From Candidatus Thorarchaeota archaeon (GTDB lineage Archaea; Asgardarchaeota; Thorarchaeia; Thorarchaeales; Thorarchaeaceae), in assembly GCA_011364985.1 (NCBI GenBank), contig RDOC01000004.1:64001-128000 (forward strand): DNA of 64,000 nucleotides, read 5' to 3'. The notes beneath the pieces were generated by a model. It was not told where the DNA came from. It made no database searches and saw only the letters and a list, made by a program, of their open reading frames with translations. This document shows positions 1 through 64,000 of this stretch, piece after piece (within the stretch, counting starts at the first letter, position 1; every line of letters begins with the position of its first letter). Position numbers and translations under genes: made by a program.

Positions 1-89
1 TACCTTTTCGCTCAGGGAGTGGTTGCTTCTGAAAAACGGAACTACCAGCAAATAGAAATTGGGGAAATTTCTCTGCAAGACGAACATCA

Positions 90-833
90 ATGCCTCTATG
101 GTCCGAACTAACCCGAAGGGAATTCCAAAAGGCTTCAAGAAACACTCACGTTGTTCTGATGGTCACTGGGGCACTTGAACCCCATGGAATGCACATGGCA
201 TTGGGAACAGACATCATCTTACCCACATACTTAGCAGAGAAGATAGCCAAGAGAACGGAAGCCATGGTATTACCAGCCATCCCATTTGGAGACAGCTGGA
301 GCTTTGACCTCTATGAGGGAACAGTATCTGTATCACCAGAAACCCTTGTGAGTCTCTACGCAGATGTGATGACTTCGGTCTTTAGAAACGGGTTCAGATA
401 CCTTGTTGCTTTGAACGGCCATGGCCCTAATGCAACCCTCCTTGAACAGGCAGCGAAAAAGGCCACGATGGCTGGAGAGCGAGTGGTCATAATAGTAAAC
501 TGGTGGATTGATCTAGCAAAGGATGTGAGGAAGATTGTGCTTGAATCACCTGAAGGCCATGCCGCAGAAGACGAAACTTCAGAGCTCATGTTCATTAGGC
601 CGGATCTAGTTGATATCTCAGCAGCTATGAAAAAGAGCGTCAAGACGAAATACCGAATTGTGTCGGCTGGGTACAGAGAGGAGCTTTATCCGGCCGCGAT
701 TCTTGGAGATCCAACTCTAGCATCAGAAGAGAAAGGAAGGCTGATAATTGAACAGGCGGAGACCGAACTGGTTGAACTCATCTCCCAACTCGAACGCGGC
801 GAAGTTCCTCTTGAGAAAGAGCCACGATCTTGA
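90..833 (+). CDS. Creatininase/creatinine amidohydrolase family protein
   Basis: Motifs GALEPHG..GTD, NGHGPN, GHAAEDETS and GDPTLASEEKG. Confidence 0.9.
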   Translation: MPLWSELTRREFQKASRNTHVVLMVTGALEPHGMHMALGTDIILPTYLAEKIAKRTEAMVLPAIPFGDSWSFDLYEGTVSVSPETLVSLYADVMTSVFRNGFRYLVALNGHGPNATLLEQAAKKATMAGERVVIIVNWWIDLAKDVRKIVLESPEGHAAEDETSELMFIRPDLVDISAAMKKSVKTKYRIVSAGYREELYPAAILGDPTLASEEKGRLIIEQAETELVELISQLERGEVPLEKEPRS

Positions 834-844
834 GATTCTGAATA

Positions 845-1708
845 CTAGATTCCCATCTTGAAAATGAGTGAGTCACGGAGAACCCGCTGGAACATCCTCA
901 AGAGATTCTTCCCTTCAGTTGCGATTGTTGGAAATACTGGATACCCTTGGACACCTAGCATGTCTACCATATAGTCAACTGGTAAGGCGTTTGGGAGGTC
1001 TCTCTTGTTTAGAGATACAATGATTGGCAATGTTGCCATCCTATCTGTTCCAAGCGCAATTCTCAATTCCTGGATTGAGGCAAGATTCTCGTTCATCTGC
1101 TCAGGGGTGGAATCAGCCATGAAGATTATTCCATCGACATTGCGAAGGACATTGATGCGTTGAGTTGCATGCCTTCGCTGTCCGGCCACTGTAAACACAT
1201 CAAACACAACATTTTCACTGGCAGACACCGGAATGAAATCGAAATATGTTGTACGTCCCAGTTCGTCGGAGATCTCAACGATCTTTCCCTTGGAGAGAGA
1301 CTTCACATTGGCAAACAGCCATCTCAAGGCAGTTGTCTTTCCAGACAGGGAGGGGCCATAGAATACGATCTTGATATGTATACGTCCCATCTCATCTCGT
1401 TTGAGATCCTCACCTGCAACAATCTCTTGTACTTTCTGAGGACCAATTTTCGCTCTACTAGCCAGCCTTTTCGTTCCCTCTTCATCAACTCGCAGCTCCG
1501 CTGATGAGGCCACAAGAGTCCCTTCAGGTTGCGGATGCAGTATCTCAGCTGATAGGGTCTCCTCAGTGCCAATAGGCGCATCACCCTCTGCTGCCCCCAC
1601 CTTAGCAGAGGATTCGACGTGTGTAGTATCGGGTTCTGGTATAGATTCTAATGCCGGGGATTCCTTCTTTTTGGTTCTTCTGAACCTTGACGTCAGCCTC
1701 CGTAGCAA
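845..1708 (-). CDS. MglA-like small GTPase with an N-terminal basic helix and disordered extension
   Basis: KIVFYGPSLSGKTT, GRTTYFDF, FTVAGQ, VDGIIFMADS and NKRD match the MglA pattern. Confidence 0.85.
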   Translation of the reverse strand: MLRRLTSRFRRTKKKESPALESIPEPDTTHVESSAKVGAAEGDAPIGTEETLSAEILHPQPEGTLVASSAELRVDEEGTKRLASRAKIGPQKVQEIVAGEDLKRDEMGRIHIKIVFYGPSLSGKTTALRWLFANVKSLSKGKIVEISDELGRTTYFDFIPVSASENVVFDVFTVAGQRRHATQRINVLRNVDGIIFMADSTPEQMNENLASIQELRIALGTDRMATLPIIVSLNKRDLPNALPVDYMVDMLGVQGYPVFPTIATEGKNLLRMFQRVLRDSLIFKMGI

Positions 1709-1793
1709 AGAGAACCTCTCTCCAAAGAGAAACGAATATGCAACCCGACTTAAATCTTAGGGGGATAGTATCCGCAGTGACCTTTATCAGCAA

Positions 1794-2939
1794 TTGGGCA
1801 TGGAATGTAGCATCATGCCATACCCGATTACTAAGGACTTCATTGAAAGCAACTTTCCGACACTCTCGACAATGACCTACCTAAACAACGCATCAACAGG
1901 AATCCCTCCAGTGTCTGCAATAAACGCAATGAAGCAGTACTTGGATGACAAAATACATGCAAAAGGCAGCTTTGAGGAAACCCTGCAGAACTTCAAAGCC
2001 GTCCGCGAGTCACTTGCAGAACTTCTTGGAGGACGGGAAGATCAGTATGCGTTCGTTTCCAGTACGTCTGCGGGAATCAACTCCTTTGCTCACAGCATCC
2101 AGTATCCTGAAGGATCCAACATTGTAATATGCGACTTGGAATTTCCTTCAAACTACATTCCTTGGCAAAATGCTAGTCGGCTTTACGGTGTTGAGTTACG
2201 TGTTGCCGATTCTCGAAATGGAGAAGCTCCTCTCGAAATCTTTGAAGAGCTTGTAGATGAGAACACCCGAGTGCTGTCGATCAGCCAAACGCAATTTGGC
2301 TCAGGATTTCGAGCAGACCTTAGGGGGTTGGCGAAGATTGTTCATGATGTCAATGGGTACCTAGTTGCCGATATAATACAGGCCGCAGGATGGGCTGATA
2401 CTGATCTCTCCAAGGAGAATGTAGACTTTGCCTCTGGCCAGGCGGCTAAGTGGCTTATCGGCCCAATTGGTGCGGGATACATCTACGTTGCAGACCAAAT
2501 TCTGGATAAGGTAACACCAAGATTCCTGTCGTGGTGGGGAGTCAAGGACATTATGAATTTCAGCTATGCCGATAGAGAACCCTTGCCGGATGCAAAGATG
2601 TTTCAGGTTGGGTCGCCAGCCATGATCTCGTATGTTGGGTTTATGGAGTCGCTCAAGCTGCTACTTGATATGCCGGCTGCAACAAGAGAGCGTATCACAC
2701 TCGAAAATGCAGAATATCTAAGGAAAAGACTTGCCGAAGAAGAAATCGGATTCTATGACTTTCCTGAGAAGAACAGATCACCAATCGTATCATGCAAACC
2801 AGACGATGTGGAAGAACTGCAAAAAAGGCTTCAGAATAGGAATATCCATTGTTCTGTTAGAAATGGAAGACTACGTATATCTCCACATTTTTATAATACG
2901 CATGAGGACATCGATGCACTTCTTGACTCTCTGAGGTGA
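1794..2939 (+). CDS. Class V PLP-dependent aminotransferase (cysteine desulfurase-like fold); true start may be a few codons downstream (MPYPIT)
   Basis: YLNNAS, EFPSN, ADIIQAAG, AAKWLIGPIGAG (PLP Lys) and RISPHFYN. Confidence 0.88.
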   Translation: MGMECSIMPYPITKDFIESNFPTLSTMTYLNNASTGIPPVSAINAMKQYLDDKIHAKGSFEETLQNFKAVRESLAELLGGREDQYAFVSSTSAGINSFAHSIQYPEGSNIVICDLEFPSNYIPWQNASRLYGVELRVADSRNGEAPLEIFEELVDENTRVLSISQTQFGSGFRADLRGLAKIVHDVNGYLVADIIQAAGWADTDLSKENVDFASGQAAKWLIGPIGAGYIYVADQILDKVTPRFLSWWGVKDIMNFSYADREPLPDAKMFQVGSPAMISYVGFMESLKLLLDMPAATRERITLENAEYLRKRLAEEEIGFYDFPEKNRSPIVSCKPDDVEELQKRLQNRNIHCSVRNGRLRISPHFYNTHEDIDALLDSLR

Positions 2940-2943
2940 TTTC

Positions 2944-3624
2944 TTGTTCAGACATGTTGCAGGTTCAGTGTATTTCAGAGTCAGCAACTCAATGGACTCG
3001 AATATTGGTTTCATTGATGGAGAGGACTCAAAGATCCTGATTGATGCAGGGACTGGCATCTACCATGGAAATCTGGAGAAGGATCTGCAAAGCATTGGAT
3101 CCTCGGCCGAAGAGATCACAGACATCATATTCACGCATAGTCACATTGACCATATTGGAGGCGTACTCCCTTTTCTTGAACTGCAATCATCAAGACTATA
3201 CCTACATCGTTCCGAGGGAGAACTCATCAATTCCGGAAATATGATGCTGACACTGGGAAATACATTTGGGGTGGACCTCCCACCATTCAAGATCCATCAT
3301 CTTCTTGAAGAAGGAGATACTATCACGTTTGGTGATGTAAATCTCGAAGTATACAATACACCAGGTCACTCCATAGGAAGCATTTGCCTACATATTGAAG
3401 ACCTACGGCTCATCTTCACAGGCGATACCATGTTTCCAGGAGGCAGTTTTGGCAGGGTCGATTTTCCAACAGGAAGTCCGAAGGATCTTGTGACTTCACT
3501 CAAGAGAATCAGTGAGATGGACTTCGAGACTGCGTTACCAGGACATATGAATGCAATATACAGCAATGCAAAAAAGCACGCAATATCCTCTTACAAAACG
3601 GCTCAAAGCTGGTTTAAGACTTAG
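2944..3624 (+). CDS. MBL-fold metallo-hydrolase (glyoxalase II-like)
   Basis: THSHIDHIGG, TPGHS, FTGDT and PGH. Confidence 0.9.
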   Translation: MFRHVAGSVYFRVSNSMDSNIGFIDGEDSKILIDAGTGIYHGNLEKDLQSIGSSAEEITDIIFTHSHIDHIGGVLPFLELQSSRLYLHRSEGELINSGNMMLTLGNTFGVDLPPFKIHHLLEEGDTITFGDVNLEVYNTPGHSIGSICLHIEDLRLIFTGDTMFPGGSFGRVDFPTGSPKDLVTSLKRISEMDFETALPGHMNAIYSNAKKHAISSYKTAQSWFKT

Positions 3625-4603
3625 TCATCGATTCGTGCAGCTCCTTAGCGGACAGGGGAGCTATCTCTGAACAAGATTCAGAGAGCTGCAGGAGCCTTGC
3701 CTCTAATCCTCTTACGAGTGCATAGACTGCTTCGCTAAATGGCGTTTCAATTCCCAATGCCTTTCCATTTCTGATTACTTCTCCAGTAATGGCCTCAATT
3801 TCAGTTCGCTTGCAGGCATTGATATCCTGAAGCATGGAATTCGTGTTCTCAGAGGTTGCCTTTGCTGTGCCCAGAGCGTAACGAATTGGATCAGGTGTGG
3901 TCAGTTCAATACCCATGGCGGCCGCCACTTCTGCAGCCTCCTCTACGAGACGAATCACTAGTTTTCTCAACAGGGGATCATTATAGATTTCTCCGTTCGT
4001 CAATCCTGTGAGCGCCCCAATCGGGTTTATTCCACAATTCACAATGGTCTTTGTCCAGACAACGCCTTCAATGTTATCAGACGCCCGAACATCGAAGCCT
4101 GCACGTTGAAGCAGACCAACAACCTTCTTGACTATCTCTTCGTTCTCTGGATAATGAGAGCCAATTTCAGTAACACCTGTTCCAGTGATAGTGACTTCAC
4201 CCGGGGATGTCATGATGGCACCCATACATGTTGTAGCCCTTAGCACCCTTCGTGATCTCAGTTGTTCAGCAACAATCTTCTCAGTGCCAATTCCATTCTG
4301 AATAACTAGGAGATACGCGCCTCCATCAATCAAGTGCCCAACACGCATAGCTGCTTCTATTGAATCGTGTGTCTTTGTAGTAAGCAGAACCAAGTCAGCC
4401 TGGTCCACATCCATAGGGTCAATAGCTGCCTTCAGTGGAAAGGTATGATTTCCAAGGACACCTTTCACCGTCAAGCCGCGCGTATTAATCATATTAACAT
4501 GCTCTGGTCGGCCAACCAGCAACATGACATCTTCACCAGCTTTACTTAGAAGAGCACCGTAAAGGCTTCCAATTGCGCCAGCACCCATAACAACGATCTT
4601 CAC
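3614..4603 (-). CDS. panE: 2-dehydropantoate 2-reductase
   Basis: GAGAIG, QNGIG, WTKTIVNCGINP and SMLQD..TEIEAITG; lies in the CoA cluster. Confidence 0.93.
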   Translation of the reverse strand: MKIVVMGAGAIGSLYGALLSKAGEDVMLLVGRPEHVNMINTRGLTVKGVLGNHTFPLKAAIDPMDVDQADLVLLTTKTHDSIEAAMRVGHLIDGGAYLLVIQNGIGTEKIVAEQLRSRRVLRATTCMGAIMTSPGEVTITGTGVTEIGSHYPENEEIVKKVVGLLQRAGFDVRASDNIEGVVWTKTIVNCGINPIGALTGLTNGEIYNDPLLRKLVIRLVEEAAEVAAAMGIELTTPDPIRYALGTAKATSENTNSMLQDINACKRTEIEAITGEVIRNGKALGIETPFSEAVYALVRGLEARLLQLSESCSEIAPLSAKELHESMTKS

Positions 4604-5376
4604 TGCAGTTCCTCCCTAGCTTTCGTTTCCAGATGCTTCATCATTAGACGTATAGCTTTACTCAAGTTCTTCTTATTGTCAAAGCTGGAAGCGATGGACA
4701 GAAGCCGATCACTTTGCATACCCTTCATCTCATGAGCACACTTCACCATCAATGGTAGTGCTCTCACAATATTGTCAACAATAGTGATATCGGAATGCAC
4801 AGCAGTCCTTGAGATTGGGTTAAGGTCAATGGTAATCACCTTCTTTCCAATAGCTTTCAAGGCTTCAGTGCGGTCACCATCTTCTAGGGGAACAAGCACA
4901 ATGTCGGCTTTGGCAATTCCCTCCGAGTCCACCTTACGGCGATTGCTGCTCAATTCAGGGATTATTTCTGATGGCCGCTCCATGGTTCCGTATACTTCCT
5001 TTGCGCCTGCATCTGTTAGAACTGAGAGAATGGCAGCTTCTCGCTCCTTCCGATAATAGAATAAGTTAATTTCAAGAGGGGCACCTGTCAGCTCAGAAAG
5101 AGCGACCAATTCTTTGGGAACAAGTGCACAGGCGTTGCCATTGACACTAATCATAGGATGTTTGGCAGTAAGCATTGCAGCAACAGCTGCTCTGCATGCC
5201 GCCTTAGCCTGCGAATTGGTTTCTTCACCGATGAGATAATCAAAAGCTTCGCCGCGACCGTGAGCCAGAAGCCCTGCAATCGCTACAACTTGCTTTCGAT
5301 GGCCATCTATGATCTTCTCTCGGACATCTAGAGACACTTTTCTCGGATGATCCTCAGGCACGTGGAGTGAAGTCAT
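4600..5376 (-). CDS. pps: Archaeal 4-phosphopantoate--beta-alanine ligase
   Basis: HPRK.SL, AHGRGEAFDYLIGE, PLEDGDR and IDLNPISRT. Confidence 0.95.
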   Translation of the reverse strand: MTSLHVPEDHPRKVSLDVREKIIDGHRKQVVAIAGLLAHGRGEAFDYLIGEETNSQAKAACRAAVAAMLTAKHPMISVNGNACALVPKELVALSELTGAPLEINLFYYRKEREAAILSVLTDAGAKEVYGTMERPSEIIPELSSNRRKVDSEGIAKADIVLVPLEDGDRTEALKAIGKKVITIDLNPISRTAVHSDITIVDNIVRALPLMVKCAHEMKGMQSDRLLSIASSFDNKKNLSKAIRLMMKHLETKAREELQ

Positions 5377-6306
5377 CTAGACCAACCGCCCCCCGTCTGA
5401 AGTGACCGAAGTTACTAGAATTTGATCCTGTGTCCAGAAGTGAGTCAAAATATCAACTACCGATCTGCTCTCCGATTCACTGCAGAACGAAAAGACTGAA
5501 TCACCAAGCATCACCATGCTGCATTCCTTGAAGCCAGAGGATTGAAGCTCAAGAAGCGCTGATTCCGTGCGCTCAGTCATTAGACCAGTTCTTCTGGAGA
5601 ATTCCCTAGCGGCAATAATGAAGTTGTCAAAATCGGGGCTAGCCAGTAGTCCTTCCAGAAGATCATCCCCTACACGGTTTATTCGCTCGCGTTTTTCCGG
5701 ATTAGTCAGGATTTCCTTCGTTTCCAGACCAGGGCTGCCAGCCAGCACAACCTGCTTCGAGTGATCGTAAGGGATTTTCACGACTTCGCCAATGCCAGGA
5801 GCACCAGGCTTTGTCCTCATCTCGAACCCTCCATGGCATTGTGCAATCACATCACCCAGACCAGTATGATTCACAACCTCAGCATAATGAGCATGCACGC
5901 CAGTTGTTTGGACACCAGTATCGTTGCCTATTAGTGATGAGAGAGCAAGGGCGGTTCCCAAAGCTCCTGCTCCAGAGGCACCGAATCCAATACCGATTGG
6001 AAGTTGGGATTCATGGGCAATCTCGATGTTGAATGTCGTATCATGATCTTCTAGCAATCTAAGGATCACCGCTGATGTTACTGGGGCATCAATCAGTTCA
6101 TTGTTGTACACTATGCGCATTTTCAGTGAACTACTTTCAGAGATTCTCACAGTTGTGAGCGTTCCAGCAGCAATAGAAAACCCAGCGCCAACGGAACCAC
6201 GGAAAAGAAGATTCTCAGCTTCATCATGGATTCTGAAAATCCCCGTTATGTGCCCCGGCACAAAAGCATAGGCTTCTTTCGATGTGGAATCGCCTTGTGA
6301 GGTCAA
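5377..6306 (-). CDS. pok: Archaeal pantoate kinase (GHMP family)
   Basis: AFVPGHITGIF, GSVGAG, PIGIGFGASGA and TGLGDV. Confidence 0.93.
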   Translation of the reverse strand: MTSQGDSTSKEAYAFVPGHITGIFRIHDEAENLLFRGSVGAGFSIAAGTLTTVRISESSSLKMRIVYNNELIDAPVTSAVILRLLEDHDTTFNIEIAHESQLPIGIGFGASGAGALGTALALSSLIGNDTGVQTTGVHAHYAEVVNHTGLGDVIAQCHGGFEMRTKPGAPGIGEVVKIPYDHSKQVVLAGSPGLETKEILTNPEKRERINRVGDDLLEGLLASPDFDNFIIAAREFSRRTGLMTERTESALLELQSSGFKECSMVMLGDSVFSFCSESESRSVVDILTHFWTQDQILVTSVTSDGGRLV

Positions 6307-6433
6307 CTTGTCCGATATTGGCTCTCTGCAGAAGCAGGTATAAAGTAATCTAATGCAACATATATTCTTCTTTATTCACTATATACGTGTATATACATTA
6401 TGTATCTGTGTTGAATACAAGAAGGCTGGAACC

Positions 6434-7408
6434 CTACTCCTTTCTGAGAGGGACAAGACTTGTGTATTGCTTCACTCGTGGGTCATTGCTTCGTGGCGCA
6501 GGATACGCCCAGCGGGCGTCAATATCACGACCACTTAGGTCGTAGATTCTGAAGCTCCCAGAGGACCAAGTAAGAGGACTGAACCCAAGAAGCAGAGTCT
6601 GTGTGCGCCAACTTGTGACTACCATATGACGATTCATTCCAGCAGTCGGAACCACGAGAAATACGTTTGAGAGTTCCATCAAGAGAGAGGTGCTAATTCG
6701 ATAGAAGAAGCTGTATGTCTTTCTGTGCTCCTCAGTGCCTTGTTCTCGCAGGTCATTTAAGTACCTTGAGATCGTTTCATCGTGAACGGCAGGGTCCATC
6801 ACATCGGAGAGCTCCTCAACATCTACAACAACTGCGGTTTCGAAGTAGTATGCTAAAGGAAATTCAGTTATGTGGAATAGAACAAACTTGTCCTTCGTAA
6901 TTATGTTGTACAGCTGCTGGAAGATAGACTGCTTGGAGTAGAGCATGCTGGGATCAAGAGCAGCCGGTTCGAAATCCTTTGACGAATCAGAAATGACTAG
7001 CCTGAACATATCGTCTAGCATGTCACCATCATAGCCAATTCGAACAATGTGGTAGGGCAGGTTTCTTGACCCTTCCTCCATTCGCCCGGTGCTAGCAAGA
7101 AACTCATTGAAATCGTTCCGAAATGTGTCCACTTCATTATCATTGTCAAGAACAAAAAGGGATTGTGTAGGAGTTCCAAAGGAGTTTAACACTCTATCGT
7201 ACGTGAGAAAACGAGCCCTCTTCTCGGGATCAAACTGACTAAAGAGGTTGTCAGGATTGGGAGAAGAGTCTGTCAAGGATACACACCTACAATTATCGTT
7301 ATGTACGGGTCGATAACCTATTCTTGAATAGAGTCTAGGCCAATTTGCGATTATGTTACTCAATGCAGAGAGACCTATATTGGTCTCGTTATTGACACCA
7401 CCGGACAT
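6434..7408 (-). CDS. Hypothetical protein (324 aa)
   Basis: Long ORF filling the gap between pok and coaBC; no recognisable motif. Confidence 0.7.
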   Translation of the reverse strand: MSGGVNNETNIGLSALSNIIANWPRLYSRIGYRPVHNDNCRCVSLTDSSPNPDNLFSQFDPEKRARFLTYDRVLNSFGTPTQSLFVLDNDNEVDTFRNDFNEFLASTGRMEEGSRNLPYHIVRIGYDGDMLDDMFRLVISDSSKDFEPAALDPSMLYSKQSIFQQLYNIITKDKFVLFHITEFPLAYYFETAVVVDVEELSDVMDPAVHDETISRYLNDLREQGTEEHRKTYSFFYRISTSLLMELSNVFLVVPTAGMNRHMVVTSWRTQTLLLGFSPLTWSSGSFRIYDLSGRDIDARWAYPAPRSNDPRVKQYTSLVPLRKE

Positions 7409-7526
7409 TAAGAACAGCTAATATATTCTTTACCCACCTGTTGTCCAAGAGGATTTGGCCCCATCTTTGATGAATAGGGCATAAGTTTCGTTCACTTTAT
7501 CAACGTATTATGACTGGAAAACACAG

Positions 7527-8774
7527 GTGAAGAAGATGGAACACACATCGAAGCTCATCATTGGCAGTCGAAGTCAAAATCTTCAAGGCCGCAAGATAGC
7601 ACTCTGCGTGACAGGAAGTGTGGCCGCCGTTGAATGTGTGGCGATCGCTAGGCTATTGATGCGTCATGGAGCGGAGGTATATTGCATGATGAGCCCGATG
7701 GCACACAAAATCATCCATCCATACCTTCTGGAATGGGCCACAGGTAATCCATGCATTACAGAGCTTACTGGCCAAATCGAACATGTCACTCTCGCGGGGA
7801 AGCACAAGAATCGTGTTGACTTGGTTCTAATCGCACCTTCAACTGCAAATACAATCGGGAAAATCGCGAACGGAATCGATGACACAACAGTTACAACAAC
7901 AGCATCATCAGCAATTGGAGCAGGAATTCCCTTGGTCATCGTTCCTGCGATGCACGAGTCAATGTATGAGCACCCATCAGTAATCGAGAACATTGAGAAG
8001 CTAAAAGAGATGGGCATTCATGTCATGTCTCCAAGGAGGGAAGAAGCAAAGGCAAAGATTCCCACCCCTGAATCGATTGTTGAGCATGTGATTGGATTAC
8101 TGGGTTCAAGAGACTTCGAAGGAAAACGGCTCGTAATTACAGCTGGACCGACCCGTGGTTGGATTGATAGGGTCCGCTTTGTGACAAATCCGTCCTCTGG
8201 GAAGATGGGCATCGAACTTGCACGAGAGGCGCTTGCCAGAGGAGCCATTGTGGAGCTCATATTGGGACCAACAGCTGAACAGCCTCCTGAAGAAGCAATC
8301 ATGAGAAGAGTTGATACGCCAGACGATATGTTGGCTGCCGTGCGGAACGCGTTAGCAGACGTGAAGGCAGATGCCTTCATCTCATCCGCAGCCGTACTTG
8401 ACTATATGCCTCCGAAGAAACTTGAAGAAAAAACTCCTTCTGGACGGGATAAGCTTGTTGTAGAGTTTTTGCCTACACAAAAGATAATCGAGGTAGTGCG
8501 AAAAGAAAACAAGGGGATGTACATAGTCGGCTTTAAAGTGGAATCAGAGGTCACAGATGAAGAACTTGAGAGACGAGCTCGCACCAAGATAGACGCGGGA
8601 ACCTGTGATCTTATGGTGGCTAATGACGCTGCTAGAAGTGGTGTTGCCTTTGGGGGCGATACAAACGAAATACTGATTATAGATGCCACAGGGATTGTGG
8701 ATAAAGTCGGTCTGACTTCCAAGCGAGAGGCTGCAAGAAGAATTCTAGATGTTGTGGCATCGAAACTTGAATAA
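7527..8774 (+). CDS. coaBC: Bifunctional phosphopantothenoylcysteine decarboxylase/synthetase
   Basis: CVTGSVAA, APSTANTIGKIANGIDD, PAMHESMY, TAGPT, NPSSGKMG and GFKVE. Confidence 0.96.
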   Translation: MKKMEHTSKLIIGSRSQNLQGRKIALCVTGSVAAVECVAIARLLMRHGAEVYCMMSPMAHKIIHPYLLEWATGNPCITELTGQIEHVTLAGKHKNRVDLVLIAPSTANTIGKIANGIDDTTVTTTASSAIGAGIPLVIVPAMHESMYEHPSVIENIEKLKEMGIHVMSPRREEAKAKIPTPESIVEHVIGLLGSRDFEGKRLVITAGPTRGWIDRVRFVTNPSSGKMGIELAREALARGAIVELILGPTAEQPPEEAIMRRVDTPDDMLAAVRNALADVKADAFISSAAVLDYMPPKKLEEKTPSGRDKLVVEFLPTQKIIEVVRKENKGMYIVGFKVESEVTDEELERRARTKIDAGTCDLMVANDAARSGVAFGGDTNEILIIDATGIVDKVGLTSKREAARRILDVVASKLE

Positions 8775-8782
8775 TCGCGGCT

Positions 8783-9145
8783 CTACAGAATCTCAAGCAG
8801 CGATTCAGCCATTCTTTTCATATCCACAAAGATGAGACCAAGCTGTGCATCCGCCTTGGCTAGTACTAGGAAAAGAGCACTGTCACCAACAGATGTAAGG
8901 AGGGTATATCCTTTGTCCCCCTTAACGTAAATTTCCAACAAAGTACCACGGTCGAGTTCACTTGTGGCTTTCTCACCAAGAGATAACATTGCAGCGCTAA
9001 TGGCAGCAACACGCTCTTGCTCACTTTCTGGAAGCGCTGATGAAATCATCAGCCCATCAAGTGAAACCAAGGCTGCACCTTCGACTCCGGGAACTGTTTC
9101 GAAATCCCGAATGATTTGGTTAATTGTATCGACACGACTTGACAT
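8783..9145 (-). CDS. Roadblock/LC7 (MglB-like) protein
   Basis: GVEGAALVSLDGLMISS..VAAISAAMLSLG..LGLI. Confidence 0.92.
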   Translation of the reverse strand: MSSRVDTINQIIRDFETVPGVEGAALVSLDGLMISSALPESEQERVAAISAAMLSLGEKATSELDRGTLLEIYVKGDKGYTLLTSVGDSALFLVLAKADAQLGLIFVDMKRMAESLLEIL

Positions 9146-9244
9146 CGATAGGCCTCTCTTTGGTCGAATCGGATGAGAATCATAATTGGACTCTATAAAA
9201 TGTTGTTGTCAGACATGCTCTTCATGTTCCTATTTTTGCGCAAT

Positions 9245-12200
9245 TCAGGACACACCAAAGAACTCCTTAGGATCGAATCGCTCATCCTCCTGTCTTTGCC
9301 GCTCTCTCTCATCTTTGGTTTTCTTGTCCCGTTTATTGCTCCAAGAAACAGTATCATCGCGACGGCGCCTTAGATAGAAGTAACCTACCGTAGAAACCAA
9401 GATGACACCACCAAGAATCACTATTGCAGCTAGTGGAAACGGACGAATAGTAATGAATCCAACTAGGACAAGAGAGAGCGTATCATATCCGTCCCTTTGG
9501 GCATGAATCACTATGTCGAAAGTGCCTACCTGACCTTGTGTCCAATCCTCCGACAGAGTCACTGAGTATTGGCCCGAACCCAGAGGAATAACTTCAACGG
9601 AGGTATTGCCGACTAGGATGTCTAAAGAAACATCAGGTATTCCGACTCCAACACGATCAGTAATATCTATGGTAATCACTACTCTGTCGCCCTCCCAGAT
9701 TATGTACTGATTCATCTGAATTGAATTTAGACTGAGTGAGGGCGCGGCACCCCAGTTGATCGCATTCTCTATCATATTGGTCCTTGTTTGTCCAGTCGGG
9801 TCAATCGTCGTTATGGCGATTTTTCCAGAATCTACAACACCAGCCAACATGACAGGATTGCCACTGCCCTCAGCAAGAACGGTGAGGTTCTGCCAATACG
9901 ATGAGAAGTAGCCCTGATAGCTAGCAGTCTCTTCCAGTAGATTTGGAATTGATACAAGAGGATGACCTTCGTCGGAGAGACTTATTGAATAGCCAGACTG
10001 AGAAGTGTCTACAACCAAAGGCCATGGAGACCAGCTCAAGTTTCCAGAAACACCCAAAATGACGAAAGTCCCTCCGTCTCTCACGTATTGATTTATGCTC
10101 GGCGAGGAGTCCGACAGCGATAGTGCAAATGCCTGAATCGTTCCTGGTTCAACCAAAACCGTTCTGGCAAGTGGGAATAGGATTTCGAACGTGGAGAAGT
10201 TGGATGACTCATAATACTCGAAGTCAGCACCTAAACTCACTAGAGGCACAGTTAGATAGTCAGTTGCACCAAACGCCAATACAGAAGGAACACCTCGTGC
10301 AGGAGAATGGCCATCCAAGGCAAGAGAAGTGGGATTCAAAGCAGGGATTCGAGGAGCATCATCTGGAAGGTACAGCTTTATGCTTGGGTCCCCAAATAGT
10401 ACCTGTTGGTTCGCATAGTCCCTTGGATCCCGCGATTCAAGTGGGTCAGTAAAGTCCGATGAAACGAGCGATAGTGCTCTGCTAAGAGCAACTCCAGTGG
10501 CATTTCCCTCGCATAATGCCTGCGTGAATAGAATTGAAAGCATTCCGGCTGGCTGGAAATACACTGTTCGTGGAGAGGCTGTCACGCCGACTGCACCATG
10601 CTCCATCAGCGCAACTGGTAAGCGAGAACCACCAAGCAGACAGGCAGTTAGGATGACGATAGGCGAGCCAATGTTGCCTAATACAGCCTCCAAGTCATCA
10701 GTCGTTCGTGTGATGTGATGAATGGCCTCGGTTTCAAACTGGACAGGATTTACGAGGTGGTCATTGTTATAGTCGCGGACGGATTCGCTGTGCTCGTAAC
10801 CATAGTTGGTGTCAACATCTCTCAAGGAAAAGATACCAAGACCGTTGGGTCTATCAGGAGGATCTCTAGGAGCTGCAGTAAGTGTCCCATGTGTGCTGAA
10901 CGACCAAAGTGCTATTTGTGATGTGAGTGTATCAAAGACCTCCTGAAAGCCAACGTGCGTTGAAACGGAGAACCCACCGTCTTGAATGGCTGTAAGACTA
11001 TCCTCAATCTGATTAATCTCATAGCCATTATAGAAGTTGTCAACAAAGGGCATGCCCTCAGTATAGGCATAGAGCGAGAGGAGGGCTTCACCTGCACTGT
11101 CCGCCGTCATGAATAGAAATCGATGCAGTGCTGCACGATTCACAAACACACTGGCCAAGGCAGAATCAGACGCTGGAATTCGACCCGGGCTGAAGTGACT
11201 TTGAAGAGCCCTATCGAAGCTGACCTTTAGGAGGCAAGTAGGAGAAAAGATAAGCACTTCTTGGGAGACATTGCTAACATACGCACCCCGCTCAATGGCA
11301 AATGTTCTAAAACGGTCAGCACAGGATTTCATTGTGTATCTATTTGGTATTCGTTCATCATACCAACCATTCTCCGTTCTCGTTGTCCATCTTTGCTGTA
11401 CGTAAATGTCAATCTCAGGTCCCACGAAATAGGAGGCCCAAGTTTCCTCGGCAAAGGTAGTCATTTGATTATCACTACCTGTCAGCGAAAATACTGGTGC
11501 TCCATGATATGCGCCGGAGAATGCAGCAGATCCAAACAACTCGTCTCCAGTGCCAATCGGAACAGCCACCACCAAGTCATGTTGGCCAGAGATTGAGTGT
11601 ATGGCATGGGTCACGGCAGAGTAGTTGTTGAGTAAATGAACAGAAGAAACTAGTCCGGAAAGTTGTGATTCCAATTGCGCTGAATGAATATCCAATGGAT
11701 CAACTAACAGAATGTCTGTGGCGCCAAGGCGTGACAGCGTCCAAGATGTAATCTCCGGAACCGCATCGGCACCTACATAGAGTAGCGGTGCATTCAAGAG
11801 CGACGCAAGTACTGCACCATTTGCGGCGGATTCTAGGTATGCTTGTAAATCACTAGGGAGAGAAGAAACGGACCAGGAGAGTTGCACATTGTTTTGCTCT
11901 GACTCCGGGTTCATCCATGCCCCGATGATTGTCCATTCTCCCGGAGAAGGGTAGGGAACATTCATTGAGCTAGAGAGAGGACCGGCGATAAGGCTTTCTG
12001 CCGGAGCCCAAGTCACAAGCCGCCCTTCAGGATTTACCAATGCAAAATTCAAGTCAGTACCGCTATTGTCCCAAGTCGCACTAACGTTAAGCCACTTTGC
12101 ATTATTCGGCACCGTCACAGACTGCGATAAACCAGGATGATAGTTGATGGAATAGCTGACTGGTGTGCTTCCTTGTGATAGACGTTGAAGCGCCATTGTC

Positions 12201-13066
12201 CATACTCCTTCTGTCGAGCAGGGATACCAGAAGTAAAGAGGCACCAGAGCAGATACATAAGCGGTGTTTCTTTCAAAGAAGACTTGAGTGTATACAGAAT
12301 AATCTACTGGGGTGCCCAACGGATCATACAATGTGTGCGTCAATAGTTCTGTGCCCTCCCAATCAAATGTCCCAACCATCCAGCCTGCTGAAGTCGGTGG
12401 TGTGAAGGTCACATTCTGCGTTGTCCCGTAGGTAACTGATGTGCTAGAGACAATTGGGATTATGGAAGGACTGTCGAAGGTATGGGTGGCACTACCAGAA
12501 GTCACCAGCAAGTCCTGAAAATCATCTTTTGAAAGCGCAACTACCACATTGGTGGACGATGTCCAATCCATCAGAGCAAGCTGCGCTGCGATTTCCGCAG
12601 AATCCGATGATTTGATGCGGGGAAAGAGTCTGGTTCCGATTTGATACTGAATCGCCTTGATTTCAAAGTCGGAAAAATCACCTATGCTAATTGCCTGTGT
12701 AACAGGTTCGGACACCCCCAAGTAATCGACCCAATCTGAAATCAACCATTCTTCTGAGTCGGATCCTCCTGAATGGATTAGCGGAGATATATATTGAGTC
12801 CCATTGTATAGATACACAGAAGTGGGAACGGCAGCCATATAGGCAAAATCATCCACGTAGGAAGAGGGGTCATATGAAACAAAGGCTGCACGCCGCAGTG
12901 GTGTTGGCTCATCTGGAAGACCAGCAGAGAGAGAATGGATGTTTTCACTTGGACCAAGCGATTGATCATCCATAGAACGAATGGAGCTAGTTGCTGTGAA
13001 TGACAAGGTAAGAAGCAGAACCAGTAGTAGTGCGGTAGCGACTCGGTTTTTTGTGTCAGTGTTCAA
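9245..13066 (-). CDS. Large secreted, C-terminally membrane-anchored protein with CWB2-like segments and a peptidase C25 (gingipain/caspase-clan)-like domain
   Basis: N-terminal signal peptide; LASLLNAPLLYV; GRIP..THG..TAC..GAVG..LFGDP; C-terminal TM helix followed by RRRR. Confidence 0.75.
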   Translation of the reverse strand: MNTDTKNRVATALLLVLLLTLSFTATSSIRSMDDQSLGPSENIHSLSAGLPDEPTPLRRAAFVSYDPSSYVDDFAYMAAVPTSVYLYNGTQYISPLIHSGGSDSEEWLISDWVDYLGVSEPVTQAISIGDFSDFEIKAIQYQIGTRLFPRIKSSDSAEIAAQLALMDWTSSTNVVVALSKDDFQDLLVTSGSATHTFDSPSIIPIVSSTSVTYGTTQNVTFTPPTSAGWMVGTFDWEGTELLTHTLYDPLGTPVDYSVYTQVFFERNTAYVSALVPLYFWYPCSTEGVWTMALQRLSQGSTPVSYSINYHPGLSQSVTVPNNAKWLNVSATWDNSGTDLNFALVNPEGRLVTWAPAESLIAGPLSSSMNVPYPSPGEWTIIGAWMNPESEQNNVQLSWSVSSLPSDLQAYLESAANGAVLASLLNAPLLYVGADAVPEITSWTLSRLGATDILLVDPLDIHSAQLESQLSGLVSSVHLLNNYSAVTHAIHSISGQHDLVVAVPIGTGDELFGSAAFSGAYHGAPVFSLTGSDNQMTTFAEETWASYFVGPEIDIYVQQRWTTRTENGWYDERIPNRYTMKSCADRFRTFAIERGAYVSNVSQEVLIFSPTCLLKVSFDRALQSHFSPGRIPASDSALASVFVNRAALHRFLFMTADSAGEALLSLYAYTEGMPFVDNFYNGYEINQIEDSLTAIQDGGFSVSTHVGFQEVFDTLTSQIALWSFSTHGTLTAAPRDPPDRPNGLGIFSLRDVDTNYGYEHSESVRDYNNDHLVNPVQFETEAIHHITRTTDDLEAVLGNIGSPIVILTACLLGGSRLPVALMEHGAVGVTASPRTVYFQPAGMLSILFTQALCEGNATGVALSRALSLVSSDFTDPLESRDPRDYANQQVLFGDPSIKLYLPDDAPRIPALNPTSLALDGHSPARGVPSVLAFGATDYLTVPLVSLGADFEYYESSNFSTFEILFPLARTVLVEPGTIQAFALSLSDSSPSINQYVRDGGTFVILGVSGNLSWSPWPLVVDTSQSGYSISLSDEGHPLVSIPNLLEETASYQGYFSSYWQNLTVLAEGSGNPVMLAGVVDSGKIAITTIDPTGQTRTNMIENAINWGAAPSLSLNSIQMNQYIIWEGDRVVITIDITDRVGVGIPDVSLDILVGNTSVEVIPLGSGQYSVTLSEDWTQGQVGTFDIVIHAQRDGYDTLSLVLVGFITIRPFPLAAIVILGGVILVSTVGYFYLRRRRDDTVSWSNKRDKKTKDERERQRQEDERFDPKEFFGVS

Positions 13067-13187
13067 GCAACGGGCACTCCTTGGGAGAATCCTAAGGTCA
13101 GTTCAGATGGAGATAGGACATTTTCGCAGATTAGACCTGACCCTGCATGTTTTTGTAATGAAGAAACCCATATAATCGAACCTGCGA

Positions 13188-14066
13188 TTACTCCTCAAAG
13201 TCGAGGGAGTCCTCATCAAACTCCTCATCGAATTCCTCGTCATCCTGTTCCTCGACTTCTTCTTCCTCGGGTAATGCATCCTGCAGGTCGTCTAGTATCT
13301 TCCTCAGTCGACGACGTGTAGCCTTGGGGACATCCCACATTTTCTGTTCGGCGCGCTCGACCACCTCTCTGGCAATATCATAGATTTCAGCCTCAAGATA
13401 GTATTGCGCAGCCTCTACAAAGTGCTCTGCTGATTTTCTCTGATTCCCATTCATCTCTGCGATATCTCCAAGCAAAGACAATGCATCAGCAATACCAGCT
13501 TTGTCATCAATATCACGGTAGATTTTTAGTGCCTTTTTGAACTCCTTTTCAGCCGAGTCCCAATCTTCACGGTCTGCATAGGCATTGCCCACATCCATAA
13601 CGGTGCTTGCTACACCTTGATGATTTCCAGAGGACTTGTATGCGCTTTGCGCATGTCTAAAGTACTCAAGCGCTTTATCAAACTCACCAAGGCCGTGCTT
13701 TGCTAAGCCTAAGGCATACATTGCGTCCGCTTCGCCATCTGGATTCTTGACCTCTTTGAAAAGATTCATAGCCTTCTCGCATGACGTGGCTGCATCGGCC
13801 CATCGTTCAAGATTAATCTGAGCTACTCCAAGATTGTACATGGCATCGCTAATGCCCGTCTCATCCTTAAGGTCCTCATAAATCCCTAGCGCCTGTTCAA
13901 AACAGCCCAATGCCTCATCGTATTCTGCGACGGACATGTATACGTTACCAACTGCATTCATAATTCTAGCCGCAGTGTCTTTGTCCCCGGCAGCCAAAGC
14001 TTCGTCAGCCTGATCAAGTAGCTCTGCTGGATCCATGTCCTCAAAGGAATCATCTTCGTCGCTCAT
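13188..14066 (-). CDS. Tetratricopeptide repeat protein with acidic termini
   Basis: About five TPRs (e.g. AMYNLGVAQ..WADAATSCEKAM); start placed at MSDEDD. Confidence 0.9.
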   Translation of the reverse strand: MSDEDDSFEDMDPAELLDQADEALAAGDKDTAARIMNAVGNVYMSVAEYDEALGCFEQALGIYEDLKDETGISDAMYNLGVAQINLERWADAATSCEKAMNLFKEVKNPDGEADAMYALGLAKHGLGEFDKALEYFRHAQSAYKSSGNHQGVASTVMDVGNAYADREDWDSAEKEFKKALKIYRDIDDKAGIADALSLLGDIAEMNGNQRKSAEHFVEAAQYYLEAEIYDIAREVVERAEQKMWDVPKATRRRLRKILDDLQDALPEEEEVEEQDDEEFDEEFDEDSLDFEE

Positions 14067-14130
14067 AAGGCATTCCTCAGCCAGTGAGAAATGATGCAAA
14101 CTATCTCTCTTTTGAGCCTTTCTGAATCCC

Positions 14131-14832
14131 TTATTTGCTCATGATTAGATTGGGATTCTTCAAGAATTTCTTGACCTTCTCATTCACTTGGAACCGCTCA
14201 TCGCCGACCTGCACTTCCAAGAGTTTTCGAAGCTCGAATCGCCGGAGGTATCCAACAGCCTGATCTCGAGAAACATTGAGGTCTTTCATCAAGTGCTTTA
14301 GTCCGTTCTCAGATCCACTATACTGGGCAAATTTGGTGAACACATTACTCCATTGCATCATTGCCAAGAACAATAGAGTTCGCAAGACCCGGTCAACATT
14401 CTCACCGGTTTCAGCGGAACAAGGCATTACTGCTTGACCCACCAAGAATTTCATTCGATCCCTCAATTGGTCAACTCGCCGCGCTTCTGCAAGGTCCTGT
14501 TTATTTGCAGCAACGACACAGGGCACACCAGGAAGAAAGAATGCAATCTCCCTAAAGAAGAGCTTTGCACGTGCATCAGATTCAGGATCGGAAGAGTCAA
14601 CCACAAGAATAATCCCATCAGCACCTGAGCTGAGTATCTTCCTCATTGTCCTAAACCGCAGAAGACCTGGAGTACCAAATAGGAATACGCTCATTCCATC
14701 CACATTTGTCAGTCCATGGTCCATCGCAATCGTTGTCCCTCTTCTCTCAATATTGATGCAGGCACCGTTTGTGAGATGATGGATTATTCTGCTCTTGCCT
14801 GATTCATATGGTCCTGTCACTATGATCTTCAT
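14131..14832 (-). CDS. Small GTPase (MglA/conservon CvnD-like) with a C-terminal winged-helix-like domain
   Basis: GPYESGKS, TTIAMDHG, FGTPGL, NKQD and CSAETG. Confidence 0.85.
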   Translation of the reverse strand: MKIIVTGPYESGKSRIIHHLTNGACINIERRGTTIAMDHGLTNVDGMSVFLFGTPGLLRFRTMRKILSSGADGIILVVDSSDPESDARAKLFFREIAFFLPGVPCVVAANKQDLAEARRVDQLRDRMKFLVGQAVMPCSAETGENVDRVLRTLLFLAMMQWSNVFTKFAQYSGSENGLKHLMKDLNVSRDQAVGYLRRFELRKLLEVQVGDERFQVNEKVKKFLKNPNLIMSK

Positions 14833-15028
14833 AGCACTCCACCTGCATTCTTCATACCTTGGTGCTGGATTCAGAGTTGAGCTTCACGCGTTAAATGGTT
14901 TGTCGTACTGAATCCCAATAATATTCCTATGCGGTGTAGAGTAGAATGAAAAATAGTTTCAAACCCATTGGTTTATATCGGCAATTAACGAACTGCTATA
15001 TGAAAGCTCGTTTAGAAGTGAACCTCAA

Positions 15029-15193
15029 ATGGCTCAGGTTGAGAAAACACATGAGAAGGAATTCTGGCTCTTTCGCGAGGAGCCAGAACCAGGGGATATT
15101 GAATTCATTAGGTCTGTAGAACCAAACATTGACTTTTCGTCCATGGAAGGAATTACAGAACTGATTGACAGACTTTACCATATACTGGATTAG
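15029..15193 (+). CDS. Putative small acidic protein (54 aa), absent from the ORF track
   Basis: Manual translation MAQVEKTHEKEFWLFREEPEPGDIEFIRSVEPNIDFSSMEGITELIDRLYHILD; upstream GAAGTGA resembles an RBS; TTTATA at about 14972. Confidence 0.4.
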   Translation: MAQVEKTHEKEFWLFREEPEPGDIEFIRSVEPNIDFSSMEGITELIDRLYHILD

Positions 15194-15466
15194 GAATGAC
15201 ATCTTGTCATTCACGCGAGAAGAGGATGAAAACACTTGCTCGCGACGACAGTACTCTTCCGAATTAAGGTCAACTTGCCCTATGAGTAGCTCGTTTCGAG
15301 ATTGTCTCATATTTTCAGCGAAACGAGAACGATGTTCTCCAGCAGCTTCCAGCTTCGCTAGAAATTGAACGGCAGAGCCCCATTTCAAGATGAATCTGCC
15401 TTCTTTTTCACAAGCCTTATAGCCAATGGCAAGAGTCAGTACATGTCGAGCAAAGGGATGCAGCAT

Positions 15467-16912
15467 ATGGAAATCAAGAGGATAAATGAGAATCTTTACG
15501 AAATACCAGATACCACCCAAGCATGCATGAGAGTGCCTGTGAGAATACATGCATCAAAGGCACTTCTGGATAAGATGAAGCATGACAAGACATTTGCGCA
15601 AGGAGTAAATGTAGCATGCTTGCCCGGAATCTACTCGCATAGTATTATTCTCCCCGATGGGCATCAAGGTTACGGATTCCCAATTGGGGGTGTTGCTGCA
15701 ACGGATTACGAAGATGGAGTGATAAGTCCGGGAGGAGTTGGGTATGACATTAACTGTGGAGTGAGAGTTCTCACCACAAATCTTGATGAGGAGGATGTCA
15801 GACCAAAACTAAGGACGCTCATCGACCGTCTCTTTTCAGAGGTGCCTACCGGAGTTGGAAAAACAGGGAAGATCATGCTCGGTTCTCAGAGAGGAGTAGA
15901 TGAAGTTCTGGACGAGGGAGCAAAATGGGCTGTAGAACAGGGTTATGGCTGGGAGAAAGATCTAGAGCACATAGAGGCAGGAGGCACACTCGATATTGCG
16001 GATGCCTCAAAGGTTTCCCCAGAGGCAAAGAAGCGTGGACAGAAGCAAGTCGGAACCCTTGGCTCAGGCAATCATTTCCTTGAAATCCAGCTTGTCGACG
16101 ACATATATGACGAAAGAGCTGCAAGAGCCATGGGAATCACTCGAGAGGGGCAGGTCACAGTCATGATTCATAGTGGTTCGAGAGGACTTGGACACCAGGT
16201 ATGCGGCGATTACATTAGAACGATGACTCATGCTATGAGAAAATACAATATCGAAGTTCCTGATCGAGAGCTCTGCAGTGTGCCAACAACCTCAGATGAG
16301 GGCCAAGCATACTTGGGAGCAATGAGTGCCGCTGCCAACTTCGCATGGGTAAACAGGCAGGCCATGATGCATTGGACACGGGAGGCATTCTCAAAGGTGA
16401 TGGGGCAATCACCCGAAGATCTAGATATGAATCTAGTCTATGATGTAGCCCACAATATGGGAAAAGTGGAGGAACACGAAATAGAGGGCCGTAGACGAAA
16501 AGTGGTTGTACACAGAAAAGGAGCGACAAGAGCATTTCCACCGAGCCATCCCGAAACGCCTGCAGCATATTCCGAAATTGGTCAACCTGTGTTGATCCCC
16601 GGCACTATGGGAACTGCCTCATACATACTGGTGGGAAATCAGAGAGGGATGGACCTCACATTCGGATCAACAGCACACGGCGCTGGACGGTTCATGAGCA
16701 GAAGCAAAGCAAAAAAGGAGTTCTTCGGGAAAGACGTTCAGCGAAACCTTGCAGAGGAAGGGATTATTGTCAGGTCAACCTCTGCAGTTGTGATTGCGGA
16801 GGAAGCACCCGGTGCATACAAAGATGTTGACGAAGTAGTGAAGGTTTCTGACGTGCTTGGGATTGCCACAAAAGCGGTCAGACTACGTCCCATTGGAGTC
16901 ATCAAGGGATAG
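15467..16912 (+). CDS. rtcB: RNA-splicing ligase RtcB
   Basis: PDGHQGYGFPIGGV, GYDINCG, GSGNHF, YDVAHN, HRKGAT, HGAGR and EEAPGAYK. Confidence 0.97.
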   Translation: MEIKRINENLYEIPDTTQACMRVPVRIHASKALLDKMKHDKTFAQGVNVACLPGIYSHSIILPDGHQGYGFPIGGVAATDYEDGVISPGGVGYDINCGVRVLTTNLDEEDVRPKLRTLIDRLFSEVPTGVGKTGKIMLGSQRGVDEVLDEGAKWAVEQGYGWEKDLEHIEAGGTLDIADASKVSPEAKKRGQKQVGTLGSGNHFLEIQLVDDIYDERAARAMGITREGQVTVMIHSGSRGLGHQVCGDYIRTMTHAMRKYNIEVPDRELCSVPTTSDEGQAYLGAMSAAANFAWVNRQAMMHWTREAFSKVMGQSPEDLDMNLVYDVAHNMGKVEEHEIEGRRRKVVVHRKGATRAFPPSHPETPAAYSEIGQPVLIPGTMGTASYILVGNQRGMDLTFGSTAHGAGRFMSRSKAKKEFFGKDVQRNLAEEGIIVRSTSAVVIAEEAPGAYKDVDEVVKVSDVLGIATKAVRLRPIGVIKG

Positions 16913-17842
16913 TTGTTTCTTCCACTCATGTTGGACAATATCCGCAAGAACAAGTGCGATTCCTAGAAGTATTACGCAGAACCCAGTGAAGGCTAATGTC
17001 CGGGGAATCTCTGAAGGGCCAATGAAGATAATGGCTAGCAGTGTTGCGCCAATTGGTTCTCCTAAGACAGCCGAAGACACAACATAGGCAGGAACCAGAG
17101 TCAATAGGTAGTTGTTGACCGAATGGCCCAAGGCTGTTGGGAAGATTGCCAATGCCAAGAAAATCGCGATTTCGCTGGGTTCAAGGACAATGAAATTGAG
17201 ACCCATCGGAATTCCAAAAAGGAGACTGACCAAGGCCGCCACAAAGTAGACGATAGAAGTGTAGACAGTTATTGGAATCCCCTGCGCATACCTCCGTCCC
17301 CCAATGAAATACACTGCAAGAGTGAATGCACTTAGAAGAGCCAGCATATCACCATGAACGGCTCCAAGACCTTGTGTCACAAGGTCATCCCACGCAAGAA
17401 TCAATGCTCCTGAAACGGCTATGAGAACTCCAGCCCAAGATTCTCTTCGTAACGACTCTCCTAAGACCATGGTTGAGATAATCGCAGTGAAAATTGGTGA
17501 TGTATTAACAAGCACAACACTGGCAGCCACAGTGGTTTCGAAGAGTGATGTGAACCATGTTGAGAAATGAAATGAGAGCACGGCACCAATCGCCACTAGC
17601 CAGGGCCAAGTTCTTTTTACTTGCGCAATCCGAGTTCGAGCAAAATCACCACGAATTGCACCCACGCTGGCCATCAGAATTGCACCAAGCAGAGTTCGCC
17701 AGAAGACAATGACTAGAGGTGGAGAAACGCTGAATTTTATGAGAACGCTCGCACTGGACACCATTGATACTGAGAGCACAAGAAGGGGTAGTACTTTCGA
17801 TCGGTTTGTTGTTTGGTCAATCTGCAGTGGGCCCATTCGCAA
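16883..17842 (-). CDS. DMT/EamA family transporter
   Basis: About 10 TM helices in two EamA repeats; TSPIFT and EPIGATLLA. Confidence 0.9.
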   Translation of the reverse strand: MRMGPLQIDQTTNRSKVLPLLVLSVSMVSSASVLIKFSVSPPLVIVFWRTLLGAILMASVGAIRGDFARTRIAQVKRTWPWLVAIGAVLSFHFSTWFTSLFETTVAASVVLVNTSPIFTAIISTMVLGESLRRESWAGVLIAVSGALILAWDDLVTQGLGAVHGDMLALLSAFTLAVYFIGGRRYAQGIPITVYTSIVYFVAALVSLLFGIPMGLNFIVLEPSEIAIFLALAIFPTALGHSVNNYLLTLVPAYVVSSAVLGEPIGATLLAIIFIGPSEIPRTLAFTGFCVILLGIALVLADIVQHEWKKQLSLDDSNGT

Positions 17843-17852
17843 TCCTCACTCA

Positions 17853-18341
17853 TCAAGAAATTCTTTTTCCGCACCGGACACACCAGTATATGTCATTCTC
17901 TCTCGCTGCAATATGGGAAGGGCATCCAGAGCATTTCTTGAGAACTAGCTCACTGAGGTTCATAGATTGAAGAATCGCCGCCACTTCATCCACAGACGCG
18001 TATTCAAAAATGGCGGAACCGGAGGCTCCAATTACCATTTTGGACAAGTACAATTCATCCTTACGGTGAAATAGGATAAGCGGCTTCTTCAATTCTATTG
18101 CTAACATAATCTCCATGCCAACACCATGGGAAGGATCTGATATCTCTGCGATCACCATACTCGATTTTCGAAGGGCATCAACATCCCTTCGGTAAATGAT
18201 TGTCGCATCTGCTGGAGGAAGAAACTGAGGAGCGAATACCTCAACACTGCGCAATTGAAGAACTTCAATTACTGTCTTGTAGAAGGCATCTTTCCGATTC
18301 TCAGAAATTATTATCGGACCAGACAGATATGCAAGAACCAT
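17853..18341 (-). CDS. Nucleoside 2-deoxyribosyltransferase/DNPH1-like protein with a C-terminal Zn ribbon
   Basis: YLSGP, IYRRD, PSHGVGMEI; C-terminal CSGC..CVRC. Confidence 0.82.
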   Translation of the reverse strand: MVLAYLSGPIIISENRKDAFYKTVIEVLQLRSVEVFAPQFLPPADATIIYRRDVDALRKSSMVIAEISDPSHGVGMEIMLAIELKKPLILFHRKDELYLSKMVIGASGSAIFEYASVDEVAAILQSMNLSELVLKKCSGCPSHIAARENDIYWCVRCGKRIS

Positions 18342-18375
18342 TGAATCTCCCCTCTCACTTCTGATGTGCCAGCAT

Positions 18376-18735
18376 TCATTCGTCGGTTTGGGAGGACTGA
18401 GACATAGTACTTAGTTCTGAAATTGATGGCAATGTCCCGTCATCATCGACTATCTCCAACTTTCCTGACCGACCAAGTGATAACTGTATTTTTCCTTGCC
18501 ACTCTTTTGCCCAGCCATCACGGATTCTGGCAATCATGCCAGCGGATATATCGGATCCTTCTCCAAACCCCCATAGACTCAAAATGACTGTTCCAGTATC
18601 ATCAGCGACTAGTACCTCGGTCAGTTGTGTCTTGCGACCTCCTCTTGTTTGGACTATGCGAGGTGGAGCAACTGATACAACACGAACGACTACTTCATCG
18701 ACATTTGTACCGGCTTCAATTTCGTTTATTTTCAT
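18376..18735 (-). CDS. ssb: Single-OB-fold single-stranded DNA-binding protein
   Basis: VADDTGTVILSLW, KEWQGKIQLSLGR and an acidic tail, as in crenarchaeal-type SSB. Confidence 0.85.
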   Translation of the reverse strand: MKINEIEAGTNVDEVVVRVVSVAPPRIVQTRGGRKTQLTEVLVADDTGTVILSLWGFGEGSDISAGMIARIRDGWAKEWQGKIQLSLGRSGKLEIVDDDGTLPSISELSTMSQSSQTDE

Positions 18736-18839
18736 TCTTGTAACCTCGCTGTATTAGAACCAGAATGGACATCCTTGCTAGAGAAGCATTAGCAAATCAG
18801 TCTTGCCCCTTTGCAAACATGAAATCGGATGATAGTGGA

Positions 18840-20717
18840 TTATTCTTGCGAATCGGATTTCGTTTCCTTGGCTTTTCGATCAAGTATCGCGTCCAGTTCT
18901 GTAATTGTGTCAGTATCCAAGTCACGTGGTCTATTATCAGCTTCCTCGGATCCATTTTCCCGGGAATCATCTTCGTGTTCTCCGAGGGCCAAGGTAAGCT
19001 CCCGCTTGGTTTCTTCATCTATGCTGCTTGTAGTATCAGGCTCATCTTCAAGCGGGAGCACTTCCTCGCTTGAAAAGGCCTCTAGAGCGGTACCTATGTC
19101 CTCTTTCGATACTTCCTCAATTGCCGCCGATACTAAGTCGTCAGCTTCGAGTGCCTCCGCTATTAAATCCAAGGCCATTTTTGTACCATTTTCATTGGGA
19201 ATAGATGGCATTTCTGGTCGAGAAATCTCGGTTGTACCTGCGCTGAATTCTCCGTCTTTGATTTCAGATTCTTCCTGACCTTCCATGATTTCCGCCTCTT
19301 CATCATTCCCCGATTCTGCAGGACCAACTGCAATTACAGCCGCTTCTGCTTCTTCTTCCGCTGAGTCTATTATGGATTTCTCGCCTGTTTTCTGAGATCC
19401 ACCAAAGTCAATTTCCACTGATGAAACATACTGAAAGGCGTCTTTGTCTCTTTCAGAAGCAACCTTAAGCTGAAATTCTGGTGCCTCATCGATGGCTATG
19501 GCCAAATGACTTTCCTCACCTGTAACTGGTGCTTCCTCAGGTTTGGAAGGAGGCTTTTTGATGGTCCCTAGAGATTCGATGGAATCTAGCGCTTCAGCGA
19601 AATCAGAATCGGAAAAGACATCTTCAATCTCTTCCACCACTTCTTCAACAATCTCATACTCATCTGAATCTTCAATGATATGGCCATTTTCGTCAACGAA
19701 AACCTCTTCAACGACCTCAATGGTTTCGAATTCTGAACTTACTTCCTCTTCCGCTTCTAGTTGTCGTACACGGGCATCAACTTCGGCAATGGCTTCCTCG
19801 GCTGCTTCGTCGGCAAATCGAAGGAGCTGCTTCGCAGGGAGATCAGGAAGAGTAACACCAACATAGTGAGCAGCAGCGTCCATGAGAATTCTCAACATCT
19901 CGTCACGTCTGCTCTTGTCAATAGCCACCATGCTGTATGTTGGAACACCCAAGATCTTCTGGACAACTTCTGGTTTCATGACGTTGGGCTTGTCCTGTTT
20001 GTTCGCAATGGCAAAGACAGGAACCTTTGGCGCATCACGACGAATAAGTTTCAAGATATCCTTGCTGATGATTACATTCCGTAGTGATGAATCGCAGACC
20101 AAGAAGATGACGTCTGCACCATGGAAGTAGAAGCGCCAGAGCTTTCGAAATCGTTCCTGACCAGCAAAGTCCCAGAGCACAAGGGAGTAGTTGCCAAACT
20201 TGATGTTTTCAACGGTTTCAAGATTCAGTGCAATTGTTGGCACGTATTGGGTAGGGGGCGTGTCACCAAGTAGCAGGTGAAGTGTAGTTGTTTTACCAAC
20301 CCCGCCCTCTCCAACAAGTGCAATCTTTAATTTCGTTGTGACTGATGACTCGATAATTGCAGCAAAACTGTCAATTGCTGCCTTGAGACCCTCCCCTGAG
20401 ATGTATTTCCTCAATGCAGCAGCTCCATTCCTCAATCTGTCCGTAGTAGAACGCTCATCTTCTCGGGTGTCGGTGACAAATACCAGGAGTAGATCCCCAA
20501 CCACATCAGCTGCCAGAAACTTATCATCCTCAAGAATCAGTGGAAGCTCCTGGAATTCATCTCCCGAAGCCGACTTGATTTCTTCCCTCGTTGACAGAAA
20601 CTCCTGTAATTTGCTGTCTTCAGTTTCTATGGGCCAGTATTTGGTTTTCGCAATAATGGCACCGGTCGAAGGTCGCACGAGGTATGTGTTTATGATCATG
20701 GGATTCTCACCAGCCAT
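18840..20717 (-). CDS. Longin-like domain + Arf-like small GTPase + acidic low-complexity tail
   Basis: N-terminal longin-like pattern; GEGGVGKTT, PTIALN, WDFAGQERF..LWRFY and NKQD; E-rich C-terminal half. Confidence 0.85.
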   Translation of the reverse strand: MAGENPMIINTYLVRPSTGAIIAKTKYWPIETEDSKLQEFLSTREEIKSASGDEFQELPLILEDDKFLAADVVGDLLLVFVTDTREDERSTTDRLRNGAAALRKYISGEGLKAAIDSFAAIIESSVTTKLKIALVGEGGVGKTTTLHLLLGDTPPTQYVPTIALNLETVENIKFGNYSLVLWDFAGQERFRKLWRFYFHGADVIFLVCDSSLRNVIISKDILKLIRRDAPKVPVFAIANKQDKPNVMKPEVVQKILGVPTYSMVAIDKSRRDEMLRILMDAAAHYVGVTLPDLPAKQLLRFADEAAEEAIAEVDARVRQLEAEEEVSSEFETIEVVEEVFVDENGHIIEDSDEYEIVEEVVEEIEDVFSDSDFAEALDSIESLGTIKKPPSKPEEAPVTGEESHLAIAIDEAPEFQLKVASERDKDAFQYVSSVEIDFGGSQKTGEKSIIDSAEEEAEAAVIAVGPAESGNDEEAEIMEGQEESEIKDGEFSAGTTEISRPEMPSIPNENGTKMALDLIAEALEADDLVSAAIEEVSKEDIGTALEAFSSEEVLPLEDEPDTTSSIDEETKRELTLALGEHEDDSRENGSEEADNRPRDLDTDTITELDAILDRKAKETKSDSQE

Positions 20718-20869
20718 TATCAAGAAGTGGAATACAGACCCAAGCCTATTCTTGTCCCAATATGGATTAAAACATATTCAGGGTAGACCCGTTAGGTCCA
20801 TTATTCCACTTATAGAATATGAAGACGGCATAACACATTCGGATAGAGATTTTCAGCCAAGAAATGAGG

Positions 20870-21258
20870 GGGGACGCAGAGTTCCGCCAGAGCAGCACTC
20901 CGCATCCGTCGTGCCTTCAAGCCGAACGCACAACAGAATTCAGTTATGTGCAAGTCTCGTTTGCAAGGGGATTCATCCCCTCGGAAGCAAAGCTCCGAGA
21001 GTCCAATGCTAGAACTCGTGAATAGGGACCGTGTGTTGCGAATTCGAGTTCTTATGACGGGGAATTGCACGTTCAGCCTATGCTGAAGGCATTCGTTCAA
21101 AGGAAAGACAGCATAAGAAGATTTCTGGTCCCCGATATTCCGAAAAGACGTTTCATAGAGTGCAAGGCTAGTCCAAAAAAGACTCTAATGTTTCTTGTCT
21201 TGTGAAAAGGAGAGGGGTCGAACCATTTGGCCTAGCCTTGCGAAAGAAAGCAAGGCTA
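20870..21258. ncRNA. Candidate structured non-coding RNA or leader, family unknown (element 1)
   Basis: Nested stems TGCCTTCA/TGAAGGCA, GTGCAA/TTGCAC, GGGGA/TCCCC, CTCGG/CCGAG, AGAACTCG/CGAGTTCT and GCAAGGCTAG/CTAGCCTTGC in a ~530-nt intergenic gap. Confidence 0.5.
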
Positions 21259-22395
21259 CCTCGGGAAATTGTCCCTGAGTAATCTGAGATGATGGTGGAC
21301 CATCTCCATGGCCCTCGGGTCATCAGGATCCTTTTCCAAGTCTGTCACAAGGGTCTGAAGGAAGTATTCTGGGAAGAAGAGCCGTACTCTGATATCATTA
21401 AGCAGGAACAGCCATTTATCGTATTCGCCAGAGGGCCCCTTTCGTCTTCTTTCTGATACTACTCTGAACTTCTTCAAGTTCTGAATGGCCTCCTTAAGCT
21501 CCTTTGGCGGAATTCCAAGAGTCGCCTCCAACTCTGAGATGTTTACAGGGCGCCTTCTTAACTCACTGAGTACATCATAGCTGTCTGGGTCTGCAAGAAT
21601 CTGAGCCACTGAAACGGTGTCCTCAGGCGTTTTCTGCCATTCTGTGAGAAATTCAAGGACTTCAGATTTATATTCGGCAGCAAGTTCGGGGTCAAGTATG
21701 GAGCTGGCAGCTTCCATTGCGAGCAGAGGAGGCGCACGAAATACCTCAATGTCCTTGATCATAAAGATGCAGGTTCGGCCAATCTCATCGACCCATTCCG
21801 CTTTCACGAGTCCAAGTTCTTCGAATGGGGAGAGAATGGAATCCACGCTCACACTAGGAAGACCGGTTACCATCTTGAGCCACTCCTCCAAATCCTCTTT
21901 CGAGATTCCACCCTTCCAGAGTTTCGGAAAGACTGCACGGGAAATTTCGTCAGAGAATAATCGTGCCAATCTTGACTCATCCGTCATTCCAGCTAGACGG
22001 ATGATTCTTCGGTATGTATTATCAAGTTCCGTTTGAAACTCGGCATCTGTCATTGAAACAACAGCATTGGTCAATGGGGAAACGATAGAAGTAATGGCAG
22101 CCTCATAGGTCTTGGGATCTTCCGACGGTGTAAGCAATAAAGAAACGCAATATTGCTCTTCCTCTCTGACGATTCCAGTGTAATAAGAGGCCACATTGTA
22201 CTCCTCACCCCCAATTCTAACGCTCAGCGATGAGAATCCAGCAGTGGCATCACCCATGGCATGAGAGGTGAAGATACGCATAATCTCCGTGTTAAGATCT
22301 TCCCTGTAGTAATCTGCAAAATCGGATGGAACCTTTGCTTTTAACACAGCACCGATCTTACTATCCCAGTCAATTAGGAGCATCGCGACAGGCAT
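21256..22395 (-). CDS. uDENN/longin (NPRL2-like) domain protein with C-terminal winged-helix domains
   Basis: N-terminus MLLIDWDSKIGAVLKAKVPSDF; wHTH segments such as VLSELRRRPVNISELEATLGIPPKELKEAIQNLKKFRVV. Confidence 0.7.
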   Translation of the reverse strand: MPVAMLLIDWDSKIGAVLKAKVPSDFADYYREDLNTEIMRIFTSHAMGDATAGFSSLSVRIGGEEYNVASYYTGIVREEEQYCVSLLLTPSEDPKTYEAAITSIVSPLTNAVVSMTDAEFQTELDNTYRRIIRLAGMTDESRLARLFSDEISRAVFPKLWKGGISKEDLEEWLKMVTGLPSVSVDSILSPFEELGLVKAEWVDEIGRTCIFMIKDIEVFRAPPLLAMEAASSILDPELAAEYKSEVLEFLTEWQKTPEDTVSVAQILADPDSYDVLSELRRRPVNISELEATLGIPPKELKEAIQNLKKFRVVSERRRKGPSGEYDKWLFLLNDIRVRLFFPEYFLQTLVTDLEKDPDDPRAMEMVHHHLRLLRDNFPR

Positions 22396-22512
22396 TTTCC
22401 TTCTCTCCAATCCCTACTTGAGGCAGCCCTGTTTCATTAGGTTTCGCGCTGTCGTACTAAAAAACCTTGTCACTAGGGGATTCGCACAATAATGAAAAGG
22501 GCATTTAACACA

Positions 22513-23175
22513 TCAGTTCTTACCTCTTTCGAGGTGTTTTTCATTGCCAATATACCTTATGATTTGTTGTAACACATCAAAGTAGACAACCTCAAGGTCT
22601 CTTGAAGCATCCACTAGGACAAGATTTCCAGTATCACGTTCAACCATCTCAAGATACGCCTGCCGAACACGCAAAAGACGATCGTACTGCTCGAACTGCT
22701 GGTTCAGGTCCTCCTCTCTTCCGCCAATCCGCCTTAGTCCAATTTCAACTGAAACGTCCAGGATGAAGACCATATCAGGTTCGGGCGCATGAATCTCCTC
22801 TCGATTTCGCTTCAGAATATCTTCCCATGGAATACCGGTACTAGTGGTCTGATAGGCTCCTGTCGCAAAGAAGTATCTGTCCATTATGACGACCTTGCCT
22901 TCGGCCAGAGCTGGAGATATTCGGTTCTTGGCATTCCATTCCCTGTCTTTGATGAAGAGAGTCAGTTCCTCGTCCGGAGTCAACTCGCCTTTTGGTGACC
23001 TTAATCTAATCTCTTGACCCCATTTGCTTTCGCTTGTTGGTTCTCTAAGGTGGATCACATGCACACCTTCTTTTCGCAGGGCTTCTACAACCATGAGGCA
23101 AACCGTAGTCTTCCCCGAACCATCAATGCCCTCTACTACAAAAAGATAACCAGTTCTACCTAGGTCGAAATTCAA
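22513..23175 (-). CDS. tmk: Thymidylate kinase
   Basis: VEGIDGSGKTT, REPT, MDRY..AYQ and PDMVFILD. Confidence 0.95.
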   Translation of the reverse strand: MNFDLGRTGYLFVVEGIDGSGKTTVCLMVVEALRKEGVHVIHLREPTSESKWGQEIRLRSPKGELTPDEELTLFIKDREWNAKNRISPALAEGKVVIMDRYFFATGAYQTTSTGIPWEDILKRNREEIHAPEPDMVFILDVSVEIGLRRIGGREEDLNQQFEQYDRLLRVRQAYLEMVERDTGNLVLVDASRDLEVVYFDVLQQIIRYIGNEKHLERGKN

Positions 23176-23290
23176 CTACATTTGACTCCTGCATTATTGA
23201 GCAGCTAGTTTCGAATCTATGAATGTAATAGGTTCATCGGTAATACGGTAATACCGGGATACTGACAATTCCTGTCCATACAATACTTAT

Positions 23291-23520
23291 TAGTCTCTGT
23301 AGAGAAGATAGATTGAGGACCCAGGGGATCTATTGTCTATGTGAGACTGGGGCACGTGAAGTGGAAAATCGGTTGGGCATCCCTCCCATGTAACCAACTG
23401 CGATAGCGACTTGCGTCCAACCGCGTTCGTTCTTAAGATCCCCTTAAGCGGGGGATGGTCCCCTTGCAGAGTTCTTATGCCCTCGATCCACAAGTCACGT
23501 GTCATCCTCTTATCGCCCAG
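23291..23520. ncRNA. Candidate structured non-coding RNA or leader, family unknown (element 2)
   Basis: Nested stems CTGGG/CCCAG, CACGTGA/TCACGTG, GTGGA/TCCAC and GGGCAT/ATGCCC enclose three hairpins; a separate hairpin lies at 23291-23349. Confidence 0.5.
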
Positions 23521-23562
23521 TGCGCTTTACACCTTACAATCCAATGAGATTCGGACAATCAG

Positions 23563-23598
23563 TTTTATATAGGAGATAGGATAGGATAACCTATCCTA
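23563..23598 (+). promoter_or_regulatory. TATA box plus a perfect 9-bp inverted repeat (candidate operator)
   Basis: TTTTATAT at 23563-23570, then TAGGATAGG-ATAA-CCTATCCTA at 23577-23598, just before the operon start. Confidence 0.55.
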
Positions 23599-23609
23599 CG
23601 GTGTTGTGG

Positions 23610-24113
23610 ATGAGAACATATCTTTGCATAACCTTGATGCTTGCCATTATTCTTCAATGCGTTTCGGCAGTGTCCACAGTGGCAGTGACCCAAAATGATG
23701 GGTCTTACTTCTTGTCCAGCAACAACTTGACCTTGAAGGTAGACTTTGGCAATGGAACAGTTCTCAGCTTTCAGAATCTGAATGGAAGTGATGTCTATAA
23801 TGTCACGAATTCTGCTACAGATGTTGAGGTTGAGTGGTATGGGGATTTGGTCTTTGTTACATCCATTGCTGGGGTATCTAATGATCCTGATGCAGGCCTA
23901 TGGTGGCAATACTGGGTCAATGATGAACTTGGATCAGTAGCTGCAAATAAGTATCAAGTGAATAATGGAGACCTCATCGAATGGAAGCGTCTAGATCCCG
24001 GAACCACATCCATTGCTCCAAGTAATGGATTGATCGAAGGGATAGTAATTGTAGGAGCGTTTGGAATTGCTTTCTTGCTAATTCTGATGATACTAAACAG
24101 GAGAAGACAATAA
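23610..24113 (+). CDS. DUF4430/transcobalamin C-terminal-like surface protein (putative cobalamin-binding)
   Basis: Signal peptide; FVTSIAGV..WWQYWVN..VAANKYQVNNGDLIEW; C-terminal TM helix. Confidence 0.8.
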   Translation: MRTYLCITLMLAIILQCVSAVSTVAVTQNDGSYFLSSNNLTLKVDFGNGTVLSFQNLNGSDVYNVTNSATDVEVEWYGDLVFVTSIAGVSNDPDAGLWWQYWVNDELGSVAANKYQVNNGDLIEWKRLDPGTTSIAPSNGLIEGIVIVGAFGIAFLLILMILNRRRQ

Positions 24114-24860
24114 TTGAAATGCAGAAAAATACTCACCATATTCCTCTTACTACAGATCATGGCGCTATCTGTGGCTGTGGCATCTACGAACTACTATGAA
24201 GCTCTATCTCCCACATTAACAGAGCGAACAAGATTGTCATGGAGTGTGCTTGAAAGCCCCTCTGTTGCAGTTGAGTGGGGATGGAGTGGAGAAGGTTCTT
24301 GGATTATAGGTGAAGGAGAAGAAGTCTCATTTCTCGTTCAGAGGATTCATGATGATGTGGAAGGACAGCTGACTCTTGGCAATTTCTCGATACTGGCGAA
24401 TAATACGGACATTGCAAGAGAACTCGTCTTTGGAATCTGGGGTCTACCACCCTTCTTTCCTGGCCTAGTTGTAGAAACTGGCCAGAGTAGCATGAACAAA
24501 TTAAATGAAACAGCATACGCTTCAGCAGAGAGAGTATCCGGAAATTACCTCAATGGAACCATGGAGTCATCATATAACCAAGTTATAATTGGTGAAACGA
24601 CATACAATTGTATCATATTCAATTATGAGCAAGACCCAACTGGTTTTAGTGAACCCCAAATCACGGAGCTTGCTTATGACCTAGACACCGGAGTCTTGGT
24701 CAGAGCTAATACAAGCTATTCCTTTGGAACACCATACATATTGACCTTGGAACTTGCGTCGATAGCTAAAGAACCATCTCAGTTTACAATCCTACTATTG
24801 GCAGGAATATCGGGAATCATTGCCCTAGTTGTTGTGATGATTCTTCTCAAGCGGAGATAA
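24114..24860 (+). CDS. Secreted, membrane-anchored hypothetical protein
   Basis: Signal peptide, beta-rich body, C-terminal TM helix followed by KRR. Confidence 0.75.
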   Translation: MKCRKILTIFLLLQIMALSVAVASTNYYEALSPTLTERTRLSWSVLESPSVAVEWGWSGEGSWIIGEGEEVSFLVQRIHDDVEGQLTLGNFSILANNTDIARELVFGIWGLPPFFPGLVVETGQSSMNKLNETAYASAERVSGNYLNGTMESSYNQVIIGETTYNCIIFNYEQDPTGFSEPQITELAYDLDTGVLVRANTSYSFGTPYILTLELASIAKEPSQFTILLLAGISGIIALVVVMILLKRR

Positions 24861-24874
24861 ACGGGGGAATAAGA

Positions 24875-25462
24875 ATGAACGATTCAAGTGCAAGGAAGAA
24901 GATTAGTCCAAGTCGATGGATTTCCATTGCATCAATGATGACTGCCCTTGCACTTGTAGGGAATTATGCGTTTGTGGCAATTCCAAATGTAGAGCTCGGA
25001 TCAACAATACTGCTCATAACGTCGTATATTTTTGGGTTCAAGATGGGAATTTGGGTCACCCTAATAATGGCAGCGATTTTTGGCTCAATCAATCCTTGGG
25101 GAACTCTTATTCCTCAGATATGGATTACCCAAGTCATTGGTTGGATCTATATCGCTCTCTCCGGGGGAATCATGAGCAGGAATCTTGATACAAGGTTGAC
25201 AGATCGATGGAGTCCATTCGAGTTTGGAGTTGTGGGTCTCATTGCTACTCTCTTTTTTGACCTTATAACAAACATAGGATACTCCTGGGCGTTTTCTGTA
25301 CCTTTTTGGATAGCACTTGTTTTGGGGTTGCCATTCTTACTGATACATGTCACTTCGAATATGATTCTCTTTGCAGCTGCAATACCTAGGATTAGTTCGA
25401 TTATCGGAAAGCAGTTTGCTCCATATATCTGGCAAACAGACGAACTACTGAGCGAAGAGTAA
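24875..25462 (+). CDS. ECF transporter S component (CbrT-like, probably cobalamin)
   Basis: About six TM helices; IPNVE motif, FFDLITN and HVTSN; in an operon with the DUF4430 gene. Confidence 0.78.
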   Translation: MNDSSARKKISPSRWISIASMMTALALVGNYAFVAIPNVELGSTILLITSYIFGFKMGIWVTLIMAAIFGSINPWGTLIPQIWITQVIGWIYIALSGGIMSRNLDTRLTDRWSPFEFGVVGLIATLFFDLITNIGYSWAFSVPFWIALVLGLPFLLIHVTSNMILFAAAIPRISSIIGKQFAPYIWQTDELLSEE

Positions 25463-25489
25463 AAAGACAAACGAATACTGGTGTAGTGA

Positions 25490-26131
25490 GTGTGTTCCGG
25501 ATTGTCATGGAAAGAAGAGATTGTGCATCTTGCAGAACCAGCTGATGGTCGTGTAGCACCAGCGTTTAAACCACATCACGCTGCTGTTGCCTTAGTCATG
25601 ATTGGCCGCGAGCAACCTCTAGGACGATATGACCTTTGTGCGGCGATGTCTATCGGAGAAGGCAGTGCGCGAACTCTTCTAAAACGACTTGGAGAAGCTG
25701 GTTTGATCACTGCTGAAGGCAGACAAGGCCAAAGATTGACACATGCCGGGCAAGCCCTGTTTGATGCAATCTCAAAAGATATCCCAAGAGGTTTCTTCCT
25801 CGACCTCCGAAAAGCCGTAACTCATGAATCAGCATTTGCCAATCTGGTGAAAGGACGAGCTGACAGGGTAAAGGATGGGATTAGACAACGCGACGAAGCC
25901 ATCATTCAGGGAGGCTATGGAATGGCAGGTGCTACCACTCTGATTATCAAGAATGGGGCATTGTTAATGCCTCCGGATGATTTCCACATGCTCCGAGAAT
26001 ATCAAGAGGAAGCCCTTCTATTAATGGGTAGTCTGAGACCCGAGGAAAAGGACGTGATTGTCATTGGTTCTGCAGATGATGAGCGGCTTGCGAGAGAGGT
26101 TTCGATGGCGGCAGTTCTAACACTCTTTTGA
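25490..26131 (+). CDS. HTH + DUF4443-like putative regulator
   Basis: PLGRYDL..IGEGSARTLLKRL; DGIRQRDEAI..GATT. Confidence 0.75.
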   Translation: MCSGLSWKEEIVHLAEPADGRVAPAFKPHHAAVALVMIGREQPLGRYDLCAAMSIGEGSARTLLKRLGEAGLITAEGRQGQRLTHAGQALFDAISKDIPRGFFLDLRKAVTHESAFANLVKGRADRVKDGIRQRDEAIIQGGYGMAGATTLIIKNGALLMPPDDFHMLREYQEEALLLMGSLRPEEKDVIVIGSADDERLAREVSMAAVLTLF

Positions 26132-26142
26132 GAGGGTTCACA

Positions 26143-26976
26143 ATGCAAATGGATCTCTTCGGCAATGTTCCCGAGATAGTGATTGACATTCACGAAACAA
26201 AAGGAAGACGAATCAATTCGGTAAAGCATCTCATTTCGATGCTGGAGAAGGAAAGAATCCACTATACTGTACAGAAAATCCCAATTGGTGATGTTCTGGG
26301 TCCCAACGGAATAGCGATTGAGAGAAAGACCATCAACGATCTAGTCAATACTCTGAAAGGCAGTGCATCTGGAGTCCCGCGATTTACGAAACAAATGAAT
26401 GCTCTCTTGGAGTATGAAAAGCCGTACCTCCTTATCGAGAACTACTTAGCGATACGGCGGGATCCAATGAAGGGCTGCATATACGTTCCCTTCAAGACAA
26501 AGCAGACCAAAGGAAGACCGTACGTTGTAACTATGGAGAGAGTAAGTTACATCCATCCTTCGGCCCTAGATGCTCTGATAGACAGCATCAGAGAACAAGG
26601 CATAGAGATACTCTCAGGATTCAATGCTCTACATTCTGCAGGTCTTTTGTATGGAGTTCTAAGAGATGATGGTACACTCTCCCATGATGCCAAAGAGAAG
26701 AGGCTGCCGGTAATCAGAACTCGGAAGGGTCTGAATTCAGTATTTGATGAACAGGAATTCCTTGTTGCAGGATTTCCTTGTGTCAATGTTGTTAGAGCAA
26801 GAAGCCTTCTGGAAAAATTCGGAACACCTTTTGAGGTTCTGAGCCGAACTGATGAATGGACAAAGGTTTCAGGGATTGGCCCCAAGACTGTTGAATCTGC
26901 AAGAAAGATCCTTTATTCGGATTATTCGCCGATAAGAAAGGAAGAAGCCCCTGAAAGTGAATCGGAAACAGAATAG
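26143..26976 (+). CDS. xpf: Short XPF/ERCC4 structure-specific endonuclease with HhH2
   Basis: VIDIHE, GD, ERKTINDL; HhH motif VSGIGPK. Confidence 0.85.
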   Translation: MQMDLFGNVPEIVIDIHETKGRRINSVKHLISMLEKERIHYTVQKIPIGDVLGPNGIAIERKTINDLVNTLKGSASGVPRFTKQMNALLEYEKPYLLIENYLAIRRDPMKGCIYVPFKTKQTKGRPYVVTMERVSYIHPSALDALIDSIREQGIEILSGFNALHSAGLLYGVLRDDGTLSHDAKEKRLPVIRTRKGLNSVFDEQEFLVAGFPCVNVVRARSLLEKFGTPFEVLSRTDEWTKVSGIGPKTVESARKILYSDYSPIRKEEAPESESETE

Positions 26977-27048
26977 GCTTAGCTCGCAAGTTTTAAAAGC
27001 TGTAACTATTCTATGGCCAGAGAATACTACTCGGATGGTGTCAACCAG

Positions 27049-28137
27049 ATGAGCGACGTACGAATAGCAATTGCAGGACTTGGAAACTGCGCATCAGCTC
27101 TTATTCAAGGAACGCATTATTATCGAAATGCCAGGGCTGATGAAGAAGTACCAGGACTAATGCACGTAGATTTTGGTGGATACTACCCCAAGGACCTGAA
27201 ATTTGTAGCAGCTTTTGAGGCTAACAACAGGAAGATTGGGCTAGATATTGCCGACGCAATGTGGGCTGAACCAAACTGTTGCTGGAAATTTGCGCCTGAT
27301 GTTCCAAAGACTGGAGTTAAAGTTCTGCCAGGTCCAGTGTCTGATGGTGTCGCACCTCACATGAGAGAGCCATTTTTCGCTTACAATGAGAGCGAAATCG
27401 AACCTGTGAATGTGGCTGAGGAATTGAGGAAGGCCAAGGCAGACATGTTGGTTAGCTACCTACCAGTAGGAAGTGCAAAGGCAGCAAGACTGTACGCAGG
27501 AGCAGCGCTTGAGGCAGAGATTGGATTCATAAATGCCATTCCTGAATTCATTGTGTCAGATCCCAATGATCCTATTGCTCAGGAGTTTCAGAAGAAAGGA
27601 CTGCCTGCAGCTGGAGACGATATCAAAAGCCAGCTTGGAGCTACAATTCTTCATCGAGTCTTAGCTCAGCTCTTTGACAAACGTGGACTCATTCTTCAAA
27701 ATACATACCAGCTGAACATTGGAGGTAACACAGACTTCGAGAATATGCAAGTAGAGAACAGACTGAGCTCGAAAAGAATCAGCAAGACAGAGGCGGTCAC
27801 CAGTTGCGTCGATTATGAATTGCCAACCAAGATTGGGCCTAGCGATTACGTCCCATTTCTTCAAGACAATAAGGTCTGTTATATCAGCATGAGATCAAAA
27901 GCATTCGGAGACCTTCCAATTGATTTGGACCTGAAGCTCTCAGTCCAAGACTCACCGAATAGTGGTGGAGTTATCATTGACGTAGCAAGAGCTGTGAAGA
28001 TAGCTCTGGATCGAGGCATTGGCGGAGAGCTCTCTAGCATTAGCTCATATAGCTTCAAGCATCCTCGATACCAGATAGATGACTTCGAAGCAAGAAAGAG
28101 AGTAGATGAGTTCATCGAGGGAAAAAGAGAACGTTAG
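27049..28137 (+). CDS. ino1: Myo-inositol-1-phosphate synthase
   Basis: IAGLGNCASAL, YLPVGS, GDDIKSQLGAT, GGNTDF and DSPNSGG. Confidence 0.95.
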   Translation: MSDVRIAIAGLGNCASALIQGTHYYRNARADEEVPGLMHVDFGGYYPKDLKFVAAFEANNRKIGLDIADAMWAEPNCCWKFAPDVPKTGVKVLPGPVSDGVAPHMREPFFAYNESEIEPVNVAEELRKAKADMLVSYLPVGSAKAARLYAGAALEAEIGFINAIPEFIVSDPNDPIAQEFQKKGLPAAGDDIKSQLGATILHRVLAQLFDKRGLILQNTYQLNIGGNTDFENMQVENRLSSKRISKTEAVTSCVDYELPTKIGPSDYVPFLQDNKVCYISMRSKAFGDLPIDLDLKLSVQDSPNSGGVIIDVARAVKIALDRGIGGELSSISSYSFKHPRYQIDDFEARKRVDEFIEGKRER

Positions 28138-28201
28138 CCAATCCAGAGAAAATGAGAGTCTTGGTCCAGCAAGCAGCCGGACCAGATTCTTTGAGGCATT
28201 G

Positions 28202-29365
28202 TTAGAGTTCGGTGAAGCTTCTCGCTGTATCCTCATCCAGCCTCTTGACCACTTCAACTAAGAGATTAACGGCACTCTCAACATCAGTCATGTCGAGCAT
28301 TGCATGATGTGAATGGATATGTCGAGTAGGAATTCCGATGAACAGAGATGGCACACCCATTCCGGTGAGGTGAATTGCACCAGCATCAGTGCTTCCAGCC
28401 TTTAGAAAAGCTGGCTGATGTCTAATGCCCATCTCCTCTGCAATGTCAAGGACAAATCTGCGGAAGCGTGGATTTGGTATCATTGAACCATCCCCTGCAG
28501 AGATAGAAACACCCCTGCCCATCTTTTGAACAAGACCATCAACACCAGGAACATCACCTGAAATGTCAACATCCAAAGCGAATCCAATGTCAGGAAGAAT
28601 CATCTGAGCTGCTGTCCGGGCTCCGCGCAGACCCACCTCTTCTTGAGTCGTGGAGACTGTATAGATAGTGTTGGGGTGATCTGTTTTCTCTTCGGAAAGC
28701 CTACGCAGAACCTCAAGAGCAATGAATACGCCAATTCGGTCGTCAAAGGCTTTGGCAACAGCAATTGTGACGTCACGAACAACTTCTTCTGAGTCCTTCA
28801 TCTCCTCGTCTTTCTTCTCCTTTCTCTTGCGCTGCATTGTACGAAAGGAAGCTAAAGGTACAGCAGGATCTCCGACACTGATGCCAAGCGCTTCAACTTC
28901 CCTCTTGGAGCTACAGCCGATATCGAAGAACATCTTCTCCTTCGTAACGACCTTATTCCGATCTTCAGGGCTTAGAACATGTGGAGGTGGTGCTCCAATC
29001 ACACCAACTACTTTTTCACTGCCCGATGAGGGACTGATCAAAACCTCCTGCGCTAGCAGTGTCTGATCCCACCAACCGCCGAGTTGATGAAATCGAAGAC
29101 ATCCATTCTTCTCAATGTTGGTTATTACAAAGCCGATTTCATCTACATGACCTGCAAGCATTATCTTCGGGCCTTGGTCTCCTTTTCGAAACACGACCGA
29201 TCCCATCCGATCATATAGAGTTTCATCAGCATACTTCTGCCCATGATCTCGGACAATCTTTTGAGCCTCATGTTCATGTCCACTAGGCCCAAATGCATTG
29301 CAGAGCTTCTCTAGTAGGGCAATGTCAAGCTCCTTTCCAGCCATAATCCTCACTTCAGCCTGCAT
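28202..29365 (-). CDS. M42 family aminopeptidase (TET-like)
   Basis: GPSGHE, AGHVDEIG, KAFDDR, QEEVGLRGA and RHIHS. Confidence 0.93.
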   Translation of the reverse strand: MQAEVRIMAGKELDIALLEKLCNAFGPSGHEHEAQKIVRDHGQKYADETLYDRMGSVVFRKGDQGPKIMLAGHVDEIGFVITNIEKNGCLRFHQLGGWWDQTLLAQEVLISPSSGSEKVVGVIGAPPPHVLSPEDRNKVVTKEKMFFDIGCSSKREVEALGISVGDPAVPLASFRTMQRKRKEKKDEEMKDSEEVVRDVTIAVAKAFDDRIGVFIALEVLRRLSEEKTDHPNTIYTVSTTQEEVGLRGARTAAQMILPDIGFALDVDISGDVPGVDGLVQKMGRGVSISAGDGSMIPNPRFRRFVLDIAEEMGIRHQPAFLKAGSTDAGAIHLTGMGVPSLFIGIPTRHIHSHHAMLDMTDVESAVNLLVEVVKRLDEDTARSFTEL

Positions 29366-29445
29366 TTGTCAGATGACTGCAGAAGAAGCACCATGTATAG
29401 TAGTTTCGGTCAATGCAGTAGAAGCGCAAATGGCTGCTTTTCTAT

Positions 29446-29985
29446 CTAAGAAATGGAGAATTCGGCCAGTCGGCGAAAGGCTTCTTCCACGTTCTTGCCT
29501 GTCAGTGCACTCGTTTCTAGGTAGCCATTCAGGCCATGTTCTTCAGCAAATGCCATCCCCATCTCTGTGGTAATAACACGCTCATCTACGAGATCTACTT
29601 TATTTGCCAGAAGAATGATTGGGATGCGTTCGCCCAGTGCATTCTGTGTTTCTTCAATCCACTTTGGAAGCTCCATATACGTGGACTTACGCGTAGTGTC
29701 GAAAACTAGCAGGGCACCTTTGCTTCCGCGATAGTAGCTTCCACGAATGAAATCAAATCGCTGTTGTCCAGCAAGGTCCCAGACCAGAAGCTTCACGACG
29801 ACTTGTCGACCATCAGCTTCATCAACCGCAACGGTCTTCACAGCAAACTGAGAGCCAATTGTAACAATATACTGCTCAGAAAACTTCTGCGTAAGAAATC
29901 TGTTGACCAGAGCCGTCTTCCCACTACCTCCGGCCCCAATCATAACGACCTTTCGCATGAAATCAAATTCCGCAGTTCTTGCCAA
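29446..29985 (-). CDS. Rab-like small GTPase
   Basis: GAGGSGKT, TIGSQF, WDLAGQQRF, YYRG, NKVD and ETSA. Confidence 0.92.
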   Translation of the reverse strand: MARTAEFDFMRKVVMIGAGGSGKTALVNRFLTQKFSEQYIVTIGSQFAVKTVAVDEADGRQVVVKLLVWDLAGQQRFDFIRGSYYRGSKGALLVFDTTRKSTYMELPKWIEETQNALGERIPIILLANKVDLVDERVITTEMGMAFAEEHGLNGYLETSALTGKNVEEAFRRLAEFSIS

Positions 29986-30234
29986 TTTGGTCCCTCGTAC
30001 ATCAAATACTGAATGTAGGGGTAGTAGCTGGCTTTCCCTGTCCGAGAAAAAACTAACTACCCAGTCCGTCGTTTGGCAAGTGCTACCCTAGCCTATTTAG
30101 CCTTTTTCGGCATTTAGTGACTGCTGTTTCGCGTGAGATTATATCATGGCGCCCTTCAGGAAGACCGAAGCCTGCAGTTGCAAGGGATTATAACAAGTAG
30201 CACTGGGGTGTTACGATAGCGGGAGGATAATGTC

Positions 30235-30423
30235 TTGCGACTAATTACAGTGAAAATGAGTGACATCTATGTGAACGGACTCGATAGACTGGTTGAGTTG
30301 GGGATGTATCCGTCGCGCAGTGAGGCTATCAGGGTTGCCATAAGAGACCTCTTGCGTAGGGAGCTTTGGCCAGCAGAAGGCAGTCCGCTAAGTATTGAGA
30401 AAGAAACAGAGCAAAGGTATTAG
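30235..30423 (+). CDS. Ribbon-helix-helix regulator (CopG/CdrS-like)
   Basis: ITVKM..LDRLVELGMYPSRSEAIRVAIRDLL; GGAGG RBS. Confidence 0.88.
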   Translation: MRLITVKMSDIYVNGLDRLVELGMYPSRSEAIRVAIRDLLRRELWPAEGSPLSIEKETEQRY

Positions 30424-30513
30424 GGTTTGACAGCACAATTTCCATAAGGCACATTAACATATGATGACGCATTCAACCTACGTAGGGCCCGTAAAAGGGA
30501 GGTTAACACGCCG

Positions 30514-31035
30514 TTGAATTTCAGAGTCTTATTCAAGAGCATCCGGTTTGCTTTCCGCGCCAAGAAACGTGTCATCACGTTCATTCTAATCTACGCATTT
30601 CTGATAGTGATGGTTTCACGTGGACTAATGTTCCAAGGAGATGAACTACTTTGGATTCTTGCCGCGTTTGTACTGGCAACGCTATATGCCATACTCATCG
30701 CGCAGTCTAGGTCCAAAGACATTGCTATTCTCAAATGCGTTTCGTGGAATAACTCGGATGTTTTCCTGTTACTTGTTGGAGAAGTTGTGCTCGTATCCCT
30801 CGCCGCATTTCTACTTGTGTTTCAGGTGAGCGTAGAGATCATGGGATTGGTAGCCTATTTCAGAGATGTGTTTGGGGTCGAGCTGCTGGAATTTCTTCAG
30901 GAAAGTCTAGCCGTAGAGGTGACACCACTCCTAACCACTTTGTTCGTAATCGTCGTTCTGCAGTTGCCAGGTTTATTCTTGGCACAGCGCAGGGCAATGC
31001 TGATTGCTCCAATGAGAGCCCTAAGGGAGGAATAG
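30514..31035 (+). CDS. Short FtsX-like ABC permease
   Basis: RSKDIAILKCVSW and PMRALREE; about four TM helices. Confidence 0.8.
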   Translation: MNFRVLFKSIRFAFRAKKRVITFILIYAFLIVMVSRGLMFQGDELLWILAAFVLATLYAILIAQSRSKDIAILKCVSWNNSDVFLLLVGEVVLVSLAAFLLVFQVSVEIMGLVAYFRDVFGVELLEFLQESLAVEVTPLLTTLFVIVVLQLPGLFLAQRRAMLIAPMRALREE

Positions 31036-31038
31036 ACT

Positions 31039-31716
31039 ATGGCTAATGCAATTGTCCAACTTGAAGATGTAAACAAAGAATACGGAAGAGGAAAGAAGAC
31101 AGTAGCTGCCCTCAAAGATATCAATTTGGAGATAAGAAAGGGAGAATTCATCGCGGTGGTTGGTCCCTCAGGATGTGGGAAGTCGACTCTGCTTCATGTG
31201 ATGGCCGGACTTGAACAGCCAACATCTGGCAGAGTTCTATTGGACGGAGTGGATGTGACCCTAATCAGTGAAAGAGACTTGCCAAAGGTGAGAGCTCAGA
31301 AGATTGGATTCGTATTTCAAGCCTTTCTTCTAATCGAAGACTTGACGGCCTACGAGAACGTGGAGGCGGTTCTTTGGCCCAGTGTGGACCACACGAAGGA
31401 GAAACAAGAAGCAATGACACTGGAGGTCTTGCGTGAAGTGGATATGCTGGAGCGAAGGGATCACTTCCCTCGACAGATGTCGGGAGGAGAACAACAAAGA
31501 ATAGCAATTGCAAGAGCTCTTGTGAATAATCCTCCTGTCCTATTCTGCGATGAACCAACGGGAAATCTTGACAGCAAGACTGGTGAAACCATTATGAAGT
31601 TCATCTCCAAGCTTGCTAAGGAGAAGAACATGACAGTGGTGTTGGTCACTCATAATGACGAGCTAACGAAATACGCCGGCAAAGTCTTGAACATGAGAGA
31701 TGGAGCCATTAGATAG
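31039..31716 (+). CDS. ABC ATPase (LolD/FtsE/MacB type)
   Basis: GPSGCGKST, MSGGEQQR and DEPTGNLD. Confidence 0.95.
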   Translation: MANAIVQLEDVNKEYGRGKKTVAALKDINLEIRKGEFIAVVGPSGCGKSTLLHVMAGLEQPTSGRVLLDGVDVTLISERDLPKVRAQKIGFVFQAFLLIEDLTAYENVEAVLWPSVDHTKEKQEAMTLEVLREVDMLERRDHFPRQMSGGEQQRIAIARALVNNPPVLFCDEPTGNLDSKTGETIMKFISKLAKEKNMTVVLVTHNDELTKYAGKVLNMRDGAIR

Positions 31717-31817
31717 GCAACTCCGACTATGGAATTATGCCGCTCCCTCTTTCCAAGAAGCAAACCTTTAGGGAACAAGAAACCACATTGAGTCAGAAGC
31801 AAGGAGTACACACTGGG

Positions 31818-32651
31818 ATGGCACATTCTGACTGCAACGACTATGAGGACCGTGCTGAGAAGCACGGTGAGAAGGGTGAGAACGAAGAAGCCAAGAACTT
31901 GTTTATTGGAGCAGCCGAGTGCTGGAGGCGATGGGAATCCTTTGGAAAGAGCGCCAAATGCTATGAGCGTGCATACGAACACGCTATGCTGCAGCAAGAC
32001 TATGCGACTGCTGCAGATGTGATGCTAAAGGGGGGGAATGCTTGGACTAAGGAAGGTCATTATGATAGGCTTGAAATCGACTACCAAATTGCCGCGGAGG
32101 CGTATATCCTTGCTGCTGAAAAAGAGAAAGACCCCAACTGCTTTGTGAAGGGTGCCTTTTGCGCCATAACAGGGGGTGACCTAGAACTTGCGAAGCAGCT
32201 GGTCCACGCCGCAGCAGAAACCGCCCGGGGCCACTTCAAGGAACTGGTGATTCTTGCCTTGATGCTGACTGAATATCAATTCGGTGACGGCTACAAGTAC
32301 ATTGAAGAGGTGTTGAGGGACGAAGTATCAGGGCAGACTGTGAATGAAGCCCAGAGATACTTCTACTTGATCTTCACAGGCTTTGTCAGAACGACTCTAG
32401 AATCAGAGGCTGCAGTGACAATAAAGAGTCTTGTTGAGAGCACTGGTCTTGAGAAGACAAAGCTTGTGGAGCTTGTTGAAAAGGGAATTCAGGAGGGCCA
32501 CATTCCAGCCCTTCACGACAGCGATTCAGGTGAGCTCGTTGTCGACACAGACCGATACGACATAGACACGTTGTCGCTACGGAAAGGGCCCATTCTAAGC
32601 AGGGATCTTGAGGACCCAGGTGTATGGGATCTAGATTTGAATGACGAATGA
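31818..32651 (+). CDS. TPR/SNAP-like helical repeat protein with a C-terminal PCI-like winged helix
   Basis: SAKCYERAYE-type repeats; VTIKSLVESTGLEKTKLVELVEKGIQEGHIPALHD. Confidence 0.65.
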   Translation: MAHSDCNDYEDRAEKHGEKGENEEAKNLFIGAAECWRRWESFGKSAKCYERAYEHAMLQQDYATAADVMLKGGNAWTKEGHYDRLEIDYQIAAEAYILAAEKEKDPNCFVKGAFCAITGGDLELAKQLVHAAAETARGHFKELVILALMLTEYQFGDGYKYIEEVLRDEVSGQTVNEAQRYFYLIFTGFVRTTLESEAAVTIKSLVESTGLEKTKLVELVEKGIQEGHIPALHDSDSGELVVDTDRYDIDTLSLRKGPILSRDLEDPGVWDLDLNDE

Positions 32652-32820
32652 CTCAGGACCTAAGTAGCGGCCATTGAGTCTATGCATGGAACATTGAAAA
32701 CCATTAACGAGCTACTTCATAGCATAACCGACTAGCATAATAGACATTGCTCAGCGATAGTATTTTTAGTACGATTGCTGAAGCTGTGACTTGCCAGCGC
32801 CAAGATAAAGGGTGATTCAG

Positions 32821-33039
32821 ATGGCTGAAGGGCTGAAATGGCTGCAATGCCCCGTCTGCAAGAAGACAATATTCTGGGAAGTTCCAAATGAGGCATTGAA
32901 GAGAGCTAAACGCTTCCCAGTTGCGGTCGTTATTAGTCATCAGGACCATCACTTTATATGCTACATCGACAGTCATCATCAGCTTGCAGACACCGAAATT
33001 GCCATTGCATATCTTGAAGGTAAATCAAGAGAAGAGTGA
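32821..33039 (+). CDS. Small putative Zn-binding protein
   Basis: CPVC..HQDH; GGGTGA RBS. Confidence 0.75.
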   Translation: MAEGLKWLQCPVCKKTIFWEVPNEALKRAKRFPVAVVISHQDHHFICYIDSHHQLADTEIAIAYLEGKSREE

Positions 33040-33059
33040 GTGCGGTTCCTACCGAGTTT

Positions 33060-33635
33060 TCAACAAGGTGATGAATCAAGACCTTGATCGATTGCCCACT
33101 CCAGTACTCGTGATGCTTGAGCGCTTGCCATATTCCAAGTTCGTAGCTTAGCAACAAGATTCCTGATTCCTGCAATCCAGTCATGCAACAACGGTCGAAT
33201 CCGGCCGCAGAGAGCCGGGTCCTCTGCATTGCGAAGATGTGGTAGCAGTTTGTCAACCAGTGTCTGAGAGAGAACCAGTATCGTTTCGAGTCTGGCAATC
33301 CACTCCTGTCGGGGAAGGCCAGTCAGAGTCTGTGCAACTGCGAGATGATAGTCATATTGCGTGGTGAAATACCTCAACCGCCAGCTGAGAACCTCTAGCA
33401 GGATTGTCTTGTATGCCTCGCTCGGAGAAGTCTTGATTAGAAGAGTCAGAAATCGCTGGCACATTTCGTCAGCTGATTGACTTGCATCATAGTACAATGC
33501 CATAGCCTTCTGGTGCTGCTCATTGTTCAGGCTATCCTCTGCATCACTTACCGCCTTAGAGAATCTCTCAAGGAGCATCTTTGTGAATCCGTCTCGACCG
33601 ACTTGTTCACTTTCTCTTTCTGTCACAAGCACCAC
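33060..33635 (-). CDS. All-helical hypothetical protein; N-terminus weakly MIT-like
   Basis: 191-aa ORF containing KAVSDAEDSLNNEQHQKAMALYYDA. Confidence 0.65.
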   Translation of the reverse strand: MVLVTERESEQVGRDGFTKMLLERFSKAVSDAEDSLNNEQHQKAMALYYDASQSADEMCQRFLTLLIKTSPSEAYKTILLEVLSWRLRYFTTQYDYHLAVAQTLTGLPRQEWIARLETILVLSQTLVDKLLPHLRNAEDPALCGRIRPLLHDWIAGIRNLVAKLRTWNMASAQASRVLEWAIDQGLDSSPC

Positions 33636-33830
33636 CGGTTTATAAAGGGCTGCAGGGAGCGTGCCTCAAGACTTCTTCAGCCTGATTATGGAGGCACCAA
33701 TCCGAGAGTCACGTTGTTCCCAGCCTCATGAGGTATCCTTTCAGATATCTATTATAGTAATACATCTGATTGTGGTTTAAACGCCCTAAAAGATGTCTGT
33801 GATGTAGTAATATCCATGGAAAGGTCAAAA

Positions 33831-34805
33831 TCAGAGGGGAGGAAGATGGTGTGCCTTGTACTCGTCAGTGGCCTTGGTCCAACCTACAAAAGCCTCACAA
33901 GGGGGTGACTTCCGATATAGCTCTTTTCGGTCTGCCTCCAAGCATTCATTCTCTAATCCTGCCACTTCCGCCATGGATAGTATACTGTGATTATGGTAAT
34001 GAGCAAAATCCAGTGCAGAAGCAATCCATTCTGAGCAATTTGATGATCGCATAAGATGATGGTCAACAATCAGCATAGGAATTCTCGAAGCTAAGGCATG
34101 AAGCGAGTGTAACGCAGCAGTCTTGTGATGATCTTCGAACTTGTTCAAGTAGATGGGAGGCCCTCCGATTATTGCTGCATCTGGAGAGAGAGACAGAATG
34201 TAGTCTAGTGATTCCTGTGCGACCGGGCCTTGAACGTCTGGGGCGAAAAGGACACGTTTACCATCATATTCTATCAGAGTTGTAAGGACAAAACCAAGCC
34301 TTGTGTCCTTTGGACCATGAGGAAGTGCAGGAGAATAAAGGAGATCGGTATTTCCAAAGGAATATCTTCTGCTGTCGCTCCAACGAATCTCCGTCACCAA
34401 GTCTTTGACATCTTTCTCGAAATAGAACCCCCTCCTTCTCTGGGAAGCGTTTATCTTGTCACGATAATCCTTTGCCAGTACTATTTTGCCCTGACAGAGC
34501 CTCTGCAGTTCCTCTCTTGAGGACAGAGTGTATCGATAGTCCGTAAAGCCTGGGCGTACATGGTCAAAATGGTAGTGCGAAATTGAGAGAACATCAGCAG
34601 TTCTTGCGGATACGAAGATTCTTTCAAGGACTTTCAGCAATCGACGATATTCCATTGGATGTGGTTCCAGCTGATATCGCATTGATAGGGATGCAGAAGG
34701 ATCCATGAGAATAGCTATATCAGGTGTCCGAATCAGCGTACATAGTGAACGCACACCCATGCTTTCTGCTGCAATGGGCTCAATGGAAATGCTCCCGATG
34801 TTCAT
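33831..34805 (-). CDS. MBL-fold hydrolase, UPF0282 family
   Basis: AAESMGVRS, SHYHFDH, PHG, DVQGP and DHHL. Confidence 0.88.
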   Translation of the reverse strand: MNIGSISIEPIAAESMGVRSLCTLIRTPDIAILMDPSASLSMRYQLEPHPMEYRRLLKVLERIFVSARTADVLSISHYHFDHVRPGFTDYRYTLSSREELQRLCQGKIVLAKDYRDKINASQRRRGFYFEKDVKDLVTEIRWSDSRRYSFGNTDLLYSPALPHGPKDTRLGFVLTTLIEYDGKRVLFAPDVQGPVAQESLDYILSLSPDAAIIGGPPIYLNKFEDHHKTAALHSLHALASRIPMLIVDHHLMRSSNCSEWIASALDFAHYHNHSILSMAEVAGLENECLEADRKELYRKSPPCEAFVGWTKATDEYKAHHLPPL

Positions 34806-35353
34806 TCTGAAACCGTCCTGTAGTAATTCAGTCTGTATTTGCTACCTGCCTGAACAAGCTCTGCTTCGTACAGCTTGGGGAACTCCACTAGGTTCATGAA
34901 GCCATTGAACATGAACAAGTCAGACGGGAGGAAATTGTCTCTTTTGACGCCCACTTCATCCAAGTCGAACAAGGCAAGATGGCCCTCTCGATGATCTGCT
35001 TGGAAGTTGGCTATTCTGGCATAGCTTACAAATATCAGGAAGTGAGAAAGCAGAGTTCCATTTTGCCCAACTAACCGTTCTGATACGAAGCCGCGGTAGG
35101 AATAATCTTCCACTGAATCACAGCCAGTTTCCTCAATGATTTCTCGGATGGTGGCATCACGAACGTGTTCTCCAAGACCTATTTTCCCTCCAATCAAGCT
35201 CCATAATCCTTCATAAGGAGCACTCCTCCTTCGTATGAACAGAAACTTGCCTCCGCACTGTAGAATAGCTATCGCTACTGGTACAAGACTAGGCATATCG
35301 ATTCGCTCCTCCAGATAATCTAGTGTACAATCACCCTGTTTCTTCGTCTTCAT
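34802..35353 (-). CDS. NUDIX hydrolase
   Basis: Nudix box GGKIGLGE..ATIREIIEETG. Confidence 0.9.
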   Translation of the reverse strand: MKTKKQGDCTLDYLEERIDMPSLVPVAIAILQCGGKFLFIRRRSAPYEGLWSLIGGKIGLGEHVRDATIREIIEETGCDSVEDYSYRGFVSERLVGQNGTLLSHFLIFVSYARIANFQADHREGHLALFDLDEVGVKRDNFLPSDLFMFNGFMNLVEFPKLYEAELVQAGSKYRLNYYRTVSE

Positions 35354-35444
35354 TCCTTTAAAGCTAGAGGAAGGACAAGCTTATTCCATTTGAGAGACGA
35401 AGATTATTAGCAGACAGCAATGCAGTTTCAACAAGGTTGGCAAG

Positions 35445-36908
35445 TTGACGAGATTTCTTGATGAAGAGATAAGGAAGAGCATACTAGCGGAAATTCGCCC
35501 AACGGAAGAGGAAATCAAGAAACAGAAAAAGCAAGTGTCCAGAATTACTGAGAGTCTGAAGAAATTCGCGCATTCTGAATGGAAATACACACGCATTCAG
35601 GCGGAGGGTTCTACAGGCAAGAAACAGACACAGCTGAGAGGAGCGTCCGATCTTGATATCTTTGTGATATTGAATCCTGAAGACTATGGAGACGTACTCG
35701 CAAAGAACCCAAGAGCAAGAATGAATGCAGTTAATAGCATAATGGAAGCAGTTGTTGACGAATGGTTCATCCCAGCCTTGAGGAAGCTGAAACCAAGCAG
35801 CTGTCAAAAGACATACTCACAACACCCGTATCTCAGTGTCAAACTGAACGGTTTTGACGTTGATATCGTCGGATGCTTTGAAGTCTCTCCACAGGAACTT
35901 CTGGCTTCGGGACCAATTAGTGCGATGGACAGAACTATTCACCACTCTGAATATGTAAATCTTCATCTTTGTCAAGAGACCCGAGATGATGTTAGAATAC
36001 TGAAATCCTTTGCCAGAGCAAGCTATGCATACGCTGATACTTGTGCAGTAGGCAGGATGGGATTCACGGGGTATGCTTTGGAACTGCTAATCATTCGAGG
36101 CGGCGGTCTTGAACAAGCACTAAAGTACATTATTGATCTTGAAAGGACACCATTGGATCCTGAAGGTAGAAGCCTTGCCAAGCTCAAAGAAGACCCTTCC
36201 TTCAGAGATGATTTTGTATTCATTATTGATCCGATAGATCCAAATAGAAATGTCTCGTCGAGCTTTGATGAAAGAACAGTCAGGCTTCTTAGAATGCGAG
36301 CCGAAAAACTTCTTGAAGAGTTTGAAGAAGGAAATATTAACAGAATAATGAAGATGGTAATAGAGAAGCCAATTTCTCTAAGTCCCTTGCCATCGTGGAT
36401 AGTGCGGCATTCAATAGTATTCGAGTTCAAAGAGGAGAAATCATACCACTATTCTGTATTCAGAGATAAGCTATACAGTCTAGGAAAATTGGTCGCAGGG
36501 CAGCTTCAGCATGAGCAAACCGGAGAAATAAGATTTGGGGCTACACTCTTTGAAGTATATTTCGAAGCAGAATCATACAGCCTAGCGTTTCTAGTGGAGA
36601 ATATGATGATTTCGAACGTGTATTCCTACAAAGGACCTCCCCTGAATTTGTCTACTGCGGTTGAAGATTTCAGAAGAGTGCACGCAGACACCGTTGAGAA
36701 AGCAGGCTATATCTGGACGACCAAGGAGCGCGAGTTTACTTCGGCTAGGAGTCTTGCAGAAACACTCATTGACCACTATGGTATTAAGGGACTTAGCAGA
36801 AAGGAACCAGGAGAAACCTCAACCAAGCTTCTCAGAGTCATTCTGGACCACGTGCTTCCTGTTGAGCATGGCTTTCCCGTCGATAGTATTAGAAATAAAC
36901 CTAAATGA
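35445..36908 (+). CDS. cca: Class I CCA-adding enzyme
   Basis: EGSTGK.TQLRGASDLDIF, HPY, DRT..H, GFTGYALEL and DPIDPNRNV. Confidence 0.9.
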   Translation: MTRFLDEEIRKSILAEIRPTEEEIKKQKKQVSRITESLKKFAHSEWKYTRIQAEGSTGKKQTQLRGASDLDIFVILNPEDYGDVLAKNPRARMNAVNSIMEAVVDEWFIPALRKLKPSSCQKTYSQHPYLSVKLNGFDVDIVGCFEVSPQELLASGPISAMDRTIHHSEYVNLHLCQETRDDVRILKSFARASYAYADTCAVGRMGFTGYALELLIIRGGGLEQALKYIIDLERTPLDPEGRSLAKLKEDPSFRDDFVFIIDPIDPNRNVSSSFDERTVRLLRMRAEKLLEEFEEGNINRIMKMVIEKPISLSPLPSWIVRHSIVFEFKEEKSYHYSVFRDKLYSLGKLVAGQLQHEQTGEIRFGATLFEVYFEAESYSLAFLVENMMISNVYSYKGPPLNLSTAVEDFRRVHADTVEKAGYIWTTKEREFTSARSLAETLIDHYGIKGLSRKEPGETSTKLLRVILDHVLPVEHGFPVDSIRNKPK

Positions 36909-36921
36909 GGGAGTAAGAGAA

Positions 36922-37998
36922 TTGCCAGAATACGAAATCGGATTCGTCACCACGGAACAAGATGTAAACCATTGTCAACCATTTCAAAAACCGAATCTGG
37001 AAGCCTTGGAAACACCTCTTAGGATTGAAATGGCACTGGATTATCTTGAGAAATCCGGAGCACTTACTGGACTGAAGAGCATCCGAAGCAAGGAAGCGAC
37101 CTTGGAAGACGTATTTGTGGTGCACTCACCATATCTAATTGACACCGTTCGCTTGATGTCAGACTTGGGATGCGGCTACCTTGCGGAGTCTGCGTATGCT
37201 AGTGCTGACCTTTTATTTTCCTCACTATGTGCTGTGGGAGGTGCGCTGGCTGCATCAAGAGAGATTCTTAGTGGAGGATCTAAACACGCATTCGCACTGA
37301 TTCGTCCGCCAGGGCATCATGCTTCCACCTCCAGTCCCGGGGGTCTGTGCTACTTTAACAATGTTGCAATTGCTGTAAAACATGCCATGCAAGACGAAAG
37401 CATCAAAAGAGTTTCAATCATTGACTTCGATAACCATTTCGGCAATGGAACAGCAGAGATATTCTATGCCGACCCCTCGGTACAATACATATCTCTTCAC
37501 GAATATGACTATACCAGTCTTGGAATCGGGCACTACGAAGAAGTGGGGTATGGAGAGGGCATAGGAACAAACATCAATATTCCACTCTTGGAATCGACCT
37601 CAGATTCTAGTTATTCCGCGGCACTTGATAAGATTGTCAAGAAAGCTGTCATGAGTTTTCGCCCAGATATCATAGCAGTCTCTGCGGGATACGATCCGCA
37701 CTATGCCGACCCTGTGGGCAATATGGACATCGACTCACGAACCTTTTGGAAGATTGGCTCAACGATAAGAAGCCTGGTTGATTCACTGAAATTGAAGGGA
37801 TCCTTTTGGGTTCTTGAGGGAGGGTATAATCTCTTCACGATCGGTCCTTCAATTCATGGTAGTCTTTCCGGATTGAAGGGAGAATCAATGCCTAGACTTC
37901 AAGACCAAATAGAAAGGGAAATCTGCGAGGCACTTGAAGAAGGTAATGAAGAAGTGATAGAAAGAGTTCTGGAAACAGTATCGCCGTTTCTTGAGTAG
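36922..37998 (+). CDS. Histone deacetylase family protein
   Basis: RPPGHHA, GLCYFNN, DFDNHFGNGT, SAGYD and LEGGY; TTG start after the cca stop. Confidence 0.92.
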   Translation: MPEYEIGFVTTEQDVNHCQPFQKPNLEALETPLRIEMALDYLEKSGALTGLKSIRSKEATLEDVFVVHSPYLIDTVRLMSDLGCGYLAESAYASADLLFSSLCAVGGALAASREILSGGSKHAFALIRPPGHHASTSSPGGLCYFNNVAIAVKHAMQDESIKRVSIIDFDNHFGNGTAEIFYADPSVQYISLHEYDYTSLGIGHYEEVGYGEGIGTNINIPLLESTSDSSYSAALDKIVKKAVMSFRPDIIAVSAGYDPHYADPVGNMDIDSRTFWKIGSTIRSLVDSLKLKGSFWVLEGGYNLFTIGPSIHGSLSGLKGESMPRLQDQIEREICEALEEGNEEVIERVLETVSPFLE

Positions 37999-38068
37999 AC
38001 GAGATGCACAATGTTTTAAGTTAAGCCGAGCTGAGCGTTGTAAGAACCCTAAAGGATGGAAAACGGAC

Positions 38069-38341
38069 TTGGGTAAAAAGAGAAAATCAGGTGGCCGAAG
38101 TAAGGGCAAATCTGGAAAGACTGGAACAGTTCAATGCTCGAAGTGCGGCCGCTTGGTACCAGCAGACAAGGCCAAGAAATACACAAAGCGAATTTCGGCC
38201 GTTGACCCTCAGCTCGCTCGCGAACTTCGGCAGCAAGGCAGCTACATTCAAACTCGGAGAGTGACCCAGTACTACTGCATTAGTTGTGCAGTTCACTCAG
38301 GCAAAGTCCAGATTCGGCAAGCTACCGACCGCCGAGATTGA
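38069..38341 (+). CDS. rps26e: 30S ribosomal protein S26e
   Basis: KKRKSGGRSK, VQCSKCGRLVPADKA and YCISCAVH. Confidence 0.95.
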   Translation: MGKKRKSGGRSKGKSGKTGTVQCSKCGRLVPADKAKKYTKRISAVDPQLARELRQQGSYIQTRRVTQYYCISCAVHSGKVQIRQATDRRD

Positions 38342-38428
38342 GACCATCGCCAATTCAAACACAAGATGTTTGTCAACACGCTCGGAATCCTGCTTGAGGC
38401 TGTTCTCTCAGAATAGACGGTAGTCCGC

Positions 38429-39019
38429 ATGACATGTCAACCAAGTCTACTTCGATTCGTTTTCCTGCTTCCCCGGTTATCTGTTAAGGGAGATTTCAAC
38501 CTGAAGGATCTTCCCGGTTCAGGGGAAAGAGTCGACATCTTGTGCAGGGCATTATCAGCTTGTTTTGGATGGGGGCCCTCAACATGGAATAAGGACAACC
38601 TAGAGCTTGCGGCAGTGATTGATGACAAAGTGACTCTTACATTTTCAAATCCAACCTGTGGTGTCCATGACGGGGAAACAGCGTGGGCGAAGGAAATCAG
38701 ACGTGCGCTACAGGGAAATCCACCTTCATTCATTCAGAGAAGAGAGATCGGACTGGAAACGTTAATTGAGGAGATGATTTCCTCATGCAATTCACAGACT
38801 TGGGCATTGGATGAAAACGGCACTGTTTTCGATGACATTCGCGCCCTGATTCCTGCACAGGAGAACTACATTATCATTGGGGACCATAAGGGATACGATA
38901 AAAAGGCAAAGAGAATTTTCGCAAAACATAGCATTTATCGCATTTCACTTGGTGAAATCAGCTATCTTGGAAGTCACTGCGTGGCCGCCATGATTTCTAT
39001 GTTTGAAAGGATGAAATAA
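38429..39019 (+). CDS. trmY: tRNA (pseudouridine54-N1)-methyltransferase
   Basis: FNLKDLPGSG.RVDILCR, IIGDHKG and ISLG..SYLGSHC. Confidence 0.85.
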   Translation: MTCQPSLLRFVFLLPRLSVKGDFNLKDLPGSGERVDILCRALSACFGWGPSTWNKDNLELAAVIDDKVTLTFSNPTCGVHDGETAWAKEIRRALQGNPPSFIQRREIGLETLIEEMISSCNSQTWALDENGTVFDDIRALIPAQENYIIIGDHKGYDKKAKRIFAKHSIYRISLGEISYLGSHCVAAMISMFERMK

Positions 39020-39021
39020 CA

Positions 39022-39381
39022 ATGTCCCAGAATCCAGAGCACAACCCACAAGGAGAACCACCAAAAGCGATGCTAAGGCTCCATAACAAGCTAACCAAGG
39101 AAATGCTTTGGATGTATATTCTTCGACTGCTGCAAGAGAGACCGCACTACGGTTACGAGATCAAAGAATTGGTAACAGAAAGATTCGGATTCTCACCGGC
39201 CACGGTTAGTGGATATGCAATCCTCTATCGGTTAACTAAGGATGGTCTAATTGCTGGGCAGAGAAAGGATGACTCTCCCCGAAAATACTACGAGATTACT
39301 GAGGAAGGACGAGATGCCATGAAGAGCGCAAAAGAGTTTCTCTCTGAAACACTCCACAGAGTGTTTGATCTCACAGAGTAG
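39022..39381 (+). CDS. PadR family transcriptional regulator
   Basis: HYGYEI..YAILYRL..RKYYEITEEG. Confidence 0.92.
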   Translation: MSQNPEHNPQGEPPKAMLRLHNKLTKEMLWMYILRLLQERPHYGYEIKELVTERFGFSPATVSGYAILYRLTKDGLIAGQRKDDSPRKYYEITEEGRDAMKSAKEFLSETLHRVFDLTE

Positions 39382-39442
39382 GTAGTGTTATTTGACCTGC
39401 ACTCTTGCGAACAACATGGGACATCTATCAAGCATAACGGAT

Positions 39443-40183
39443 TCATGTGCTTTGGCCTTCATTTGATCGAACTGCACCGATGATTTTTCGTGCATAGAGC
39501 AGGCGTTGAGCCACGGTGACGTGAGATAAGACACCAACGAGAAAGATGCAAACTGCGAGTATATTTGTCAGATTCAGCAATACAAAGAAATCCATCACAT
39601 CTGCTGGCATAATGGCTAGGAAGTCCAACCAGATATTCGTAGGAGGCAATGCCAGCAGCAAAATGCCAATCATAGTCAGAATCATCTTCTCTTGACGCTC
39701 AGCAATACCTACTGTGCAGCTTTCCATTCCGCCGACTGATTCTGCCTTGGCGCGAGTGAAGCTTGCCATAATCATACCAACGAGTGCGAAGAAGCCCCAG
39801 AACCAATGAACATAGCTATCACCGAGAGAGTAAGGCCACCAGAGAATAGGGATTATGCTTGTTGGGCCAAGCATAAGACCTAACATGAAGAAATACTCGG
39901 CATATCTGTCAAGGGTATGATCCAAGGTAGCGCCAAAAGGTGTCGCCAGACCTGCAGCTCTAGCCACGGCACCATCAAGCATATCCAGAACAACAGAAAG
40001 GATCATGAAAGCAAGTCCAAGCAGAAGGTCGCCAAGGAAAAAGATGTATGCGGTTATCATCGCAATAACCACTGTGAGTCCTGTAATCATGTTGGGTGTG
40101 ATTCCTGTCCTTGCCAGAATTTCTCCTACGGGTTTCATGGCCCTTTGGTAACGTTCTCTCAGTTTTCCAAGCATGAGCTTCAC
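39443..40183 (-). CDS. CDP-alcohol phosphatidyltransferase (archaetidylinositol phosphate synthase-like)
   Basis: TPN, DMLDGAVAR..GATLDHTLDRY and SFTRAKAES. Confidence 0.9.
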   Translation of the reverse strand: MKLMLGKLRERYQRAMKPVGEILARTGITPNMITGLTVVIAMITAYIFFLGDLLLGLAFMILSVVLDMLDGAVARAAGLATPFGATLDHTLDRYAEYFFMLGLMLGPTSIIPILWWPYSLGDSYVHWFWGFFALVGMIMASFTRAKAESVGGMESCTVGIAERQEKMILTMIGILLLALPPTNIWLDFLAIMPADVMDFFVLLNLTNILAVCIFLVGVLSHVTVAQRLLYARKIIGAVRSNEGQST

Positions 40184-40247
40184 TTTTCCAAGACCCAGGG
40201 TCGGCTTCGCCCAAATTCAGTGCACTAATAAACGTGTTGTGAAGCAG

Positions 40248-41933
40248 TCACAGCACACTATTGATGCGTTTTAGTACCCACTCATTTCCTAGAAGATTTA
40301 GAAATCCGCCCAGTCTGGGACCTGACTTTCGAGAAATCAGAATACGGTATAACACAACAAAAGCTCTCTTGTCCTTCATTCCAACGGCGCGTGCCGTTTC
40401 AAAGACTTTGCTCTGTAATTCCTCATCATCAAGTGATTCTCCCTTTAGGACTTCACAAAATTTTGTGAGAAACTTGCGGTCGTTATCGGTAATAGTGTCC
40501 ATAATCTCTTCTCGCACAGAATCCGGAACCTCAACCTTGTCCCTATCAGATCCAAACTCCTGAGCCCAAGTCCTTGCTCTATTGAGCCTTATCGGAATAA
40601 GCTTCTTTGCTTCGGTGGAAATCTCATTAAGCCCAAATTGTTTCTTCAGAACCTGCTCGCATCGTTCAAGAATGGTCGTAAAGCCAAGAATGCCCTCCAT
40701 TTGAGAGGTTATGATTGCGAACTTGTACGGCAGTTTCGGAACGTATTTCTCCGAAACCTCGCCATTCAGACATAGAGGATACAGTAGTCGAATTAGGTCC
40801 ATCTTTTCCTCTGGAGCGTCCTCAAGACCGTAGAACGTTCTCTCAAACCTATCAAATTCATCTACCATGTCAGGTATTCGCTCTGGATGCAAATCAATAG
40901 CTCTCTCAAGAGGCGGTGTCAACATTAAGTACCGATATAGCTCTGGAGGCGCAATTGAAAGCCATACCTTTGGACTGAACACAATTCCCTCTGATGTTGA
41001 CATGTCTCGGCCCCCAATGCGGACCCATTCAAAGGGCACTTTCACTGGACCTTCCATTCCAAAGACACGTCGGGATATCTCTAGACCAGTGTCAAATGAA
41101 CCACCCTTTACTGAGTGGTCCTTTCCTGCTGGCTCGCATGTCACATTCAGGACGAACCACTTCGCAGGCCAATCAATACGCCAAGAGAGTTTCACTTGGA
41201 GTTCGTTAAGAGACACTTCATCACTGTGGCCACAGGAAGGGCATGAAAAGGAAACCTTGTCGGTGACAGGATCATAGCCTGTGATTCTATTAACAACAAT
41301 TTCGCCCTTTGCACCTGCCTGAATACGTCCGCAAGAAGGACAGAATACAGAGGCTGGAAACCAATTCTTCATAGATTCTAAATAGTCAGCTTTCTGCGCA
41401 TCATTGAAGTCTCGCGCTACATATTCGATGAGTATCTCACGAATGGTTTCTGTATTCCTCAGACAGATTCGGGTCGCTTCCTGCATCTTACCTGATTCGT
41501 ACAATTTGCTTTGCCAAACCACCTCAGGGCTGACACCAAATTCTGGAAATGTTTTGATGAACTCATTTGTGGCATGTGCTCCGAAACTTTCACAGCATCC
41601 AAACTCGTCTGGCACCTTAGAGTATGGGATTCCGAGCCACTCGTCGAGCGAGAGTGAAACACTGGAAGGAAATGAACGAACTGGATCGTAATCATCTGCA
41701 ACAAAAAGTGTGCGTGTCTTCTTGCCGGCTTCGAGGAGTTTTCGCTTAATTACATCGGCTATGATAAGCTCACGGTAGAAACTGATGGGAATACTGCCAC
41801 TTATGCTCTTACCCGTAGAAACGATATACTCATCAGCTTCACGTTCCAATACACGCTCAAGTAGGTCATTTATCCAGTGAATGCTATATTCGAACTCAGA
41901 GGCTTCATCTGACACGCAATGGTCACCGGTCAT
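40248..41933 (-). CDS. lysS: Class I lysyl-tRNA synthetase homolog with degenerate signature motifs
   Basis: HW start, DDYDP.R, CxxC pairs, KLSWRIDWPAKW, GKDH and GPRLG; HIGH position reads PISF and KMSKS position reads DMSTS. Confidence 0.85.
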   Translation of the reverse strand: MTGDHCVSDEASEFEYSIHWINDLLERVLEREADEYIVSTGKSISGSIPISFYRELIIADVIKRKLLEAGKKTRTLFVADDYDPVRSFPSSVSLSLDEWLGIPYSKVPDEFGCCESFGAHATNEFIKTFPEFGVSPEVVWQSKLYESGKMQEATRICLRNTETIREILIEYVARDFNDAQKADYLESMKNWFPASVFCPSCGRIQAGAKGEIVVNRITGYDPVTDKVSFSCPSCGHSDEVSLNELQVKLSWRIDWPAKWFVLNVTCEPAGKDHSVKGGSFDTGLEISRRVFGMEGPVKVPFEWVRIGGRDMSTSEGIVFSPKVWLSIAPPELYRYLMLTPPLERAIDLHPERIPDMVDEFDRFERTFYGLEDAPEEKMDLIRLLYPLCLNGEVSEKYVPKLPYKFAIITSQMEGILGFTTILERCEQVLKKQFGLNEISTEAKKLIPIRLNRARTWAQEFGSDRDKVEVPDSVREEIMDTITDNDRKFLTKFCEVLKGESLDDEELQSKVFETARAVGMKDKRAFVVLYRILISRKSGPRLGGFLNLLGNEWVLKRINSVL

Positions 41934-41963
41934 CCTGTCGAATGGATGCTAAAGAAGATTGCT

Positions 41964-43814
41964 CTAAACAGAGAATTCGGATACGCGAAGGTCTGTCCTG
42001 CTGTTGAAAATGATATAGACTGGAATTGCAGCAAGAACCACCACAAGCAGTAGAGCGACAATGGTTATCATCATGGTGAAAGGAAGATACAGAAGTGATG
42101 GCACCGCGGCTTCAGGGACGAGGAAGTAAATACTGAAGATAGCCGCAAATACAACTCCGGGAAATCCTGCTTGAAGACCGATACTCACTCCTTCTGCTAT
42201 CATAGTTCTTGCTATGAAAGCGGGCTTTGCTCCGATGGAACGCATTATGACATAATCGCGGAATCTGCCAAAAACTGATACAAGCAAGTAGTTCATTAGC
42301 GATAGGAAAGCACCAAACAGGGCGATAAGAGGCAACGGCTGTAGCAGCGCCCAAAAGGAGCCAACAACTTGTAGGTTCTCCTCGATGACTGACTCTTGTT
42401 CGAAGATTCTCAGTCCATAGCTAGAAGCTAGTGATTCAATTGTACTGATAGAGGACCTATCATTCTGATAGAGCTGCAAGAGGAGCAGATTTGGTCCTGA
42501 GATAGGATACAGCTCCTGCATTTTCCCATAGCTGATAAAAGCCACATCTCCGCCGTTAATGACATCAAAAGCAATGGCCGTGATATCAAAAGCTGAGCCC
42601 TCAACTCCAATGCTCTGAATCAATGGATCAGTAAAAAGCCTTGAAGCCAATTCTCCACCAATCCAGGCATGATATGATGCATTTGCGCGATTGCCCTCAT
42701 AATACCAGTCGGATATTGTGTTCTGCCAATTAATGCCAACCACAAGAGCGCTTCCCGAACGTTCTTCACCGATCAATTCCCAATCACCAATTGTCGGATT
42801 CCATAGAATTCCGGCACCTTCCGTGACTGCTGAATATGTCACAATACGGGATTCTATTGCTTGGACATTCGACAGCTCCTCAAGATCTGCTATGAGAGAA
42901 GAGGGAATTCTATAAGAGTCATACGCGAAATCGAAACTATTGTTTAGCTTTGACCCGCTAAGTGAGTATGCGTTGTAATATTGCTTGAGGAGATCGCCAT
43001 TCCCAATGGCGATGACATCAGAACCCATAGAGCGGATAATGTATGCATCTGTGGTGGCTTCAACAACTCCACCACCAATCCAAAGCACTGACGCAAGAGA
43101 AATACTCAGAAAGAGTGAAAGAAGTGTGCGTCGTGCGCCTTTGATTCTCCGTCCAGAAGCCTTAGTGGCAATTCTAAAGGGCAGTCCAAATGAATCGAGG
43201 AAGCCAACTCTGCGTACCTTCGACCCAACTTCAGGATTAAGGGCATCAATAGGAGATTCGTGTACTGTGTCATAAATTGGCTTTTGCGCAGCGAAGAATC
43301 CGGTTATCAAAAAGATTGCCGCAAGGAACACAACCTGAAGAATTGGAAAATTAAAGGTGAATGCTATAGTAGGAACAACAGACGCCAACCAAACAAGGCC
43401 GGCCAAGTAAATCACAGTACCTATTCCGATTCCCAGAATAACGCTTGCTCCCAAGAGCATCACTGCTTGAGCCATAAAATGGTCAAACAGGGTGTCCATT
43501 AAGGTCCCTACAGCCTTCATCAATCCAATATCCTTGCGCCGAGCAACCATCTCCAAGGATATTGTACTTGAAACAACTACAGCTCCAAGAATTAGGACGA
43601 GGATTAAAGTTGCCCAGATGAAGGTTTCCAGGAAGACACCAAGAGAGGTGGTGGTTCCCGTTGACGTCACAAATGATGTAACATCAAGAAGTACATTTCC
43701 GAAAAGGAACAAGAAGGTTGTTGCTGCCACAACAGAAACCATTGAGAGGAGTATGAGGGTGCTCCTGAAAGGCCTCCGCTTTAAGTCCTTGGAAGCATAG
43801 TCTTGTTCAGACAT
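41964..43814 (-). CDS. FtsX/MacB-like ABC permease (two permease halves)
   Basis: RRKDIGLMKAVG and RDYVIMRSIGAK with an extracytoplasmic domain between them. Confidence 0.9.
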   Translation of the reverse strand: MSEQDYASKDLKRRPFRSTLILLSMVSVVAATTFLFLFGNVLLDVTSFVTSTGTTTSLGVFLETFIWATLILVLILGAVVVSSTISLEMVARRKDIGLMKAVGTLMDTLFDHFMAQAVMLLGASVILGIGIGTVIYLAGLVWLASVVPTIAFTFNFPILQVVFLAAIFLITGFFAAQKPIYDTVHESPIDALNPEVGSKVRRVGFLDSFGLPFRIATKASGRRIKGARRTLLSLFLSISLASVLWIGGGVVEATTDAYIIRSMGSDVIAIGNGDLLKQYYNAYSLSGSKLNNSFDFAYDSYRIPSSLIADLEELSNVQAIESRIVTYSAVTEGAGILWNPTIGDWELIGEERSGSALVVGINWQNTISDWYYEGNRANASYHAWIGGELASRLFTDPLIQSIGVEGSAFDITAIAFDVINGGDVAFISYGKMQELYPISGPNLLLLQLYQNDRSSISTIESLASSYGLRIFEQESVIEENLQVVGSFWALLQPLPLIALFGAFLSLMNYLLVSVFGRFRDYVIMRSIGAKPAFIARTMIAEGVSIGLQAGFPGVVFAAIFSIYFLVPEAAVPSLLYLPFTMMITIVALLLVVVLAAIPVYIIFNSRTDLRVSEFSV

Positions 43815-44556
43815 CTTGCGTTAGCACTCCATTCTCCATTCTGAACTGTTTGGCTCCCTTTGTGTTCACAATCTTCTCGTCATGAGTCATTGTTATGACT
43901 GCCTTACCATCTCGATGTGCTTTTCTTAGAATATCTCGGACCATCTCTGCACTCACAGCATCAAGATTGGCGGTCGGCTCATCGGCTAGTATTATAGGAG
44001 GGTCGTTTGCCAGGGCTCGTGCAATGGCTACCCGCTGCTGTTCGCCTGCAGACAGCTGCCAAGGTAAATGATCTGCCCGTTCATCCAGTTTCACAAGCTT
44101 AAGCAATGCAAGGGCATCTTCCTCAAGCTCCTTTATCGGACGGTCAGTCAGCTGCATTGGGAACATTACATTCTCCAAAGCAGTTAATGTGGAAACTAAA
44201 TTATAGTTTTGAAAGATGAAGCCGGTATTCGCAAGTCGGAAAGTGGCCCTGAAAGACTCATCATAGTCGCCAATGGTGACATCCATGACAAAGACGGTTC
44301 CAGATGTGACATAGTCAATTGCACCAATGACATTCAAAAGAGTGGTCTTGCCAGACCCTGAAGGCCCAGATACTGCAACAAATTCGCCAGGGCGGATTTC
44401 CAAATTCACGTTTCTTAGTGCAGAAATCTCCCTGTTGCCAATGGTATAATTCCTTGACACATCGACCAGCCGCACTGCAAAATTCACAGATTCGTCATCG
44501 TCGACTTCAACTTCGTCGTAGGGGATATCATCATCCCAAGAATCATCACCGGCCAT
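43807..44556 (-). CDS. ABC ATPase (LolD/MacB type)
   Basis: [17 protein letters not shown] and DEPTANLD. Confidence 0.95.
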
Positions 44557-44654
44557 AGTCAGTATCAACTCAGCAAATCTGATTCTGTCCCTATTCAAGG
44601 AGGGCGCTGCTTTGGGCAGCGTTCACTAACAAGATAAGGATAGAGGTTAGGCAG

Positions 44655-45416
44655 TCATTGTACTAGTAATCCATTAACAGTAATAGCTGATTTTGCCCAA
44701 TCGGTCAATACAAGCGGCTTTTCTCTTCCAAAGACCTTGATGGTTCTTAGGACATCTTCCTCCAACAGACCACCGACATAGTATGACACAAGGCTCTTTT
44801 CAATCGAGAGCGTTCGGCTTAGTTCAGCCTGAGTGATTCTACCATTTGCCATGCATGCATCAAGAATCGATTTGATTGTAGGATTAGTGAACATTGATGC
44901 CAGTTTCAGAACTTGATCATCGGGGGAGTAGCCCCTGATAAAGAGATGGCGGGCATTTCCATTTCTAACTGATAGTACAGATCCATCTCGTTCAAGATTT
45001 CTTAGATGATACTGCAGTGCACCCATGGCACATCCAACCTGCCTATGAAGTTCCCTCAGATGGATTCCTGGATTCTGGGAGATTTCTTCTACAATACGGT
45101 CACGTAACTTCAGGACTTTTTCTTCACGACGTTCCAGAGAAATCGTGCCAAGAGCCAGAAAGATGGCACCTGCAGATAGTTTGATGTTATATTCCATAGG
45201 CAGAACAACCAGCGTTCCACCAATCACACTCATACCGGCACTTGTTGTTCCATTCAAGCTTATCTGGGATAGAAAGCTATCTGACCACGACAAATCCTGA
45301 ACAAGAAGCTGATCACTTCCTTGGCCGACGCCAGACATTGCAAGACTGGCCATACCTGAGAACAGAAACAGGAATGAGAGTGCAATTAGAGATTTTCGTA
45401 CTCTTGTAGATGGCAT
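44655..45416 (-). CDS. Membrane-anchored double winged-helix transcription regulator
   Basis: N-terminal hydrophobic segments; NPGIHLREL..LQYHL and ITQAELSRTL..VSYY. Confidence 0.82.
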   Translation of the reverse strand: MPSTRVRKSLIALSFLFLFSGMASLAMSGVGQGSDQLLVQDLSWSDSFLSQISLNGTTSAGMSVIGGTLVVLPMEYNIKLSAGAIFLALGTISLERREEKVLKLRDRIVEEISQNPGIHLRELHRQVGCAMGALQYHLRNLERDGSVLSVRNGNARHLFIRGYSPDDQVLKLASMFTNPTIKSILDACMANGRITQAELSRTLSIEKSLVSYYVGGLLEEDVLRTIKVFGREKPLVLTDWAKSAITVNGLLVQ

Positions 45417-45494
45417 GGCCTTCTCTCCATTATGATACTCTTGTGGAGTACATAGTTAAGCAATATGTATGAAGAACAGTTGTACTAATGAATC

Positions 45495-46043
45495 CTATCC
45501 TCTGGGTGGATAGGACAAGGTGATCTTGAACCTGCAGGCATCAGCTTTGACAGACATGCATGTTTCTTCGGTAACCACTAGTTTCTCATATTGAATTCTA
45601 TTAAAGTCAGTTAGGTACTCCATAACTGCTTCAATGAAACCTCTCAAGAAATAGCAGGAGGGTTCTTCACTCTCATAACCAGATGCATACGGATTGTCCT
45701 TGATTCTAATAACAGCCTCTTCGTCAAGGAAGAGCTTGTACAAGTTCTCAATCTCCACATCCCCAAATGGAACGATTAGGGTTCCTAGAGCTGTCTTGAT
45801 GAACTCGACGATTCCCTTGAAGTCACCGGGCGGCTTCTGCTTACCAATCTTGAAGTACTCGCGTTGTGCTTCGAGACCCGCAAGACGACCGGCGCTGTAA
45901 TAGAGATCTTTCACACGGTCTGGAAACATAACTGCTATTCGCGAACCAATCTTGTTCCAAGTCTTGGAGAAAAACGCCGACATTAATTCACGTTCCTTAA
46001 GGCGACCTTGCCACCAAGGTATAATATCGTCCGGTTTAGACAT
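45495..46043 (-). CDS. V4R domain protein
   Basis: NPYA..PSCYFLRGFIE..EETC..ACRF. Confidence 0.85.
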   Translation of the reverse strand: MSKPDDIIPWWQGRLKERELMSAFFSKTWNKIGSRIAVMFPDRVKDLYYSAGRLAGLEAQREYFKIGKQKPPGDFKGIVEFIKTALGTLIVPFGDVEIENLYKLFLDEEAVIRIKDNPYASGYESEEPSCYFLRGFIEAVMEYLTDFNRIQYEKLVVTEETCMSVKADACRFKITLSYPPRG

Positions 46044-46103
46044 CTAATCGACTCCGAAGAACGAAATACAGAGAGGAGTTAAGTGCTTTGTGTTGATTCC
46101 CCT

Positions 46104-46574
46104 CTATAAGCGAATATTCCATGTGCAGCTGCCCGCTCCTGTTGCTCTGCACGATTCCTGGAACACTTCTGCCTCCACCCCTTTGAAACGTAGAATAGCC
46201 TCAACTATCCCACTAAAGCCTTCACAATATCCAAATCCACGCATGCCTTCCAATGTGACATCTTGACACCATACGCACTCATCATCTGTTACACGAACAG
46301 ACCCTCGCGCAGTCTTCATGTCAATATCTGTTGGCTTCTTGTTGAAGAGCACCTTGTATATGGTTTCAACTAGCTTCGATACATCCTCGCGTGTCATGAC
46401 GGTATCTTTCGTTTTTTCTGCAATCTCAGTATTTAGATAAATGTGGGACCCCATTTCACGCCCCAGTTCCCGCAGTCGTTCATTTGCGTCCTCAATATTG
46501 TCTGTTTCTGCAAGAATTCCATCGACCCATTGCGCGTAGAGACTCAAGAGCAACGGATTTTCGATTTTCGCCAT
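46104..46574 (-). CDS. V4R/TRAPP Bet3-family-like protein
   Basis: LLLSLYAQWV..ANERLRELGREMG; CVWC..YC..G..ESC..G..C; GGAGGT RBS. Confidence 0.8.
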   Translation of the reverse strand: MAKIENPLLLSLYAQWVDGILAETDNIEDANERLRELGREMGSHIYLNTEIAEKTKDTVMTREDVSKLVETIYKVLFNKKPTDIDMKTARGSVRVTDDECVWCQDVTLEGMRGFGYCEGFSGIVEAILRFKGVEAEVFQESCRATGAGSCTWNIRL

Positions 46575-46587
46575 TTCTAAGGACCTC

Positions 46588-47580
46588 CTAAACAGTCTTA
46601 CCAATCAACTTGATTCCATACTTCTTGTTTCTGGCTATCGCTTGAATGACCTTAGCATGAGGGATATTCATTGCTTCAGCAATCTCTTCTGTCGTTTTCG
46701 TGCCATCACAGTGACGAATAATGTCAGCGTCTGGTCCTCTGATTTTGCTGATATCGCCTTCGAACTCAGGGCATTTTACGAACTTGCCTATTTTGGAATC
46801 TGCAGTCTGGGAAACTTCGACAACTTCTGGAACTTCAACAATGCTTTGCCCAGCCGCCCACTTTAGAAGCTCGATTACACGTTCGTTTGGTTGAAACATA
46901 GTATCAGCAATCTGAGTGGCAGATTTTGTGCCGTCAACAAGCATCAATACATCAAATCCAAAGTTTCGGTACATGCTCTTCATCTCCTTGTAGAGGGGAG
47001 AGTCAAGAGACAAAGCCGTTGAGTAGGTAGATCCTCTTTTGGGTATCGTTGCAGGTAGAATGTTATAGTCGGCGGGGGTCTTGGCCTCGGCTGGTGTATC
47101 CGCAACCTCTGCAACAGGTTCATATGATGCGTTCTCTATCGAATTCGTTACATCCACAACCGGTTCAGTCGAAGCTGTCGATGCAGCTTCCAAAGCAATA
47201 CTCTCCAAGACCTGAAGGTTTGATTCCGCGGATTCTTCAAAATCATCTGGGGGTGGAGGCAGTTCGATTCCCTCTAATAACCTGAGAACATTCTTTGTTT
47301 TTGCAATAGCAAGCCCCAGCTGAAGCTCTGGGACATATAGCACTGTGAGAATCCAGTTTTCGTCAACCGGTGATAGAACCACAAGTCCTTTTTCGGTATC
47401 AATTGTCATCAGTCGCAAGTCGCTTTTGTAGAGGGTAATACTATCCTTGACTCTGGGAAAGAGGTCATCTGGAAAAGAAAAGCTGACAAAGGGACGACCA
47501 GTCTTTGTCATCAAGGAATAGCCTAGAACTTGATCATCAAATCGGAGCTTCGATAAAGCTCGTTCCAAATCGGTTGCCAT
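46588..47580 (-). CDS. Roadblock/longin-like domain + linker + tandem wHTH protein (paralog of 49524-50474)
   Basis: Start MATDLERALSKLRFDD aligns with the paralog; VDGTKSATQIAD and CDGTKTTEEIAE. Confidence 0.75.
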   Translation of the reverse strand: MATDLERALSKLRFDDQVLGYSLMTKTGRPFVSFSFPDDLFPRVKDSITLYKSDLRLMTIDTEKGLVVLSPVDENWILTVLYVPELQLGLAIAKTKNVLRLLEGIELPPPPDDFEESAESNLQVLESIALEAASTASTEPVVDVTNSIENASYEPVAEVADTPAEAKTPADYNILPATIPKRGSTYSTALSLDSPLYKEMKSMYRNFGFDVLMLVDGTKSATQIADTMFQPNERVIELLKWAAGQSIVEVPEVVEVSQTADSKIGKFVKCPEFEGDISKIRGPDADIIRHCDGTKTTEEIAEAMNIPHAKVIQAIARNKKYGIKLIGKTV

Positions 47581-47799
47581 ACTTGGGTACCTCACTGTCA
47601 CTGCGGATTGAGAAAGACCTGCTGGACATGTTATTCTTTCTTGGTGGTCTGAAAAGCATTTTGGTGGCATATGTTCCCACAGCAATGCCGTATTTGCAGT
47701 CTGGGTGCGTTTGCTACGTGAGGAATCCAAAATGGCAGAAAGCATTAAGAGAGGATTTGATAGCTCAACCATAGAGCGAGTTACTAGGAAGTTTGCACA

Positions 47800-48327
47800 A
47801 TGAGAAACATTGTCGGAGGAGCAGCTGCTGCCTTGATTGGGTCACTGATTCTAGGAGGAATTTTCATTGGCGCTGATATTCTGAGACGGACCTACCCTCT
47901 GATTCTTGAAACCGACTTTACGCTTCCCTTGGTACTTACATGGTTGCTTCTCGGATCTGTTTCAGGTCTGTTTTCCAATTCACCTTGGAACACTGTGCGT
48001 ACAGCCGTTTGGATAGGCACCTGTCTTGGTTTACTTTCAGTCATTAGCATTCTCTCTGTCACTCCAGAGTTCTGGACAAGTCCAGATAGAAACCTCGCAC
48101 TTCTACTAATCTTCATCAGTGCAATAGTGACATCCCTTCTGACAATCCCGACAGCCATTGCAATCATTCTGGTTAAGAGAAGACTCTTTAGGGACCAAGA
48201 AAAACCGCCTCCGGAGAAGATAGAATCGGTCTGCTCCGCGTGCGGTGCAGTCTTCAAGTCAGTACCCATTTTATGTTCGGAATGTGGTGCCTTGATGGAA
48301 AACGAACAACGGCCGCAGACGAAATAG
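47800..48327 (+). CDS. Four-TM membrane protein with a C-terminal Zn ribbon
   Basis: Hydrophobic helices; CSAC..CSEC. Confidence 0.8.
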   Translation: MRNIVGGAAAALIGSLILGGIFIGADILRRTYPLILETDFTLPLVLTWLLLGSVSGLFSNSPWNTVRTAVWIGTCLGLLSVISILSVTPEFWTSPDRNLALLLIFISAIVTSLLTIPTAIAIILVKRRLFRDQEKPPPEKIESVCSACGAVFKSVPILCSECGALMENEQRPQTK

Positions 48328-48328
48328 A

Positions 48329-48844
48329 CTAGCGTTCTCTGGTTATGCCACCACCAAGAAGACCACCAATCACCGCAGCAATTCCAGGATAGAGCAGCCC
48401 TTCAAGTGCTGCTTGGAGGATGAGCATTGAGCCTCCACCGAACAAAAGCTCAATGTCACCAGACTGAATAAAGAAGAAGAGAAGCCAAGTCAGAAATGCA
48501 CCGATTATGACAGCAAACACAGCAGCAAGGATTCCTTGCAAGAAGTCTCTGGCTAGAAGACCAGCAATCAGTCCACCGGCCCCCCAAGCCAATGCCATAA
48601 GGACAGTAGCGCTTTGAGCACCATAGGTTAAGATCTGTCCAAGACTTGTGGATCCAAGAGTTGAGGGATAGAGAACAGTTCCGACCACCGCAAGTCTTGC
48701 CTCCAAATCCATATGCAGGTAGAAGTCGTCTACAATGGCGCTGGATATGAGATCTTCCGGCATGGAACCTCCAAAGGTCAGAATTACAAAAGCAATTGCA
48801 AATGCGGCAATCAATCCAGCAATAGTTCCTGCACCTTGACCCAA
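48329..48844 (-). CDS. Gly/Ala-rich multi-TM membrane protein
   Basis: GxxxG-rich helices; TTG start after GGAGGT. Confidence 0.78.
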   Translation of the reverse strand: MGQGAGTIAGLIAAFAIAFVILTFGGSMPEDLISSAIVDDFYLHMDLEARLAVVGTVLYPSTLGSTSLGQILTYGAQSATVLMALAWGAGGLIAGLLARDFLQGILAAVFAVIIGAFLTWLLFFFIQSGDIELLFGGGSMLILQAALEGLLYPGIAAVIGGLLGGGITRER

Positions 48845-49001
48845 GGGATGACCTCCATCTGAACCGTATCTTCTAGTTTGTTTCCGATTGGGCATATTTT
48901 AACATATGCACTACGGCTTCTTCCGATCTGGATCCTTGGCATACTCATTGTAAGCTTAGGCAACCAGTCATATTGGATATGTTTGAACTCTGGGTAGTTC
49001 A

Positions 49002-49508
49002 CTATCTCAATCGGAGAATCCATGTACAGACGGCATCGCCCAGTGCCTTGCAGGATTCTTGGTAGGCTTCGGCATTGAAGCCTCTCAGCTCCATTACGGC
49101 ATCGAAGACCCCACTGAGAATTGCGCAGTACTGAAGACCAGGCATATCAGTGATTTCGACTCCAGCACATATTGGGCAGTTGGCATCTGTGAATTTTATG
49201 ACACGTTGGTCATCACTTATCCAAATACTAGTAAATTCCTGACCTGAGTTGACCTTGTAGGCTAGCTGAAGTGTATTTGCAAATTCCACGAATTCACCAG
49301 CATGCTCACGTATCTTGTCGGCATAGTCCATCAGTAGTGTCTCGCCAACTTTGAAGCCAATGCTTTGCATAGCCCTATTAACTTCATCAACATTGCTGCT
49401 CTGAGTCATTAAGTTGTTCATTAGCTCACGATAGGTTGCTTGGAAAAGCGTCTTCGAAACCTTATCGATTTTGAGATGCCATCCCATCTTCCCCTTGATT
49501 CCCATCAT
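49002..49508 (-). CDS. TRAPP Bet3-like V4R protein
   Basis: KVSKTLFQATYRELM..EVNRAMQSIGFKVGETLLMDY; CPIC..YC..G..ESC..G..C. Confidence 0.85.
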   Translation of the reverse strand: MMGIKGKMGWHLKIDKVSKTLFQATYRELMNNLMTQSSNVDEVNRAMQSIGFKVGETLLMDYADKIREHAGEFVEFANTLQLAYKVNSGQEFTSIWISDDQRVIKFTDANCPICAGVEITDMPGLQYCAILSGVFDAVMELRGFNAEAYQESCKALGDAVCTWILRLR

Positions 49509-49523
49509 TCATTACCTCTTTTG

Positions 49524-50474
49524 TTATTCTTGAGACCTCTTACTTCGTTTAACAAAGCGAAGCGTCTTTCCGCGATAGGCTACTGTGCTCTGTAAGGCTT
49601 TGAAGTAGGAGATATTGAGTTCTTTCGCTATCTCCTGTAAACTACGCCCACCATTACACAACGCGAGCACAGGTCTATGTTCCTTTTTTGTCTTTTTGAT
49701 GTCGCCTTCAAAGAGTGGGAGTTCAACAATTTCAATGGAGCCTGCTTCTTGCTCTTCAGGGCACTCTGTATCCACGATTTCTTCTGCAAAGCACCATCTA
49801 ATAACCTCAAGGATTTGCTCCACGGACTTGTTCAAGACATCGGCAATCTTGTATACACTTCGCTTCTCATCAGCCATCAACAAGACATCAACTGCCAGAT
49901 TAGAGAACTTGGACTTCAGCTTCTTGTTCAATTCTGTTTCAAGACTCATTGCCTCAGAATAACGTTCACCACGAAGAACAAGACAGCCATGCCTGATCTC
50001 TACTGGTTTGGGCTCCTTTTCGGTCGGAGTTGTATCAGCCGCGCGTATGCCTTCAATCATAAAGGGTTCCATCTGTTCTTGACTGGACTCGTCTGCCTGA
50101 CCAATGGAGGATAACCCTGCTGCGGATGTTGTCGTTTCAGATGGTTTCGGAGGCGGCGGCAGAACGACTTCATCCATTAGATCAACAACGCTTTTTGTCT
50201 TTTGAAGCGCCTCTCCAAGTTGCAGGTCTGCAGAGAATAGAACAGCCAAAACCCAATTCTCATCAACTCTGGCGAGAACTACAATTCCTCTACCTGTCAT
50301 GACATTCATCAGCTTGAATGACGCCGCATGTATCTTCAATGTACCTTGAATCTGCGGTAGAACTTCATCTGGTAGAGAGAACGAGAGAAATGGATGACCG
50401 TCATTTGTAATGAGCGCATATCCACTAACAGCTTCATCGAATTTCAGCTTTGTAAGGACGCGCTCTAGTTCCAT
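49524..50474 (-). CDS. Roadblock/longin-like domain + linker + tandem wHTH protein (paralog of 46588-47580)
   Basis: VSGYALITNDGHPFLSFSLPDE, VDENWVLAVL, LPPPP and CNGGRSLQEIAKEL. Confidence 0.75.
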   Translation of the reverse strand: MELERVLTKLKFDEAVSGYALITNDGHPFLSFSLPDEVLPQIQGTLKIHAASFKLMNVMTGRGIVVLARVDENWVLAVLFSADLQLGEALQKTKSVVDLMDEVVLPPPPKPSETTTSAAGLSSIGQADESSQEQMEPFMIEGIRAADTTPTEKEPKPVEIRHGCLVLRGERYSEAMSLETELNKKLKSKFSNLAVDVLLMADEKRSVYKIADVLNKSVEQILEVIRWCFAEEIVDTECPEEQEAGSIEIVELPLFEGDIKKTKKEHRPVLALCNGGRSLQEIAKELNISYFKALQSTVAYRGKTLRFVKRSKRSQE

Positions 50475-50520
50475 AGCGGTTCCACACCCACTTTCCTGTT
50501 TGGAGTAGGTTTACAGGATA

Positions 50521-51645
50521 TCAGGCTCTAAGAAGTTTTTCGTCGATGTCCTTCAGTAAGGGTTTCCCTAAGAGAAAGCTGATTACTTCTGATATAGATG
50601 GGTGAATTGCCTTTGGCGAAGCGATATAGAAGGCTGCAACAGCATTGGAGAGAATTAGACGGTCTCTAGCACTCATCTCAGCGAGGGTACCATAGATACT
50701 TCCAGAATTCCACGCGTCGCCTGCTCCGCAGGAAATCTTGGGCTTGGCTTGAAAGGCGGGTTGCACAACCGAAATGTCCTCTACGATTGTTGCCGCAAAA
50801 TCTGGCGTATGAAGATCAACACGTATGCTGGTTTCTTTGGACAAGTATTTTGCAGCCTTTATCCAGCTGGATGGACGAGATGTGTTTGTTCTCCAGCTCA
50901 GGTCTCTTCCTGCTAGAGCCCAAGCCAACCAAAGAACTTCATTTTCGTTAACGCTAAGGATGTCAATCTTGTCGGCGGACAGAACTCTGCCAGCTATAGG
51001 TTCGACAATGCTGGGATTGCTGGATGGATCTCCCATATCTAAGAAGGTGGTTGCTTTTGACTCATCCTTTACATATTCAAACAACTCATCCGCCAAGGTC
51101 GCAGGATCCTTGTTGTGGTTCATATTCAGTAGCGCGACAAGACTGCTTTTGCGGATTGCCTGCAGGTCGGGTTCGGTGAGTTCGGAAAATGTGAAATCTG
51201 CAGCCGAACCACTATCACTCACCATTAGATTCACCTGTCGTCCCCCATACTCAAGCTCAATTGAAACAGTTGAGGATAATCTGCCATCAGTGTGGATATG
51301 GGAGAGATCAAAATCAGGATCTATCAACGCACGGAGGAGCGAAGCGCCGTATTCATCTGTTGTGGCAACAAGGCAGGAATCTATCCCCAGCGAGAACAGA
51401 GCCGCCGCCAGATTTGCAGCATTTCCTCCTCGGCGAATGAACTGTGTAGTGCCCAATAGGTTACCTCCACCCTGTTTGGCCAGATTCTCTAGTCCTTCGA
51501 CCATTCCTTCGAGAGTATCTGCCACAACAAAGTGGTCTATGAAAAAATCGGGAAGAATGACCGGCTTCCCTACTTCCAAAGGAGTTTGTAGGATCTCTAT
51601 GAGCCGGGGGTAATCCAGCTCCAACACCTCCCTTAGCTGATTCAT
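50521..51645 (-). CDS. PfkB family carbohydrate kinase
   Basis: GGNAAN, SVNENE and CGAGDAWNSG. Confidence 0.88.
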   Translation of the reverse strand: MNQLREVLELDYPRLIEILQTPLEVGKPVILPDFFIDHFVVADTLEGMVEGLENLAKQGGGNLLGTTQFIRRGGNAANLAAALFSLGIDSCLVATTDEYGASLLRALIDPDFDLSHIHTDGRLSSTVSIELEYGGRQVNLMVSDSGSAADFTFSELTEPDLQAIRKSSLVALLNMNHNKDPATLADELFEYVKDESKATTFLDMGDPSSNPSIVEPIAGRVLSADKIDILSVNENEVLWLAWALAGRDLSWRTNTSRPSSWIKAAKYLSKETSIRVDLHTPDFAATIVEDISVVQPAFQAKPKISCGAGDAWNSGSIYGTLAEMSARDRLILSNAVAAFYIASPKAIHPSISEVISFLLGKPLLKDIDEKLLRA

Positions 51646-51646
51646 T

Positions 51647-52105
51647 CTAGATCTTTTTCAGTGCTGCCTTCACCATTAGAGTGATTCGATCTTCATCAAT
51701 ACCAGTCTTCTTGGCGGTCTTCTCTATGTCACAGTAGGCAAGCTCGGAGAGGGATTTGATACCTGCTTCAAGCAGTGCTTGAGCCTCTTCCTTCTTCACT
51801 GCTCGAATTGAAGACAGCTCTGCCATGGCGTCATCGGAGGACACTTCCTTTGCTGCAGGTTTTGCTGCTTCGGCTAAGACTTCGTCGGCAAACTGCTCCA
51901 AGTCTTTAACGTATTGTTTCAGGACCTCAGTATTCTCTGGATAGGCCGTCTTGCGTCTTCTGTCAACAATAACACCCATTCGACGCGCCTCTGTTGCGGC
52001 CAATCCTGCTTCCTTGGTTTCACCAAGACTGAATCCTCGCCCTCTACGAAGTCTTGAGCCCTTTGGAGATTTTACAACAGATTCAGGAACATAATCGAAG
52101 CTCAT
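51647..52105 (-). CDS. rpl13e: 50S ribosomal protein L13e with a C-terminal HhH-like extension
   Basis: RRGRGFSLGE.KEAGL..ARRMGVIVDRRRKT..EN; tail LLEAGIKSLSELA..KTGID. Confidence 0.9.
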   Translation of the reverse strand: MSFDYVPESVVKSPKGSRLRRGRGFSLGETKEAGLAATEARRMGVIVDRRRKTAYPENTEVLKQYVKDLEQFADEVLAEAAKPAAKEVSSDDAMAELSSIRAVKKEEAQALLEAGIKSLSELAYCDIEKTAKKTGIDEDRITLMVKAALKKI

Positions 52106-52272
52106 GTAACAGCTCACCTGTCCGGCCACTTGAGCCTGAGTATCGCTTATTAGGCTTTCGAGATGCCATTTTTCTGCGCATTACTCAACAATAATGTGCC
52201 GCAAACTGGTTTCTATCTTCCGACAAAGTAGAAATTCATAAGAAGCTTGACCAACTCAGGATCGGTGAATAA

Positions 52273-52587
52273 ATGATGCAAGCCGACAACGTCAAGGTGG
52301 AATTAGAGCATATGGAGATCCACATGGGGGATTTCAAAGGGTCTAAGCTGAAACTGAAGGGCAATGCAACATACGAAGACCTGATGTTAGTTCTTGACGG
52401 AGGTAAGACAAAGGTTCGGCTACATGCTCGTAACATAGGAAACGTCCATCTTGAGAAAAAAGGAATACGTATCGCTGCTATGAATTTCGAAATCAACGAG
52501 GGTGGCAACATTAGCACTGCAACTGGGTCCATTAGGCTAGAACTGGGATACGATGCAGAGGCATGGTACAAGGAACTCTGGGGATAA
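52273..52587 (+). CDS. Hypothetical beta-rich protein, possibly PH-like fold
   Basis: Beta-strand pattern ending in the helix AEAWYKEL; GGTGA RBS. Confidence 0.7.
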   Translation: MMQADNVKVELEHMEIHMGDFKGSKLKLKGNATYEDLMLVLDGGKTKVRLHARNIGNVHLEKKGIRIAAMNFEINEGGNISTATGSIRLELGYDAEAWYKELWG

Positions 52588-52657
52588 AGCGACTCTGGAA
52601 CATTTTTAAAACGTAATGAATTGGAAAGAACCCCACCAAGGTCAGGGGCATAAAGTA

Positions 52658-53965
52658 ATGTCTGAGCAGATTGAGTACATCGAGCTTCGATTTTCGGACA
52701 TATTAGGGCGCCTAAAGGCGATGATAATTCCATGCAAGGGAGCAGATACAATTGAAGAATTACGAAAAGACCCTGCTCTGAAAAAGGGCACAAGTCTTGA
52801 CGGCAGTTCGGTCACTGGCCTTGCATCAGTTGAGCTCTCAGACCTAAGATTGGTGCCGGATCCAAATTTCCTGTTTGAACTTCCGTATGCCGCTCGCCGG
52901 ACGGCTGCGGTAATGTGCTTTCTAAAAAGAAAGGGAGATGACCCAGACAGCGGTTTCAAGTATCAGAGGGATACGAGAGGAATTCTACATACAGTTTGCG
53001 AAGAATACCTTCCTGGCAAGATGCAGCTGAAAGTGAAAATTGAACCCGAATTTCATTTCATAACCTCAGATAGGAACGTCTTTGACACCGCTGGCTATGC
53101 GGACACATATCCCAGGAATTATGGTGGAGATGTGCTTTTAGAAATCGCTAGCGCCGTCAGAGAGATAGGAATGCAACCACGAGTTATACATCATGAGGCA
53201 GGTGAAGCCCAGCAAGAGATCGAGATAGATTATGTAGATTCGATAAGGATGGCAGATTTCATACTTACCTTCAAGAACTTGGCACAAACACTAGCATTAA
53301 GTCAGGAGATGGATGTGACATTCATGCCAAAACCCTTTGAAGGGGCAGCTGGAAATGGCCTTCACTGTCATCTCCAATTATGGGATGGAAATGCGAATCT
53401 CTTCGGCAGGAACGATGGAAACAGGCTCTCCGATATTGGAAGGAAGTTCATCGCTGGCCTGCTAAAACACGCAAAGGCAATTACTGCTATTGCCAATCCG
53501 TCCGTCAATTCGTATAAACGTCTGGTACCTCATCATGAAGCTCCGGTGTACATTACATGGGGATTCATGAATCGGACAGTTCTGGTCAGGGTTCCGCTAT
53601 TTGAAAAACCAGAGAAAGCTGCGGTAGAGCTCAGGTCACCGGACTCGATGGCGAACCCCTATCTTCTCTTTGCCGCAATCATCGCAGCTGGTATGGACGG
53701 CATAGAAAACGACCTCAGTCCTCCAGACCCAAGAAGCGAGGATATCTTTGCCCTTTCGGATGAAGAACGCATGTCGCTTGCCATTGAGAGCCTCCCTGCA
53801 AACCTAGGTGAGGCTTTGGAGGAACTCAAGAAGGATGAAGTCATCCGAAAGGCGCTGGGCAAAGAGATGGTCGATACTTATGTCAGAATAAAGCGCGATG
53901 AGTGGAGAGAGTACACAAACAGCATTGTGACATTGTGGGAATGGAAGAAATATCACTCCCACTAG
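52658..53965 (+). CDS. glnA: Glutamine synthetase family protein
   Basis: DGSS, EPEF, HHE..QQEI, FMPKP..GNGLHCH, NSYKRL, NR..RVP and ELRSPD. Confidence 0.88.
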   Translation: MSEQIEYIELRFSDILGRLKAMIIPCKGADTIEELRKDPALKKGTSLDGSSVTGLASVELSDLRLVPDPNFLFELPYAARRTAAVMCFLKRKGDDPDSGFKYQRDTRGILHTVCEEYLPGKMQLKVKIEPEFHFITSDRNVFDTAGYADTYPRNYGGDVLLEIASAVREIGMQPRVIHHEAGEAQQEIEIDYVDSIRMADFILTFKNLAQTLALSQEMDVTFMPKPFEGAAGNGLHCHLQLWDGNANLFGRNDGNRLSDIGRKFIAGLLKHAKAITAIANPSVNSYKRLVPHHEAPVYITWGFMNRTVLVRVPLFEKPEKAAVELRSPDSMANPYLLFAAIIAAGMDGIENDLSPPDPRSEDIFALSDEERMSLAIESLPANLGEALEELKKDEVIRKALGKEMVDTYVRIKRDEWREYTNSIVTLWEWKKYHSH

Positions 53966-55128
53966 CGGTTACGGAAGAATCGAGATAATCTATCAAATGC
54001 CTCATCTACAGCTTCTGGTGTCAATGGGCCAATAGATAATCGGATATAACCCTCACCAGCGTCACCGAATATGCTTCCAGGGAGCACGAGGGTCTTCACG
54101 GATTGAAGGATGTCAAGTGTAAGTGCTCGAGAATCACTGCAATTGGCAACCTTGGGAAATAAGTAGAAAGTCCCAGCAGTCCTAGTGACATCAAGAGACT
54201 CAATCTCACGGATTCGAAGGTAGGCTAGATCTCTAAGGAGGCGTAGACGCTCATACTCAGTTTCAATTGACTCCAAATAACGCTTCAGTATCTCGTAGAC
54301 CAGAATTTGACCTGGAGTTGAAGCACATATCGTGACGGTGTCTTGGACTTTCATGAACTCCCTCATGAAGTTGTCGGGACCAAGAATATAGCCAACTCGC
54401 CAGCCACTCATTCCAAAGGACTTGCTGAAACTGCCAAGCACTATTACATGATCAGCAGCATCGTTCCGGGAACGGGGACTATAATGACTGGCGTTGTCAA
54501 AGACCAGACTGGCATAGGTCTCATCAGAAACCAGTAGTAATTCTCTCTCTATGCAGAGCCCAAGAACAGCATCCATGAAGTTCTCATCATAAACCGCCCC
54601 AGTTGGATTGTTAGGAGTAGCTAAGTAGATAGCCTTGGTCTTGTCGTCAACTGCGGATTCGATTTGCTCAAACTCAGGCTGAAAGCCTTTGGCTACTGGG
54701 ACCTCTGTAATATTGCCACCTGCTAACCGAATGGCCATAGCAGCATTGAAGTAGTAAGGAGAAGGCATTACAACGTTTTCATCTGGATTCAAAATAGTGA
54801 AAATCATACCTGCAAATCCCTGATTTGCACCGGCAGTTATTGCAATCTCGTTCATCGGGTCTGCACGGATTTTCCAGTTGCGATATAAATACAGAGACAA
54901 TTCTTCACGAAGCTCAAGGTGGCCTTGGTCAGGAGTATATCGATGCACGGATGGGTGCGTGATTCGGTCGCTCAACGCCTTCAGCGCACCAGCAGGAGGA
55001 AGGTGGCCAGGGAGACCTTGGCCCAGATTCAGGAACTCGGATGAACCAATATACTTCTGAGCTGCTTCGGAAAGCTTGACAATGGGCGGGTACATTATGT
55101 CTTCTGTACGAAATCTCATTGAAATCAC
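53962..55128 (-). CDS. Class I/II PLP-dependent aminotransferase
   Basis: NLGQGLP, PNNPTG, SDETY and SFSKSFGMSGWRVG. Confidence 0.93.
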   Translation of the reverse strand: MISMRFRTEDIMYPPIVKLSEAAQKYIGSSEFLNLGQGLPGHLPPAGALKALSDRITHPSVHRYTPDQGHLELREELSLYLYRNWKIRADPMNEIAITAGANQGFAGMIFTILNPDENVVMPSPYYFNAAMAIRLAGGNITEVPVAKGFQPEFEQIESAVDDKTKAIYLATPNNPTGAVYDENFMDAVLGLCIERELLLVSDETYASLVFDNASHYSPRSRNDAADHVIVLGSFSKSFGMSGWRVGYILGPDNFMREFMKVQDTVTICASTPGQILVYEILKRYLESIETEYERLRLLRDLAYLRIREIESLDVTRTAGTFYLFPKVANCSDSRALTLDILQSVKTLVLPGSIFGDAGEGYIRLSIGPLTPEAVDEAFDRLSRFFRNR

Positions 55129-55243
55129 CGTGAAGAGGGAACAGTATTTCTATTTCCATGTGGCAAGAACGAGTTAAAGCAATATTGGCATAGGTGACGA
55201 CTAATTCAACTCAAGCTTAATATCGTGTTCCAGCGTCCTAGAA

Positions 55244-56038
55244 ATGGGTACTATGACTATGAATGAAGAATGTGAAGCCAAAGTACTGGGGTCACCAGAA
55301 GCCCAGGTCGTGCAGACAAAGGAAATGAAGATGAAGAAACCACTTCTGGTATGCTGCTTTCCGTCTGCAGGAGTTGTTGGAACAATTGCAGCAAATACGC
55401 TCATAGATCAGTTCAAGATGGACGAAATAGCTCATGTAAGATCCAGATACATGCCCTCAGCGGCGGTTTTTCTGGACGGCAGGTTAAGACATCCATTCAG
55501 GATTTACGGGTACAAGGAACGGAATCTTCTTGTTGTGACAACAGAGTTGCCAGTTATGGAAGAGGGAATGTATGTTGTCAGCTCTGCTCTACTGGACTGG
55601 GCAGCAGGATTGGGAGTACAGGAAACCGTGGTTCTTGATGGGATTCCTGTTCAAGGCATTCCAGCTGACCGCAAGGTGCTCTACGCCGCTGAGGAGCAGA
55701 AGATTGCAGATCTTGAAGAGGATGAGGACATGGAGATACTGAAGAAAGGAATAATCACAGGAATCGCCGGGTCTATCCTCTCAGAAACGCTATGCAGGGA
55801 CATGGTAGGATTTGCTCTCTTGACTCCTGCTATTCCAATCATGCCCGACCCGGAAGGAGCAATACAGCTGCTTAATGCACTCAACCGTCTTTATGGTGTT
55901 GGTGTAGATGTCAATGAGCTGGAGAAAAGCGCAGAGGAGATACGTCAGAAGATGGAGGAGATGGCACATCAAGTTGAGGGTATTCGACGACAGCAGCCAA
56001 GTATTCCATCCAGGTCCTATGAAAGGATGTACGCATGA
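55244..56038 (+). CDS. PAC2 family proteasome assembly chaperone
   Basis: FPSAGVVGTIAA, PFRIY, GIITGIAG and PDPEGA. Confidence 0.9.
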   Translation: MGTMTMNEECEAKVLGSPEAQVVQTKEMKMKKPLLVCCFPSAGVVGTIAANTLIDQFKMDEIAHVRSRYMPSAAVFLDGRLRHPFRIYGYKERNLLVVTTELPVMEEGMYVVSSALLDWAAGLGVQETVVLDGIPVQGIPADRKVLYAAEEQKIADLEEDEDMEILKKGIITGIAGSILSETLCRDMVGFALLTPAIPIMPDPEGAIQLLNALNRLYGVGVDVNELEKSAEEIRQKMEEMAHQVEGIRRQQPSIPSRSYERMYA

Positions 56039-56079
56039 AGCATGTGACGCTTGAAAATGAAGTCAGCCTATGCATAGGC

Positions 56080-56643
56080 CTACTTGCTGCAAACGCAGGT
56101 ATCATAGGCTTCCTTTGCACCTAGAGCATTTCTTTCTCCAGTAGCGCCGGACCACCTGCTTTGTATGACGTTCTGTACGGTTTCCAGTTTGACAAGACCA
56201 GTAGCCTTTGCAAAAGCGCCAAGCATTGTAGTGTTCACAACTGGCAGCCCTGCGACTAAGAGTTTGTGCTTTAGCGCAATACCAGTTCCATCATAGGTAC
56301 ATATCCGTCCTCGTGGGAGGTCAACTTCGGAGGGATTCTTGTCGATATTGATTATTACAATGCCGTTCTCCTTGAGACCCTCGGTCACATCAGTGAGTTC
56401 AATAATGCTAGGGTCAAGAACCGCAACGATGTCAGGTTCGTAGATCTGACTTCGAACATTTATCGGCTCATGTGACATTCTTGTAAAGGCTTTCACAGGA
56501 GCTCCGCGGCGCTCAGCCCCGAAGTATGGAAAAGCCTGTACGCCCTCGTATCCATCAATATACGCAGCCTTGGCGAGGAGCTCTGCTGAGGTCACTCCGC
56601 CCTGTCCGCCTCTTCCGTGCCAGCGAATTTCTATCATAGGCAT
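56080..56643 (-). CDS. porG: 2-oxoacid:ferredoxin oxidoreductase gamma subunit
   Basis: EIRWHGRGGQG, QAFPYFGAERRGAP and NTTMLGA. Confidence 0.92.
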   Translation of the reverse strand: MPMIEIRWHGRGGQGGVTSAELLAKAAYIDGYEGVQAFPYFGAERRGAPVKAFTRMSHEPINVRSQIYEPDIVAVLDPSIIELTDVTEGLKENGIVIINIDKNPSEVDLPRGRICTYDGTGIALKHKLLVAGLPVVNTTMLGAFAKATGLVKLETVQNVIQSRWSGATGERNALGAKEAYDTCVCSK

Positions 56644-56765
56644 TGGTTCTTGACTCCTATTGGTGCATGCAGTCAAGTTGGGGCGAACATCGGGGAAATA
56701 AAGGACTTTCGCTAAGACTATATGTGCAATGCCATTCATGCCTGTTATCCAGAGGAGTTAGGCAC

Positions 56766-57575
56766 ATGGAGGAATTCGTGAAAGCCAACCGCGATATGTG
56801 GGAAGACCAACTTGACATTCACAAGGATAGTAAGTTCTATGATGTTGAGAGCTTTCTACGAGGAAAACAGACTCTAGACCCAATAGAGCTAGAAGAGGTT
56901 GGCAATGTCGCTGGAAAGTCACTATTGCACCTCCAATGCCACTTTGGATTGGATACGCTCTCGTGGGCAAGATTAGATGCAGAAGTGACCGGCGTAGACT
57001 TCTCAAAGAAGGCAATAGCATTAGCTGAAAAGCTTGCAGACCAGATAGGAGTCAAGGCACGTTTCATCACATCAGACATTTACAAGTTGGGAGATGTGCT
57101 AGAGGAGGAATTTGATATAGTCTTTACTTCAGGTGGAGTATTGACTTGGCTACCAGACCTTAAGACATGGGGAGAAATAGCGGCACGTTACGTAAAGAGA
57201 GGCGGGTTCTTTTACATTCGGGAGTTCCACCCCTTCTCTCTTGTCTTTGATGATGAGAGAGAAGATGACAGTCTTGTGCTTCGCTATCCATATTTCTGCA
57301 GAGGTGAACCGATGGTCTTTCAAAACGACTCGACCTATGTGGACACCTCAAGAAAGATACCCATCAGGACCTCATATGAATGGCCCTACAGCCTCTCAGG
57401 CGTAATTAACGCTCTCATAGGCGCAGGACTAAGAATCAATTTCTTCAATGAGTTCTCCGTAACGACGTGGAAGCAAATGCCATTCTTGATAGAACGTGAT
57501 GACGGAAGGTGGATACTACCTTCACATCAGGATAGCATGCCCTTGATGTTCTCAATAAAGGCAACCAAGGAGTAA
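56766..57575 (+). CDS. Class I SAM-dependent methyltransferase
   Basis: LLHLQCHFGLD, GVDFS, FDIVFTS.GVL.WLPDL and EFHP; GAGGAG RBS. Confidence 0.9.
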   Translation: MEEFVKANRDMWEDQLDIHKDSKFYDVESFLRGKQTLDPIELEEVGNVAGKSLLHLQCHFGLDTLSWARLDAEVTGVDFSKKAIALAEKLADQIGVKARFITSDIYKLGDVLEEEFDIVFTSGGVLTWLPDLKTWGEIAARYVKRGGFFYIREFHPFSLVFDDEREDDSLVLRYPYFCRGEPMVFQNDSTYVDTSRKIPIRTSYEWPYSLSGVINALIGAGLRINFFNEFSVTTWKQMPFLIERDDGRWILPSHQDSMPLMFSIKATKE

Positions 57576-57582
57576 GACGATT

Positions 57583-59001
57583 TCATTTCGCAAATCCCAA
57601 CGCCTTCAGAACTCCCTCAGCTGAATTTGCCGCCTGTTGAAGCCCAACGCCAGCTCCCGCAGTATCAGTGCCCACTATATAGAGTCCCTTGATTGGAGTT
57701 TCTGGTCCAGGTCGGTCAAGGTCCGTTTGTCCGGGAATCAATGCTGCCCGCGTAGCATAGGAGGATTGAACGTGTTCCATCTCAGTGTGCTCTAATACCT
57801 CTGGGTAGTACTTCTTCAGCCCATTCGCCTTGATCTGTTCAACAATCTCCTGTGGAGTCCGACCTTCTGGAAGTATGGCCGCAATTCCAAGGAGTTCCTT
57901 TCCTTCCGGAGCGCAGGATGGGTCGAATGAAGACAAGGAAATCAGCCAAGTCTCAGGTCGTGGATGCACTATCACCCTTGACTTCCTATCGCCAATCACA
58001 ATCTTATCAAGGCCAAGCCAGAGCGTTACACCACGTGTGAACAGCATATGATCCCAGTTTTGAAAGAACCTGATCGCCTCCGGTTTGTCGGATGTGACTA
58101 TCTTTGACATTGACCAGAGCGGAATATCACTCACAATTGTGGAGTGAACCAGTTCAACTCCAGATGCAGTCAAATTATGAACAGATCCATTATGTTCAGT
58201 AATCTTCTCAACTTCAGCATTCAGAACATAATCACCACTGATGGTATCTACAACTCTGTCAACTAGATGCTGCATTCCACCGATAGCGATTCCTTCATCA
58301 TACTCATCCGAACCGAAAAGCAGTTTCTTGGCAGAATCTAGTTTGCTGCTTTCCTTATCCGTGTCTCTAAGAGTGCGAAGAGACTCATATGCCGAGGCAC
58401 GGTCAATGGGAACACCAGCTGCCATGTAAATCGCACTCTGCATGACATCCAGCATGACCTGATTGGTGGCACCACGGGCACGCATGAACTTGAGAAAGGT
58501 AATATCCTTGTATTTCTGCATCTCTTCAAGCTTCATGGTTTTGATTTTTGCTCCGATCTTTGCCAAGCCAAGGCGTCCACGGGTGCCTGTGAGGGGCCAA
58601 CGAAGAGTCCCTCCGATGCTTGTTGGTATTGTGCCAACCTTGTCATGCACTCGGAAGAACCACCCTTCGTGTAGAACGAACTCTGGTACGGGGTCTAAGT
58701 AGTTTCGTAAGAACCTCGCAAAAGCACCACGCTTTACACGTGTGATGACATGAAGACCTTGGTCGACCCTGTAACCATCAACCCAGTAGCCATGCCACAC
58801 ACCTCCAAGTCGATTTTGCTTCTCAAGAATGAGGACCTTCTTACCTTTGCTGGACAAGGCCAAGGCAGTTAGAAGACTGCCAGCGCCTCCACCTGCAATA
58901 ATGACATCATAATTATGGGGGTCGACTTGGTTAATAGTGATTTCTTGCATAGTCTGGCTCAAAATCATCTGAAAATCAAACCTACTTAAGGGTGTCCGCA
59001 T
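57583..59001 (-). CDS. FAD-dependent oxidoreductase (phytoene desaturase/amine oxidase family)
   Basis: IAGGGAGSL..LEK..GG, GGMQHLV and TPIKGLYIVG. Confidence 0.85.
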   Translation of the reverse strand: MRTPLSRFDFQMILSQTMQEITINQVDPHNYDVIIAGGGAGSLLTALALSSKGKKVLILEKQNRLGGVWHGYWVDGYRVDQGLHVITRVKRGAFARFLRNYLDPVPEFVLHEGWFFRVHDKVGTIPTSIGGTLRWPLTGTRGRLGLAKIGAKIKTMKLEEMQKYKDITFLKFMRARGATNQVMLDVMQSAIYMAAGVPIDRASAYESLRTLRDTDKESSKLDSAKKLLFGSDEYDEGIAIGGMQHLVDRVVDTISGDYVLNAEVEKITEHNGSVHNLTASGVELVHSTIVSDIPLWSMSKIVTSDKPEAIRFFQNWDHMLFTRGVTLWLGLDKIVIGDRKSRVIVHPRPETWLISLSSFDPSCAPEGKELLGIAAILPEGRTPQEIVEQIKANGLKKYYPEVLEHTEMEHVQSSYATRAALIPGQTDLDRPGPETPIKGLYIVGTDTAGAGVGLQQAANSAEGVLKALGFAK

Positions 59002-59040
59002 GGCATTCTGAAATGAATGTTCAAGAGGGGCAAAGGAGTT

Positions 59041-60144
59041 CTACAGGAGGTCTATAATGCGTTTCCTATTAGATGATGCATAGGCCGCATCAACAATCCT
59101 GTGTGCTTCAATCGCATCCAGAAAATTCGGGCTGGGCTGTTCATCATTTCTTATGGAGTTCAGCAGGGAATAGCTTAATGCAGAATAGCGCTCCATGCCC
59201 ACAGCCGTAAGGGCGTCATATGCTGCTGAACCGATGTTCTTAGCGTGTACTCCCAGTTCTTCTAGCAGAGAGAGATTGGCGGTTTCAGCATGAACCCTAA
59301 CTGGAACTTGATCCTCCAATTGATAGTCGAGCCATGTCTTTCCCGATTCTAGAGTTACTCCAATATACCCTCTCTCAAAGAAGAACTCGATTACGCGCTC
59401 ACTTGAGCGGTCTACATTGTGCCATATGGAATCAAGCGTGCTTACAGCCCCATTCTCATGAGTAATGATGAGAGAAGCATGGTCCTCAATCTCGCGGCTT
59501 GAATAAAAGCCGATTTTTGCAAACACGTTCTTGGCTTCGCCGAAAAACCACCTGAATATATCAATATCATGGATACTATGTTCAATTAGTGTGCCGCCAC
59601 CTGCAACAGATTTGTCACCACGCCACCGAGAATAGTAACCATGGTCTATGGGATAGTGTTGGTCATCACGAATGTGGGCGAGCTTGGGCGGCCCAAAATC
59701 ATGGATGCCAATTAGACGTTTGGCATGAATGAGAAATTGATTATACCGCATTACAAGTCCAACGCCGGCCTTGATACCAGCATCTGATGCTACTGCATAC
59801 ATATCCTGAGCCTGAACGCAACTATGAGCGAGGGGCTTTTCGCAGAATATATTCTTTCCAGCAGTTGTGGCAGCCTTGACCATATCGATGTGTTTACTTG
59901 TTGGCGCGCAGATATAGACTAAGTCAACCGACCCATCAGCAACAAGGTCATTAAAGTCCTCATAGGTTTGTGGTACACTGAATAAATCAGAGGCTTGCAG
60001 CAGTGATTGAGGATCAATATCACAGATGGCAGCAATTTCCGCGTTAATCAGCCTTGCATCCAAAAGAGCAGTCAGGCTAGTAAGATGTGTCCGGCCAATA
60101 TTGCCGGTACCAATCAGCCCCACGCCGATTCGTCCTTTGTTCAA
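59041..60144 (-). CDS. Gfo/Idh/MocA oxidoreductase
   Basis: IGTGNIG, CEKP and GGGTLIEHSIHDID. Confidence 0.92.
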   Translation of the reverse strand: MNKGRIGVGLIGTGNIGRTHLTSLTALLDARLINAEIAAICDIDPQSLLQASDLFSVPQTYEDFNDLVADGSVDLVYICAPTSKHIDMVKAATTAGKNIFCEKPLAHSCVQAQDMYAVASDAGIKAGVGLVMRYNQFLIHAKRLIGIHDFGPPKLAHIRDDQHYPIDHGYYSRWRGDKSVAGGGTLIEHSIHDIDIFRWFFGEAKNVFAKIGFYSSREIEDHASLIITHENGAVSTLDSIWHNVDRSSERVIEFFFERGYIGVTLESGKTWLDYQLEDQVPVRVHAETANLSLLEELGVHAKNIGSAAYDALTAVGMERYSALSYSLLNSIRNDEQPSPNFLDAIEAHRIVDAAYASSNRKRIIDLL

Positions 60145-60274
60145 AGGAATTCAACTACCAAGTGTTTCTTCACAAGCACGTATTTTAGTCTTATGAGAAC
60201 GCCAACTGCATTTTAGAGCGTACAATGAGATTTAATAAGAATCAACAGCCGAAGAGCTGCAAGGAGCAAATGAT

Positions 60275-62119
60275 TTGACATCTGCAGAAGACCTAGTGAG
60301 AAATGCAAGGAGTGCACTTCAAGAGGGGAATAGAAATGAGGCAGCGGAACTGATGAATAGAGCTGCCTCAATCTACGCAGATGAAGGGGACTATGAAACT
60401 GCAACCATACTCTACGAAAGAGCTGCACAGTTCTTCTGTGACACATATCAAGCTGAGAAGTGCTTTGTGGCCTTTGAAAATGCCACGCTGATGTTGGTCA
60501 GACAACCGTCGTCCTCTCAAACTCATGATCAAATCGTGAGAATTAACGAAGAAGCAGCAGATATCGCGTGCCGTGCAACCGAATTTCGACGCGCCGCCAA
60601 TTTTCTGTTTCGAGCTGCAGATTTTGCGGTGGATGACGAGAAGAAACGGCACCTCCAGACAAGAGCTGGTGACTGTCTGGAGAACGTAGCTGATACTCAC
60701 GAGGAGAGAGGTAATCTGGAAGAAGCAGTGGCTGTACTGAAGAAGGTAGGAAGGTTATACTACACAGTTGGTGACATCGAACTTGGTGAAAGAATCAGTA
60801 ACCGAGCAGCCAAGATAGCACTTCGATGGGCAAAGGATGCAAAGGGCAACAAGAACTACTTCTCAGCAGGCAGCGCCATGGCTGAGGCTGCTCAAATAAC
60901 TCACTCACTAGGCGATGCTCCTGAAGCCACGAGAATGATGATGGAAGCTGGAGAGCTGTACGAGGAGGCAGGCCACTTCGAAAGGGCAGGCAATATCTAT
61001 GACGCCGCACAAGAGGCCTATTCACTCCAACGTCTTACAACGGCACGTCGACAGGCCATGGCGAAAGCTGCTGAGGCATATCTGAAGATGGAAGGAACTC
61101 CCGAGGCTATAGCCCCGCTTCTGGTGAAAGGTGGAAACATGTTTCTTGAACTTGGTCGGGACATGAAGGCCAAATGGGCGTTCAAGAGGGCTAGTGAGTT
61201 CTTTAGTGAGCTCGCTGCGAAAGCCTCAGCAGAGGATGATATTGAATCCAAGATGAGATACCTCAGGTTTCAGGCCATGTCCTTGCGAAAATGGGGAAGG
61301 TTTGAAGACGCAGAAGATGTCTACCGTGAGGCCATTGAATACTACATTCATCAGGCACAAATCCATGAAGAAGAAGGAGAGAAAGAGGAACAGGCGATAT
61401 CATTCGAAGCAGTAGCGGAGGTTCTAGAAGAATCAGGTGACAAAGCAGAAGCAGTCGTTCAGCTTGAACGGGCTCTTGCCCTGTATGTTGAACTAGCTAA
61501 CGATTTCTCCTCGACGAACCAAAACGATGAAAGCTCCAAATTCTATAGCAAAGCCGCAGAATGCGCCAAGCGTCTTGGGAACACAGAGCAGAGTCTATCT
61601 TATCATGAAATAGCAAGTGACAAGGCAGAACTTGCAGCCAAATACTATGAGGAAATGGGTGTCAAGGAACTATCAACAATTTGGAAGCGTACAGCAGGCT
61701 TGGAAGCATTGAGAACAGAGAATAATGAGCGCATTGGAAAAGGAATTGACCTTTTGCAGCAATCAGCTGCAGGCTTCAAGGAGATTGAAGAGATGATGGA
61801 TTCCTTTGACGATCTCTTTGCAATCTTTGAAGCCCTCTTCCTCAACTATCCTGACGACCGTGATTCTATTTCCAAAACACTGATGGAAATGGATGATACT
61901 TCTCGAAAGACAGACGATGTGAGAATGGCAGCAATAATGTCTGTGATACATGCTGTTGAGAGCGGAAATCCCACTGCTGCTCTACTAGCTTTGCAAGAGC
62001 GAGAAGAGGAACTTCTGGATTTAAATGACCGACTGAGAGCGCTTATATCGCAGTCAAAGGTTGTTAGAAAGCCAGAAGATGTCAAAACAAAAGACAGCAC
62101 TCATTGGGCATATAGATAG
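60275..62119 (+). CDS. Long TPR/alpha-SNAP-like helical repeat protein
   Basis: Repeated AA..Y..AA..Y helices across 614 aa. Confidence 0.8.
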   Translation: MTSAEDLVRNARSALQEGNRNEAAELMNRAASIYADEGDYETATILYERAAQFFCDTYQAEKCFVAFENATLMLVRQPSSSQTHDQIVRINEEAADIACRATEFRRAANFLFRAADFAVDDEKKRHLQTRAGDCLENVADTHEERGNLEEAVAVLKKVGRLYYTVGDIELGERISNRAAKIALRWAKDAKGNKNYFSAGSAMAEAAQITHSLGDAPEATRMMMEAGELYEEAGHFERAGNIYDAAQEAYSLQRLTTARRQAMAKAAEAYLKMEGTPEAIAPLLVKGGNMFLELGRDMKAKWAFKRASEFFSELAAKASAEDDIESKMRYLRFQAMSLRKWGRFEDAEDVYREAIEYYIHQAQIHEEEGEKEEQAISFEAVAEVLEESGDKAEAVVQLERALALYVELANDFSSTNQNDESSKFYSKAAECAKRLGNTEQSLSYHEIASDKAELAAKYYEEMGVKELSTIWKRTAGLEALRTENNERIGKGIDLLQQSAAGFKEIEEMMDSFDDLFAIFEALFLNYPDDRDSISKTLMEMDDTSRKTDDVRMAAIMSVIHAVESGNPTAALLALQEREEELLDLNDRLRALISQSKVVRKPEDVKTKDSTHWAYR

Positions 62120-62197
62120 GTGCAGATTGTCTCTTGTACCCCACGAAGAAAGACGCAAAAGGGAAGTAATCCTGCCTCAGAGTTAGGGTGATTTCAT

Positions 62198-62617
62198 TTG
62201 GGAACTCATCATCAATCAATCAGCTTTCAGACAAGAGGCGACTGCGACATTATTGATATTACTGAAAGGGTGGAGGAAATTGTTGAGAAGAGCAAATTCA
62301 GAAATGGAATCTGCACAGTATTTGTGCCGGGTTCAACTGCATCAGTTACTACAATAGAGTACGAAGATGGCCTGCTAAAGGATTTTCCCGATGCAATGGA
62401 CAGACTAGTGCCGGAGGACATTGTATATGAGCATCATCTTAGATGGAGAGATGGAAATGGTCATTCGCATATCAGATCTAGTATTCTGGGCCCAAGCATA
62501 GCAATACCGTTTGTGGATGGCAGATTGACTTTGGGCACATGGCAGCAGATTGTGTTGTGTGACTTCGATAACAGACCGCGCAGCAGAAAGGTCGAAGTCA
62601 TGTTGCTTGGTGACTAG
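62198..62617 (+). CDS. YjbQ/UPF0047 family protein
   Basis: DIIDIT, NGHSH and LGTWQQI..DFD.RPRSR. Confidence 0.92.
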   Translation: MGTHHQSISFQTRGDCDIIDITERVEEIVEKSKFRNGICTVFVPGSTASVTTIEYEDGLLKDFPDAMDRLVPEDIVYEHHLRWRDGNGHSHIRSSILGPSIAIPFVDGRLTLGTWQQIVLCDFDNRPRSRKVEVMLLGD

Positions 62618-62620
62618 GCA

Positions 62621-62887
62621 TCACAAGTCAACAGGCTCTGGAAGATCCCACTCGAGGTCCTTTAGACCGGCGGGAAGAGGCTCCGAATCCCGAATTTTGT
62701 ATGCAAGATAGTGGATTCTAAGAGAACGACGAAGCCGATGAATCTGAAATGGAGTATTCCATGCAGGATCGGGCTTCCGGTAGCCCAGCGTATCAACGAG
62801 GCCGCGAATCGTATCAAGTTCTCGCCGCACTTGTGCCTTAACATCTTCAAGGTCACGGTCTATTGTAAGAGCAGAACTCCCAGTCAT
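62621..62887 (-). CDS. Small hypothetical protein
   Basis: ORF downstream of nob1; GAGGT RBS before MTGSS. Confidence 0.55.
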   Translation of the reverse strand: MTGSSALTIDRDLEDVKAQVRRELDTIRGLVDTLGYRKPDPAWNTPFQIHRLRRSLRIHYLAYKIRDSEPLPAGLKDLEWDLPEPVDL

Positions 62888-62947
62888 TTCTAGTACCTCA
62901 AGAGAGCCAGTTCCCAAATCCATTAAACTAGGAGTATGACCCAAGTA

Positions 62948-63469
62948 TTACTCACTTGAGTGGACAGGTTTTCGCTTCGCCGGGACTCTTATCATGACGG
63001 TGCCACAAATTGGGCACTCTTCAACTTGAGAGATTTTTCTCTCGGCATGACCACAGGCAGGACACTTTCTCATCCAGATTATTTTATTTTTCATCCTTTT
63101 GTGTGGATCTAAGAAAGCCAATCCCAATTCCTCAGCCGTGTTAAGAACAGCCAAATCAGAAGAAACTACGACAACAGTGTCTCCAGCTACTTCTCTTGTC
63201 AGTGCCAAGGCTAGGAGTTGTATGTCAGTGTCGGACATGATATTGAGGTCACCAGTTCTTCTTGCTGCTTCTTCGATTTGAGTTGTCAAATGTGAATCAG
63301 GGGATTCTTCCAATATTCTACCGGTTGAAAGAAGCATATCAGCTCTCTGTTTACTAGGTCTATTTCTAAGCTCGTCCAGTATAGTGGGAGTTGTGATCAA
63401 TTTCAATTCGGGATTCTGCTGCGCCCATGTTGAAAGAAGTGCACTGGTATCTAGAACGTGAACTTTCAG
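62948..63469 (-). CDS. nob1: Nob1 PIN endonuclease with Zn ribbon (CTG start)
   Basis: Upstream in-frame extension gives (M)KVHVLDTSALL; SDTD, SSD.AVLN and CPAC..CPICG. Confidence 0.88.
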   Translation of the reverse strand: MKVHVLDTSALLSTWAQQNPELKLITTPTILDELRNRPSKQRADMLLSTGRILEESPDSHLTTQIEEAARRTGDLNIMSDTDIQLLALALTREVAGDTVVVVSSDLAVLNTAEELGLAFLDPHKRMKNKIIWMRKCPACGHAERKISQVEECPICGTVMIRVPAKRKPVHSSE

Positions 63470-63481
63470 CTACCGAACCAC

Positions 63482-64000
63482 CTAGAGCGTTCGCGGAACA
63501 AGTCTCGTGTTTATTCTATCCCAATAGTTGTCGTACAGTCTGATGAATCTAGTGATACCCTTAGACTTACGAACCCATACCTTCTCTTCAGGTTCTATGT
63601 CCCAGCGAGTTTGTCCGTCAATAACGGCAAGGCCAGGAGCCTCTGGTTTGATTAGCTCAAGTTCTATCGTAATATCATCGGGAATGACCACAGACTTGAG
63701 TTCAAATCGGGGAGGACATACTGGAACAAATATGAACCCATGAACATTCGGAGAGAGAATGGACCCACCTGCTGCAAGAGCATAGGCAGAAGATCCTACC
63801 GGCGTCGCAACCATTGCTCCATCGGCACGACCATAATCAATTCGAACGCCATCAAGAAGTATCTGAAAAGTCAGCAATCGTCCGGGGATTCTTGAAACAA
63901 CATAGACCTCATTGAGCGCATCCTCAAATCGCCTATCACCGACGCCAGACGCAATATTGACATTCTTCTCGATTACACATTCGTTTTGAAGAATCTTCTC
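63482..64000 (-). CDS. nadK: NAD kinase (5' part lies beyond the window)
   Basis: ALNEV (manual translation), ADGAMVATPVGSSAYALAAGG and IDGQ. Confidence 0.92.
   Translation of the reverse strand, partial: EKILQNECVIEKNVNIASGVGDRRFEDALNEVYVVSRIPGRLLTFQILLDGVRIDYGRADGAMVATPVGSSAYALAAGGSILSPNVHGFIFVPVCPPRFELKSVVIPDDITIELELIKPEAPGLAVIDGQTRWDIEPEEKVWVRKSKGITRFIRLYDNYWDRINTRLVPRTL

Follow-up and report, generated by a model that had tools for sequence, protein, structure and literature searches.

The locus analyzed here, in a 64,000-nt window of a Thorarchaeota genome, holds two old copies of a two-gene unit, each encoding a TRAPPC3/Bet3-like protein (T1 or T2) and a larger adaptor (RB1 or RB2) with a roadblock domain and two winged helices. 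The evidence points to a docking module in which the last winged helix of the adaptor (wHTH2) binds the TRAPPC3-like dimer. We consider physical wHTH2-TRAPPC3 binding probable and, given that binding, a role in regulating small GTPases rather likely. The combined proposal, that the module links a TRAPPC3 dimer with an internal cavity to a roadblock that serves as a platform for small GTPases, joins a predicted interaction to a conjectured role, and we judge its chances to be evenly balanced. The RB/T pair is not a TRAPP complex in the eukaryotic form.

All five open reading frames named by an earlier, sequence-only reading of this DNA were confirmed at their coordinates, every one on the minus strand, and its description of a two-gene unit present twice in one orientation, followed by a third V4R gene, held. 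The features of the locus are as follows.

49524..50474, minus strand: RB1, 316 aa; roadblock domain, proline-rich/disordered linker, wHTH1 and wHTH2; fold assigned through paralogy with the RB2 model
50169..50474, minus strand: RB1 roadblock domain with a short top helix, approximately aa 1-102; from the model of the paralogous domain
49536..49745, minus strand: RB1 wHTH2, aa 244-313, predicted dock for the TRAPPC3-like dimer in the complex model
49002..49508, minus strand: T1, TRAPPC3/Bet3-like, 168 aa; Pfam TRAPP
48329..48895, minus strand: membrane protein without a known family, between the units and conserved there
47800..48327, plus strand: membrane protein with a C-terminal zinc ribbon, convergent with the 48329..48895 gene
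46588..47580, minus strand: RB2, 330 aa; roadblock, linker, wHTH1 and wHTH2
46104..46574, minus strand: T2, Thor-TRAPPC3 orthologue, 156 aa; Pfam TRAPP and match to 7YH2/7YH3
45495..46043, minus strand: stand-alone V4R protein of the general prokaryotic type, 182 aa; Pfam V4R

Only 15 nt separate RB1 from T1, and 13 nt separate RB2 from T2. RB2 starts in its homologues at 47580 and not at the upstream ATG at 47772, and the true start of T1 is probably its second ATG. The two membrane-protein genes sit between the two units. These membrane proteins showed no similarity to each other in a pairwise comparison, and family searches with both returned no named family. A scan for bacterial-type promoters and terminators gave no excess over shuffled sequences. 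We found no other proteins of the RB or T family in the host genome (74% complete), so the pairing of the two families is not a matter of chance.

T1 and T2 share 26% identity (E = 8e-26), and both passed the gathering cut-off of 27 bits for Pfam TRAPP (PF04051), with 31.9 and 35.3 bits, while falling below the 31-bit cut-off for Pfam V4R (PF02830), with 17.3 and 11.9 bits. T1 also matched solved eukaryotic TRAPPC3/Bet3 chains (E = 4e-9 to 2e-3), and the likeness to Bet3 that had been proposed for this protein is real. In a profile search of solved structures, Thor-TRAPPC3 ranked first and eukaryotic C3 next (E = 1.6e-15), ahead of other TRAPP subunits including C5 (E of roughly 2e-9 to 6e-9). 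The third protein is of another kind: alone among the three it passed Pfam V4R (39.3 bits), it had no Pfam TRAPP match, its pairwise comparison with T2 was not significant (E = 0.094), and its only V4R-type PDB match was MJ1460 (E = 0.017), which, with the PoxR sensor, belongs to the prokaryotic V4R proteins (Podar et al. 2008, PMC2253512). Bet3-like character thus applies to T1 and T2, whereas the third gene, which follows T2 in the host family and its sister family, is a generic V4R gene. Trees gave no firm place to the long distant branches (the RB tree being a quick one).

Judged by its sequence, T2 is the orthologue of the crystallized Thor-TRAPPC3 (7YH2, E = 8e-76; 7YH3, E = 1e-74), a zinc-stabilized TRAPPC3-like dimer with an internal cavity (Tran 2024, PMC10933270). 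The zinc cysteines of that protein are conserved here, and T1 has five invariant cysteines as well as an N-terminal extension common to distant Asgard homologues. The SMTZ1-45 gene behind the structure appears to lie in the same cluster, behind RB2 (L050; from the 7YH3 termini). The structural study describes a homodimer without a partner, and T1 and the adaptors are outside its coverage (PMC10933270).

RB1 and RB2 share 34% identity across 327 aa (E = 2e-65), and the motifs on which their paralogy had been proposed are present in the sequence. Their N-terminal domain, modelled on the paralogous domain of RB2 (pLDDT 93), runs helix-two strands-helix-three strands-helix, which is the roadblock order. 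Roadblocks topped both fold searches, and LAMTOR2 aligned with Z = 13.5 and an rmsd of 2.1 over 102 residues, although Pfam Robl_LC7 reached at best E = 0.0055, under its cut-off, and the alignment to 7F8M has a gap of about 12 residues. Roadblock/LC7 proteins such as MglB and LAMTOR2/3 dimerize via strand 3 and the top helix and in that form bind a small GTPase. The modelled fold resembles those of MglB and LAMTOR2-3 of Ragulator (Z = 12-13.5) but differs in its fusion to two winged helices and in its shorter top helix (about 17 residues in the model), so that roadblock dimerization is not assured. The partner had been proposed to be a longin-class subunit. Longins are defined by two strands, a helix, three strands and two helices with no N-terminal helix (PMC3747258), and they aligned to the model only from residue 15-17 and with lower Z. 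Given the N-terminal helix, the single C-terminal helix and the lead of roadblocks in the fold searches, we rejected a longin identity, and the predicted contact is in any case made by the last winged helix.

The domain order of the adaptors, a roadblock/longin-type domain followed by winged helices, is similar to that of NPRL2/NPRL3 in GATOR1, which raises the possibility that RB1 and RB2 form a GATOR1-like GTPase-activating heterodimer, for which the TRAPPC3-like proteins would be auxiliary sensors. The best full-length Foldseek matches were indeed GATOR1/SEA chains (E = 4e-7 to 2e-6), a VIA alignment placed residues 15-251 on 8ADL_S (Z = 10.2), and Asgard NPRL2-like proteins have been reported (10.1101/2020.10.19.343400). 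The whole-chain TM-scores of those matches were only about 0.2, however, with an rmsd of 14-19 Å; the N-domain of NPRL2 is a longin, not a roadblock, and the RB proteins have a long disordered linker. GAP longins carry a GP motif (PMC12290439) that is absent here in its exact form: both adaptors have only G-x-P before strand 2. As for an arginine finger, a conserved Arg ending strand 4 is found in RB1 alone, as read from the sequence. Since RB1 can moreover be lost while RB2 is retained, we regard such a heterodimer as improbable.

We modelled full-length RB1 with a T1 dimer, using alignments made in this analysis. For this RB1-T1 pair the score was 0.68, against 0.00 for the best control; 58 of 80 solved pairs reach the score mark, as do 2 of 110 that are mismatched, a calibration that is rough here. 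At least 67% of contacts agreed between runs, with a partner pLDDT of at least 69. An interaction between a T protein and its partner is thus predicted, as had been anticipated, and the model suggests that RB1 docks on the T1 dimer through wHTH2 and not through the roadblock. The RB1 interface comprises residues 244-251 and 289-313, covering the last helix and wing of wHTH2, which alone gave confident contacts; residues elsewhere are uncertain, so that the roadblock may make a contact as well. The predicted T1 interface was no more conserved than the protein as a whole (0.81 versus a mean of 0.80). A comparison of the paralogue pairs showed interface charge moving one way in T (-2.0 to -4.4) and the other way in RB (+0.8 to +4.3), with p of about 0.04 against random positions and representing one single evolutionary event. 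A structure search with wHTH2 brought up no solved complex of the wHTH2-TRAPPC3 kind.

A winged helix held by a TRAPP-fold dimer would also suit a split transcription regulator, in which a hydrophobic ligand sensed by the TRAPP/V4R dimer would decide whether a winged-helix DNA-binding protein is held or released. V4R domains are often linked to transcription regulation and signalling (PMC2253512), ligand binding is the function preferred by Tran 2024 (PMC10933270), and an interface on the last helix and wing is in the style of an anti-activator. The two related wHTH units did match HTH families, but weakly and always below the Pfam cut-off. Roadblock and longin N-domains are characteristic of GTPase platforms, related loci repeatedly include GTPase genes, and the wHTH has gone from two longin-TRAPP fusions; on balance we think a split regulator rather unlikely.

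The eukaryotic TRAPP core likewise combines TRAPP-domain proteins (Bet3/C3, Trs31/C5, Trs33/C6) with partners of the roadblock/longin superfamily (Bet5/C1, Trs23/C4, Trs20/C2), with two paralogues in each class. The locus had been put forward as proto-TRAPP, and in a strict version the roadblocks would replace Bet5/Trs23 in direct contact with the Bet3-like dimers, and the assembly would act as a Rab exchange factor. That proposal draws on Bet3 as the nearest solved structure to T1/T2, on the two paralogues per class and on longin-TRAPP fusions, and roadblock and longin folds are circular permutations of each other (PMC3747258). What survives of it is the Bet3-like T proteins, the adjacency and the predicted interaction. 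Here a roadblock takes the place of the longin and a zinc site is present, and the model chose wHTH2, which TRAPP lacks, even with the roadblock available. The N-domain also varies by lineage, whereas wHTH2 is constant. At what we take to be the palmitoyl-cysteine position of Bet3, none of 45 T1, 28 T2 and 12 distant homologues had a cysteine within the stretch that aligned. The extended Bet3 C-terminus, which opens the nucleotide pocket and is required for Rab exchange in TRAPP (PMC3747258), is missing from T1 and T2, whose non-acidic tails end a median of 6 and 5 residues beyond the last-strand Trp, with a mean of 0.5 and 0 acidic residues. A strict proto-TRAPP is accordingly a poor candidate.

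Within the host family, the RB/T/V4R block is kept together with the intervening membrane genes. The surrounding housekeeping block (L13e, pfkB kinase, ABC transporter) is conserved to the same degree, however, so synteny at this level is weak evidence by itself, and the genes could be neighbours through inheritance or co-expression alone, with no complex formed. Joint losses speak against this, RB1 and T1 being jointly missing from G368 and G319 and each disrupted in G323, although one lineage (G391/G392) is a counter-example that kept RB1 with T1 deleted or carrying a stop. Outside the host family, a wHTH2 gene lay within 1.5 kb in 40 of 45 close TRAPPC3-like loci, from nine families, compared with 0 of 14 weak V4R-type control loci; the neighbours were detected by a Thor-only profile in genomes with 1-3 wHTH2 matches, and the controls came mostly from wHTH2-poor families. 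Across these nine families the pairing persists in differing neighbourhoods and in both gene orders, and the neighbouring proteins end in wHTH2, the domain that carries it being a roadblock, a longin or a zinc domain. In two families (f5 and f15) close TRAPPC3-like genes are retained, but no wHTH2 gene lies beside them. In family f14, a roadblock-wHTH1 protein without wHTH2 has no TRAPPC3 neighbour, and the TRAPPC3-like gene, detected in 19 of 19 cases by a broader profile and in 0 of 19 by Pfam, lies behind a zinc-domain-wHTH2 gene. Conserved adjacency, whose absence would have counted against the sequence-only reading, is thus borne out in the host family and in nine others. With the complex model and the fusions added, mere neighbourhood is very unlikely.

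Those fusions are of two types, longin-TRAPP and longin-wHTH-TRAPP (P0135, P0239, P0260), the first having been reported before (Tran 2024, PMC10933270); P0135 and P0239 are the longin-TRAPP proteins that dropped the wHTH entirely. Our literature search found no paper on Asgard TRAPPC3 with a winged helix. The 2017 study of Zaremba-Niedzwiedzka may draw the cluster, and reportedly shows thorarchaeal TRAPP genes.

Small GTPase genes turn up in or beside related loci. One (L098) combines T, roadblock, longin-wHTH2 and Rab-like GTPase genes, two (L134/L137) hold Rab-like, longin-wHTH2 and T genes, and another (L065) has a divergent MglA-like GTPase gene in or beside it. In the host family the locus has no GTPase gene next to it, and in MK-D1 the genes for GTPases generally do not share operons with those for roadblock, longin or TRAPPC3 proteins (Tran 2024, PMC10933270). 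A Rab gene in the window (29446-29985) had been named for inclusion in interaction tests. It is 16 kb from the locus. In four genomes its orthologue lies at a distance of 18-22 kb, in a fifth at 1.5 Mb, and each genome encodes 11-17 small GTPases; this is broad synteny only, and we dropped the specific link.

We propose that each unit makes a hetero-complex in which the TRAPPC3-like dimer is bound by the last winged helix of the adaptor. The predicted docking site is made by both T subunits, and by symmetry there would be two sites per dimer. The roadblock, on its flexible linker, may serve as a small-GTPase platform like those of MglB and Ragulator. A pair of docked adaptors could bring their roadblocks close to each other, and a cavity ligand could tune this, which is the most tentative step. 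Duplication at the base of the host family would have given the RB1-T1 and RB2-T2 pairs, each probably specific, from an old conserved Asgard wHTH2-TRAPPC3 unit with exchangeable N-domains. A bolder extension, which we find doubtful, is that pairs carrying a roadblock or longin regulate small GTPases throughout the Asgard archaea and are directly ancestral to the TRAPP core. On this view a winged helix or a fusion first held the longin on the Bet3 dimer, and direct contact between longin and Bet3 arose later, in eukaryotes, as did the catalytic tail.

The crystallized archaeal TRAPPC3 has a structure without a known partner or function, and according to its authors Asgard GTPases could not be matched with their regulators from the layout of the genes (PMC10933270). 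The locus offers a testable partner, and together with its relatives it names a candidate protein, domain and residues, while several related operons name a candidate GTPase. If both the binding and the GTPase control are true, the two building blocks of TRAPP would have been joined before eukaryotes, by a route unlike that of present TRAPP.

All five genes that the sequence-only reading had assigned to a duplicated locus were recovered as open reading frames on the minus strand:

50474-49524, minus strand, RB1, large roadblock protein with two winged helices (wHTH1, wHTH2)
49508-49002, minus strand, T1, small TRAPPC3/Bet3-like protein
47580-46588, minus strand, RB2, paralogue of RB1
46574-46104, minus strand, T2, paralogue of T1
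46043-45495, minus strand, V4R, third small protein

In pairwise comparisons, RB1 and RB2 were 34% identical and T1 and T2 26% identical, and the match between V4R and T2 was not significant. The source genome (1.7 Mb, 74% complete) contains no additional RB- or T-family members, and named homologues of RB2 are mainly hypothetical proteins of Thorarchaeota. Two convergent membrane-protein genes of no named family (47800-48895) separate the two units. The gene at 44655-45416 immediately follows V4R in nearly all loci of the source family and is missing at the sister-family locus; its HVO_0163-like product combines a hydrophobic N-terminal region with two winged helices.

The proposed likeness to Bet3 held for T1 and T2, which passed the Pfam TRAPP cut-off, and not for V4R, which exceeded the V4R cut-off only. 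A T1+T2 profile retrieved, after the crystallised Thor-TRAPPC3, eukaryotic Bet3/C3 and then other TRAPP subunits. T2 is the orthologue of Thor-TRAPPC3 (E 1e-74), which Tran et al. 2024 (PMC10933270) described as a homodimer that binds zinc, contains cavities and has no known partner, and the SMTZ1-45 TRAPPC3 gene appears to lie in the same gene cluster (locus L050). T1 and T2 differ from eukaryotic Bet3 in two features: they end 5-6 residues past the last-strand tryptophan, lacking an acidic tail, and they have no cysteine at the palmitoylation position. In TRAPP, exchange is driven by the extended Bet3 C-terminus (PMC3747258; PMC10152722).

The larger partner had been proposed as a longin-class subunit. 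We rejected this identity because the elements of the predicted N-domain (pLDDT 93) follow one another as in a roadblock (order defined in PMC3747258) and the domain matched best to LAMTOR2 (Z 13.5), Asgard roadblocks and MglB/C, whereas longins scored lower, with alignments starting only at residue 15-17. Its top helix is ~12 residues shorter than that of the Thorarchaeota roadblock 7F8M. A disordered linker and, as anticipated, two related winged helices follow. GATOR1/SEA chains headed the full-length Foldseek list, but at a TM of ~0.2, a likeness of layout that does not confer membership.

Within the family, RB matches were present in 82 of 85 genomes, mostly two per genome ~3 kb apart, and TRAPP matches in 78. 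The complete order RB1-T1-membrane pair-RB2-T2-V4R was found in 25 fetched loci; since the flanking housekeeping genes are equally conserved, this synteny is weak evidence alone. Joint losses are more informative: two genomes (G368, G319) lack RB1 as well as T1, and in G323 both genes are broken, although in G391 RB1 persists while T1 is reduced to a fragment, and in G392 a stop codon interrupts T1. In the genus with decaying T1, an inserted gene, presumably cyclase-like by its motif, separates T1 from the membrane gene (L061:6819-7505, L081:6523-7209). Because RB1 separates from RB2 and T1 from T2 throughout the family, and the sister family's single RB-T-V4R unit falls outside both branches, the trees, whose deep branching is tentative, are consistent with one basal duplication having produced both pairs.

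The adjacency expected across Asgard genomes was also found. Close TRAPPC3-like genes occur in many Asgard families (broad profile), and 40 of 45 such loci outside the source family (at least 100 bits) had a wHTH2-ending gene within 1.5 kb, scored with a profile from Thorarchaeota only, vs. 0 of 14 weak V4R-type loci. The positive loci span nine families, whose genomes have 1-3 wHTH2 matches each; 19 of the loci come from a single family, and related loci are therefore not independent. The neighbour lies upstream or downstream, and its N-domain varies (roadblock, longin or zinc domain). Close loci in f5 and f15 have no wHTH2 neighbour, and f31 has a longin-TRAPP fusion. Three families (f17-f19; L172-L178) have ~8-13 TRAPP/V4R-like genes per genome, often in tandem pairs beside metabolic genes, and ~10 wHTH2 proteins, with a wHTH2 neighbour at 2 of 7 pairs. 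In f14, the TRAPPC3-like gene lies elsewhere, behind a zinc-domain-wHTH2 gene; membrane-pair homologues stand in tandem beside a roadblock-wHTH1 gene lacking wHTH2, with no TRAPPC3 gene, and the membrane pair may therefore belong with the roadblock-wHTH1 half.

We modelled full-length RB1 with two T1 chains, so that RB1 domains could compete for T1. The interaction suggested by the sequence-only reading was predicted, with a score of 0.68, and none of the three controls exceeded 0.00; the score mark, which 58 of 80 solved pairs attained as against 2 of 110 mismatched ones, is rough for this assembly. Runs shared at least 67% of contacts, with partner pLDDT of at least 69. The confident RB1 contacts were predicted in wHTH2 (residues 244-251 and 289-313), at a site spanning both T1 subunits (27-43 and 116-122; 56-64 and 140-143). 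As a prediction, the model supports binding of RB1 to a T1 dimer, and the neighbourhood result, obtained independently, agrees with wHTH2 docking. Interface charge shifted oppositely between the paralogue pairs (p ~0.04; a single event), and conservation of the predicted T1 interface was not above the protein average.

A specific link to the Rab-like GTPase at 29446-29985 was not supported: this gene, 16 kb away, follows broad synteny only, and no GTPase gene lies in or beside the locus in the source family. Counterparts from five further genomes of the family share 79-85% identity with its product, which stops directly behind the GTPase domain, without terminal cysteines. Small GTPase genes do occur in or beside several related loci. 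The best test case is L098:5001-7273 (GCA_002254865.1), a compact, co-oriented set of TRAPPC3-like, roadblock, longin-wHTH2 and Rab-like GTPase genes. In f30 (L134:1-2013, L137), a Rab-like GTPase, a longin-wHTH2 gene (its longin weakly matching Sybindin, E 0.028) and a T1-like gene form a row. An MglA-like GTPase with an altered switch-II motif (GFPG) is divergent from the sister family's single unit (L065:8003-8713), a longin-like-TRAPP fusion is divergent from two Rab-like genes in f33 (L088:3-2841), and in f15 (L129:1-3180, L166) a T1-like gene that has no wHTH2 neighbour is surrounded by roadblock, KaiC-like ATPase and Rab-like genes.

The proto-TRAPP proposal is partly supported: it holds for the Bet3-like T1/T2, the conserved adjacency and a predicted RB1-T1 contact, and fails on the roadblock in place of a longin and on the missing Bet3 tail; the locus does not qualify as TRAPP proper. 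The component parts were already known, and our literature search, which did not extend to the 2017 Nature paper, found no paper on the wHTH2-TRAPPC3 link. In the proposed mechanism, wHTH2 is predicted to dock on the TRAPPC3-like dimer, and the roadblock domain would serve as a platform for a small GTPase, possibly under the control of a ligand in the cavity. At best, the locus would function like a TRAPP-related GTPase scaffold.
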